A stretch of 62,507 bases of DNA, filler included, from Basidioascus undulatus (taxonomy: Eukaryota): NCBI GenBank assembly GCA_000826855.1. It is 3 parts of 3 records of this genome, joined end to end, with 100 filler letters (N's around TTAATTAATTAA, not from the genome) between each part and the next. Parts side by side here need not be neighbours in the genome. Positions count along the whole stretch, not along the records: positions 41,758 to 62,507 come from JTLS01000361.1; 2 more parts are not named here. One strand, 5' to 3'. The notes beneath the pieces are model-generated. The model saw only the letters and a list, made by a program, of their open reading frames with translations. It made no database searches and was not told where the DNA came from. Position numbers and translations under genes: made by a program. This document shows positions 1-62,507 of the stretch, one piece after another (position 1 is the first letter of the stretch; each line of letters begins with the position of its first letter).

Positions 1-5
1 TGGGA

Positions 6-3000
6 ATGTACGGGAACGCACACTGCTTCCGCACACAAGCGAGCCACTCCCCCCGCCGAAGCATCCTCAAGCCAGCGCCTGAGCCGGAGGAGCATACGGA
101 GTACTTCGAGCCCACCGCGACGGGCGACGAGATCCGCGCCCGGCTTGCCAGGAATGGGCCTAGGAAGAGCGAGGGGCGGCGGGGGAGCTTCGCGAGCCAC
201 TGCTTCATCCGGTGCGTCGTCCCCTATCTTTCCCCGCGCTTCACAACTCACAGTTTCGCGTCTCACCCACAGCCTCTTCGGCATCGACGACCCCAAGTCG
301 CCCGAGCCATCGAGCGACCCGCCAGGGACGCCCGAGGGCGCGACCGTCCGCACATCGCGCCGCCGCTCGAGCACAGGCTCCGACATGGACATCGCAAACG
401 ACGACATTACCGCCGCGTTCCAGCCATTCCTCGCATCCTCCTCCGCGTCGCCACCCGAGGACGAGGCCTCCTCCGATGCCGAGGGCGAGGACGACACCGG
501 CGCGATGGACCTGACCGAAGCTGTCGGGGGAATCCTCTCCAACTCCACCACCGACCCCGGCCCCTCCTCCCCCGCTCGGCTCTACCCACCCATTCCAGCC
601 TTCTCCTTCTCCCCCACCGCCTCCGAGCTCGGCTCGCCTGCGCGCCCCGCCCCGCCGCCCCCACGCGCGCACTCCGGCCTCTCGCCCACGTCGTCCGAGT
701 TCGAGGAGGACTCGGACGGGAGCGGGAGAGACAACGAGAACGAGGAGCAGACGATGGACTTTACGCTCGCGATGGGGAGCATCATCCCGAACTCGGAGGG
801 GCAGGCCGAGCTCGTCGGCGCCGTGCGCGCGCAGCTCCCGCCCACGTTCAGCCACTCGCCGGGCAAAGGAGGGCTCAAGAGGTTCTCGCTCGCCCAACCC
901 GCGCAGGAGGCGAGCTGCAGCGAGAGCGAGAGCGACGGGGAGGACATGGACGAGCAGACGATGGACGTCACGCAGGCGGTCGGGGGGATCCTCTCGGTCG
1001 GGGCGGCGGCCGCGCGCGACGACGACGAAGAGGGCAGCGAGAGCGAGGACGAGATGGACATGGAGATGACAGGCGAGGTCTCCATGGACGTGACAAAAGC
1101 CGTCGGGCAGGGGATCCTCTCCGTCTCCACCCACGCTCCTGCTCCCGCGTCCGCCTCTAAGTCCCCGCGCCGCGCATCTACATCTACCACCGCGACGCGC
1201 TCCGCACGCTTCTCCGCACCGACCGCCGCGTCCCTCGCCCGTTCTTTGCCGGCATCGACTGTCCCCCCTCCCGCCGCGTCCAAGTCTTCCCGTCGTCGCG
1301 CGTCGACCGCCGCCGCCGCCAACGCCAGCGCACCCATGTCCCCGCACAAGCCCCAGCTGCCCGTCTTCGTCGCCTCCCCGCTCAAGCGTGTGCCGGCGCC
1401 GGCGCTGGCAAGCCCAACCAAGAACCGCAACGCCCCCAGCTCGCCCTCCAAGCCCTCTTCCTCCTTCTTCCCCTCTCCCAAAAAGCCCATCGCCGCCCTC
1501 GCGGCCGCTGACCCATTCCAGGCGCCCTCGCCCTCCTCCCTCGCCGCCCGCCCTAACGCCCCCTCCTCCCCCTTCGCCTCTCCCATTCCGTGCCACGTCC
1601 AGTCACCCCTCCGCCCGCCCCCGAATTCAACGCCGACGACGAGCCGCATCGCCACAACGCCCCGCAAGTCGCCTGCGCCAAAGGCGACGACCCCGCGCCG
1701 CACGGCGCCGAAGGAGTTTGCCGCCGGCGAGGAGGCGGAGAAGGTGCTGGAGGGACTGCTTGCGGAGGATGAGGATGCGGAGGCGGAAGGTATGGGTAAC
1801 TGGGACGAGGTGGGTCCCCAAATTCCCTTTCACTGTCTCCCAACCGCGGCATCCACGACCACTGACAAACTCCCTCGCACCCGATTGCAGGAGCTCCCCG
1901 ATCCGATCTCGCTCTCCGATTTCCTCGAGATGACCGACATGCGGTTCATGGACGGGATCGCGAGCGTCAAGCGGCGCTCGACGCTCGGCGGCCACCACGC
2001 GCTCGAGTTTGCGACAACCGCGCGCGCGCCGTACCCCGACACGCCTGGAGGTGCACCCGGGCTAGTCGATTACGTAAAGGCCGCGACGGTGACCGTGCCT
2101 CAGCTGGAGATGATGCTTTGGGTGGGTCGTCTTCGCTCCTTCTTCTTCTGATAGACAGGCGGACTGAGGAGCTGAAATGGTGATGGTGGGGCGGTAGTGC
2201 TGCCAAGAGCTGAAGCGGTACATCGCGGAGGGCGCGGAGGCGATCGCAGGGTACGAGCGCGGCGTGGAGGAGATGAACCCGCCGGTGATTGTGGACTACC
2301 TGCGCGCGGACGACGACTACCGCGCGCGGATCGAGGCGCAGCTCAAGATCGTCAAGCACCATTCGCGCCTCGACGCCAAGCGCGTGTGGTACACGTGGAG
2401 GCGCGAGCTCGTTCAGAACCACCGCGAGAGCTTGGAGGCCGCGTGGGAGAATCTGCAGACGGTGCGTGAATGCCCCCATAGAGGACAGCTGAAGAGGACG
2501 AGGGAGCTGAGATGGATGCGCGGCGGATGGGACAGGACAAGGAGGTCATCCAGCTCGGAAGGCAGGAAACGAAGGCAGTCCTACCCGAGCTGCAGGCGCT
2601 TCGGGACAAGCTCAAGCTCGAGCTCGAGAAGGAGCGTAAGGTCGTGCAGGACCTCGCTGAGTGCGACCAGGAGCACCTTGTGGGGCTGAAAGAGGCCATC
2701 GCCGAGCAGTCGTGCGTCTCCCGTTTCTTCTCCACCGTGTCTTTTTCCGCTTTCTCTCTCCTCTGACTGTGATGTGGCGTGATGTGCGGTGCTGTGCAAC
2801 AGGCAGCAAATCGAGGCGTACCGGGCCGAGAGCGCGTCGAACGCGGAGGAGCTCGATCGGCTCAACGCGCGCGTGCAGGAGAAGCGGGACGCGATCGACG
2901 CCGTGCGCAACTCGATCGCCGCAAACCGCGCGGAGTGGGAGAGCGTGAATGGGTGCACGAAGCGCGAGGCGATGCGCAGACTAGGTGCGTTTCTTTCTAC

Positions 3001-3885
3001 TCCGCGCCTTTCCAAATTTTGCCCTTTCGCAGGAGCACGAGAACTAATATGCGTGGCGGAAATGGTCTCAGCCGAATTCGAGCGCCTTCAAGACCTGTTC
3101 CTCTGGCGCCCCACGAAGCTCACGCCCGAGCGCATCGAGATGGTCTATGACCGCGAGCTGGCGTTCGCGTTCGACACGCAGGGGCGCTCGCTCGAGCTCA
3201 CGCTCGTGAACGAACAGCCGCGCAAGGATGGGCTGGGCGCCGTCGATGAGTTTGCGCTCGGCCGCCTGCAGGCGGCGGTTGAGGATGAGGCGCTGGCGCA
3301 GAAAGGGGTGCCGCAGGTGAATTCTTACGCCTTTCCTCCTTCCCTCGTTCGCTTCAGGAACGGGCTTGACGCTCATCATACTTTCACCAAACAGATCGTT
3401 CAGCGTCTCACCGCCCTCTGGATAGCCGCCCAGCGCGCGCGCGAACAAGTCGCGCTCCTTCTGACGCGTTATCCGCTCAAGTTCGAGCCGGTTCCCACTA
3501 GGTCGGCCTTTGTTGTCAAGGCGACCGTCTTCCTTCCCAAGACGCGCGCGAAGTTCATCCTCTTGCTCGTCCTCCCTGCGGACGTCCTCACGGACTGGCC
3601 AGGCTCAAGCGCGGGGATCGAGGTGCGGGTAAAGAAGGCGTATGGCGCTATTGAGTACGTTTCCTGGTGGCTCTCGTGCATAGAGATTGAGGCTGATGGC
3701 GCTCGCCGGCAGGGAGGACAAGCTGCTTCAGGCTGCAACGGCGCGCACCGCGAAGGCGCAGATGCAGGGCGTGTTGCTCGACGCGGCGCTTGACGCTGTT
3801 GCTTGCTGTGCGTCGCACTTCCTCGTTATCCCCCTATTTACTGCACTTGCATGTTGACGCTCTCTTTCATCTTTCAGATGAATGA
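6..3885 (+). CDS. SPC105: Kinetochore scaffold Spc105/Spc7/KNL1, multi-exon; true 5' end uncertain at window edge
   Basis: RRSILK (SILK at 60-71) and RRGSFASHCFIR|LF across intron 212-272. MELT-like repeats MDLT/MDFT/MDVT/MEMT/MDVT, then Ser/Pro-rich disordered region, Spc7-type 'ISLSDFLEMTDMRFMD', coiled coil and RWD-like C-terminus. Last short exon ends TGA 3883-3885. Confidence 0.9.
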
Positions 3886-5008
3886 AACGGATCCTCTTTC
3901 TCGCTTCTGGTCTTCCCTTCGCTTAGTTTTCCCTTCCCCACTTTTCAGGGCTCGCGGTCGAGCGATGCCCCGCTACACTTGCGCTTGAGGACTGCTACGA
4001 GATTGATAGTGTTTTGTTTATGGTGATTCTCAGTCGTTGTTTGTACTGTGTAACATGAAATCAGTGGAGAGGAAGGGGGATGTTTGGCTCGTTTGCTATG
4101 GTGAGCTGTCGCGTCCGTCATATAGGAGTCGAATAACAATAAATACCGTGCACCAGTTGCGGCTGAGCCAAACCCCCGTCAGTAACTCGCTCTGAAGAAA
4201 GTGGGCGCCAACGCCACTCTGCGTAGTAACAGACCTCCCGATCTTTCCTGTTTGAAGTCAGGACACCGTTATCGTCTTCCCGTCCCAGCCGTTACCGGTC
4301 TACTCGAAGACTTCACACCACTTCTTCTCATTTCAGTCGTGTAGACGCACAAGCACCCCAACGAACGACGGGTTTCAGACCAACACCAGTTTCGTGTGTT
4401 GAGTCACGAGAACACGCATCCTTTCTTGTCTCTTTCCGATCATGCAAATGCTTGTATTAGCATCAATCCATTGCGATCTCTGCTCTAACCTGGCTCCGAA
4501 ATGCGGCACCGCCGAGTCCTGCGTGACTCTCCCGACGAGGCGGAACTGGTGGTCTGGTCAACCAACCCCGGTCCGAGCTCCCGACGAGCTCCCGCTCTCT
4601 TCAAGCGTCGCTTGGTGTCGAATCGTCGGGCTGGTTTCCGCAAAAAATAGAGCACTCCGTTGACCTCCCACTTGTTCCAGCGGTGCTCCCTTATGTCGTC
4701 TTATCTCGTTTTCTGGGCGCGCAATTGATCGCTGATGGAGAGAATTCCTCGGTGGGTGTCCTGTCTGAGGCCGGAAGTGCCTACGCTGCTCACAAGCGTC
4801 GCGAAGAGCAGCCTGCAGCACGCCCTGAGGTCTGCATAAGAAGCGTAATCAATCTATTGTACTGATAAGGATTGTGTCAGGCCCGGAAATAGTCCGGCTA
4901 AGTCGTATCACGCGCCTCGGCCACAGGCGGCGAAAGTCTTCTCGATGTATAAGGCACAGCTCAAACTTGCTCATGTCCTTCCCTTCCCATCAACACTCTC
5001 GATTTTCC

Positions 5009-7678
5009 ATGATAATGTTTGAGAAGGACAAGAACGATTCTCCTAACACTCCGGCTGTTCCCGTGGAAACCCCAGCCACAGCAGTCTCACGAGAATCTGA
5101 ACCCCAACGTCATTTCTCGTTGTTCAGTTGCATCGGCCTGGCATTTGCCATCTTGAACAGCTGGACGGTAAGCAAAACACACAGTCGTCGCTATCTAATG
5201 GCATCGTCTCACCTTTGCTTCCTTTCCCAGGCCATGTCCACATCGCTCGGAATTGCCCTGCCGTCTGGGGGACCCACAGTGATGACTTGGGGAGTTTTAG
5301 TGTCAGGTCTGGGTGAGTGGGAAACTTCATGCTTCGAAGGGATTCAGAGCTTATTATAATTGCGGTTGCAGGCAGTCTCGCGATGGCCGCGAGTCTGGCT
5401 GAAATCTGTAAAAGTTGTCTTGCATCGCCGCCTCGAACATGCTGTGCTGACCTTCACCGGGGCCTAGGTCACGTCTACACTCTTTCCGGTGGCCAATATC
5501 ACTTTGCATACGTGCTTTCTCCGCCAGAATGGGCCCCGCTTATCTCTTGGGCGGCTGGTAAGTCATACTGCTTTGTTAACTAGAGTGGCGGAAAGCTAAC
5601 ACGGCGACCTTTGCAGGTTGGTTCGCGGTAGCAGGCTGGTGGGCAGGTGTCGGTACTGGCGGATCTCTTGCAGGGTATTTCACGAGTGCTTCTTCCACAA
5701 AAGAACAACCGCTTACAGATTGCAAACTTCTACGCGAAAGGTCCCTCATCACTGGGTGCGTGTTCTGCCAGCCGCCACCGCTGCGCTCTGGCGACTTGTT
5801 GGCTAAACTCACCTGCACGCTCAGGGCGATTGGTCTCCTGCACTCAAACTACGAGGTGCAGATCTGGCATATTTACCTCATTGTATATCCTTCCTAGATC
5901 ACGTCAGTCAGTACCGCCCTGACAGCGCTCTGCAGTATCTGGTGTACATCATGGGCGCAGCCCTTCTTAACATCTTCTGCATCTGGCTGCTTCCCCTTGT
6001 CGACCGGGCGGCCCTGCTTTGGAGCATCACTGGAGCTGTCGCCATTGCGATCACCTGTCTCGGGTGCCAAAGCGGTAACTTCGAGACTGGCGAGTTCGTC
6101 TTCACCAGGTTCATCAATAAAACTGGATGTGGGTTGTTTTTCACTGCAGTATCCCCCCCTCCCGAACCGCATGCTGAAATTTCATGGTAGGGCCTCATGG
6201 CGTCGCTTGGATCCTGGGCCTACTGCAGTCCACTTTCGGTCTGACTGGTTTTGACGCCATTTCACATCTCGCAAGTGGGACTTCTTCATGTTAACTTAAT
6301 CCTGTGCTCTAACGACCACAACATGACTGATCAGGTTGAAGAAATGCCCAATCCTTCCATGGATGCCCCAAAGACGATGGTATTGGCCGTCCTCATAGGC
6401 GTTTCCACTGCGTTCATCTTCCTCATGGTGGTCAGTGCATCAACTTTAAACTTGGTTTTGGCTTTCACTGACAGACGGTGCGCTCGACCAGCTTCTCTTC
6501 AGCCTCACCGATGTCGACGCGGTCATCAACAGCTCCGCTGGACCGTTGCACGCGATTCTCTATCAAGCGACTGGAAGCAAGTGCGTGATTATCCCATTAA
6601 TTTCCCACCCGTCCTTTCCGTGTACGCGTTGACCTTGCGCTGCCTCGCAGGGCTGGAGCAGTCTGTCTACTCATGTTCCCAACCGTTTGCATGGCTTTCA
6701 CTACAAATGGTGATGTTTCGGGTGTTCTATTCAACGAGCTGACTGCTAACTGGAGCTTGTCCCAAGGTCTCGTTACTGGTGCTAGTCGAATGACCCAAGC
6801 TTTTGTACGTTTGTTTGAGAGGGTCGTGCAACAAGGTTGAGAGTGCTTAATTCTTCCCGAAAGGCCCGCGACGGCGGTCTGCCCTTCTCCAGCTTCTTCT
6901 CCAAGTTTAACAAGACTCTCGGCGTGCCACTCAACGCCATCATCCTCACTGCGGTCTTGCCTATTCTTTACGGGCTCATCGTGAGTTCACGTCGCTGCTT
7001 CCTTAATGAGTTCAGGATCATATGGAGTAATCTTGAACTTGGAACAGTATTTTGGAAGCTCCGCCGCGTTCAACGCCATCCTGTCGTCGATGGTCGTAGG
7101 ACTGCAGGTTTCCTACTGCGTGCCGATCGCCTTGCTCGTCATTCGAGGGCGTAAACTTCTGGACCGTCCCGGAAACCCGCCACGAGCCTGGAATCTTGGA
7201 CCAGTCTGTGAGATTTGCTTGTTTTTTGAACCTTTGAAACTTGCGCTCACGGTACATGGTCTTGCTGTCAGTGGGACCTATCACTAACTGGTTTGCCCTA
7301 ATCTTCGGCTCGGTGACTACCGTCTTCTTTCTTTTTCCGCCTGACTTACCTGCCGAAGCGTAAGGAGAACAATCTACGCTGTTACCAATCAATCAAACCA
7401 GACTGACCTTCTCCCTGGGCAACAGCTCGAGCATGAATGTGTGTTTGGGCGCTCTTCATCTTCTTCATTTTCTGCGTGATTTGCTCACCGCTTGATCCTC
7501 TCATTCTCAGTATACAATCGTCGTATTCGGTATCATCATTTTCGTCAGCTCTACGACCTGGATTTTCAATGGCCGCAAAAACTTCAAGGGTCCCCGTGAC
7601 ATCGAGCGTCTCTTGGTTGTGACAAAGGGATCGAAACTTGCTGCTTGTGAAGAACATGCGATCAAGGAGACCGCATAA
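5009..7678 (+). CDS. APC-family amino acid/choline/GABA permease (Hnm1/Uga4-like), many introns
   Basis: Spliced motifs RHFSLFSCIGLAFAILNSW, ALPSGGPTVMTWG, MAASLAEI, SGGQYHF, GLTGFDAISHL|VEEMPNP, ASRM..AFARDGGLPFS, FGSSAAFNAI, MNY, WIFNGRKNFKGP; stop TAA 7676-7678. Confidence 0.9.
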
Positions 7679-8288
7679 ATGAATTTCAATGAATGCTTAT
7701 ATTTTACCTAGTTGGATGTAGCATGGGATACCAACCAGGGTCAGATGCCCATGGCAAACGAGGTACTGCTGACCCCCACCAGATGGTTGCCAGGAAACCA
7801 CTTGCCGCCCTGGATTAGGTGGCCATGGTCAGAAAAGCTGTGCCGGGAATGCATTGTTGTCGCATATTTTGGAACTGCCATTCATAGTATTGAACAGGGC
7901 CTTTGTCCTTAAGGGCACGCGGAGAGCGGGTAGGGCACAGCGATCCCCGTTTGTTTGTTTTGGTATTTGCCTCAGTGCGCGAAAGGCTTTGTGAGCGATG
8001 CGGAACCCGACTCTCCGTTCTGCAGCGTGTAGCTGGGCTCACAGAACTGAAGCTTCCTTCGCCGTCACGATAAGTAGTTTTGCCATCTTCCATCTAATCT
8101 TGGAACTCGCTTCAGCCATGTTTTGCTGAGCACAGCTCTGCTGCAAACCTGCTCATCCCGCAGACTGAGAAGCTTCACTGGGGGCAGACGTCGAGCAATA
8201 TAGGTTGCAATGGCATGGGAAGTATTTGGTATTTGCTGAGCAGGCCAAGAATACCAAATATTATCGGCCGTGACAACCCACACGCCCA

Positions 8289-9563
8289 TCAGAAGTCGGT
8301 GCTAAAGCTGAACTCCTTCCACTCCTCCAACTCCTTCAGAACCTTCTCGCACTTTTCTTTGGCCACGGTGTACGCGTCGCTTCCGAGCGAGACGCGGACC
8401 GGCAGTTCCTTGCCGGCAGTGAGGCCGGTTCCCGTAACGATCTCGACGGTACGTTTCGCGACCTCGGCGGGGTTGCCCGGCTGCTTCCCATCGTAGTCCA
8501 CCAGCGCCTGGCGTGATGCAGCGAGAACGGGGTCGTACTCGGGGATGCGACGGGCAGCGATGTTGTCGAGGTGACCTGTAGTCGAACAGTCTGTCAGGAA
8601 CCTCCTATAAACGTGCATGGGAAAGATGCACACTGAGGAAGTTGGTGCGGGTGTAGCCGACCTCCAGGAGAACTGCGCGGATGCCGAAGGTGTTCAGCTC
8701 GGCATTGAGCGACTCGTTGAATCCTACCCAAAAGGTGTTTCATTCAGTAATGCCACAGCATGAAAAAGCATGCACTCGGGCGCACCAGAGAGAGCCATCT
8801 TCGATGCGCAGTAGGCCGCGCAGTTCGGCACCCCCCGCCAACCTCCGAGGGTGCCGAGGTTCACGATGATACCCGACCCACGGTTGCGAAGGTGGGGAAG
8901 GAACGAGCGGGTAAGGTTGACTGGAGTGAAAAGGAAGACCTCAGCGTCGCAGCCTCGAAGTTAAAGGGTATATGGAAATCTCATGACGACGCACTGGCGC
9001 CGAAAAGGCAGGTGTTGAACTCCGCATAGATTTCCTCGTGACTATTATGATTCTGTCAGCCTACCATCCTGTGGGTCTGTTAGGCGCGTACGACATCCAA
9101 TACTCACCTGCACTCCTCGATCGCTCCCTGCAGTATGTACCCCGCATTGTTGACAAGCACGTCGACCTGGCCATACACCTTCCAAGCAGCTCCAACAGGG
9201 CCACCGTTAGGCCACCGTAACCCCTTGGTGTGTTAGAGAGGGGGACAGGCAGGCACACGTTGATCGCCTCCGCGGCTTTCTTGTCCAGCTCGGCTTGCCC
9301 CGCGGTCACATCCAGTGCCAGCAGCTGAGCGCCTTGCGTAGAGAGCTGCGCGAGCTCGGCAGACTTGGACGGGTTGCGTGCGGTAGCGATGACGCGCTGT
9401 CCAGAAGCCAAGGCGGCTGTCGACCAAAAGACAGTCAGGATCAGTTTGGTGATGGAAGGAACGGTAAGCTGTGATAGAGGAACAGCGGACCTCTCGCGAT
9501 CTCAAGTCCCAGACCGCTGGACGTGCCCGTGATGAGCCAGACTAAAGAATCGGGGAAAGACAT
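8289..9563 (-). CDS. Short-chain dehydrogenase/reductase (classical SDR)
   Basis: N-terminal VWLITGTSSGLG (TGxxxGxG), LALDVT, DVLVNNAG, catalytic YCASK, C-terminal KQPGNPAEVA...LPVRVSLGSDA. Confidence 0.9.
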
Positions 9564-12064
9564 CGTGTGGTGTGTTTTAGAGATTCAGGGATGAGAGCAG
9601 TGAACGCGTAGGGAGAAAACGCTGGAGATGAGTACTGGACAAGCAAGAGAAGGCGAAAGCACGACGTTTATCTTCCGGGCCTTATTACGTATGCGTCTGC
9701 AGTGGTCCACGTATGCGTCTGCAGGGGTCCGCGTTGACCGACATTGAGTTGCCAAGCGGTTATTCTCGCTACATGCCCCGTGATCAACGTCCTTGAGTGG
9801 AGGCGTTCGGCGTTCGGCGTCCACGACGTGTTGGACACTTGCCGTTTCGTGCAGAACGCACGCATTATTTGTTTTGCCTTGTTTGCACGACCGTTCCTTC
9901 TGGGCTCTGGGAAGTGAAGGAACTGCTGGTATTTGGCACTACCAAGTGCTTCAAGCATGCTCTAATTGTGCGCCTTGTTCCTACGAACATGAGAACTGTT
10001 CGCAGCTAGTCAGAACTCCGCCGGCGTTTCGAGCTGTCTGTGATGCCTATTCTCAACCGAGAAGACTACGGCCTTGTTGCCGACAATCCAAAAGCGGGCA
10101 GTGACCGGAAAACTTCTTTCAGCTGCGGCCCTTCTCGGGATTTCAAGGTGAGTTCGCAAACAATCTTTCTTCACCCTATCGACATCTGTCGAGTCGCTCT
10201 TCAGTACCAAAGAGCTCATACTGGTGGCCTGGCGCACTATTTTACCAACTGTTGGCAGAACTGTTCCCACAAGGAGTTTGGGGATAACTTTTACATGGCC
10301 TGGTGTTCATCGGAGTACCCTCACAAATACCCGGGACCCCAGGTCGCCCCTCTCTAATTACGACGCAGTGTATGCTAAAGAGCGCGAAGCGGTACACACT
10401 ACCGCAATCTTTCATCAAAGTACCCCGGCGCAGCAGCGCCCCTCTGTAATGGGTCTCCCACATGATACAAGGCGTGCTGAGAAGAGACCATTTACACGGT
10501 TCAGAATCACCGGCTGGGACAGTTTGATGATGGAGACAGAAGATTAAGAGACATCGAACAAACTACAGAAAGAACGCCAGGTGGCGGGCTTGGCTGAAAG
10601 GACACTATGATACAACGGAACAGGAGCTAGTAGATTCCGAAGGGAAATAATGCACAACGGACTATTGCTTTAGTTAGCTCGGGCCACAACGCGACAGGGC
10701 GCCGGGCGTACCAATGGTACAACGAGGCAAGAGGCGGCGGAGGCTGCTACTCGCTTTTTCAGGATGTTCTTTGACTTGCGCAGTGGTTTCTCTGTCCCTT
10801 AGATCGGGGACGTTGCGAACACCGGCAATCCGTCGACGATGATGGGTACCGCGCGCCCGGCGGTCGCCGCAGAGTGGAAGGGGAACGACCTGTGAGAACC
10901 GGGTAAGCACTCGTGGCTACACATTATATGTGAAAATTGTATATCATATCCGGAAATCCTCGCCTACATTTGGAGAGCTCGTGCGCTTACGCTTCAACAA
11001 TGAGCGTGCGGAGACAGATTCGTATTCGGGCCCTTTCGACGGCCGAGTTGCGGTCGGCAACCTTCGACTCTGTGGGAAGTGTTGGGAGACGGTCAATGGA
11101 CCTTCTGGGTGTCCTGTTCGAGTAAATCTACGCCAGGAAGCGATACCATTCGCCCAGTGTGACATAGCAGCCAAAGGCGGACGAGCAGACCGGACTGCCA
11201 AAGAGAACGTCCGCTTGTCAGAGATTTTCTCCCCGCTCAGCCGGGCGGAGCTACCTTGATCGATATCGTTCTGAGGCCCCGGCGAGCTTGTATCTACGCT
11301 TGATGGGCGTGGAATGGTCTGGACGCCGTCCGGCTCAACTGCGCGACAGAGAAGTACAGGTCAGACAGGTTCAGCAACACACCCAATCTCGGAGCGAAAA
11401 CAAATAACACACCACCTGAGTTGCTAGCTGCCTAATCCAGCGCAAGTCGCGACTCAATCCAGCAACGAAGCTCGTTGTGCTGTCCCTCGACGGTGCGCAT
11501 CTGGTCCTTCCACTAATTCTCCGTCTCAATGAAGATGTCACCTGTCCAAGATTCAAGCATTTCACGCTTCCTCCCTGTTATTCAGGAAAGCCTGGATTAC
11601 CCATGTTCGTAGTCGAGTTTTTGGTAGAGAACGGCCCCGCGCGCTTAGAGCTGTGAATTCTCTTCTCGGAGAACACAGTTGTCCTCCAAGGCGACAGCGT
11701 GCTTCTTGGATAGCCGGTCTGAATGACGGTATGGATGAGTTGCTCACGTTCAAATCTTGTTCAACGAAAACGCTCACCGTTGTCGGCGGTCAGATCCTCC
11801 AGACGCCGAAGTAGTTGGACACGATCTCCAGCTACCCTGCCGAATATTTATCGTTAGGTTCAAGAGCCAATAGTACAATTGATAGTTGATTAAAGACTCA
11901 CCGTTGTCCGGAACCTGGCGCGCTGCTGTGGCGCTGAACTCGGGGGCTGCGAAGCTCGAACGAACGGAGGGTGCCCTGGCAGTACCCGCGCCGTTGCGCC
12001 CAGCTGGGAAGGATGCACATAATTTGTCAATGCCGCTGGAAGTCTATATTCCTGCTGCGAGAGG

Positions 12065-13420
12065 CATGTACTCATAGTCGAAGACGGGGTCTTTCGGAAG
12101 CGATTCCGTTGTTGGCCGGTCCTAGCCTGGGTCGCACGCCATCATAGCTTCCAAGATGAGGCGGAAAGCTGTGACCATCGGATGTAGTTAGGTCAACTAA
12201 ACGTCTTAGGAGATCCGGTTATTCAAGAGACCTACAAAGTGATGGTTCCGCTGGGAACATCCGGACTCGTTCACCGCGGCCCATGCGTTAACCGACCGCC
12301 TGGTCCATATGTGGCCAATCCAGCTCATCCTAGGCAACTCAAGGAGATCCACAGGCAAGGTGTCAGAATATCGAGATGCCAAGGGAAAAGATGTCGGACG
12401 CCCGTTCGTCGTGCTCGAGCCCGCAAAATCATTCGGGGGCCATCGTCTGTTGAGCGACCGCCGTCAGGCTTTGCGGAAGAACAGAGGACTGACTGACACA
12501 GAGACTTACATCAAGAGTCCCGAAATGCGCAAGCTCGCGAATGAATCCCCGTCAGTCCCACCGCTCTGTAAGGTGAGACCGTAGTGGATCAAGCGGAGGT
12601 CGACTTCGCCGTTCGGTTCGGAGAGCATGAAGTTGTCGATTTTGATATCGTTATGAGTAAACCCCTGGGATATTTGGTCAACCAAAGCTTCCTATCACCT
12701 TTCTAAAGGTCTCGTACTTACGTGGTTATGAAGCAGATGGAGGGTAGAAGGACCTTCGAGAAGGCGCTGCCGGACTAGGTCCTCCGGCATTGGACCGACT
12801 GGAAGGGATACAGATGCTGGAGCACAAGAGAAGCTATTCCTTCGAACCATCAGCTACAAATATCAAGAGAATTCAACAGAACTCACCAATGTTGGGGCTG
12901 ATGAACATAATAACAGGCTTCGGGATGAACGCGTTTTCTGGCCTGCTGTCGAAAACCTGCGGGACACAGCAGTCATGGTGATCATCAGCGTTGTGTAGAA
13001 TTACCGGGTGATCAAGTGCGTACATTGGCCTCCTTGAGCCTGATTGAGGGTATCGAGCGTGAGCTTGCATTTGTCATTGAAGGACACCACAGAGAACGCT
13101 CACAAGGCTTCTCTTGCCTTTTCGCCGCTTGCAGTAACGTAGGAGACACCCGCGTCTACCCCTTGTCCGGAGGGCGGCGCATGTTGCGACCACTGCGCAA
13201 GACCCACGGCCTGTTGTCCCCTCCTCTCTACTCATCTGTCGACAGACTCGAGAAAGCCAGGTCGACTTACCAAGATACTTTCCTATGAGCAGAAGGCCGT
13301 CGTTGTAGCTGCACTTGTAGCGGGGGAATCTCCCCGAGGACTCGAGGAGGGTAGTAGAGGACCAAGTAAAGCGGGTGATGAGGAAAGTATCACTTATGAC
13401 GGACATCTTGGATCGATGGA
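12065..13420 (-). pseudogene. Decayed Ser/Thr protein kinase gene
   Basis: Minus-strand spliced motifs KYLG|RGSCAVV (Gly loop), LDHPVI, HNDIKIDN, LIHYGL (DFG position), TMAPE, SDIFSLG, MACDP..RPT. In-frame TGA at 12429-12431, 12363-12365, 12339-12341, a TAG near 12122-12124, and apparent frameshifts. Confidence 0.75.
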
Positions 13421-14740
13421 TGGGGAAGTGATTGTGACGACCGCTGGGTTGCAACAGAGAGGGATGAGGAAGGACAAAGAGCGCCTGGACGAGGGCTCTT
13501 TATGCAATTCTTCAACCATGTCCAGAGGCGCATGGATGAGTCCACTGTCTTCCCCCCGCAACGAAAAACAGTCGCGTCCACCGCAGCGGCATGTTCGACG
13601 CGGAGCCGACAGGTGCAGTCCGCACACATGATCTCGCTGGTGTGGGCGTTTATGGGGCTCTATTGCGGAGAAAAGGGGATCAGAGAGGAACGATGGGCAA
13701 GTACTAGTGGAGATCAAGAGAACTGTGAAGCCAGACCGATCGAAGTCGTCGGCTTCCTGGCCAGCGTGAGTGAGCGACCTGCAGAAAGGCTGTCACTGCG
13801 AGTGGGCTCAGGCGCTCGGCGCCAATTGTGACTCTTGACTTATGGTTTCTCTATTTCTCACTTTACCCGATCTTTGCGGTTGGAAATCAATCGTCATCAT
13901 GATCCGGCTCTCCGAATACATGCTGTCGAAGTCAGTCGTGTCCGCCAGCAACTCTCAGCGCTCTGCAACGGTGCGTTGCCGGCTCTGTCCGCCGCCTGCC
14001 TAGAAGTTGGCCCCACGCAGTTCCATAAAACCAAGATTAAAATTAGTTTCACCCGTCAAGGCAATTCGATATCAATGACCTAGCGCTTGTCCCGCGAGGT
14101 GTTGACTACTACACCGTGACGGATCCAGGGCCTCGCGGAGGGCTAGAAATCTATGCACCATGAGGATTTACCTGTCTGGTATTTCCATCTATTATCCTGA
14201 TGAAGAAGCGGAAGTTCCTCCCAGCGTAGAGACAGTCGGATTAGCAGTGTACATTCAGGCCTTCTCTGAAACGACGAACTCGTCCCCGGCCGGGGAGGTG
14301 GGAGGCATGAAAGCTTTGACGCCATGTTCTGCGATCACCAACCAAGGCAGCTGAGAAATTCACTTCCAACTTTCAAATATTCATCATCCGAAGACAGCTG
14401 TGGGGTATCGACGGTCAGCGCCTCCTTATGGGCAACAGAGGCGAACGCAATGCGCATGTTGACTGCCTTCGGCTGCGTAATACGACCAGACCCCAAGTCT
14501 ACATTGGAACTTTCAATTAATCCTACCCATAGCGTCTCCGATCCTCGTTGATCCAAGGATAGCTTGACAGTATTGTAGCCTGGCGCTCCGTCGTCTGGTG
14601 ATGTCCACGCGCTGGCCATGCGGCGCTGCACCAAAGGAACATTTGATCTCATTGGAAAAGTCTGAACGAGTGGCTGGATCATAGAGTATGCATGAATCGA
14701 CCAACTCTCCGTGCGCCCGCAAGCTTGAATCCCTGACTCT

Positions 14741-16030
14741 TCAGTCCTCCGGCGGCGGCGCCAGCGCGACGAGCGCGAACTGCATGCTGTCCGGGCTCGT
14801 GTTGATGAACTTTTCGCGGATGACTTTGGCAGCGTCCTGAAACAAGCGGTGTTCATGAAAGGGAACATGGTTAAGTGAAAAAGAAAGCCCGCGATGAAAG
14901 CGTATTGAAAAGGAACGCACGTTCAGGAGGTCAGTGCTCGGCCCGCTACGATCGCGACGACACCAGTCAGAGTCAGCAAGAATCCCAAACCAGAATCCTG
15001 ACAACTGCGCATGCAGAGAACGTACTGGTCTACCGGCCCCTCCTTCCTCCCATCCAGCTCAATCAGCCTCAGCCCGCCCCGCTCCGCCTCGCCCTCCCTC
15101 AAGCCCCCGCCCTCGCGCTCCCGCACGCTCTCCGCGGGCGCCTGCACGAATGCGACGAAGTGAAGGTCCACGTCTGCGCCCGGCTCGGGCGGGGCGGTCT
15201 GCCCTGCGCTGGCGGAGGCTGCATGTGCCGTGCGAAGAAAGGACGCGCGGTTGAGGAGGTCGACGCGGGCGGCGGGGGAGAGCTCTGGTTTTGGGAATAG
15301 CGGGAAAGTGACAGCAATGAGTCTCTGGAAATAAATTAGGGGAAGGAAGAGAATGAGAAAGGTAGCGGACCGCGCGCTTGGATGAAGAATTGTGCGAGCG
15401 GGGAGGTAGGGGTGAGCGTGACCTGCGTGTTGGCCAAAGCATGCAGGAGCCCGATCGTCCCACAGGCGTTTCCGACCTGTTGGCCGCCCCACCCCAACAC
15501 GATTTCAGCATCGAGCTCACATACATATATCGAATAAGGATGGCAGCCACGCACCCTCTGCGGGAACCACGTCAGCGTCCTGTCGAGTTCCGGCTGGCCC
15601 TCCGCGCGGATCCGCTCGGCCTCCTCCTTCCTGGCGCGCTCGTACTCCTCCGAGACAGGGAAGAGGAGGAGGAGCGCCTTGGCGGGCTGGGGGACCATCG
15701 CGAGGAGCTCTGTGCTTCTCATGGTGGGTCAGTCTCCCGAGGGGGAGGGGGAGATGGTGGAGGGGAACGCGCACCTGGGTCAAGACCATACACGTCCTGG
15801 AACGCATCCGTCTCCGTCGCGAGACCGAGCTTCTCCGACCAGGCGTTGAAGACTTCGGGGTTGGCTTCCTGCAAATGGGGCCAAGGTCAACTGGTCAGTC
15901 GGCGGATGGCCGCAGTCGAGAGGAGACGCACGAGAGGGATCCAGGATTCCCTGGCGGTGTCTGCAGGCGGAGGCGCGTCCACCGGCTTCGCCCCAGAGAG
16001 CTCCTGAGCGATCTTGACGTTCAAGTCCAT
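14741..16030 (-). CDS. YUH1: Ubiquitin C-terminal hydrolase, peptidase C12 (UCH-L3/Yuh1-like)
   Basis: WIPL|EANPEVFN, DVYGLDP|ELLAMVPQPAKALLLLFP, GNACGTIGLLHALAN (catalytic Cys), LHFVAFV (His), IELDGRKEGP (Asp), QFALVAL. Confidence 0.92.
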
Positions 16031-16617
16031 TGTTTTGTTTTCCGAGTGTATTGGTGGAGAAGATGGAAGCAAAGGAGATGATGGCAGAGAAGGTGCTGCC
16101 AAGGTCTGCGGGCCGAACGTCATATTGGGGTCGATTCCCACGCTCTGATACCTTCTCTTGCGGGTCCAGCACCAAAGAAAGCGGTGTGCCCTAGGGCAAT
16201 TGCCCTGGCAGCGTTGAGGATGTGGGATCAGCTGTTAGGAAGGCCAGGAGGCATAAGATTTGGAAGTACACGGTGATTTATACGGCCCTTGAGTAGGTAT
16301 TGCCCGCTCACAAGGCTCCGTGGCAGAATGCCAACAGCCGCAGCGCGTTCTCCATCCGATGGTGAGTTTCAGACAGACCTAAAGGAGCTGAACACACTCA
16401 ACAAAGCCCCCAGTAGAATTATATTCCATTCCTGATTAAAGTCCACGATCCTCTCCCTTTCCCTTACACCCGAACGCCTGATCTGCACGGCCAAGCACGC
16501 TCGTCCAGCTGAATCCGACCCGGACGTCTGTCTCACTCTCAAGGAATAGCCCCAAGAAGAGCGAGAAAGTTACACACGCTGAGCAGACAATTACTCGTAC
16601 TGAGCTGTACCTGGGGT

Positions 16618-16761
16618 CTACTTCCGCTCGATGCCCGCGACGTCGCAGATCTGGTGCTCGCCCGAGCCGAAGCAGCGCTGATGCTCGGGCGTGGGCGCGG
16701 CGGTGGCGAGGCCGAATACGGCGGTGAGGGCGACGAGAAGGGCGAAAGTGCGAATTTTCAA
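16618..16761 (-). CDS. Putative small secreted two-cysteine peptide (47 aa), apparent TTG start
   Basis: (L/M)KIRTFALLVALTAVFGLATA-APTPEHQRCFGSGEHQICDVAGIERK*. Signal-peptide-like N-terminus, GC-rich codons against an AT-richer flank, CATAAAA about 80 nt upstream; no in-frame ATG near the start. Confidence 0.55.
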   Translation of the reverse strand: MKIRTFALLVALTAVFGLATAAPTPEHQRCFGSGEHQICDVAGIERK

Positions 16762-17758
16762 TGAAGAGTTATGGGAGTGTTCGGTGGTTGGGGGTGAGTG
16801 GAAGCTTTGCTGAGTGCCAATGTGCAGCTGGTGTCGCTGGTTTTTATGTAGGACGAGCACAAAGGCTTATCATCGGAACTGCTTATAGCCACTCCCTCGC
16901 CCGCATGTGGGAGGGCATGGCACGACCATGCAGCGTTTTCCAGGCATCGGTTGGGCATGGCCGTGCTCATGCGTGGTCTGGCCGCAAAGATCAGGGGCAG
17001 TGCATGCTCTCCCGTCGGCGCCGGCTTTGTTTGTCCTGCTGCGAAACGCCCTACTTTTTATTGAAAACCCATGGGAATGGAATGGAATCACAATGCCTTT
17101 CCGTTCCACATTTCACATAGAAGGGCATGATAAGCCTGCGCATAGTTTCCGGCCATGCCTGCACTCACGATGGCATCCGTATAGCGTTATCAGAGTGTAT
17201 TAACATAAACTTATGTTTCAATAGCTGCAGTGAATTCAAATTAAGGAAAGGTAGATGAAGCGGACCTGCCATCATCCAGCGCTTTCGGCGACTGCCGAAA
17301 GTCGCCACACAGACTGATGCACCAGCACCTCTCCAAACCTCTCTTTCCATACCCTGTTGGCTGGGGTTGTACAATATTCCAGAAGACATGGTTAAACAGG
17401 CGAAGTGAATTAATCAAGTCAACGCAAATATAGGGTAGATTTGGGGCGACAGCTGCGCTTTCGACTTTCTTGCTCGCAGTCCCTCGCCGAACTGCCTCGC
17501 AAAGCTACAGCGGTGCCGACGAACGGGCTATCCCCATACCCGACACGTTCCCGTCCCTTTCACGAACCCGAACCTCCAATCCACCATCCCCACAGCGCAC
17601 GGGAACAGCCCAACTCCTCCGCTCAAGCACGGCAGCGAAAAGTGTCATGAACGTGTATCGCATCGCTTCTCGCGGACCAGCGCGAAAGCTCTCTCCACCC
17701 CACATACCTCCCAACCTACCTGTCGTGCAGGGTATAAAGCGTCCTAGCATTCGAGGGT

Positions 17759-20700
17759 TCAAGCGTTGACCCAGACATGGTTTGCAGTAGCGACGAGTCG
17801 GTTGAACGCCTCATCGCGCCGTGCGACGCCCGCGAACCTGAGGACCTGTGGGGCCGTTCTCCACATCAGCACATCTCCACGGTAGAGCCGGGTATGGCTG
17901 AAATAGAGCGAAACGATGGATTCGAAAGAGGTGTCGAAGCGAACTCACCTCCCCCCCAGCAAACCGGACTTCGAGTCCCCCACTGACCGCCACGCCCAGC
18001 CGCAAGCTCGTCGTCTTCCGCACGCCCTCCACCTCCTGTAGCGGGCGCGACAAGTTCGCGCCCGAAAAGGGGCGGAAGAGGATCTCAGACGAGGAGAGGA
18101 CGAGCGTGCCTGGTGAGCGGTAGAGCGCAAAATGGGCTGGGAGCGAAGGAAAGGCATGTGAGGTGAAAGAACAGCGGGATGGATGAAAAATCATGGAAGA
18201 AGGACGTACAGGTCGTGCTGCCCGCTGGGAGAGTCGCAGAGCGCTGGAGCGTCAAGCCGGACTTGGCCGAAGTCGGAGTCGAAGGTGTCGAGTCCTGCCC
18301 CACAGCAATCTACCAGCCGTTCGCACGGTTGGGTTTTCTGTCTCCACCTTGTCCGTCCCGCGAAGTCCACCAACCCACACCGCAAGCCGGCAACTCACCT
18401 CGCTCTCCCCGCCAAGGCCCGCCATCTTCAAGAACACGCCCCGATCACCGCTCATGACCTGGCTGAGGACGTCCGACCCGCGCTCGGCCATGCGCCCGCC
18501 CTTCTGCAGCGTCGACGCAAACTTTTTCCACCCGCCCTTGGGCTCCTTGCCCTCCTCCGCCTCCTCCGCCATGCCATCCTCTGCGGGAAGGGCAGACTTG
18601 GAGCGCTTGGGCTTGGGGAGCGCGGGAGGGATGACGGGGAGCGGCTCGCCGGCTGCTGCGCGCGCGCGAAGGACGGAGAGGACGAACTGCGCGTCCGTGG
18701 GAACGTCGGCGAGGTTCCAGCTGTTGTGCCCGTCACATAGGCAAGTCAACATTATGTCACTGGCTATTGAGCGACAGGGACAGTGCCGCACCTGATGCGC
18801 CTGTATCTCGGGAAGTTGACTTGAAGCGGGACGACGAGGAAGAGAACGAGTCCGAGACCTGCGAGGCTGAGGCGGACGAGCGCGGCGTGCGAGAGGAAAC
18901 GGACAGCGAGGAGCGGGGGGAGAAGGACACGCATGATGAAAGACCAGGTTGAGCGGGGGGAGCGCCAGAGGTAGAGGCTGGGTGAGGGGTGCGTTTAGCT
19001 GGGATGGGGCGCGGGGGATGCGATGAAAAGGACACACTTCTTGACCTTTGTGGCACGCAAATGCGACCATCAACTATCATCAACAGGGGCGAAGAGATCG
19101 CACAGGGCGCAAGTAAACAGCGCGCACCTTCTCAAAGAAGTCGGCCAAGTCGCCCGATACCTGCCATCCTCTTTTTCAGCACCTCCTCCCTCCCCTTGAT
19201 CACCCCTCACTGCAAACACACACCATCTGTATCTCCCTCCCATAACCCCTAACAACCTTCTGGTACGCGTTCCTGAGGCCCTTCTCCCTCCTTCCAGGGA
19301 CCGCCCCATCCCCGCCGAGGCTCTCCTCGATCTCCGCCGCCTCCTCCGCGCGCCGGCCGGTCTCCTCCACCTCCTCCACCAGCACCGCGCGCGAGGGCGG
19401 GGCAAAATGGCGCGCGAGGAGCGCGCCCGTGATGGCGAGGAGGAGCACGGTGGGGAGGAGGTCGAGCGAGACGAGGAGGAGGTAGCCCTGTGTATGGGGG
19501 TAGTGAGGTGAGGAAAGGTTAGGAAGGGGACGGTGGGATAACGGGAAGACGGACACAGAGGGCGAGGAAGGTGTGCAGGCGGTTGCGCCACATGATGAGC
19601 TCGAAGAAGGCGCGGCCGCCCGCTTCGAGGGGGGAAGCGCGGATCACGACATAGAGGCGCTCGACTGTAAAAAGACGTTTAGACCGGGAATGAGCGCTTC
19701 TTGGTGTGAAGGGAAGATTGAAGTGGGGACGCACGGTTCGACGCGAGCTTGCCGTACCGGAAGGGCTGGAGGGGCGACTCGTCGCTGTGTACGTGCCGAA
19801 GTCAGCCACTACTATCCAAAGAGAACGTTGATAGGGTATGCATACAGGTCGAGCGGCAGGTGAGTCTCGAGAGTATAGATCAAGGTCTGTTCGGCCGAAC
19901 GAAGTCAGCACGAGACGTCAGAGACGGATTCAGGAGGAGAGCACAACGCACCGCGAAACCAAAGGCGATCCAGTCCACCGCCTCCGCCCCCCCTTCATCA
20001 AAGTCCGGTTCGGGCTCGTCCACGATGCCTCCAGGAACGGGGCGCCCGCTGTTCTTCTTCGGCGAAGGCTCGGATGGTCGCTCAGTCTTCTCCTTCTCTC
20101 CGTCCGTCCCCTTCTCTCCGTCCTTCTCCTTCTCGCCCTCCTGCTCTTCGGCCGCACCATTCTTCGTCTCCTCCCCACCTTCCGACACCCCTCCCTCCTC
20201 CTGCACCTTCCCGCCCCCGACCTTGACCTCCTTCCCCGCGCCAGCGCGCACGACGTAGTCTGCCAGGCGCGGTTTCTCCGGGAAGGACTGGAACGCCGCT
20301 TGGGCGGTGGGGAGCGCCGAGACGGAAGAGACGTGTTCTGCCATCATCCATCATTACCAATATCAGCCTCCAGAGCGCCCAAAAGCGGGAAAAGATCGAG
20401 ATGAAAGCCGTACTCCCGAAATGCTGGAGGTACTGCACGATCTGGAGGTCCTCGATCTCGCGCGCCGAGAGCGTGCTCATCGTCGGCTTACGGGTGGGGA
20501 GCGGAGGGGGTGCGGGGGGCACACGGCGCAGCGCGGGTGCATCAGTGGGCGTGTTGTCGCTGGTGCGGTCGGTGGTGGTCGCTGTAAGCTTGTCGGGGGA
20601 GGGAAAGGAAGACGCATGCTCCTGCGCGGATAGCTCGAGGATGCGTTGGAACTCCTGATGCGTCAAGGATTGCGACTGGGTCAGATTCGGGATCAGGGCT

Positions 20701-20782
20701 GGATGGATGGAGTGAACTGGCTCTGACCGCTTCTTCCTGCTCTTCCTCGGGCGATCCCGGTGACTGCGGCTGCGAGTTCACC
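17759..20782 (-). CDS. DUF3292-like integral membrane protein with C-terminal GRAM/PH-like domain; 5' end runs into the gap
   Basis: Spliced FRYGKLASN..ERLY, IMWRNRLHTFLALC|GYLLLVSLDLL, hydrophobic segments, C-terminal PGTLVLSSSEILF...GLEVRF...RRDEAFNRLVA..W; stop TGA at 17759-17761. Confidence 0.7.
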
Positions 20783-20882
20783 NNNNNNNNNNNNNNNNNN
20801 NNNNNNNNNNNNNNNNNNNNNNNNNNTTAATTAATTAANNNNNNNNNNNNNNNNNNNNNNNNNNNNNNNNNNNNNNNNNNNN
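20783..20882. other. Assembly gap with six-frame-stop linker
   Basis: 44 N + TTAATTAATTAA (20827-20838) + 44 N. Confidence 0.98.
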
Positions 20883-21256
20883 CCGCCTCGCCGCCCTCCC
20901 CGCCCTGTCCCTCCCCTCCCCCGCGCCGCCCTCCCTCTTCCAAGCTTCCACCTCGTACGCCCACAGGCCAGGGCCCGTCACCTCCGTCCTGGCCCGCGTC
21001 GCGCGGCCCACGCTCGAGTTCGGGAGTGTGGTCGGTGTGCGATTCCCGACGTAGTGCGTTGCGGTTCTCCCCTCTCCGCCCTATAGCAACGGAAGACGCT
21101 GAACGAGAGACGGCGACACACAGCGGTCAGACTTACCAGCCCTCCCAGATCAAGCGCAAGAGGAAGCACGGCTTTCTCTCGCGCTTGCGCACTCGGGGAG
21201 GGCGCAAGATCCTACTGCGGCGGAGGACGAAGGGGCGCAAGAACTTCAGCCATTGA
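20883..21256 (+). CDS. Mitochondrial ribosomal protein bL34m; presequence start lost in gap
   Basis: [49 protein letters not shown], a typical L34 core with one intron at about 21054-21124, preceded by an Ala/Pro/Ser/Arg-rich presequence-like stretch. Confidence 0.93.
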
Positions 21257-22462
21257 GCGGGAGGGTTGGGGTGCGTGAGGATGGGAGGGGGAGCAGGCGG
21301 CGCACGACCCTGGTGGACGCTGCTGCGGGTTGATGGACGGTTCGGTAGAGGATGGAGAGTGTGGGTGGCGGCTGGGAGTCTGGTACACGGCTGCATACAC
21401 TGGCCTTGCCGCTTGACTGGGACACGCACTGCTCACCTCACCTCCCATCGTCCGCGCCGCACGCCGTCTCTATGGCTCTCGCCTACAGGATGTTTCTCAC
21501 TTCGACATTCGCTCGACGCCTCTTTTCGCTCATCGAGAGTGTACTGATTCATACTCACTCGCAACGAAATTTTCCCATCTTTACTCCCTTCGACTATCCT
21601 TCCCTGCTCCTTCTTCCCTCCCGCCTCTTCGTACGGCGGTCATCTGAACGCCAGCTTCGAAAGCTTCATATGGACTGCGGATCAAGCGGGAAGACTCGGC
21701 CTACTCATGTGCACGTGCTGGACGCTCGTCTTATCGCATATGCTTGGACACCCGCTTCCTGAGTGCGCCTCGATCGACACTCAACACTGGCCAGGACGCG
21801 CCCACAATCACCATGCCCCCCAGCAATTTTCTTTCCTCGCTCTGTTTGTGTCCCATCCGGCACTTGCATCGATCTGAACTCTTTCGCATTACTGGTATCT
21901 CGCACTGCCTTCTCTCCTTCGCCTTGCCTCAGACCTCTCCCCGTCCGTTGCTGCGCCCCGAACCTCATGCCTTTCCAACGCAGGCCTCTCCATCCTATTC
22001 GGCGCTCGTCCTGCGTGCGGTCCTCCACGCTGAGCCAACTGCTCACGGAAAGGGGCAAGCGGTCGCCACCGCTCGACACCTGCTCGCAATGTACGTGTGC
22101 GGGGTCGACACTCCTAACTCAGCGATACAGATACGCCAATCGCACTTCCGCTACCCAATTTCCTTGCTCCGAATGAATAGTCCCAGATAATGATTTTTAA
22201 GTCTATATTTTATCGGAGCGCTCTTGTCCACAGTACTGCGTTTCGGAGAAGGGCAGTAATTCCGCTGTTCACTGGCCATTACAGAGCCACCATCTCCTTT
22301 GAAAAGCTCTCGCCTACCATGAGCCCCAGAATCAGAAACTGATCCTCGAAGCGCCTCTCCAACCCCTATATCAGTCGCAAGCAAGCTATCTGATACATCG
22401 CAGTCCGACCGTCTTCCCGACGCAAGTCTATGTCCTTTTTCTATCGACGTTTCTCCCGACAT

Positions 22463-23657
22463 CTACCACGGCACCGCCTTCCCCGCCCAATCCTTAAACG
22501 CCCCGCTCTCGCTCTCCTCCAGTTCGCTGACCACGTCCAAGAGCTTGTCGGAGGCCTGCTCAGGCTTGAACACGCCCTCTTCCGGCTTAGGCTCCCCCGA
22601 GACGTAGTCGCGCGAGAGGTTGGAGATGACGGTACCTGTTAGAGCGAGTATGACCGCCAGTAGGTCAATGGGGGGAGGACCGATGGGGGAGGGGGGGAGA
22701 ACGCACCAGGGTGGTACGCAAGTGCTGCGGCGGGCAAGTTGCGCAGACGCAGCTCGCGGGCGAGCGAGACGATGGACTGGTTGACTGCGGCTTTGGACTG
22801 GGAGATCGTCATGCAAGAATCAGCTGACAATTCCAACGGTCGAAAGAGTTCCCAGGAATCAACCGAGCGGTAAGAGTACCACCTGCACTCCCAAGCAACG
22901 ATCAGCTCCGCTTTCCAACCGCGACAGAGATGCAGCGGGCGGCTCACCCGCCCTTCCTGTTGTCGCCAATGCTACCCACGCGGGCGCTCATCGATGCCAA
23001 AACGGAGAGACCAGGCTTGATGGTCCCTTTTGCGGGGTCGTCCTTCGTGGGCAGGTCTGCCTCGCGGCGGGGGAGGAGGTGGATGAAGCGCTTGTACGTG
23101 AGGAGGTGGCCGAAGTGGTTGATGCGGAAGGAGCTGACGAAGACAAAGCGAGTTAGCGCGGGCACTGAAACGCAGTTTAATAAACGCAAAACTCACTCGA
23201 AAAGGTCCTTCTCCTCCAGCGACGCAATATTCTTCTCCACCCTCAACTGACCCCCACGCTCTCACATCAGCTTCCAACCTCCCACTCCCCTCTTACCAGT
23301 CAAAACTGACGATCCCCGAAACATTCAACAAAAACCTCAAGCTGCCCTTTCCAAACTCCTTCTCCACTGCCTTTGCAGCATCGCGGATCGTGTCCTCCTG
23401 CTTGACGTCCAGCTCGAGGGACGTCAGGCGCGAGGCGGACGCGTTGTCCAGGCCTTCGAGGATCGCACGGCGGCTCTTGGAAGGGTCGCGCGAGGTCGCG
23501 ACTACGCATAGGTCGGTCTTTTGAAGGAGCGCGCGGGAGACGGCAAGGCCGATCCCTGGAGATAAGGGGGTGAGGGAGGAGGCAGCGGCGGCGGAGGAAG
23601 GAGCAGCGGCGTACCGGACGAGGAGCCTTGGATGAGGGCGACCTTGGCGAGAGACAT
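22463..23657 (-). CDS. SDR oxidoreductase, CsgA/C-factor-like
   Basis: VALIQGSSS|GIGL, LELDVKQEDTI, LLNVSGI, INHFGHLL, SARVGSIGDNRKGG|WYSYRS|SKAAVNQ, AYHP|GTV, AFKDWAGKAVPW*. Confidence 0.9.
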
Positions 23658-26444
23658 TATAAGGGTGTAGTTCTGGTATGCGGCCTAAAGTGTGTTTGAA
23701 GTATGCTGTATAGAGGAGGTGAAAGATGTGCAGGAGGAAGTAAACGAGCAGGCTCGCTTTGAAGGGCGCAGGCAGCTCGTCGATCGCGCTGCCGAAGTCT
23801 CGACATTTCGTCATTTGGCGACGATGCAAAGTCGCTGCATCGCTCGCCCGCGCTACGCTGGGATCCTGTCTGTCGACCCACTCAATCGATCGCGTTACGG
23901 GACCATCATGGTGTTGCGGTTGAAGATCAAGGCGAAGCGATGCGGGCAATCGCCAATCGCGCGGACGCGGGAGATTTCGCGGAAAGCATGCACCCTGCAT
24001 GCAGTTCGTCTCTTCATGGACGTGCCCGGGCCGACCAAGCCAGCGACGGCGTGTGGTTGCCTTTGGCCAGTACACAGAACCTCGTGTCCTCATACTCGAT
24101 GAGAATATGATGTCCCAATGTCCCCAGACCTCCGCTTGTCCCGACGAACCGCGACCGCGCAGGCTGCAGGCCTGCAGCGATGAGGGTTCCTTTCGGCTTG
24201 TAAAGGGGCATGCGAGCTATATAAGGCTACCACCAGTCGGTTAAGAGAATATCTCATAGGTGTGTTGCATGCAATCTGTGATCTGAAGCTGCACAAGTAC
24301 GCTGGACTGGCTGATCCGCGTCCCAGGCAAATTGGAAGGGTTGCAGAGACCATTCATGCACGAACATGCAAGACAACATGCAATGGACAAGCCGCAGACT
24401 TGATGCCAATACCTTCTTACTTAAGGAAAAGATGGGACCTGTAGGTCGACTCCCCGATACCAATCGAGAGTGCACCGCCAGTCATGTACCCAGGACCCTC
24501 ACCTTCTTTGGACGATGTAGCGCGCCTGGTCGGCTCATGCCTCGCGCGCTGGTTGGCGGCGTCAACGACAATGGAAGGAAGCGCGAGTTGAGCAACATTG
24601 GAAGACTGTCTACAATGCAGGAGCGAGTGACAGGACGTCAGTATCCTCGTCCAAGCAGGTGTGAAGCATTGCAACGTGCGACGGGAGAGGCGCTGAGATG
24701 GGATCAGCGGACATGGATTTCTAATCCGCATGAGCCTGAGGCTCTCGGAAGAACGAAGGTAACAGATAAAGAAGTTGTTCTGCATCACGTCCCGGGGCGC
24801 CTCCCTTCCCGTCTGCACAAGAGCGGCTGAGGAGCGCGGACTCACCTTGGGGTCGAGGAGTGCTCAACGCGCTTTTAGTCCGCTAGCCCTGAAAGCGGAA
24901 GATCGGGTGATGCCGCGCTAGGGGCCATGACGAGAGTTGAGGTGAAGAGAGGAAGGAAATGGAAGTTCGGTTGAGTGGGGGGAAGTATGAAAAGGTCAAA
25001 GGAGGACAAGCCTCGAGAAGAGAGCAGACGGGCGCGCAAAGCTGTAACCCTAACCATTTCAACACAGTCGTCCACATCTTCAATCCATCATCTCCAAAAG
25101 TATATGATCAAGGTCGAGCATGACAGATAAGCTCCTTGTGTCCCATTTGTATTGTAGCAGCGAGACAGAAAAACCCCGAAGAAGCGCAAGTGATCAGTGG
25201 CCATGCGTAGCCGTGGGGAGTACAGTCCAGTCAGCGATGCAAATCTGGCCAGGATCAGGAAAGACCCCATTGCTGAATTTTAAAAAACACATTGAACAAT
25301 ACCGGAGGGAGCCTGGTTTGAGAGAGAATGACTGGCGAACAAGTACAAGCAGCCACTCGCGGTGATTCTGGCCGTTCAGCCTTGGGTTTGGAGTCCCATC
25401 GGAGTATTGGCAGGCTACGAAGAGCACCTCAGCTATGAAAGTACGTATATAGATGCACCTAATACTTAACCTTGTACAAACATGGCAAGGCAGTTGCGGG
25501 AAGGATGTTTCTGCAGGCCATCGGGTCAGTAGCTGAGAAAGCACTTCCACAGCCTAACGCTTATCGCCTTGTGTTGGGGAGTTGGTGCATATAACCCATC
25601 AAACTCACTGGCCTCAAGAAATTTCCCCGGTTCTGAAATTTATCCATCGGCCTGTAGCTGCGTAGGCGCTCATACGTTCTGTAGTCCAGAAGGGCTCCGC
25701 CTGTAATATCCCTACACGGTGCTGCTAAATTGACCGTGCTTCGCCCTTGACGATTCATGAGAATTCAGAAGAGAGAGAGAATTAAGATTGTCTGAAAAAC
25801 GCACAATTGGACGACGAAGACAGCGTGTCCTGCCTTGCCTGCTTGCCTTGCTTGTCGAGCCCACCCGGAGCAGGGGCTTCAAAATCTTGGGTAGAGGCGG
25901 CTCTCGTGCGTAGATAGATATATTTGGGGTTATTCTGCCTCAAAAAAGCCTTCCCCATCTTTACAGATGGAAGAGGTCCAGCCGAAGTAACGTGCGAGAG
26001 AAACCGACCAGTCTGATGGCATGGTTGCGAATGGGGTGTCAGAGCCTTAGGCCAGTAGTTACATTAGAGAAGGCTTCCATTGGGGGCCTATTAAATCTAT
26101 ACTGTTTGGATTATACCAGTGTGACCGTGAAAAGTCGTTGTTGGAAAGGCACACAGTGTGTCACGGTGAGTGTTGCACAGCAGCATAGCAGGCCTTCCGC
26201 ATAGCAGTGGCCGTGAGCGGGTTTAAGGATCAATCTTCATTTTCTGGCCTGCTAATTTCGATGCATGTCCACCATCAGCCCATCAAGTTCATAATCGAAC
26301 GTCGAAAGAAACACTTTGCAGAAATCGACCCGCGGCAATTCCGTGGATAGCGAACTCCCACGAAAGTGGGAAGGGTTTCACCTGCAAGCCGCTTGGTTTC
26401 GTCCTCGTCGTCCGGACGCTCGTTGTCGCCATCGTCCTCACAAA

Positions 26445-29400
26445 ATGTCGCAGCATCACCATAGACCAACGCTCAAACAGGTACGTAGGCGGTCTGACTC
26501 CCTCTCAGGAGGTCGCTCGCGGCTGAGCCTGCTGTTCGCCTACAGAGCAACAAAAAGTACAAGCCGTCCGGTGGCCATTCGTCCAAGGGCTCCCTACGCG
26601 ACGCCGCCAAGGGCCGCATCGCGCGCACGGCACCCAAGTCCGGATCGCGCGGGCAGAAGACGGCTGCACAGACCAAGGCCGAGCGCCGCAACACGGCAAA
26701 GCAGGTCCAGAAGCAGAAGCGTGCCGAGCTCGTCCAGGGCGCGAGGGTGTTCGAGGGCCGGAACGGCGCACCGAGGATCGTCCTCGTCCTCCTGTTGACT
26801 GAGGACGTCAGCGGGGCGGCACTGGCGAAGGGCCTGGCGGAGGCGGCGGGCGAGGAGTGGGACCAGATGGATCAGCAGGGCGTACGGAGCCTCAGGTGCG
26901 TCTTCTAAATGTCCTGGTAGACCTTTCCCCACTTCATAGCTCACGAAGTTGGATTGCAGGGTCTCCCGGTTCTCCCAGTCTCTTCAGCTGCTCCTGCCTC
27001 CTTTCCCCTCATCCGCACCCTCCCCCTCCGCCGCGTTCCACGCCATCCTCGACGCCGCCAAGATCGCCGACTATATTATCCCTATCCTCTCCGCGACGAC
27101 CGAAGTCAGCGCCTGGGGCGAGACCATCCTCCGTTGCGTGCAGGCGCAAGGATGTGGCGAGGTTGTGAGCGTCGTCGAGGTGCGTTCCATCTCGTCCATG
27201 TCCCATCACCTCCAAACTCCGCGCAGCTTTCTCATGAGCGTCTTCCCTGCACGAGCAGGGCCTGAACAACGTCGACTCCAAATCGCGCACGGCCACGCGC
27301 GCCTCCCTCCTCTCCTTCATCCGCTACTTCTTCCCCTCGCAATCCAAGCTCGCGTGTCTCTCGCAGCCCTCGGAGATGGCGAACGCCCTGCGGTCCATCT
27401 GCACGGGCTTCCCGAAGGCCCCGAGCTGGCGCGAGGGCCGGACGTACCTCGTCGGCGAGGATCTGGAGTGGGACAAGGTCGAGGGGCTCGAGGGCGGCCT
27501 GGTCCTTGGCGGGGAGGACGGCGAGAAGGGCACGCTCAAGGTCACCGGCGTTGTCCGCGGCGAGGCGCTCAACCCCAACCGCCTCGTGCATCTCCAGAAC
27601 TTCGGTGATTTCCAGCTGTCGCAGGTGTGTTAATTATCGCATTCGAACGGGCTCTGGACATCCCATGATACTAACGCCCCCGTGATCAGATCACCCCCGC
27701 ACCCCTCTCCACGTCTTCCCGCGCCCCGCAAAACTCCATGTCCGTCGACGCTTCGTCCGCGTCCACCGTGCTCGCGGCCCCTGCCGCTGAGGACCAGGAC
27801 GACCTCGTTTCGGAGAACGACCCGGACCTGCTCGCGAACGAGCAAACGTGGCCGACCGAGGAGGAGATGGCGGAGGCGCCGGCCGCGCAGGCGAACGGCA
27901 AGGGCAAGGGCGTCGTCCGCCGCGTGCCCAAGGGCACGAGCTCGTACCAGGCTGCGTGGATTGTGGACGATGCGGATGAGGATGAGGAGAGCGAAGGGGA
28001 TGAGGACGAGGAGGACGAGGAGGGGATGGAGGAGGACGGGGAGGAGGATGGCGAAGAGGGCGAGGGGGAGTTTGAGGAGACGGAGGAGGTGGAGGTCGAG
28101 AGCCGGGCGGGGGAGGCCTTTGAGGATCTGGACCCGGAGGAGGAGGAGAAGCAGTGCGTAACCTTCCTCCGGAGACGTTTCGGGCGCGTGCTCATTCCAG
28201 CTCTCTATTGCAGATTGCAGGCGTACCTCGCTGAAGCGAAGGAGGACGAGGCATTCCCGTGCGTACACGTTCACGCTCCTGTTTTCTTCACCTTTTCGAA
28301 GCTGAAGATTCTTTTCGCGTACTACAGCGACGAAGTCGACACGCCGCAGCACATCCCCGCGCGCGAGCGCTTCGCGCGCTACCGCGGTCTCAAGTCTTTC
28401 CGGACGTCCCCGTGGGACCCTTACGAGAACCTGCCGCTGGACATGGGCCGCATCTTCGAGTTTGAGGACTATGCGGGCATGAGCCGCCGTGTGCTGCGCC
28501 GTGCATGTGAAGGCGGTGAGGAAGGGGATGTCCAGGTGAGTTTGGTTTGCATTTCGGACAAATAGCCGCGCGGTTGGGCGAGAGCTGACTAGTGTCCGTG
28601 GGACATGGCTAAAAAGGCTGGAACGAGGGTCACCCTGCACATCAAGGGCGTCCCGAAGGCCGTGCTCGACTCCCGCGACCGGAATCTGCCGTTCCTCGTC
28701 TTTGGCCTGGTACGTTATCTTCGCGTTCTTTCAAATCCTAAGGGGTATCTGAAATCTGGCGTGCGCAGCTACAACACGAGAAGAAGAAGTCGGTTCTGAA
28801 CATGGTGATTCAGCGCAACACCGAGTACGACGGAGTTGTCAAGTCGAAGGTCTGTCTATCCCCAATTCTGCGTTCACGTATCGCTTAGCTGACAACCGCC
28901 CCGCTCGTGTTACGCAGGACCCTCTCACTCTCCTCTTCGGCCCGCGTCGGCTGGACGTCCGTCCGCTCTACTCGCAGCATCTGCAGGGTGGCAAGACGGT
29001 CAACAACGTGCACAAGTTTGAGCGCTTCCTCCGCCACGGCGACGCGCACGTCGCGACCATCTTCGGTCCCGTCGGCTGGGGCAGGCTGCCTGTTTTGCTG
29101 CTGCGCGATATGGGCGAGAGCGAACGTGAGTCATTGCTCGGCAGACTCCCGCACGCGGCTGAGCGCAAGTTGGCTGACCTTTTGTGTCTTCCTCGTGACG
29201 CTCAACAGCTCCCTCTCTCGTCGCTACTGGCTCCCTCATGAACGCCGACCCGACACGCATCATCGCGAAGCGCATCATCCTCTCCGGCGCGCCGATCAAG
29301 GTCCACCGCAAGACGTCCACCATCCGGTACATGTTCTTCAACCCGGGTGAGTTGCCATTTTCCCCAATCATCAGCGTTGATCCGGTTTAGTTGACATATT

Positions 29401-29709
29401 GCCTCCTGCAGAGGATGTCATGTACTACAAGCCGCTCGAGCTACGCACGAAGATGGGTCGGGTTGGGCACAGTGCGTCGAAATCTTTCCTGATTTACAAG
29501 TTTCCGTATTCTAAACATCCCCATGCCGTGCAGTCGTCGAGTCGCTCGGCCAGCACGGCTACTTCAAGGCGCACTTCGACGGGCCGATCACCCAGATGGA
29601 CACGATCCTGCTCAACCTCTACAAGCGCTGCTTCCCCAAGTTTGCGAGCCTCCATCGCATTAGCGCTGCGCCGGCGTCGCGACAGGATGGCGCGGAGATG
29701 GAGGAGTAG
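26445..29709 (+). CDS. TSR1: Pre-rRNA processing protein Tsr1 (BMS1/TSR1 family)
   Basis: HHHRPTLKQ|SNKKYK, LDAAKIADYII, WREGRTYLV, VRGEALNPNRLVHLQNFGDFQL, ANEQTWPTEEE, VPKGTSSYQAAW, DEVDTP..PARERFARYRGLKSFRTSPWDPYENLP, RIIAKRIILSG, IRYMFFN, SLGQHGYFK, LYKRCFPK. Confidence 0.96.
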
Positions 29710-31105
29710 ACTTTGTTTTCTGTACTGCTTGGCTTGCGGTTTATCGCGTATACCCTTCATTCCTTGCTGTTCTGGATGCTGGTGTTTGGTGCTGTGCTAC
29801 CTCTTTTTTATTTCTTTGTCGTCTCCCTGCGTGCGACCGGCACCTGCGACAGTCTCTAACGGAAGCCCGTTTCGTCCGCCTTGCAGACGCTGAGGAACCT
29901 GTGATCTTGAACGCCATGGCGGCGTCCAGTCAGCACTCACTCCGCGACATCTGAGCGGACCCAAGTTAGCGCTTTGGAGAGAAAATGCACGCGATGCACG
30001 AAGGGTCAACGAGCTCGAAACTTGCAGGCTGCGCAGCATTTGGGCTATGCTCATTGCTGCCGGGACTCGATGCGGGGACGGAGGGTAGATAATTGCATAC
30101 GTTAATTCTTATCGTGAGAAGCCGGTCATTGTAAGTTCGATGTTCAAAGCATTCGAAGCGGACCGAGTCGTGGACCTCGTTGAGGCTGAGTGGTGGGGCA
30201 GATCGGCCCTCCGGTAGGTACTTCGCTGATCGGAAGAGACAAACTGTACTGAATGACATTATTACATTGATCGGAGTGTGGAACTTTGAATTGGTATCCC
30301 AGGTCTAGTCGATACGGTAACGGGCGCTGTTGCAAAACCAAGCCGTTGGGCTAAAGAAGTCGAGCTCACAGCTGGCTTCTGGTTTGTCAGTTTACAAGCG
30401 TGCGGCTTGCTGGCTGCCTTCCTCTTCGCCCTCGACGCCTTCTCGAATGTTGTTACCACAATCACTACCGTTGCTTATTAGCAGGATGCATTTCCGAACC
30501 CTTTCACGTACCTGGTCAAGACCGCACATTCGAGGTCGTTGTGGCCCGGTGATGCGTCCCCATGACTTCAGCCACGCAGCGGTCGGCAGTCCAGCACATA
30601 TAAAGCGCTTCCCCTCATGCCGATCTTCTTTCGTTCCCCAACAACTAAAGGTCTTCACGCTCCATAATCTCTTTACTGTGATTGTGCCTCTCAAAGACAA
30701 ATGTATTATACCAAGGACTTTCTTCTAAAGTTTTATTTTCTAATGTCGACTCTTCTTCACGTTGAAAGCGAGACAACGAAAGCTACAAGACTCATTTCAG
30801 AATTGAGAAAAAGTTGCGTTAATCATCCGAACCTTGCTAGATCGTGCACGGTCTCCGAAGAAGAGCTGGACAAGACCCTCCGACATTGAAACCGTGCAGC
30901 ACAGTAATCACACTGACAGATAAATGACATTATCCGCATGTCTAAACAGACTTTTGTGGTGGCACGAACCAGGCGAGACTGTCAGGAACCGAGGAGAAGC
31001 AGAACGCGTGTCCGACGCGTCCGACATTTCGTTCCGATCCCCGTTCATCGCTCTTGCCTTCCTCTCCCATCATCGTCGCTCTTCATCACTGCTCAAAGAT
31101 CAAGC

Positions 31106-32720
31106 ATGTCCAAGAGGAAGGAAAAATCAAGTGGTCCTCGCACGTCGACGCAGCTTCGACTGCACGGACCTCCAAGAAGCGAAAGGGTGCGGAGGGACGC
31201 CAGGTGGACAGCAGCCTGTTCGTGCATCTCCAACCCTCTTCAATGTTGAGGCTCCCCGTAACTGAGTTGGGCCCTCCTCCTTACAGTGTGTACCAGCTCG
31301 GTTATGTTGTCACCGAGACATAATCTACTCTACGAAGGTCTCACGGCACTCTTGCTGCAGCGCCGCGGGCGTCGACGTCGACACGCTGCAGGGCTCGTCC
31401 AGTCAACCTGCTCGGAAGCAGCCGCGAGTCGGTCCGGAGGGTCCGAAGAACGACTGAGTACTACTTTAACAGTCGCGGAGGCTCTGAAGCGCCTGTTGAG
31501 GGGGAGATGGGCTGTGAATCGCTGAGATGGGCGCGCGCTGCTGGCTATGAGAGCGCATGCTCTGCGTCAACCAGATGGAGGCCTGGAAGCGGCGTGGCAT
31601 AAACATTTAACTAATAGGAATTCTGTTTGACTCCCAGCTCGCCGCCGGGAAGCCCTTCGAGGTCCGTTCAGTAGAAGGAGCCGCCGTGCGGTGATGGATC
31701 ATCTACTCACCGAGAACTGGGGGTCACAGTCACTCGTTCGTCAAGTTTCGAGGGCGGGCCCAAGACTTTAATGCGCAACGCAACAAGCGTAATAAAGCGG
31801 AGAAAGCCGACACCGCCGCCGCTTCGAGCCCGAAGATCCCCGTCGACCGCGTTGAGGAAGCGCTTGAACGGCTCAAGGATGAGTTCATCAACTAATATGA
31901 ATTCTAAATTCCTCTCCTAGGTTCCGACACTAACACATGTGTCCACAAGTCCCTTCGACGCTCAGTATGACCACGAGGTGATGAAGACAAGCTGGCCTAC
32001 AATGACATGCGCTGCGAGGGATGGGAGAGTCTCGAGATCAAGGATTTGCTGACATTAAGTGTGTGTCGCAGAGGACCATGTACAAGAAGGGCGACCAGGT
32101 GTCCAAGTCCCAGACTGTGAAGGCGAAGAAGGAGAACATCAAGAAGGAGAGCCGCAAGAACAAGAAGGTCAAGGCGGTCGTGGGGCGCCTCGAGGACAGC
32201 GATGAGGAGGAAGACTCGGCGACCTCGTGCTCGGCGGACGAGGCCAGCGCGGTGGAGTCGTACTCGGAAAGCTCGGCGGACGAGGAGGAGTCGCACGAGG
32301 AGAGGTGCGTCGGTCTCGTTCTTCTCCCCTGCACCGCTCACATGCGGTATCGCTTTGGATAGGGCGACATCAGGGCTGCGCTGGGCGACGAGGAGTACGT
32401 CCCGCAGCCGACGCTCAAGCACAAGGTGAGCTTTCTTTCATACACATCTCCTCACCAGCCCTCAGAATCCCCACCGCCGTTTCCTTTGTTATTGGGGCGG
32501 GGTCGTGGCTGAGGGAAGTCTTGCGGTCCTTTCTTCACAGCGCTCCGTCTCCGATGCGAGCCAGAACACGCCCTCGAAGAAGATTCGGGGGTGACGGTGC
32601 GTCTTGGAATCTCCGGGTTGCCCCAGCCACTCTCTAGCCTTGACTTACAGAAGAAGAGTAGGCTCGACGTACGGCAGTCGACGGTCGTCCCCATTGTCGC
32701 CGCATACCTCAAGGCAGCTC
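31106..32720 (+). pseudogene. Fragmented hypothetical gene with Lys-rich and acidic low-complexity exons
   Basis: Coding-like GC-rich exons (KKGDQVSKSQTVKAKKENIKK...DSDEEEDS...) and splice signals, but upstream frames are broken by stops (e.g. ERLKDEFIN*YEF*). No family recognised. Confidence 0.3.
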
Positions 32721-34247
32721 CTGTCCTGCTCGCGCCCGAGACACACTATATTCCCCATCTTTTAGCTTCTTCACACCCATATACCCTTAAAAACACCCAT
32801 TTTTTGTACAAAAAAAAGCGCCATCATCTACGTATACTATATCCGTCCGTTGTCTCTGATGTCGGCAATGAAGCGTTTGTTATCGTCACAGTCCGATCTG
32901 TCGTGCAGGCTGCAAGAACGTCGTTGACCTGACATTAAAGCCTGATCCAGTAAATGTCCTCAAACATCAGAGACAGCAGAGCCATATATTCTAGAAGTCT
33001 TCACCAGACGTGTTCTTTATAGTTTACGTTCCCGAGGCAAAGCGGAGCGAGGCTGCTGACCGTGTGCAGACTACACGAACAACCCCAATCTGTGCGCACA
33101 CGGCCTACCACTTGGACTTGCGCAGATAGAACTAACTAAATTTCATGCACTTCAGCGATCTGACCGTAAGTCTTTCCAAAGTCCATAACTATCAGGTACC
33201 ACGGGCCGCTGATCAGTCCCGGACTATCCATCCCCTTCCCACCGCCCACCACTTCCGTCCCTCCCCGACCCATCTCTCTCCGCGCCCGCCCCCTCCTCTA
33301 CCTAATCACCTTCACCCTCACGCACCTCACGCTCAACTGGGCGCTCCTCCCGCCAACGTACTACTTCTTCCGGCTCACCAACTCCTCCACCTCCTTTCTC
33401 GCCGGGCCGTGGGCGGCGTGGGTGCTCTCGCGACCTGTTCCCTTGGCCGGCGGAGGGGAGGGAGAGCAGCGGAGAGTGGAGGATCTGGTGGAGGATGGGT
33501 TGAGGCGGTCGGTAAGGGTCACGTGGAGGCTTTGGGGCGCGTGGAGAGGCGCGGGAGCGAGGGAGAGAGAGGCGGAGGAGGTGGCGGAGGAGGCGGTGCG
33601 GGGCTTCGAGCGGGGGGAGGTCAGGGGGTGGAGGGGACGGTTGGTGGATGGCGCGGAGAGCGTTAGGATGAGGGATGTGATGGACGCGGCGGCGGCGTAT
33701 TTGGTGGTTAAGGTGAGCTTTGTTTTGTCATGAGTGTAAGGAGTTGGAAGAGGGGTGAAACTGATGGGTGTGAACTGTGGGTGGGTGGTACAGGCTCTCT
33801 TCCCGGCGAGATTGGCCGTGTCGCTGTTCCTCACTCCCAGGCTCGCGCGGGCATTCACGCGGAGGTAGTATTATCATGGATCCCCGTGGAATGCACAGTC
33901 TGCCGCGGCTCATTCACCTGCCAGCGTCGTCGACAATGGACAGTACACGTCTTCGTTAGCTGCACCTCGACTGTGCTTATCCTCACCGAGTCCAAGGATT
34001 TAAACGTTTTATAATACATTCACGTGAAACTCGAGAGCTCGCAGTTGATCCCATTAGCCGGGGGGGGTCCTCGTTACACCAATGGGCGTATCGAACTGGA
34101 GGGGTGTGTGCAGGTGAGAGGACCATTTATGAAGCAGTGAGCCTTTCCGGCCGCGTTCATCAATTCCTCAGACAACCCATAGATCAGGACGACAAAGACA
34201 CACCACCCTGCAACCACAGCGTACCCTACACAGCAAGCGCAGCTACC

Positions 34248-34907
34248 TTACACAACCAAGCAACCCCATACTAGCCAAGGAAAGGGCCTACCACACCGGA
34301 ACAGGAGGGCGGCCACCAGCTTCGAACCCGTTGAAGGGCACGGTCCATGTCGACCTCGTCCATCCAGTTGCTGCGAAACAGGGCGATGAACCGTTTGAGC
34401 GAGGTATGGCGGTCGAGAAATTTGGCAAGGTCCGAGAGAGCAAAAGGATGGAAAGAGTCGGCGAAAACGGGGTACAGCAAGGGAGTCTTCACCCCCGTCG
34501 AGGCAAAACACTACCGTCTCGAGCCCGGGCAAACACACGTCCTTGCTCCATTTGAGAGTGCCGACTCCCCCGGTGTCACGAAAACGAAGAGATCCAGAGA
34601 CGGCAAGGCGGTGGAGGTGGGGAAGCTTCCCGACCAGGAGGTACTCTTCCCGCTTCCCAGCGCATACGAGTTCTTGGAGACAATCTAGATCCTCAATCGC
34701 GTCAACCATCATTCCAGTGAGGTCAACGAAGCCTATCCGAACATGGTGGTCCAGGTCCAGACGCCTGAGGGTAGCTTGGGTGAGGGAAAGGATACGGAAG
34801 ACTTGCTTGATGTGCTCAAGACTTAGGTCGCGGCCGTGGTTGGTGAAAGCGTACAGGATACCATGGATGGAGCTGTCGACTGCATGTGCTCCGCGCTTCG
34901 TCAGCAC
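34248..34907 (-). pseudogene. LRR-like hypothetical gene fragment with apparent frameshift
   Basis: LRRLDLD...LDCLQELVC...LPHLHRLAVSG...LPGLETVVF spacing. Protein-like sequence continues in a second frame (34271-34492). Confidence 0.3.
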
Positions 34908-35812
34908 GTATAACCCCGCCGTCCGGGCTCAGTATCTCAGAGAACGCTGGTCGTTATCTGTCGGTTCATAAAAAAACAAAGGAATTATACACCGATAGCG
35001 CAAGCGGTGCCTATGTACTGGTGCAGAATATTATTCGCGTAGCCGTCATTAGCATGTGCTTTGGCGGGGCATAAAGCCCCCAGGCGGTGGAGGGCTCAAT
35101 AATATCTCACGAGTTCACTGGTCCTTATGTTCTGGGCCTATCAAGGAACGGAAATCACACGGACAGGCAGGCACACGTGGTGTCTATGTAACCACTTCGG
35201 TCGCGGTGCCTGTTGCCTGTTGCACTGTTTCCGGTGCCAGCCTTGCACACTATTGGGGCTGGATGTATGCACAGCAAGACTCAAACTCTTTTCCCTTGTG
35301 TGGATACCAAAGCATGTCACCTGACAAGAGAATGAGATGATCTCTTGAAGCGATGCTCTTGAAAACATCGAACGCCATACGGGCGCCGCACGCTAGAAGG
35401 TGCAGGGCTGGAAGGTGCACGCAGGCCGCATGCGAACCGTTTGCCTTCACAGGCTTGACAAGACGACTCCCCTTCTGAAATTAGTGCTATTTAAGACGAA
35501 CCGTCCAAAAGCATGTGCTGCAGTTCTTTCGGATGCCGCAGAGTGGACGGACCGTCTCGACGGAGTGCAGGCAGCGCATGAAGCACGGCTATCGCGAGGA
35601 CCGCCCTCGCGTGGAACATCTACACCTCACACGGTCTCGCGTGCGACTGTTTGAGTTCACGGAAGTAAGAAGATAAGCAGCGCTAGGTGGTTGTTCCAGC
35701 GGCCCGGTTGTGAAATATACAGCCTGCATTTCCCATTTCTGTGCGATTGCCCCCCCACCTTGCAGCTTCTTTTCATACCCAGCCCCTGCACATCCTTTTT
35801 TTCGTACACAGC

Positions 35813-38800
35813 ATGGGAAAGGAGAACCTTCCCATACAGGTGCTACCTGTCGACGACGCTCCCCAGGCAGTCTTCGCCGATGCGAGCTCGGTCGAGGACG
35901 AGAAGAAACAGACTGACGTTGCGGAGAAGAAGGGCGACACTGCGTCGGTGCACACTCACCGCACACATACCGACATCAGGGCCTTTCAGGAGGACCTCAA
36001 CTTCGATGAGTCGGGAAAGGAGAAGGTTATCGGTGAGTCAATGTGGACGTCTTTACGGCGGTGGACGCAGGAATGTACTTGTTTGTGCAACGCTGAACTG
36101 GGAAAAATCGTGGGGCAGAAACTGCCGAGGACATCGCCACTCGCCTTGTTTCGCTTGAGGGTAAGGCCGTTGAACAAAAACTTGGGTTCACGCAGCATTG
36201 ACACTTGGAAACAGACGACCCAACGCTTCCCGTATTCACCCTGCGCACCGTCTTTCTCTCGTTGGGCCTGGTATGTCCTCTTTCAAAATCGCTGCAGCGC
36301 ATGGTCCTGATGCAACCCACATTGGTAGTCATGCTTCGGCGCTGTGCTCGGCCAAGTATTGTAAGGACTATTCCGATTCAGTTGGGAACGGATACGTGCG
36401 TGCAGAAGAAACTGATGCACTTCGCAACTTTCGGCTACTTCCGTCCCCAAGGCGGTATGTCAATGAGGAGTCCGCAGTATCGGACTGGGTAGTTACTGAC
36501 GACAGTTGAGGCTTTCAGTGTCGGTCAGCAATCTCTTCCTCTTGGTCATCTCGTTCGTCTTCGGCCGCCTCATTCTTCCCCAAGCCCGGCTCGCGCCTGC
36601 ACACCGGTGGACGGTGGTCCAACTTCCGGAACCCTGGCCCATTCAACATCAAGGTCAGCTTGCATGGACGTGTAATTTATCTACGTCTAAGCTAGTAACT
36701 CACCCCAAGAGCTCTGTAGGAGCACGTCGCGATCCTGATGTGCTCCTCAACGGCGAGCGGGTCGGCGCTGGCTATCTCCATTCTGACGGTTGACGACCTC
36801 TGTACGCAAATTCGACCGTCCAGACCAGTTTTTAGACGTCACGCTCACAGTATCCGCAGATTACGGCATCCAACCCAATCCGGGTGTGGCGATCTTCTTG
36901 CTCATCGCGTCGCAAATGATCGGCTACGGCCTGGCTGGTGAGCGCTGAGAGCCTACCCTACCCCGCCTACAACACGGCTGAGCAAAACCCTTGCGAATTA
37001 GGCCTCATGCGGTCCTTCCTTGTCTACCCTACGTGTCAGTCCTCATTCCTGATGTGCTAAGCTCAACATGAACTTACTTGCGCTTGGTCTCCTCAGATAT
37101 CATCTGGCCGTCGCTGCTTCCCAGTGTCAACCTGTTTAACGTGCTTCACCGCAACAAGGTAAGTGAGGGGACGGGGGCGGACTCAATGGTTCCATCAAAC
37201 GCACAGGCTGTTGCAGGGCAAGCGAGTCAAGTTCTTCTGGGCAATCTTTGGAGCCAGTAAGCTTTGCGCATCGTATTAAGGCGACAATTGTGAGAAAACA
37301 AGTCTAACAAGTGCCCATCATAGGCTTCATTTGGGAATGGTTCCCCGAGGTGAGCATCCATCCTGATTTGCTCGCAGTCACTATTTTACCCTGATGGCAA
37401 CTGAAACTGTCGATGCATTAGTACATTGCGTGCGTGTTGTATTTCTGTGTATGAAATTATTGCAGATGCTTCTGACCTTTCGTCCTCCTCAGACCGACCC
37501 TTGTTGGTGAGATCACAGCCACAAACATGTCCCAAGCGCGCTGGGTTGACTATTCTGTGTCTAGGTGTATCAATCTTCTGTCTTGGTAACTATATCAACT
37601 TCCTCGCGGGCGTCGGTCTCCTATTTTCGTGGTCTGATATTCGGGTTTTCGGCCAACCAAGATAGTGCCTGTTCACGCGCATCTTGTAAGCTTCTTTCCT
37701 TTACGGTAGCAGGCCTTGGCTGACCGTCTTTCGGTGCAGCGGTACCCGCCAGTAGCTTAATACCACATCCTCCTGGACTCACATTTGACATACACAGGTG
37801 GCTCGAACGGAGGAAATGAGGGTCTTGGGGTTTTCAGCTTGTGTGAGTTGCTCTTTCCATCGTTTTGCAAATGTACCAGACTGACAAGCCACGTCGTTCA
37901 GGCTTCGATTGGCAGTACATTGGGTCCATCTCCCTGTATAATCCCCTGACTGTACGTGCAGCCTTAATTTTGGTCTGCCTTCCTCCTGCCTGGAAGCGGC
38001 CTAAAGATGCAGGAGGAGGTGGGCGCGTGCAAGGGTATTCTGACCCCTGTTGAGTTGGCTTGCAAACTTCGCTCTCTCAGTATTTCGGAATCGGGATCTG
38101 CATTAGTCCGTCAATAATCCAAAACTCGTCTTCCTCTTACTGACGTGCTTTCTCCAGTTGTGTCCTGCGCCGTGTACGCAGAAACGTATGGAACGCACAG
38201 ACATTCCCGTTCTTGTTCCAGGACATGTTCTGTGAGCTGCATCGCCCGAACTCAAATGCTCCTCTGAAAACGTGCTCAACCCTTTACCCCAGTCCCGAAC
38301 GGTTCTCAATACGACCAAACGCTCATCCTCAATCCGGGCGACTTCTCGCTCAACCGCACACTGCTGGAACTGCAAGGTTTGCCTCAGTGAGCATCTCTAA
38401 CTAACGATCTTCGCTTAGTTGATTCTGACAAAACCACAGGCTTTCTGCAACGAACATCAGTGAGTGTGAAGGCTTAGTTGAATGTGTTGAAGCTCACCTC
38501 GAAGTTGCACGCAGTGTTGAATATCGGAAGTAAGTGGCCCCGCATCTGCCTGGCGACCTTCACACAGCGGCTGACAGGGCTTCTCCTCCAATAGTTAACG
38601 CCAGTCTTGGTGGGGCTCAATGGTGTAAAGGGTGGTAAGAAAGGAGTCTACTGACCAACTGCTAAAACTGGCAGGAGCAACCTTCACGTAAGCAGTATGT
38701 CAGTCTGTTTAAGAACGCGACTCGTTCACACCGTACTCCGTCCCAACTGCAGCCACGTCGGAATCTGGTGCGCTGCGCATGCACACATTGGCAATTTGAT

Positions 38801-40938
38801 GTTCTAAATCTTCAAGGTACGGCAAGTCAATCTGGCAAGCTATCCAAGACTACCGTCAAGGCGGTCAAAAGGACCTGCACTACCAGAAGATGCTCAAGTA
38901 CCCCGAGGGTAAGAAGGTCCACTGTCCAGTTCACAGTCGCACGGAAGCTCACCATGACACTCTGAAGTTCCCTACTGGTACTACTGCGTGATCTTAGTGG
39001 TGACGTTCGCCCTCGTGATGGGCTTGATGTACGCGGCCGACAGCGGCCTTCCGTGGTGGGGTCGTGCGTCTTTTTCACTCTCGAACTTAAGCTATCGGAT
39101 CAGGGCTGAATAAATTCACCGTGATCTTTGCCATGATCTCCCTGATCCTCGTCCCGGTTACGACTGCCCTGTCCGCCATCGTCGGGTACGCCTTGGTGTC
39201 CAGCCGAGCAACTTCCCAGTCTTTCTGACACTGGCCTTCCCTCAGCTTTGGCGCGGACATTGAACAGCTTGTAATTAAATCTAGAATAACTCGCTTCTGG
39301 AACACTTGACTAACCTTGACCACCGTCACTCAGTGTAACATGATTGCGTCCGCCATCGTGCCCGGAAGACCTCAAGCGTGCATGTACTTTGTGGTACGCC
39401 GAGCACCCTCAAGCTTCAGGAGTTGCGGAAAGAACCTTAACACTCACCACTTCTTAAATAGAGCTGTCGCCAACAACACGACGCTCCAGGCACGCGATCT
39501 GCTCCGCGACCTGAAGCTCGGCCAGGTGAGAAAGGACATCTCAGTCTCTTGCCCGGAAGATCTGATTCTGACAAGCACGCGTTCACAGTATACCGGGCTT
39601 GCGCCTCGGGCCACATTCTGGGCCAAGACGTGAGCAGCCTGCGCACATCTTACCCGCTTTCGAAAGCGCTGACCCCGACCTCAGCGTTGGCACGGTGGTT
39701 GGAGCTCTCCTGAACTACATGTACGCAATGTCGTGCCTTCCAAAGTACCGCCTGGTACTCAACGCCTGAACTTCACAGCATGATGAAGACTATCATCTCC
39801 GCCAACCGCGAGATTCTCCTTGACGTGCAAGGTTCAAACGTCTGGTCCGGACGCTGTATGTGATTGCAAAAACCTCCTTCAAAGCGCGACCGCTGACACA
39901 ACGCGCCATACTCTAGCTGTCCAGCCCTACAACTCTAACGCCATCACCTGGGGTGCGCTGGGCAAAGACCTTTACAGCCCGAGCGGGACTTACGGGGTAC
40001 GTTGGTCTTCTCATGTCTTTCCAGGGCAAAAGCGGCTCACAGCTGTTTGCTTTGTGCCGTCTCCAGGTCGTCCCCCTCGCCATCATCTGGGGTCTGGCTC
40101 TCCCCCTGCCGTTCTGGCTCATCCACCGGTACCGCCCGAACTGGAATGGAGACCGGGTGGTCACTCCCATGCTTGCCTGTAAGCTAGTTGTACGCGAAAT
40201 AGCCAAGGTCATTGGTCGCTGACTTTGAACATGCCCAGGGACGCTCGGTAACCTCTCGGTCGGGACTAACAGCAGTGTCGTGCGTAAGCTTTACCCTCCC
40301 TTTCACTTTCGATGTCTGAACGGAGTCATGCCTCAGTTCTTCTTTTTCGTGCTTGTGCTGGTTTCGCAATGGGTATGAACTACGAACGCCTCGACATCCG
40401 CTTCAATTTGACTTACACTCTCCGACCCACAGTACCTTCGCATCTACCGTCCCGGTTGGTTCCGCAAGTAGTAAGTTCAAACGTTGTCTATCACATGGAA
40501 TGCCGTTGTCTGAGATTACTGTTTCCAGCAACTACCTTCTCGCCGCGGCATTGGACGGCGGCATGCAGGTCATGGTCTTTGTCTGGTTCGTCTTGTCCAT
40601 ATGATACGCATAACGGAAAGACTCACCCATTTCTATATCCCCACAAGGACATTCGCTGTAAGCTCTAATCTACCCAGAAGATGTCTACCTTTCCGAAGCA
40701 TGCGCTGACCGTCCTGTCTTCCTCCCAGGTCGGCGGTGGAAGCGGCAAATCTGTGCCTTTCCCTACTTGGGCCCTGGTGAGTCCAAAACCCTTCCGTTCT
40801 AAACAGTTTTTCTCCTGACTAAGATGCTTATATACAGAACAGTGAAGGAAATGCGGACTACTGCAAGCGGTGCGGCTCCTGCAGCCCACTCTCACACGCA
40901 GCCATCTATGCTGACTCCTCTGACACAGCCTTACCTGA
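35813..40938 (+). pseudogene. OPT-family oligopeptide transporter, about 46 exons, with multiple apparent frameshifts and broken splice acceptors
   Basis: DDPTLPVFTLR, NPGPFNIK|EHV, SQMIGYGLAG, WEWFPE|YIA|P, GNEGLG, FDWQYI, DLHYQKMLKYPEVP, LPWWG, PGRP, DLKLGQ|Y, PRATF, ITWG, KYNYLLAAALDGG, NADYC. Lesions are listed under findings. Confidence 0.85.
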
Positions 40939-41657
40939 ACGTGGAGTACCTCAAGCTTTCCAACCGGTTCGCATCTCCATAGGTCCTGTGTGCGCCATCT
41001 CAGGCGTTTCTGTATTCTCGGTTGTTCTCTGGTTCATTTCCCTCGGCTGTCTGGTGTCTTTCTCACTTTGATTTACGGCATAACACATTCACGTTGTCCA
41101 CCACTGTGGCTTTTTGACCATCCGGATCGATAATCAGAAAGGAACTCGCTTGAATGGACTGAAAGTCTGTTCTACATACCCGGGCCTCCGCTGCAGGCAG
41201 TACTCATTTGGCACCAGGATCGGAAGCCATCGCGGCTTAGCTCGCTCACGTTGTGTTCGGGATGCCTCGACTTCTGTTCTCAAAGTGAAAAGCAGCGCTT
41301 TGTTCCTTTCAGCGGGTGGGACGAGTGAAAGCATTGAACACAGTCGATACAGTCGGTCTGTCAGTGACCTAGCCAAAATGTTAGCCTATCTGGCCCTCAC
41401 CCTTCTTTCATGAGACTTGCACCTGTCTCCCAGCAAATTTACACCAAAGCTCCAATCAGATGGTTCTGTAGGAGATTCAGACCAATGCGTGTGCCGTGAT
41501 TACAGATTACAGATGTATTAACTGACTTCGCCGAGTACAAAGCTCGGCTCAGGTCTGCACAGTGGCATGGATCTCGTCAGCTGTGTATCTCCGACCTTCC
41601 CTCCATCCGCCCGCATTGCCACTCAGCCCCCCCCCCCCCCCCCCACCCACCTCCGGC

Positions 41658-41757
41658 NNNNNNNNNNNNNNNNNNNNNNNNNNNNNNNNNNNNNNNNNNN
41701 NTTAATTAATTAANNNNNNNNNNNNNNNNNNNNNNNNNNNNNNNNNNNNNNNNNNNN
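41658..41757. other. Assembly gap with six-frame-stop linker, preceded by a poly-C run
   Basis: 44 N + TTAATTAATTAA (41702-41713) + 44 N. Confidence 0.98.
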
Positions 41758-41969
41758 CCCCTCCGCTCTATCTTCCGGCTCTCAACCAACAGCCGTCGTC
41801 CGTCGTCCGTCCGTTGGAACGCCCCACCTCGCTCTCACCCACGTCCACCGCCCTTCAATCCCACATCGACGATCTCGAATCTTCCCTCTCTCTTTCCTAA
41901 GCCAATCTCAAAGCGAAGAAAGAGACGTCGCAGGCCCAGAGAGCCGCGTCGCTTGCGTGCACAGCAAGG

Positions 41970-42925
41970 ATGGAGGAGTAGTTGTCTTGCATGTTGTGAG
42001 TGCTCGCAGATAGGTGACGTGGAAGAATAAAGCTAACACGTTCTAACTTGACTTTTTTTTCAACAAGTTGCGCCGATCTCCTCGCTGCCCCAAACGACCC
42101 AGTGCGGGCACACCTTCTATGGGAACCACCTGCACAAATGGCTCACGATGGTCAGTACATTCCCACTGTCTCCTTGTCCATACCACATGTCTCCTGGGTT
42201 CACACTCATCTCCTTACCTTTTCCCGTCCAAGCGCTCTCTCAAAGCGGCGCGCCACGACGTGCGTCTCCCTCTCTCTCTTCCTCGGCTCTCTCATACTCG
42301 TCAGCTCACGAGCTCACCCACTGCTCGCCTGCGAACGCAGAACTATCGCCCACTCTACTCGCTCTGCAAAACACACCTCAGCCAGCCGTGGTACGTTCCA
42401 GACTTCAAGTTCGACGCGATTGTGTCCCAGTTCGCCGAGGACCAACAAGACCCCAATTACGCCGGTCAGAGGAGGTCCGTCTTCTTCCGCATACTCCTCC
42501 TTTCTGCCCCTTTCCTCCTCCGCTTTCTTGCTGTTCTGAGTTTCAGGTGCTGCAACCCTCAGGGACGCTGCGACCGACTTCGCCGCGCTCAAGCGGGACG
42601 AAGAGCGCGAGCGGGAGAAGGAACAGCAGCAGCAGCGGAAGCTCGAACAGAAGAGGGTGGAGAAGGAGCAGGAGAGGCAGAAGAAGCTAAAGCAGCAGTT
42701 AAAGCTCGAGCGAGAGCGGCGGAAGAAGCTGGAGCGCGAGCTGGAGGTGGTGAGGCAGAGGCAGAGGGAGGCGGAGCAGCGGGCCATCCCTCCCGCTCCC
42801 CCCGCCGCACCCGGACCTGCACCCGGACCGCCCGCTGCCCAGCCAGCTCCTGCTCAACCTCCGGCCGCTGCGCCCCTCGCACCCCTCCCCGCTCAAGCCG
42901 CTGCTCCGTGCCTTCCCGTCGTGGT
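41970..42925 (+). pseudogene. Degenerate RING-finger (C3HC4-like) plus coiled-coil protein
   Basis: ATG GAG GAG TAG start (MEE*LSCM.|CADLLAAP), then frameshift to CGHTFYGNHLHKWL with Zn-ligand Cys lost, CKTHLSQPWYVPDFKFDAIV, an E/K/R/Q coiled coil and a Pro/Ala-rich tail. Confidence 0.55.
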
Positions 42926-43841
42926 AAGACGGGTTTCTGGTACGAGATCTACAAAGAAATGTTCAACAGTAAGAAGGGACAGTCTCAACTGGGACTTACG
43001 TCGTCCAGAGCTAGAGAGGGACGTCGACCGGCAAGGCCGGTGAGGGCGCAGCACCATGAGCGGGGGAGGAAGAGGGAACTGCGGAGGGACCCAATCGGAG
43101 GCTTACCGAGCATAGTGTCTGTGAGAGCGACGGTGGCGATAGTGACAAAGGAAGGAAGGGCTGTGCTCCGCCTGCGCAAGCAAGGGAGCTGCCAGTGCCA
43201 TGCAGGCGTCGGCGGTGAACACGCCCACCTCGTCACGCGCTTGTCTGCTTCTAAGAAGTGAAAGGGAGACCCTGACTTTGTGACCCTATACCTGTTCTGT
43301 TTTCACGGCACGCTAGTTCAGGGTTGAAGTGGCAGGCTTCCAAGGTGTCCACAGAGCGGCCTTCACACCGCTTGGCTCCCCACCCAGTTAACTTGAGGGT
43401 AAACCTATTAACCACACTCACCTGTGAGTGCAATATCTGCACGCTCCTCGCTGTGCGTTAGTCTTCACGACAAGATGAGCTGGGTCAACGAGAAGGAAAG
43501 ACGTCTTCAGCACGAGGAAGGGCCCTTCTCAACTCAGCAAGCCGTACCTGGAACTCAGCACATCTCTTATGTGCCATTTTCTTGGAGATCAAAGTTGCAG
43601 CAGTCAGTCGGCAAGTTTCTACATCATGTCTGCAGTCTCAGCGAGGAGTTTCAGAACGCGTGCGCGTCGCTCGGACCCACGCGTCGGTCCAGATTTGAAG
43701 ATTCCCACGCTCGACAAAACGCGCTTCGCACAGAGCTGGCCTTGCCCTCCGCTGCCCCCCCTTCCCTTGTCCTCCACCCTCATCTTTTTTTTTGCTTCCC
43801 TCCTCCCTTTCCTCCTCCCCCTCATTCCAAAGAACCCAACG

Positions 43842-45160
43842 ATGTCTGGAAAGGGCAAGGCTGCTGTTGTCGAGTCAGTCCACCTCATCACGACGCCCTC
43901 TGGACAGCGTTGACGAGCTTCCGCGATGGAACAGGGAGATCACGCTCGACGACGCGACGGTTGAGCAGCTCAACGAGCTCAAGAAGCAGGGCGAGGTCGC
44001 CAACTGGCGCGTCGTCAAGGAGCAGGCCCGCATCTACGCTCCTCTCTATGAGAAGCGCCGCGCTCTGGCCAAGACCATCAAGGGCTGTGCGTCGACTTGC
44101 CCCCTTCCTCCTTCCCGTTTGAGGCTCGGCGAGGGGGTGCTGCAGTTGCGGCGGAGTCTCTGACCGTGGGGAGGGGGAACGCGCAGTCTGGCCCACCGTC
44201 ATCAACAACCACGGCATGCTCCAGCTCCACCTGAGCGGCTCGGAGGACGCCGAGGCCATCAGCGCACTTGAGGACGTCGTAAGTCTCCTTCCTCCCCTCC
44301 CTCCCTCCTTGCAGCTCCCAGTGGGCTCTGCCGCTCACCACAAGAGATGTTATTGGCATGCAGGAGATCGTTCGGTCAGAGACCGACCCCCGCGAGTTCA
44401 CGATCACCTTCCACTTCGGCGAGAACCCGTACTTCACCAACAAGACCCTCGTCAAGTCGTACACCGTCCACAAGCAGGCTGGCTCCTCGTCCGCGTCCGC
44501 CGGCGAGCCCACCGACGACGAGCTCGTCAACTACGACCCGGAGCGGGACCTCGTTGGCTCTGTACGTCCCGTTACCCATTTCCGCGTTAGGGACAGCATT
44601 GCGCGCAGACCCACTGAACTTCGGAGGGGTGTGTTGTGGCGGGGTGCGCGAGCAGAAGACGACGATCGAGTGGAAGTCCCCCGAGAAGGACCTGACCAAG
44701 CTGCACCCGCGCTCGGGCGACATGGAGGACCTCAACGGTGACGACGACACGCCGATCGAGCCCGGCAGCTTCTTCCACCTCTTCACGGAGGAGAAGGACC
44801 CCTTCGACATCGGCAGCGTCCTGCTCGAGGACCTGTACCCGTCCGCGATCGACTACTTCCTCGGCCTCGGCGAGAACTCGCTCGCGTACGTTGTCGCCCT
44901 TGGGTTGGAGATGGCTCTCGCTGGCGTGCCTTGTACTGATCTGAGGGATTGCCATCCGATCATAGGAGCGACGATGAGGACGAGGCCTCTGAGGACGAGT
45001 CCGATGTGGACCCCAACGAGGAGATCGACCTGGATGTGCGTCCTTCCTCCCGCCTTCTTCCTTGGCTTTCCGGTGCCACTTCCTCAGCATCGGCTCACCG
45101 ATGCTGCGCTTTCTCCAGGACGACGAGAAGCCCAAGAAGAAGCGGGCACGCAAGAACTAA
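43842..45160 (+). CDS. NAP-family histone chaperone (SET/Vps75-like)
   Basis: PLYEKRRALAKTIKG|FWPTVINNH, DPREFTITFHFGENPYFTNKTLVKSY, TIEWKSPEKDLTK, EPGSFFHLF, EDLYPSAIDYF, acidic tail and basic end PKKKRARKN*. Confidence 0.9.
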
Positions 45161-45682
45161 GCGTCTACCATGTGCCACGTTGTTGCGTCCGCTCTTCCCA
45201 TCCTTCAAATTTCATTCACACCCGTCCCCTCCTCACCTCGTAACACACATTGCCGCTCCTTGCCCTCTCTGCCTTCTCTCTCTTCGGTGCTTGTAATAAT
45301 CAAATCTATTGCTCTCGCGTTGCATCGGTACACTGCTGTGTCAGCCCACGTTCTGCTCAAGGCACGTGCTTGAGGTGGCTCGTCCGCAGCTGGGCGGTAG
45401 GTAGCACTAGGACGAGCAGTTGCAGCGTCTTGTCTCGCCACGCTTGTGAGATATGGCGCTCCTTGCCCGTTCAGTGCGCCATACTAGGTGACCAAGTCCT
45501 TTGGACAATACTGGTGTATGGGCGTTGTTGAGGTTATCAAACGCAGCGTCTTCGTCGGTCAAATAGCAAGTCTTGATGACGTCGTTCGCAGCCGATCGTC
45601 TTCTCAACCAATTTCAACCCTGCTGCTCACCACCGCCTTTCGCATACCTTGAATCTACTTGCATACCCACCTACCGGATACC

Positions 45683-48600
45683 ATGGCCCAACCCCCGCCC
45701 ATATCCTACAACCGCCCCACCCAGCGTCCGAAGCACGCGCTCCGCCTCAACGCCCGCCCGGAGGAGTACGAGCGGTGCGTCTTCTCGCGCTCTCGAATCC
45801 CGACCTCGTTGCGCGGGAGACCTGATGAGAGCGTGCGGCTGGGGCTTGCAGCGCGGATCCTACGAATTTTAAGAACAAAGTTATTTGCGGGTACCAGGTG
45901 AGTCTCGCATGTTCCTGGCGAGGTGTCGGGAGAGGCTGATGCGAAAACGATGCGCGGTAGGCCTGGTTCTTGTGCCGCGGTGACGGGCCTCAGGTCCTGC
46001 CACAATGGTCGTTTTACAAGTGGTGCGTAGACTCTCTTGACGCCATATGTTTACCACATCACTGGTCTTTCGCTGACGCGGTTTCATGCAGGGGGCTCGG
46101 GCTGGACGGCACGAACCGGACGAATGTCGATACGTGCGTCTGACGCTGTCTTCCCAACGAAACACGCAGCGTGCGGCTCATCGTCAGAGGGATGAGGGCC
46201 TGCAGGTACCCGGACATGACGCTCTACGACGAAGACGAGAAGTACCGGGCCTCGGGGATGCGCTTCCCCGACGGGAGGGAGAGCGAGTGGTTCTCGTCCC
46301 GGAACCCTAAAACGGTGCGCTTCGTTCTCTCGCCCAATCTTTTACAGAGCGTTCGCTGATGAGGTTGTTTGTGGACGGGGAAAAAGACTGACAAGCACTT
46401 CTCGTGGATGGCTCAGGCGCAGATTGACGGCGTGCGTGATGCGTTGCGTGAGCGAGATGGGGAGATAGCTGAGCGAAGGTATGCGGGAGGATAGGTCGCG
46501 CTGCAGCGGTTTATCGAGTGCGCCTTTCAACCCCCAACACGAGGATCTGGCAGGTTCTGACTGTCGTGTTTGCTCAATGCAGGTACACCGAAGACGGCCG
46601 CATCAAGCTCTGGCGCGACCAGCTGAACGACATTGTCCGGCGCGCCGCGGAGAAGTGGGGGCGGGTGTGGTTCATCGAGTAAGTCCACGACCTCCACTTG
46701 GCAACTGGATGTCGGATTCAAAATACTCATTACTGTGGCTTGGTTGCGCAGGTACGACATCGCCCATGGAGGGAAGGAAGACTGCCCGGAGCGCCTCCTC
46801 AACGACCTGAAGTTCTTGATCCACGAGCAGAGAATCTTCGATAGCCCGATGTAGTGAGTGTAGCTCCTCTCAATAGGCATCGGTGTAGTGCTGATTTCGA
46901 GTCATGGGAAGCTTGACGGACGAGGGGCGTCCGGTGATCGGTATCTTTGGTACGGCCATCCTGGGTACTGCGCGAGACCGCGAGGATGCTGAACGGAAGC
47001 GACGATCCCACAGGCCTCACGCTCAACTCCAAGATTAATGGCGCCGCAAGCGCCAAACTCATCGACGACCTTCATGCTGTACGTGCTCCCAATCCTTGTC
47101 CTGGAAACTGTACGCTGAAGCTGACGTGCGGCTACGCGCAGATGGGCATCTACGTCTTCCTCGGCAGCGGCGGGAACTGGCGGACGAACCCGCAACTGCA
47201 GAACGACGCGGGGTACAAAGCCTGTCTGGAGAAGATCGACTGCATGAGTGCGTGCCGTGTCTTCTGACTTCCCCTTGCTGCTTCGCCGTGGTACTGAAGC
47301 GGTGGTGCGAAGGCCCCTGGACTATTGGCGGGTACAGGAACGCCAAAGAGGCGGAGTTCATTTGCGAGCAGGAACAGATCAAGGATGCGGAGGAGGTGCA
47401 TGCGAGGGGCAAGCGGTACATGCCTGTTTGCTGGCCGGGTGCGTTGTACACCTGTTCCGCGTCGAATAGCGGGAGATGCTGAGTTGGCGCGGGCTCGAAT
47501 GTGCTCAGGCACGTCGTGGTGGAACTCGCACAAGGTATGTCACCCGTTCAGCCGTTAGGTCTCATGGCTTGCGCTCACTCCACATATTCGGGGCTCGCAG
47601 GACCGCGTGGGCCATTTGCTTGTCCACCACCGCAGGCAGTATACATGAGCTGACTGATTCGCCGACAGTACAACAATGTCCCTCGCAGTAAGTTCTTGAC
47701 CTCGCTCCAATTGTCACCTTTTCGCTTATATTTCTTGATGCGCAGTGGGTGGACGCTTGCTCTGGCAGCAGCTGTGGCAGGCGAAGGCTAAGACTGGCGC
47801 GGACAACATCTTCAGTGCGTACTTTAGCTTACAAGTCCGTTGCAGCCTGATGAGGCTGACCACGTTGCTGTCCGAAGTCGCGATGTGTGCGTCTGTTTGA
47901 TGAGTATCCGAGAGAAGATCGGCAGCTGCTGACTACCGATTCGTACAGGGGATGAGCACGACGAGTCGACGGCGTAAGTTTTCCCCTAGCCCTCCCACAA
48001 TTGAACGGGTCGTTGACTTTCATTGCTTATCTTTAGGATCATGCCCATCGAGGTGCGAGTTCTCTCCGTATCCAGCGGAGAACGAGTCTCTCACACCTCC
48101 TTCGCAGCCTCTCACCTACCAACTTCCGATCATTGCGACGCAAGACAAGAACCACGAGCACGTCAAGATGATCGCCCTCGAGTGAGCCGGTCTACCAGTC
48201 CAGCCTCGTTCGTTCCGCCAGATCTAACCGGAGCTCCGACGCAGCGTTGACGGCGACGTTGTCCCCTCAGACTGGTACACACCAATCCCCCTCGATCTTT
48301 CCTGTTCTCACTTACGCATTTTCGCTTGCTCAGGTATCTGCGTATCACTGCGCGCGCGAGTCTCTACATCAAGGGTCGCGGCGAGATGAGCCAGACGATC
48401 GAGGAGGATTGGAAGATCCTGGAGGACTGGGACTTCGGACCGAACGTGCACCAGGCGCCGCCGCCTCCGACGCCTGTGCGTCCCTGTGGGCCGCCCCAGG
48501 TTCCGATGGACTCGTACCCGGGCCAACAGCAGCAGGTGCCGCAGCAGGGGTACCAGCAGGGGTACCAGCAGCCGTACTATCCCCATCAGCAGCAGCCTTA

Positions 48601-48866
48601 CCAGTACCAGCAGGGCCCGCCGCCGCCCCAAGCATCTCCCGCCCAAGCTCGTCAGTTCGCTTTCCCCAGCTCAAGCGTTCCGTATTTGAAGTTCGGCTGA
48701 ATCGTTCACTCTCGGTCTTGTAGGTCCTCCCAGTCATGCCTTGCCCTCCCAGGCGTCGGCTGCGCTCGACAAGCACTTTGGGGCCAAGAACCGCAGGAAG
48801 GTGGAGGAGGGCGTGGAGACGCTCCAGCAGGGCTTTGGGAAGCTGTGGGGGAAGTTCTCGAAGTAG
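45683..48866 (+). CDS. GH71/GH99-like glycoside hydrolase with Q/P/Y-rich tail, no evident signal peptide
   Basis: YPDMTLY, FSSRNPKT..KHFSWMAQAQIDG..QRF, AAEKWGRVWF..YDI, PWTIGGY, YMPVCWPG|TSWWN, GGRLLWQQ, IAM|WDEHDESTA|IMP (ExxE pair), ALDVDGDVVPSD|WYLR. Confidence 0.75.
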
Positions 48867-50271
48867 AAACGGGAAAAACGACTATACATATCGGATTGCA
48901 ACGGACCTTACCGGCCATATTTTATTCCTCTTGGCTTTTGTCAGTGTGAGAGTCCGCGAAGACGCGGGCGCTAGCGTTCTGTGTTTGGCGATACTGCAGC
49001 GGACCATATCAAGCTGACGATGAGCGCTACCTCTCCTGTCTTTGTATGGCAGGCTGTGCATGGAAAGACGGTATACCGTAGGCTCTCATTGGTTCGGGCA
49101 ACGCACGACAAGCGGAGCTCTACATTCACACTTGTGAACCTGATACAGCGGTAGACTGTCTCTTTCACGCACTAGCACTGCTTCAGAAAGTAGTATAAGC
49201 TCCCAAGAATCTCATTTGGGTAAAGGCCTATTGAAAGGAGACGGCAGGGCGAGTCGTTTGACTAAAGCGGGGACACAGTTGCGCTGCACGCCAGGTGCAG
49301 GGTAAGGCAGAACACTGAAGGTCAACTAAAACGTGGCAGGGTTTGAGAGAGCCGGATACCATACAAAGAGGGCTTCTTTCTCTAGTTGGACTGTACATGG
49401 AAGGGATAGATCTACATCAATATTGAGGAGGCGCAACTGGCCTCGGACTTGGATTCTGCGGGGCAGCGACTTCACTTGATCGACACACATTGGACGCTGC
49501 TTGAAGGGGCGGTTGTTCCTGTAGCTGTTTTTCTAACCTTTCCTTGCAGTTGATCTTTCTGTCACGTAGGGACGGAGAGTACATGAAGTGGCCGCCAGAC
49601 TACACTGACGTTTGCAGTGACCTTCCCCGGTGACTCGGTCTGAAAGGGCGTACACATCGGATGTACACAGCTATCAAGAGGGACTTGCGACTTACAGATA
49701 ATCTATACTCCCTTTACTATGCCAGGTTATCGGAGGGGAACCTCAGAAGCGACCATCCGGCTGCGCGCACGGTTGTGCACTCTGGTACTCAGCGAGACAG
49801 ACCTCGACTTCGTCGCGAAATCTTCAGTAATGGCTGACAACGCGTCCACTCACATTTTTCTTGTCTGTATTTAATCTGATCTGATCTCTTGGCCGTCCGG
49901 GAACAAGAATTCACGGTTGAACACTCATAACTGAGGCAAAACGACAGGTAGGCAACTGCAGCGGTGAATGGGAAGTCGCGTCTCGTTGAGCTGGTACATG
50001 AGGAGGCCCTGCTTACTAGACTTCCCAAAATAAACAGCAGTTCTGCCTCCCATTTGTTCCACAACCTTGAACGGGTTTCCACAAAGAGGTCCAAAGGGCA
50101 GCGTTTGCAGCCTTTTCAGGCTGCATTTAGGTTAGTTGTGTAGCATTATATGCACTAGTTGATGGGACGCCCTTCCACCCGACGTCGTCCTCGCTCTCGT
50201 CGTTCTCGCTCTCGCGCTCATCATCGCTCACCCTTCCGCCGCTGTTCTTTCCCTTCGCGGCGCCACCGACC

Positions 50272-52281
50272 ATGTTCTGCTCAAGCACGTCCTATCCGCC
50301 GTCTTCTACACGCTGCGCGCTATCTAACGATGTCGGAACCCCCCTGTAGTCTCCGGCGAGCCCCCACAGCAGCCCGTCGTGTCCAAGAAGAGCGGGCACG
50401 TCTACGAGCGTCGGCTGATCGAGAAGTACATCACCGAGAACGGCAAGGACCCTGTCACCGGCGAGGAGCTGTCCACCGATGACCTCCTCGAGCTCAAGAC
50501 TGGTGAGTCGGCGCGTCGAGCGGGGGACATGAGGAGAGCGGGCGCGCGGGAAGGCGCGGGGAGACGCGTTGCGTTCAATGAGACAGAGTACTTCTGGGTA
50601 GTTTGAGCGAGACTCTGTTGTGCATGGGGTTGCACAGACTCAACACGCGGGCGATAGCGCCGTTCGCTACGCGTGGACAAGTTGCTGACTTTCCCATCTC
50701 TGCCGTGTCCCAGAGTCCAAATCCGTCCCGCCTCGTCCCCCTACTCTCTCCTCTGTCCCCGCCCTCCTCTCCACCCTCCAGGTCGAGTGGGACTCGCTCG
50801 TTCTCGAATCGCAGTGCGTCTCCTTGCGCCTCTGCCTTCTTCGATTGCCACACTCACTCACACCTCGGTTGGTCTCAGCACTCTCCGCGAGCAGTACACC
50901 ACGACTCGGAAGGAGCTCGCGCACGCGCTCTACCAGGTTGATGCTGCGCACCGCGTCGTAGCTCGTTTGCTGCAGGAGCGGGATCAGGCTCGGGAGTGCG
51001 TCTGCTTTCTCCCCTTGCAGGGTGCCAAAGCGTGTGCTGACACGAAGCTTCCTTTCAGAGCTCTTGCCAACATTCAGGCGAACCTCGGCGTGGCGCCGGC
51101 GCCGGCAGCTGCCCCGTCAGCAGGCGACGTAGAGATGGAGGATTCGGCGGCGGCGGCGGCGGCGGGTGGTCTTCCCGCGGCGGATGTTGCGAAGATTGAC
51201 GAGCGGTCGAAGACGTGCGTATCGCTTCTCTCAATCAGGCTTTGCGTTGGATCGGGAGCTCACTCGTATGGCCCACAGCCTTTCTGCTTTGCGCAAGAAG
51301 CGCAAGGTCCCCGAGGGCTACGCTACCGCCGAGTCGATCTCGTCCTACACCGCCAAGGAGACGCTTCCTTCCTTCCACTCCCCTTCCCCGCCGGGCATCA
51401 CCGACCTCGCGCTCTCCGCGGACGGTCAGCGCTTCCTCACCGGTGGCGCCGACAAGCACGTGCAGATCTACGACCGCGCCTCGAAGCAGACTGTTGCGAC
51501 GCTCAAGGGCCACACGAAGAAGGTGAACCGCGTCGCGTGGCGCGAGGCCGAGGGGCGTGAGACGCTCGGTCTCTCCGCGGGCGACAAGCGCGTGCGCATC
51601 TACCACGACACGGGCGACAAGGGTTGGAAGCTTGCGTCGGAGATCAAGACGCACAAGGGGGAGGTGCACGGTCTTGCGGTCCACCCGGCGCACGACTACG
51701 CCATCTCGGCCAGCGCGGACGAGACTTGGGCGGTGCATTCGATCGAGGACGGTTCGACGCTCGTCAGCGCCGGCAAGCTCGACGGCGTCGACGGCGGGTT
51801 CAGCTACACCGCGCTCGGCGTTCACCCTGACGGGCAGATCCTCGGCGCGGGCACGGCAGATGGCTACCTCCGCATCTGGGACGTGCGCACCGCGCAGCAC
51901 GCGCACAGCTTCGCGCCGAGCGCGGGCAGCGCGGGCGCGCTCCACACGCTCTCCTTCTCCGAGAACGGCTACTACGTCGCGTCCGCCACGGCCGAGTCGT
52001 CGATCGTCCAGCTCTGGGACCTCCGCAAGCTCAAGGACATCCACGCCATCGACCTCGGCGAGGGCTACCGCGCCAACGCCGTCTCGTTCGACGCCGCCGC
52101 GCAGTTCCTCGCCGTCGCCGGCACGGACCTCCGCGTGTTCGCGAACAAGACGTGGAAGGAGCTCGACCGGTGGGAGGACGCCGCCGCGCCCCTGCAGGCT
52201 GTTGCCTGGGGCCCCGACGGGAAGGAGATCGTCGCTGCCGGCCTGGACCGCACGGTCCGCGTCTACGGCCAGCGGGAGTAG
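50272..52281 (+). CDS. PRP19: Pre-mRNA splicing factor Prp19 (U-box E3 + coiled coil + WD40)
   Basis: MFCS|ISGEPPQQPVVSKKSGHVYERRLIEKYITENGKDPVTGEELS, PPRPPTLSSVPALLSTLQVEWDSLVLE, RKELAHALYQVDAAHRVVARL, and WD40 repeats in the last exon. Confidence 0.97.
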
Positions 52282-52704
52282 GAGGGCGCGAAGGCGACAT
52301 GGACGCGTGGTGTATCACTTGTATAGGTTGGATGTTTGCCGGAGCTCAAAAATGCGCAACCATGCTATTTGTTGTTCGTTCGCTGAGTGGCATGTCGTGG
52401 CGATATCGCGGCGATGCGAATAGGATGCAGTTCGCCTTGCCTTCCGCTTCATCAACTGCAGAAATCTTGACTGGTTGTCAGCATGCGGTTAGTCGACGTT
52501 GTCGCCAGCCATCCAAATTGACAGCAGTTGCAGCAGTTGAGGGTACATTCCACGTGCCTCGACCCACGTGCTTCGCATACGCTCTCTCTTTCCCTGTTCA
52601 CTCACCACCATCGCTCTCGCACTCTTCTCAACGGCCACGGCGCACGCACACTCGAGTCAACCATATCTTGGGCGGACCCAATTTTCGCACTGCTCGGAGC
52701 CAGC

Positions 52705-53862
52705 ATGCCTCTTCGCCTTGTGACCGAAGTTCTCAACGAGCAGGATCCTGGGATCGTTCGACCCGCCCGCTTCGATCCGGAGGCCCACAACAGGCCCCTC
52801 CCTGTTCCCATTTCTAATGGACTCGAGATACCTCCTCACGGTGCCGCTATAATAGACGACCAGTGCGAGTTCAGACAGGTCTTTCGTTAGGACCTGCAGG
52901 TGGATCAAGTCATCATCGTTGTTTGCCTGTTCGATCGCGTGCTTGTCATCAGGCAGTGGGTGCTGGCAAGACTTATACTCGATTTGCGATGGCCTGTTCT
53001 CGCTTCACCACACCTCTAGCGAGCTCCCAGAGCTGCTGCTGGTGCCACTGGGGTTCACCGAAGCTGCGCACACCCTTAGCAGCAGCAGGGCATCAATGAA
53101 GTGCGAGAATCCGGCAAGCGGTCATCCAGCGCTTGCAAAAGATTTCTGGTGGGCCCCATCCGTTCATGGTGGAAGTCGATCCGGACATCGTCGTCCCAAT
53201 TACAGCCTGCGTGACAGGTGACGTAGACGGCACAGTTACGGTGCTTCTGCCCCCGCCTGCAGCCGACCGGCTCTTACGCTTGTTCATCCCGAGCGACAGT
53301 GACCCCATGCTCAGCCAGGCGCGAGCCCTCTATCTTCGTGTACTGTGATTGCCGGCGTACATCTCCAGCAAACAGATGGCAACCTGGTTAATCTTTGATC
53401 GTAGTCGTCTTCCTCCGCCGCCGCCTCCCGACTTCGTCTCGCGCCTTTTCCTGCGCAGTGCCCGCTGTGACGAGCCACAGTCCTGCCGTTACAACCTTCT
53501 GAAGAGTCTGGTTGCCGAATTCAGTGAAGATCTGGATTATTCCATGATCATGGATCTCATTACACCTCTTCTGGAAATACTGGAGCGGCTCACTGACATC
53601 GGGAAGTCTTGGTGCGAGGTCTGCGGTGCTCCTTGCAACTCGATGTGCAAAGGTTGCTGGGGTGCGACGTACTGCTCGAGGAGGCATCAGCGGGAAGACT
53701 GGCCTAATCATCGGGAGGTACGTCTGGGCAGTCGGAGATGTCCATCCTTCTTCCAGCTCACCTTGTTGCGTGCGTCTTTTCCAGTGGTGCAAGGCGATAC
53801 GGCTACCGGGAACTTCTCAGTCAGCTGGTTTCGCGCAGGGGCTATGGAAAGAGTTTGGGTAA
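52705..53862 (+). CDS. MYND-type zinc finger protein
   Basis: CEVCGAPCNSMCKGCWGATYCSRRHQREDWPNHRE|WC matches MYND spacing near the C-terminus. Upstream exons are unrecognised and the start is tentative. Confidence 0.65.
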
Positions 53863-56800
53863 GAGGCGGTCGAAGGGAGAGCAATTGAAAAGTTGAACAG
53901 CTTGCGTGCCATGCATCCACTGTAGGACTGTCAAGGCACACGGACTGCGCCGCTGCCTCACGGGTATCACGGGTAAGATCAATTTTGTAGGCGTCGGCAA
54001 GTCCTGTTGATGCACCTTCAGGGGTTTGCCAGCATCGCACGTTGGTTGACCTAAAAGTCCATACACAGGTGTCAATTTGGGCGCGACTGGGACATTTATA
54101 GAGCCTACGAAAGAAACACGAGAGACTCACGCCTGTGCCGTTCATTCTATCGTGCTGACTATGCGATGCCGGCGAGCGAGGTAAGCAGCTTCTGGACATT
54201 CCGAAATCTTGTCTTTTTGCAGCCAATACGTCAACTGGTTCTCGATCCCGTCGAAAGTAAAGCGACAGGTGATTGCAGTCTTCAAGGACAGTGAAAACAA
54301 TGCTCAGCTTGAGGTTCACTTTTTTTTCGGAAGACTAAGCGCACCTTTCCTGTTGCCTTGAACGTCGACCGTGCAGCCTATCAAACGGTGCCTTCGGTTC
54401 GTGTTGCAATTAGCACGCAATGAGATCAAGCGTTGAGGATTGGACAGGGAAGTGTTCTTACAGGATGTACATCAACCATCTTCCAGAATCGAAGCCCTGG
54501 ACAATTAACCCAATTGACGCGAGCACCGAGAAATTCGAGAATGGGGCCGCCCAGTGGCTCAGCGCACCTCAATCGAAGCCTTGACGAAGTCCTCGAGGGG
54601 ACCCTGTTTCCAGCTCGTAGTAATGTATGCATCCTCGTGGAACATTGAGCTGCTCTCCCTAGAAGGAGAGCAGCTCGTTCAGGATTCCAGTTGGATGCCC
54701 AACGATGTCTAAGGCGCACCGGTAGTTGTCCCACTCAGCCGCAGCGCGGTACATCCCCCAGCCCTCGACGATCTCCCGGATCTTCCAGCCGTCCAGCGCG
54801 TCCCCATCACATCCGATACAGTTGTTGCGCGAGGCGGCTACAGGTCGCGTTTCGATCGGTGTTGATGGGTTGGGCAAAGGTCATGCTGCGGAGATCGGTT
54901 CGAGGTGGAGAATGGGCGAGCAGTAAGCGCTGTGGCACCGCGCCGGAACCGTAGGAGGGTGGGAGCAGACGCTCCGTAGTTGAGAACAGCCAACCGGGGC
55001 AGCCTCGTTAGAGTTGTGTGAGCAGTGCGGGTACGAAAGGTAGAAGAGGAAGACGGCGTGAAAGCCAGAATGCGCTATTCCTTTATGACCAGAACTGGAT
55101 CGAACGGGCATGTGCAAGTCTCACACCAAAGGAATCTCACGCCTGGATGAGGTCCAAGGTAAATATATCACCTGTCAGACTCTCCGTGATCGGCAACCGC
55201 TGCAGCGCAGGCCACGTTGCGAAGACGCGAGTGATCGAAGGCGCTGCTGTATACCGCTCCCCGGCTCTGTTGTGCAGACCGCCTGAACTTCGGGGATGCC
55301 TTCGTGATTGGTACCTTCTGATGCACGTTGCATTTTCTGTGGGTTGCAGTACATGTCCTGTATGGTCACCACCGACAACAGCTGCTCCAGCGCAGCTGCC
55401 ATGCTGTACATGCCGGTGCACTGGGATAGCGAGGCTCACGTCCAGACTCCAGACGAGTGGGAACTTCAGCGTGATCAATGCTCTATAAGGTTAAACACTG
55501 TACAATGCAATGCCGGACTTGACCGCTCCATCGTGGTCATGAGCTGGAAGACTTGGCAGTCTCCGCGTGGTATGCCTCACCAACGGCGAGACCGCGCGCG
55601 GCAGCGCCAAACGCTTGGGACTATTTGAAAACAAACCCGACTGTCAGTGAGTGCATTGGGCGAAGCAGTGAAGGGAAAAGACAACTGGCGTACCCCAAGG
55701 TCCTCGTCAATCTTCTCTCCCTGGGATCGCACGACCTCAACGATCTTTGCACGTTGCTCCTATACCCCCGGCCCATCCAACCTCGTCAGATGCCGTCCAG
55801 TTCCGACATTCCCAAGGACAGTGGCCACTCACCGCAAGCGCCTCCAGGTTCTCCACCGTCTTCTTGTCGACCGGAGCCTGCACCCACCACACGCCCTAAT
55901 CAGCTCTCCCGCTCAATCCGGAAATATGAAAAAACAGCGTACACCAGCCTCGGCAGCCAGGCGCGCTGCCTGGTCGACGAGCTGGGCATTGACAGACTGC
56001 GAGGGGAGCGTGTGAGTGAGCTGAGCACGCCGCCCCGAACCTCACATTCGTGGCGAGCAACAACGCACCTCGAGAGAAGCGGACATGATGCGGGCTATGG
56101 GACTGGATGAATGGGAAGGGGCTTTTGTGTGAATGCCGATGCAGATGCGAGTGCGAAGTGAGTGAGTGGTTTGAGATCAAGAAGTGCAAGCTGCAAGCAA
56201 GCGAGAAGACGACCGACCGGGCTCTTGAAGCGGCCCGGACGCTGATCATGATCACGAGCACGCCCAAACGTGTAACAATGCAACGTCATCTGCCAGGCCG
56301 ATTAGCGACTATGATGCAAGGTGCAGCTGCATTTCGCCGTGCGAGCTGCGATGTCAGCGCAGGTGGAATTGGTGGAATGGAGGGCAAGAAGTCTAAGGTG
56401 GAGGGTGCGGGGCCACGCGCGCAGCAGCAGGTTCCCGGTGAAGCCCGCTCCGCCTCCGGTTGCTCCTGAGGAGTCCGGAGGTTCTTTTTTTTTTCCACAT
56501 CGCAGAGCACGCACCTTGCCGTCAAAGCAAGTCAAAGAAGAGCATGCACACATCCGAGTCAACGCGAAACGGCTTGCAAGTTGCAGACGAAAGTCATGAC
56601 GCAGTCAACGCAGTTGCACGCTCATTGCAGCTTGCGTGGTTTCAAGTTTGTTTCAAGTAACCGGGCCCGCGGGCGGCCGGCAAAGCGGCGGATGCGACTG
56701 TTTGGGTGTCCTTAAGGGAGTGTGTGTGCAACTGTTCCGGAAGAAACGCTGGAGTGATGGGAAGAGTGTGGTGGCGACCAAGCGAAAGTAGGTGAGAAAG

Positions 56801-57332
56801 AGACTCAACGGACGTCGGACCAGGCGTTTACTGTCACTCTGGCTCGTCTGCCCAGCACAGTCTACTGGGAACTAGAGAAAAGAAGATAAACAGAACCCCA
56901 GGTGCGCATAGTTAGCCAGACTCGTCCAACTGCGGGATGACTGCACCGAGGCGCGCGTACCCAAGTTCACAACTACCACACGTCCCAAAAGCGCGCTCAC
57001 GCAAGCTCTACATTTTCAGTAGATTTCCAAACTTGTCTTGCCCTGGGAGTTTGATTCCGCTGCATGCTTTCCGCGGTAGGGGCCACAATAGAAAGGGCAC
57101 TGTCGGCGGTCACCTTGCTCGCACCACGCGCCGCAGCAGCCTATTCGTGGCCGGATAGACTTGAGTTCCAACAGGGGGAATGGAGTATCGCTCATACAAG
57201 GATGATTTTATCACAGTGTCATGAAGTTCAATTTCCTAGGGATGGGTCCAACCGCGCTACGGTTGGGAGGAATCCGGGCGCAGAAGGGACTTCCGTGACG
57301 GTGGGAAGGACGACTCGCTAGTCACCAGCAAG

Positions 57333-57566
57333 TTAAGCATTGGAGCACGATTTGAACAAAGAGCGGTTGTACCACGAAAAATCAGCTGCGCTTCCCTCCT
57401 CATCTTCCGCATTCGAGACAAAGCGAGATGAGAGGCTCACCTTTCTTTCGGCCTGTTCCTGCGCGCACTTAGTATAGCTGGACCAGACGAGGATGATGAA
57501 GATTACGAAACATGAGCCATACAGAGCAGCCAGGATGAACCAAAAGAAAACATCTAAGAGCATCAT
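57333..57566 (-). CDS. Possible small single-pass membrane protein (77 aa)
   Basis: ATG start, strongly hydrophobic segment (VFFWFILAALYGSCFVIFIILVW) followed by a charged tail. No family recognised. Confidence 0.3.
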   Translation of the reverse strand: MMLLDVFFWFILAALYGSCFVIFIILVWSSYTKCAQEQAERKVSLSSRFVSNAEDEEGSAADFSWYNRSLFKSCSNA

Positions 57567-58004
57567 CGCTGAAAATGCCTGAGAAGAGACAGTGACTGCT
57601 CATCGCAGTTTTCGCTTGCTGGCAGGGATAAGTACGACCTGTCCCACACAAGATCCAGATGCAGGCGCTTCCCTAGGAGATTCGCAGTCTAAAAAACAGC
57701 ACCTTTTATATTTTTTGTTAGGAGAAGGGGACGCTAGCAATCTTGAGAAAGAGCGTGTACGACGTCCGGGGTTCCGGGTTGGCAGTCTGTTGAGTGCGGA
57801 CAATGAGCATGCCTGGCATAGCCTGCCATGCCGTGTGCACCCACGTGATCCTTGCAATCCTTGACGTCGAACGGTAACAGCTGCATAGTCGTGTTGATCC
57901 GGGCAGACCTGCCATGCGGAAGCTTCAACCCAGTACTCGAGAAAGTCAACGCGGCCCCTTTGTAGGATTGCAGAAAGCCTGCCATGAAACTGTGACTTGA
58001 TAGC

Positions 58005-58052
58005 CTTGGCTTCCACGAAACTTGGCTTCCACGAAACTTGGCTTCCACGAAA
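58005..58052 (+). repeat. Perfect tandem repeat, 3 x CTTGGCTTCCACGAAA
   Basis: Identical units at 58005-58020, 58021-58036 and 58037-58052, with a related TCGCGAAA just downstream. Confidence 0.95.
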
Positions 58053-58677
58053 CCATTGACTCTCGCGAAACATGGAGGTCCAAGTTTTGCTCAATTTCTG
58101 TGCCCAGCAAGGAGCCTTGCGCCCGCAACAGAGGACTGGAGCTGGCCGAGGGACTCAATTATACAGGCTGAAAGGCGAAGGCCCGTCGTCGACAGCGCGA
58201 CTGACTTCTTTCGCATGCACTGCCTCGGGTCTCCGGAGCGGGCCCTGACATCTCCGTCTCGAATATTGGTTGTTCGCCGTCGACCATCACCTGGTCGTCC
58301 AAACCCGCATTTTCCATTCCACCCACCTCCTTCCACTTTCCACGCTCCAAACGCAGTGTACGCTTCTTTCGCACTCAATGACTCTCCTGGGACTTATTTG
58401 AGTCGAGTCGACGGCAGACGAGTCTCCGGGGGAGCCGACGCTACTACAGCTGCTACTTACGATCAAATTCGAGGGTCACCAGTGCATACGCGGCCTTCTC
58501 CTTTGGACATTATATCTACGACTGCCATTGTACACCTCTGACCTCTTCTTCTCTTCCGTTTACTACCTGCGACGACCACTGCGAGACCACACGCACACCC
58601 CCGCCCCCCTGCTCTGAGCAAGGGCAGCACTCCCCGAACGCCGTCGTCGTCCCTCGCCGCCGCCGCCGTCGCTCGCG

Positions 58678-61600
58678 ATGCTGCCCCTCGCCCAATTTCA
58701 ATCCCACTCCCATACCACACCCTCCCCGCCCCCTCGCACTTCCTCCCTCCGCCCGAGCCCCCCACCTCCAGCCCTCCCCGCGCCCGACGCGACAGGCGGT
58801 CTCGCCGGCGGCCCGCCCGGGCAGGTCCAGCTCGACCCGGCCACTACAGGCGACAGGGACTGGGCAGAGACGGCGAAGGAAGTTGCAGGTGCTGTGGGCG
58901 TGGGCGTCAAGGACCTCCTCACCCAGGCCGAACCGTTACTGGAGATTGTGCCTGTGCCGGCGCTCGGGACGGCCGTGAGTGTGCTGCTGAAGGCTTGGGA
59001 ACAAGTCAATGTGCGTTACCTTATTCGTCATGTCTTTCTTTCTTTGAGAACGCACCAAATGACCGGCCCTCTGGGGGAGCAGCAAGTCAAAGACCAGCGG
59101 CACCAGTGTCTACGCCTGATCGCGCGCGCCGCGTCGCTCCTCCGTGCCGTACAGGCACAGCTCGCAGCTTCCTCAGGCGCGCGGGAGAGCCTCCCGGAGG
59201 CCGTGCAGGAGAACGTGCGGCACTTGGAGACGTGTGTTGTCAGTTTCAGATCAGTTGATGTGGGAGACTGAATCGGGCGGTGGACTGGGCCTTGCAGGAC
59301 CCTCTTCGACATCCAGGTGTTTGTTGGGAAGCAGGCGAGCAGGCGCTGGCTGAAGCGGTACTTGAAGCGCGGAGACATCGAGGGGATGCTGGCCGAGTGA
59401 GTGTCTGTCTTCACCCACTCCTATTCTACTGCATCGCCGAACTCACCCCCTTCCCTATTAAGGTACAACGACCGCCTCTCGACCCTTGCACAGCTCTTCG
59501 ATGTTTGTACCCCTTCCTTCCTAACCTCCCCCTGTCCCTGAATCCTTCCCCCTCACACCTCACACATCCCCCTCTCCTACGCAGGTCCAATCCCACCTCG
59601 CCCTGCACCTTCGCCTCGCCCAAGATGCGTCTGACCGCGCGCGGGACCAGCGCGCGCTGTCCTCCCTCCTCCGCGCGTCGCTCTGCAACGACGCGCTCCT
59701 GCTCCAGCAGCTCGCGCTGCAGCATGACGAGACGCTCGAGGCGGTAGGGGCGATGCAACACCAGCTCGGGGCGCTCGTGTCCGCTTCCCACCGCCTGCGG
59801 ATCCTCCCGCATGCCCCAACGGGAGGGGCGCTGAGGCTGACGATGGGTGGAAGTGTCGGGGATGGGGAACGGGAGGGGGAGGGAGGAGAGGTGGAGCTGC
59901 ATCGGGCGTTCTTGGAGCGCGGGATTGGGGCGCTAAAGAGCTTGAGCGGCGGAGAGGAGAGGGAGAGGCTTCCGGATTGGACGGTCAGCAAGTGGGAGGT
60001 CGACCGGGACGAGCTCGTCGGGAAGGGATACTTTGCTGTACGTCCCCCCTCCGATGGGTTCTGGACGTGGATGGGCTGGAAGTCGGGTGCTGATGAGAGG
60101 CGTTGGGCTTCGTGGGGAACACAGACAGTCTACCGCGGCAGGTGGCGCGGCTCTGTGGTAGCGATCAAGGAGCTTGCGCCCGAGACGCCGAAGGACGTGC
60201 GTGTCTTCTCCGGTCCCCCATCGAACCGATGCATTTTCCAGGGAGCTGACGCGACAGCGGGGTCGTTTGTGGGCCGGGTCGGCAGCTCTTCCTCCGCGAG
60301 ATCAGGATCTGGCAGACGCTCAGGCACCCGCACATTTGCCAGTTCGTCGGCGCGTCGTCCGCGACGGCCAACCCGCCGTGGCTGATCGTGTCGGTGTTCC
60401 ATCGGTGCGTGCGGGTACTTTTCATTCTCCCTTCGCTTCCTTTTTTTGTACCACTCCCCCTTTGCCTTCTACTGCCTGGTCCTTTCATGGCTCGGAAAAG
60501 GCGCTGATACGTCTTGGGCTTGGGGCGGGGCACTTTGCAGGAACGGAAACGCGTTGACATGGTTAAGGGCGAACCCGGGCGCGGGGCGTGTCCGGCTCAT
60601 GCATGAGATCGCGCTCGGGATGGCTTACCTGCACGACAGCAAGGCGCGTTATCCTTCGGCTCCTTTCTTTTCTCGAACTCGCAGTCTGATATATGTTGCG
60701 GCGTCCCGAACGCAGGTCCTCCACGGGGATCTCAAGGTCCGCCTCGCCCTTTGAAGAGCGATATCGAGAGGCGGCTGCTGATTACGAGAGGGAGCACAGG
60801 CGACCAACGTCCTGATCTCGGCGGAGGGCACTGCGATGGTCACGGACTTCGGGCTGTCTGAGCTCCGTCTCGAAGGCACGCACCTTTACCTTGCTGTGCT
60901 GTTCACCACAGGAGCTCCTGCTTACGCATCCGCGCTCCCAAAAAACGTTGCCCCACAGTCGCCCGCAGGTCGTCCCCGCCGCTACCCGAGCCGGGCGCCC
61001 TCCGCTGGCGCAGTCCCGAGCGCATGGCGGATGGCGCGCTGGAAGTGCCTGTGGATGTACGTCATTATATGCTGCGAGGATGACAAAAGTGGGCTGAGCA
61101 GAAGCTGATTGGGGGGGCGGGATCGGGCGATTAGGTCTACGCGTTTGCTATCACCGCCGTCGAGCTTCTCTCGCTGCAGGTCCCGTTCGGGCACGTCACG
61201 GACGAGAGGGTGTATCAAATGGTCGTTCGTGCGTCCTTCCGGTGTGTTACCCTTCACAACCACTGGAAACTGATTCATTTGCATGATCACCAGACCACGA
61301 CTCTCGGCCCGCGCGGCCCTCGCACTCAGAGCTGTCCGACGAGCTTTGGGACCTGATCGCGCGATGCTGGACACGCGTGGCCGCCTCGCGCCCGTCCTTC
61401 TACTCGATCGCGCAGGAGACGCACGCGATGCTCGGCGGCCGCGTGCCCTCTCCCGAAGTCTACCGCCGCGAGTTCCCCGCTGGCGGTGAGGGCTCCGGGA
61501 TGGGCACGGTCGCGTCGAGGGTCTCGAATGCGAGCTCGTCGGACGAGACGTTCCGGACGGCGGAGACGGAGATTGCGTGGGGGCACACGCAGATGGAAGT

Positions 61601-62507
61601 TGATTTGGAAGGGGAGAGGGGCGGTTCGGATGTGGAGGAGACCCCAAGGACTGCGTGAGTTTCTGTGGGACTTGCTTGAGCTGGGGACATATGCTGACAG
61701 GGCGGGTCGGTCTCAGGCTATCTCCGCTTCCCCGAGTCTCCTTCATCCAGCTCGACGAGGACCCCCCGCGCTCTTCGACCGACTCGTTCCGGATCGCGCG
61801 CAATCCCTCGCTCAGCCCACTGTCTTCCCCGCCCGATACGCCTCCACAGCCGATGTCTTCTCTCCCCTCCCCGCCCTCGCGCGCGGCGGACCGCTCCCCC
61901 TCGGGCCGCTCGCACACGAAGGACGCCAAGGTGTACGCGCACTACCTACACACGTACGAGTTCGACCCCATCCTGCGCACGCCGCTGTGGCAGCCGAGCG
62001 CGGACATCCGCATTGGCGACGTCGGCTTCGTCCGCGCGGGGCGGTTCACCCCGCTCCTCAATGCGTGCGATGAGCTTGCGGTGCTCGGGGCGCCGGCACC
62101 GTGCGAGGTGATCGAGACGACGAGGGAGGTGCTAGGCGGTCGGTCCGCTGCGCAGCGGGGGTTCGAGGCGATCTTTAAGGGGTTGGGAGGAGGGCATCGG
62201 AAGGGCTCGGGGGGAAAGCAGGGCGGGTGAGTGGCTGTCGGGCTGGCGTTTGCAGGAGATCGGCTGACGCTGTGGACGGGATAGGTGGGAATCCTCGAAG
62301 ACGTTCAGGCTCCCGTTGGTGCCAGGCAAGAAGCAGGCGTGCTTGCTCACGAGCACGTCGACGCTCGAGCTCGCGACGGACGCGAAGGCCGCGAGGGAAT
62401 GGTTCCAGGGCGCGGCCGGATACGTGCTCATTGCGTTTGGTGCGTTGCTGAGCGGGCGGATGGGTAGGGTATGCGCTAGCGCACGCTGGCTGACATTCTT
62501 TCGGGGT
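58678..62507 (+). CDS. TKL-family kinase with N-terminal MLKL-like helical domain and C-terminal possible gasdermin-like domain; 3' end beyond window
   Basis: N-term VPVPALGTAVSVLLKAWEQVN|QVKDQRHQCLRLIARAASLL...RWLKRYLKRGDIEGML. Kinase GKGYFA|TVYRGRW, VAIK, LRHPHI, HGDLK|ATN, DFG, GALRWRSPE, D|VYAF, CW...RPSF. C-term PLWQPSADIRIGDVGFVRAGRFTPLLN. Confidence 0.88.

Follow-up and report, generated by a model that had tools for sequence, protein, structure and literature searches.

An MLKL-type protein candidate of Basidioascus undulatus with an active-looking kinase and a C-terminal domain of no recognisable family

What kind of protein is encoded by a fungal locus in which a helical domain, a protein kinase and a third domain seem to follow one another in a single reading frame? 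The question arises at the 3' end of the window, the whole stretch of 62,507 nucleotides of Basidioascus undulatus DNA that was analysed. An earlier note on this DNA had claimed three domains in one spliced open reading frame, namely an MLKL-like N-terminal domain, an active TKL kinase and a gasdermin-like domain, and all sequence stretches quoted in it were found on the + strand at the positions given there. The explanation favoured here, with modest confidence, is an MLKL-type multidomain protein that consists of a Pro-rich leader, a helical bundle, a spacer, an active-looking kinase, a Ser/Pro linker and an orphan globular domain at the C-terminus. A fungal MLKL-like kinase type is already known, and the added part is the C-terminal domain, which is of no recognisable family.

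Gene model and coding signal

58678..62507, + strand: the gene in the part covered by the window (hand model, codon log-likelihood)
58678-59010, 59083-59231, 59298-59396, 59463-59502, 59585-60037, + strand: exons 1-5 (hand model)
60125-60196, 60286-60404, 60541-60643, 60716-60736, 60800-60866, + strand: exons 6-10 (hand model)
60959-61056, 61135-61228, 61294-61654, 61717-62226, 62285-~62462, + strand: exons 11-15 (hand model)
58678..58857, + strand: Pro-rich low-complexity leader, residues 1-60, 25% Pro (composition)

The gene model, which was built by hand on the + strand, comprises 15 exons and 14 introns from 58678 to about 62462, with 899 codons and no stop. It leaves the window at the 3' end, another likely donor following exon 15 (~62462) about 45 bases short of the window end, and the end of the gene lies beyond 62507. 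The introns are 58-136 nt long, begin with GT in 13 of 14 cases and with GC in one, and all 14 end with AG. GC3 in the model frame is 0.74-0.95 in each of the 15 exons, and the codon log-likelihood, with other genes of the window as training set, is highest for the model frame in all 18 exon segments examined; the four introns tested and two upstream stretches have values around zero or below. The Pro-rich leader begins at the sole upstream in-frame ATG, has a weak positive coding score (0.168) and matches no Pfam family. Moreover, all seven long open reading frames in alternative frames or on the opposite strand across the locus were without a Pfam match, and tblastn detected no paralogue of the model protein within the window. 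As regards the three domains in one spliced frame, the open frame, the AG acceptors and the codon statistics thus bear out the earlier claim, with the single transcript as a prediction. On balance, we lean towards the explanation as a whole, in which the locus would be a single transcription unit in the nuclear genome of a fungus, probably a basidiomycete, with many introns and high GC.

The helical domain, the spacer and the kinase

58858..59670, + strand: helical domain, a probable four-helix bundle of HeLo-like/MLKL_N type (Pfam, Atlas, model, hydropathy)
59011-59082, 59232-59297, 59397-59462, 59503-59584, + strand: introns inside the helical domain (hand model)
59671..59992, + strand: spacer of ~110 residues in the position of the MLKL 'brace', with a Gly/Glu-rich stretch (within exon 5)
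59993..61445, + strand: protein kinase domain of TK/TKL type, nine exons (motifs, PF07714, PDB matches)
60644..60736, + strand: probable GC-AG intron 60644-60715 and 21-nt micro-exon 60716-60736 encoding VLHGDLK of the catalytic loop (hand model)
60867..60958, + strand: activation-segment intron with uncertain donor, either GTCTCG at 60867, which is a poor site, or GC at 60876 (hand model)

Is the N-terminal domain related to MLKL? Its coding sequence extends from the 3' part of exon 1 through exons 2-4 into the beginning of exon 5. Pfam profiles were scanned with exon-sized unspliced pieces of the window, and every Pfam match stayed below its curated cutoff. Exon 2 matched only one Pfam family, PF22215 MLKL_N (E=0.0076; 16.2 bits, below the cutoff of 27; profile positions 17-61 of 142). 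A read-through piece also matched PF22215 below the cutoff (E=0.025), and it matched SecM, obviously by chance, with similar strength (E=0.036). Exons 1, 3 and 5 gave no MLKL_N match as exon-sized pieces in Pfam, and exon 2 had no match among PDB sequences at E<=10 and hence none to the solved MLKL bundles. In the Atlas 'named' search a 124-residue helical piece found fungal neighbours, first a Basidiomycota cluster (0.92), then a cluster with MLKL_N (0.90), in which only 10% of the members carry MLKL_N, and in lower rows the related Goodbye family. The Atlas adds a warning of its own that only two of the ten best family-bearing matches agree in family or clan with the best one, from which it concludes that 'that family is probably wrong'. 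AlphaFold, run on the single sequence encoded by 58858-59229, in which 24 residues are translated intron, gave a model that contains helices only as assigned by DSSP (pLDDT 49.2). In addition, the most hydrophobic Kyte-Doolittle 19-mer of the 899-residue protein (1.77) comprises residues 86-104, preceded by ~85 residues and located at the first core helix of the domain, which fits the statement that HeLo/HELL activity depends on an N-terminal helix with transmembrane propensity (excerpts of PMC10197012). An extra N-terminal helix is described for basidiomycete MLKL_NTD-like domains (excerpts of PMC9815663). From its sequence features the helical domain probably belongs to the MLKL_N/HeLo superfamily. 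The MLKL-like assignment thus holds in part: the MLKL_N match, the Atlas row at 0.90, the all-helical model of low confidence and the hydrophobic helix argue for it, and the similarity as such is sub-threshold.

Alternatively, the protein could be an ordinary lineage-specific fungal TKL signalling kinase with no role in cell death, its N-terminal helices forming a generic coiled-coil or regulatory element. The sub-threshold level of all MLKL_N evidence, the Atlas verdict on its own family call and the lack of a PDB MLKL match for exon 2 would be consistent with such a kinase, and so would the neighbouring genes, which are of housekeeping type (Spc7/Knl1, Tsr1, Prp19, an SDR and a zf-MYND protein). 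Of the 138 open reading frames listed in the window, 29 long ones were scanned, and none proved to be an NLR or another gene of immune type. However, MLKL_N had been predicted in the earlier note before any search and then turned out to be the sole Pfam family for exon 2, HeLo/HELL domains typically have such a strongly hydrophobic first helix (excerpts of PMC10197012), and the joining of HeLo-like (HELL) domains to kinases is on record for fungi, mentioned in passing (excerpts of PMC12881547). We consider an ordinary signalling kinase unlikely, albeit the most serious of the alternatives, and retain the MLKL-type reading.

Between the helical bundle and the kinase lies the spacer, which has no Pfam match and by its position may correspond to the MLKL brace. 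The kinase follows at residues ~345-598. All catalytic motifs are intact in the model protein, with GKGYFA at residue 353, VAIK at 370, HGDLK at 459 followed by ATN with the catalytic Asn, DFG at 479 and SPE at 504. PF07714 matches exons 7, 10 and 13 in colinear order (profile positions 48-81, 130-150 and 225-256) with 16.7, 13.9 and 15.4 bits, in each case scoring at least as high as PF00069; owing to the shortness of the exons no single match reaches the cutoff, and their sum of ~46 bits compares with a whole-protein cutoff of 23.1. Among PDB sequences the TKL kinase CTR1 (E=6e-4) and the receptor tyrosine kinase PDGFR-alpha (E=0.0024) matched best. Two splice sites within the kinase deviate from the consensus. 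For intron 60644-60715 no alternative GT donor preserves the frame, and exon 8, intron and exon 9 together retrieved nothing from PDB at E<=0.01; in the activation-segment intron both donor choices stay in frame and differ by three residues. Judged by its motifs the kinase looks active, that is, catalytically competent and TK/TKL-like. The intact VAIK, HGDLKxxN and DFG of a TKL kinase, as proposed in the earlier note, could all be read from the model, in agreement with the colinear PF07714 matches and with CTR1 as best PDB match.

The Ser/Pro linker and the orphan domain

61446..61933, + strand: Ser/Pro-rich linker of ~140 residues, 17% Ser and 13% Pro, crossing intron 13 (composition)
61655-61716, + strand: intron 13 at the junction of kinase and third domain, with GTGAGT donor, CTGAC branch-like site and CAG acceptor (hand model)
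61853..61855, + strand: in-frame ATG in exon 14, possible separate start if two genes are present (sequence)
61934..62462, + strand: third domain of no recognisable family, ~157 residues seen (coding score, GC3)

How firmly is the third domain joined to the kinase? The predicted fusion depends on one canonical intron, 61655-61716. If this intron is not spliced, TGA at 61656-61658 ends the protein; if it is spliced, the frame is open and phase-compatible. The linker, which matches no Pfam family, has a coding score of 0.407 before intron 13 and of 0.114 after it. It could be imagined that two genes are present, the kinase ending at this TGA and the third domain being a small downstream gene that starts from the ATG at 61853. 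Such an arrangement would account for the in-frame ATG and for the weak coding signal in the 45 codons that precede it, and it would suit the low complexity of the linker and the tendency of high-GC DNA to leave frames open by chance, three overlapping open reading frames of 137-319 residues being found in the same stretch. Yet the donor, branch-like site and acceptor of the intron conform to consensus like those of the other introns, its splicing restores exactly the open frame, and even upstream of the ATG the model frame is the best one (0.114 versus -0.28 and -0.25 in the other frames). Moreover, the two genes would have to fit a terminator, a promoter and two untranslated regions into only 194 bases. 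Two separate genes appear improbable to us, and the third domain is treated in the following as the C-terminal part of the MLKL-type protein.

The third domain starts at residue 743, is split by intron 62227-62284 and is cut by the window end. It is real coding sequence, because both GC3 (0.84 and 0.88) and the codon log-likelihood favour the model frame, with scores of 0.586, 0.232 and 0.436 per codon and negative values in the other frames. Its sequence is without detectable relatives in the databases searched. Neither Pfam, gasdermin included, at E<=1 nor PADLOC, bacterial gasdermin included, at E<=10 gave a match, and no gasdermin or RCD-1 was found among the matches to PDB sequences at E<=10. 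HMMER against 1.84 billion representative proteins, a library in which only fairly close relatives can pass the threshold, yielded three matches at E<=0.001 for a piece of the domain; these are tandem-repeat proteins matched in 5-8 stretches and were rejected as compositional artefacts. In word-index searches no match was found for exon 14 against longer proteins or for a 101-residue piece of the domain at E<=10, which is weak evidence because a query with conserved kinase motifs, exon 5 plus the kinase start, also matched nothing among longer proteins. Metagenome scans with the third domain and with the kinase tail found no relative, and the best Atlas score of 0.81 is under the level at which recognition is useful.

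Could the third domain nevertheless have a gasdermin/RCD-1-like pore-forming fold, so that MLKL-type and gasdermin-type effectors would surround an active kinase? In favour of this idea, the AlphaFold model computed from a single sequence, 101 residues of exon 14, opens with beta strands, though it is too poor to be used (pLDDT 40.1), and the earlier note had associated the IGDVG motif (IGDVGF, 62012-62029) with fungal proteins, neither of which constitutes a test. The start IGDVG...F..LFN is one that we take to be characteristic of an Agaricomycete protein family, and it was given no weight in the verdict. No literature was found that pairs the GDVG motif with gasdermins. In the supplements of PMC8851545 GDVG occurs in protease sequences only, the gasdermin list there consisting of accessions without sequences. 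Against a gasdermin speak the empty Pfam and PADLOC searches and the absence of gasdermins among the PDB matches although two fungal RCD-1 structures, 8JYY and 8JYZ, have reportedly been deposited (excerpts of PMC12881547). Furthermore, fungal gasdermins are stand-alone proteins of ~244-278 residues with a short inhibitory tail, and over 80% of them are clustered with protease genes (both from excerpts of PMC12881547). The third domain, by contrast, sits at the C-terminus of a kinase that is 899 residues long or longer, and none of the 29 long open reading frames scanned, of 138 listed in the window, was found to belong to a protease family. Dataset S3 of Clave et al. 2022 lists zero gasdermin homologues in 27 of 27 Basidiomycota rows (PMC8851545). 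A gasdermin-type fold seems very improbable. The gasdermin-like third domain of the earlier note is unsupported, as no family profile, no PDB sequence match and no true homologue among the 1.84 billion proteins speaks for it, and with it the union of necroptosis-type and pyroptosis-type effectors in one protein becomes speculation.

A bolder version would assign the third domain to a new fold family and give it the role of a further effector or of a sensor, in its boldest form that of a very divergent gasdermin-like or other membrane-active domain, joined through a phosphorylatable Ser/Pro linker to the active kinase and the MLKL-type bundle. If true, this would be a self-contained 'sense, phosphorylate, kill' protein without described counterpart, a prospect that we regard as very improbable.

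Proposed mode of action and comparison with known systems

How might the MLKL-type protein work? All its functions are inferred. If the protein behaves as MLKL and the HeLo/HELL proteins of fungi do, its helical bundle would be the effector that targets membranes, and spacer and kinase would keep this bundle inactive. Since the kinase looks active, activation could run via auto- or trans-phosphorylation, instead of a RIPK3-like upstream kinase acting on a dead kinase. The long Ser/Pro-rich linker would be disordered, and the orphan domain may serve as a sensor, a partner-binding or a regulatory module. As known MLKL-type killers are pseudokinases turned on by another kinase, an intact catalytic centre in a fungal MLKL-type protein would point to a different, possibly self-activating control of the helical-bundle effector, and the C-terminal domain could supply the input to this kind of switch.

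With the fungal gasdermins RCD-1 and HET-Q1 the protein shares only the status of a candidate fungal cell-death module (PMC8851545 and PMC12881547, in excerpts); these are stand-alone proteins of ~250 residues (excerpts of PMC12881547), without detectable sequence similarity to the third domain, and no adjacent protease was seen in the window. Closer are the fungal HELL and basidiomycete MLKL_NTD-like (BaMLKL) proteins, with which it shares a probable helical bundle at the N-terminus, its first helix being hydrophobic, and a kinase behind it (excerpts of PMC12881547 and PMC9815663) and, in the case of BaMLKL, an extra helix ahead of the bundle (excerpts of PMC9815663). Kinases, however, were not the basis of the published BaMLKL set, which was built from NLR N-termini and short stand-alone proteins (excerpts of PMC9815663), and membership of the present protein is weakly supported. 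HELL domains are also fused to kinase or pseudokinase domains in fungi (excerpts of PMC12881547), and in the literature no description was found of a HELL/MLKL-kinase protein with a further globular domain at the C-terminus. In classical HeLo proteins the membrane-inserting helix is at the very N-terminus, whereas here ~85 residues lie ahead of the helical domain.

Animal MLKL has the same order of helical bundle, spacer and kinase fold, but it is a pseudokinase activated by RIPK3 (excerpts of PMC12881547), it does not have the long Ser/Pro linker and the extra C-terminal domain, and solved MLKL structures gave no sequence match with exon 2. The layout is of MLKL type, while VAIK, HGDLKATN, DFG and SPE are all present and set the protein apart from the MLKL pseudokinases. 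The same holds for the plant proteins AtMLKL1-3, whose kinase domains are without catalytic residues (excerpts of 10.1101/681015) and with which wheat Pm13 (PMC10951266, PMC11297308) is grouped here. The plant MLKL tail has been described as consisting only of a serine-rich region (excerpts of 10.1101/681015), whereas in B. undulatus the linker is followed by a domain of at least ~157 residues that is not of low complexity.

Gene model and coding signal

The final 3.8 kb of the window (GC content 0.59-0.70) contain a split gene on the + strand, for which a 15-exon model was assembled by hand from the six-frame ORF listing and the sequence, starting with the ATG at 58678. Its translation comprises 899 residues with no stops, and since the model closes at a putative further intron donor about 45 bases short of the window end, the gene is incomplete. 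The 14 introns (58-136 nt, lower in GC than the exons) start with GT in 13 cases and with GC in one (60644), and all end with AG (11 CAG, 1 AAG, 2 TAG). The model includes the following features:

N-terminus (+): Pro-rich leader of 60 residues, then a region of about 180 residues
60644-60736 (+): probable GC-AG intron and 21-nt micro-exon (VLHGDLK, kinase catalytic loop), junction uncertain
60867 or 60876 (+): uncertain donor of the activation-segment intron
61655-61716 (+): intron 13, with GTGAGT donor, CTGAC branch-like site and CAG acceptor
between kinase and third domain (+): linker rich in Ser (17%) and Pro (13%), about 140 residues long
61934-62462 (+): third domain, about 157 residues of ordinary composition, with an IGDVGF motif at 62012-62029

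GC3 in the model frame is 0.74-0.95 in all 15 exons. Using a codon log-likelihood trained on 1,192 codons from other, Pfam-supported genes of the window (Prp19 among them), the model frame was positive and top-scoring in 18 of 18 exon segments, and values were near zero or negative in the four introns tested and two upstream stretches. Alternative frames of the + strand, the strand scored, were negative in most exon segments. The third domain scored 0.586, 0.232 and 0.436 per codon, level with the kinase exons, and therefore is genuine coding sequence rather than a frame left open by chance in GC-rich DNA. Long overlapping open frames are a typical feature of such DNA; two at this locus, 60982-61941 (-, 319 residues) and 61357-62073 (+, 238 residues), have no Pfam match, and a Pfam scan of seven long ORFs in alternative frames or on the opposite strand over the locus gave none.

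Linkage of kinase and third domain depends on splicing of intron 13: if it is retained, a TGA at 61656 terminates the protein; if it is removed, translation continues in frame. The third domain could instead be a separate downstream gene starting at 61853, where the frame has an ATG, but the 45 codons 5' of this ATG score best, albeit weakly (0.114), in the model frame, and two genes would have just 194 bases left between them. Judged from sequence, kinase and third domain likely belong to a single gene.

Other genes were recognized elsewhere in the window:

1-3790 (+): kinetochore Spc7/KNL1 gene, inside which the window begins; its 716-residue frame matches Spc7, contains three stretches of MELT motifs (E=1.4e-20) and precedes a Knl1 RWD C-terminal domain
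23296-24216 (-): short-chain dehydrogenase fragment, with no link to the kinase gene
26940-28562 (+): gene resembling the ribosome-biogenesis GTPase Tsr1, with a Tsr1 G-like domain, RIBIOP_C and at least one intron
50658-52278 (+): gene for splicing factor Prp19 (Prp19 domain and WD40_Prp19, E=1.3e-91)
53349-53885 (+): zf-MYND protein, with no link to the kinase gene

Kinase and N-terminal helical domain

The model contains the kinase motifs GKGYFA(TV), VAIK, HGDLKATN, DFG, SPE and DVYAF, together with the alphaC glutamate (in FLREIRIW) and the C-lobe arginine. Exons 7, 10 and 13 match PF07714 colinearly (profile positions 48-81, 130-150 and 225-256), below threshold because the exons encode 7-40 residues each, and the top PDB matches were the TKL kinase CTR1 (E=6e-4) and receptor tyrosine kinases (E=0.0024). 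The active TKL kinase proposed in the earlier note is thus confirmed as far as sequence can predict activity. If the GC-AG intron and the micro-exon are real, the catalytic Asp hinges on two unusual splice events going right.

For the N-terminal domain, the sole Pfam family found with exon 2 was MLKL_N (PF22215; E=0.0076, 16.2 bits, below the cutoff of 27); reading through exon 1, intron and exon 2 gave MLKL_N at E=0.025, beside an equally weak, plainly spurious SecM match. In the language-model Atlas a 124-residue piece adjoins fungal clusters (0.92 Basidiomycota, 0.91 Mucoromycota), one cluster at 0.90 having MLKL_N in 10% of its members and lower rows the related Goodbye family, with a consistency check of 2/10 by which the Atlas warns that its own family call is probably wrong. 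A PDB sequence search with exon 2 gave no match at E<=10, and a single-sequence AlphaFold model of the N-terminal piece was all helices (pLDDT 49). Residues 86-104, at the start of the domain, are the most hydrophobic 19-mer of the protein (1.77), matching the hydrophobic N-terminal helix given as hallmark of HeLo/HELL domains in PMC10197012; an extra N-terminal helix is reported in basidiomycete MLKL_NTD-like domains in PMC9815663. The domain probably belongs to the MLKL_N/HeLo-like superfamily, as judged from scans of unspliced window sequence.

The third domain and the gasdermin reading

The earlier note had suggested a possible gasdermin/RCD-1-like fold for the third domain. Searches found no match in Pfam at E<=1 or in PADLOC at E<=10, only chance matches in PDB sequences at E<=10 (mitochondrial L3, a phage tail protein), and no true relative by HMMER among 1.84 billion representative proteins at a threshold reaching fairly close relatives only. 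Three HMMER matches in this last set were rejected as tandem-repeat artefacts. Word-index searches and a metagenome scan yielded no relative, none was recognized in the Atlas (best score 0.81), and no paralogue was found within the window. AlphaFold modelled the 101 residues of exon 14 at pLDDT 40, too low for a useful fold comparison. As the domain is cut by the window end, the HMMER threshold reaches close relatives only and the organism's proteome is evidently absent from the databases, these negative searches do not by themselves settle the fold.

The context argues against a gasdermin as well. PMC12881547 describes fungal gasdermins as free-standing proteins about 244-278 residues long, whereas the third domain forms the C-terminal part of a long kinase. 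More than 80% of those described there adjoin a protease gene; a Pfam scan of 29 long ORFs of the 138 listed in the window found housekeeping families only. Dataset S3 of PMC8851545 records no gasdermin in any of its 27 Basidiomycota rows. The gasdermin fusion is therefore without support and highly improbable.

Architecture and known systems

The earlier observation was largely real and its interpretation half right: of the proposed three-part protein, the coding frame, the predicted active kinase and, probably, the MLKL-type domain stand, and the gasdermin fusion is left unsupported. Most likely, the locus encodes a fungal MLKL-type protein with a putatively active kinase, followed by a disordered linker and then a C-terminal orphan domain. 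Intron style, the zf-MYND gene and the Atlas neighbours suggest a basidiomycete. The kinase would regulate the helical effector, and the orphan domain would supply input or partner binding. HELL domains fused to kinase or pseudokinase domains have already been noted in the literature (PMC12881547). The combination of MLKL-type domain and kinase is thus of a kind already mentioned in reviews, and the linker and orphan domain extend this layout.
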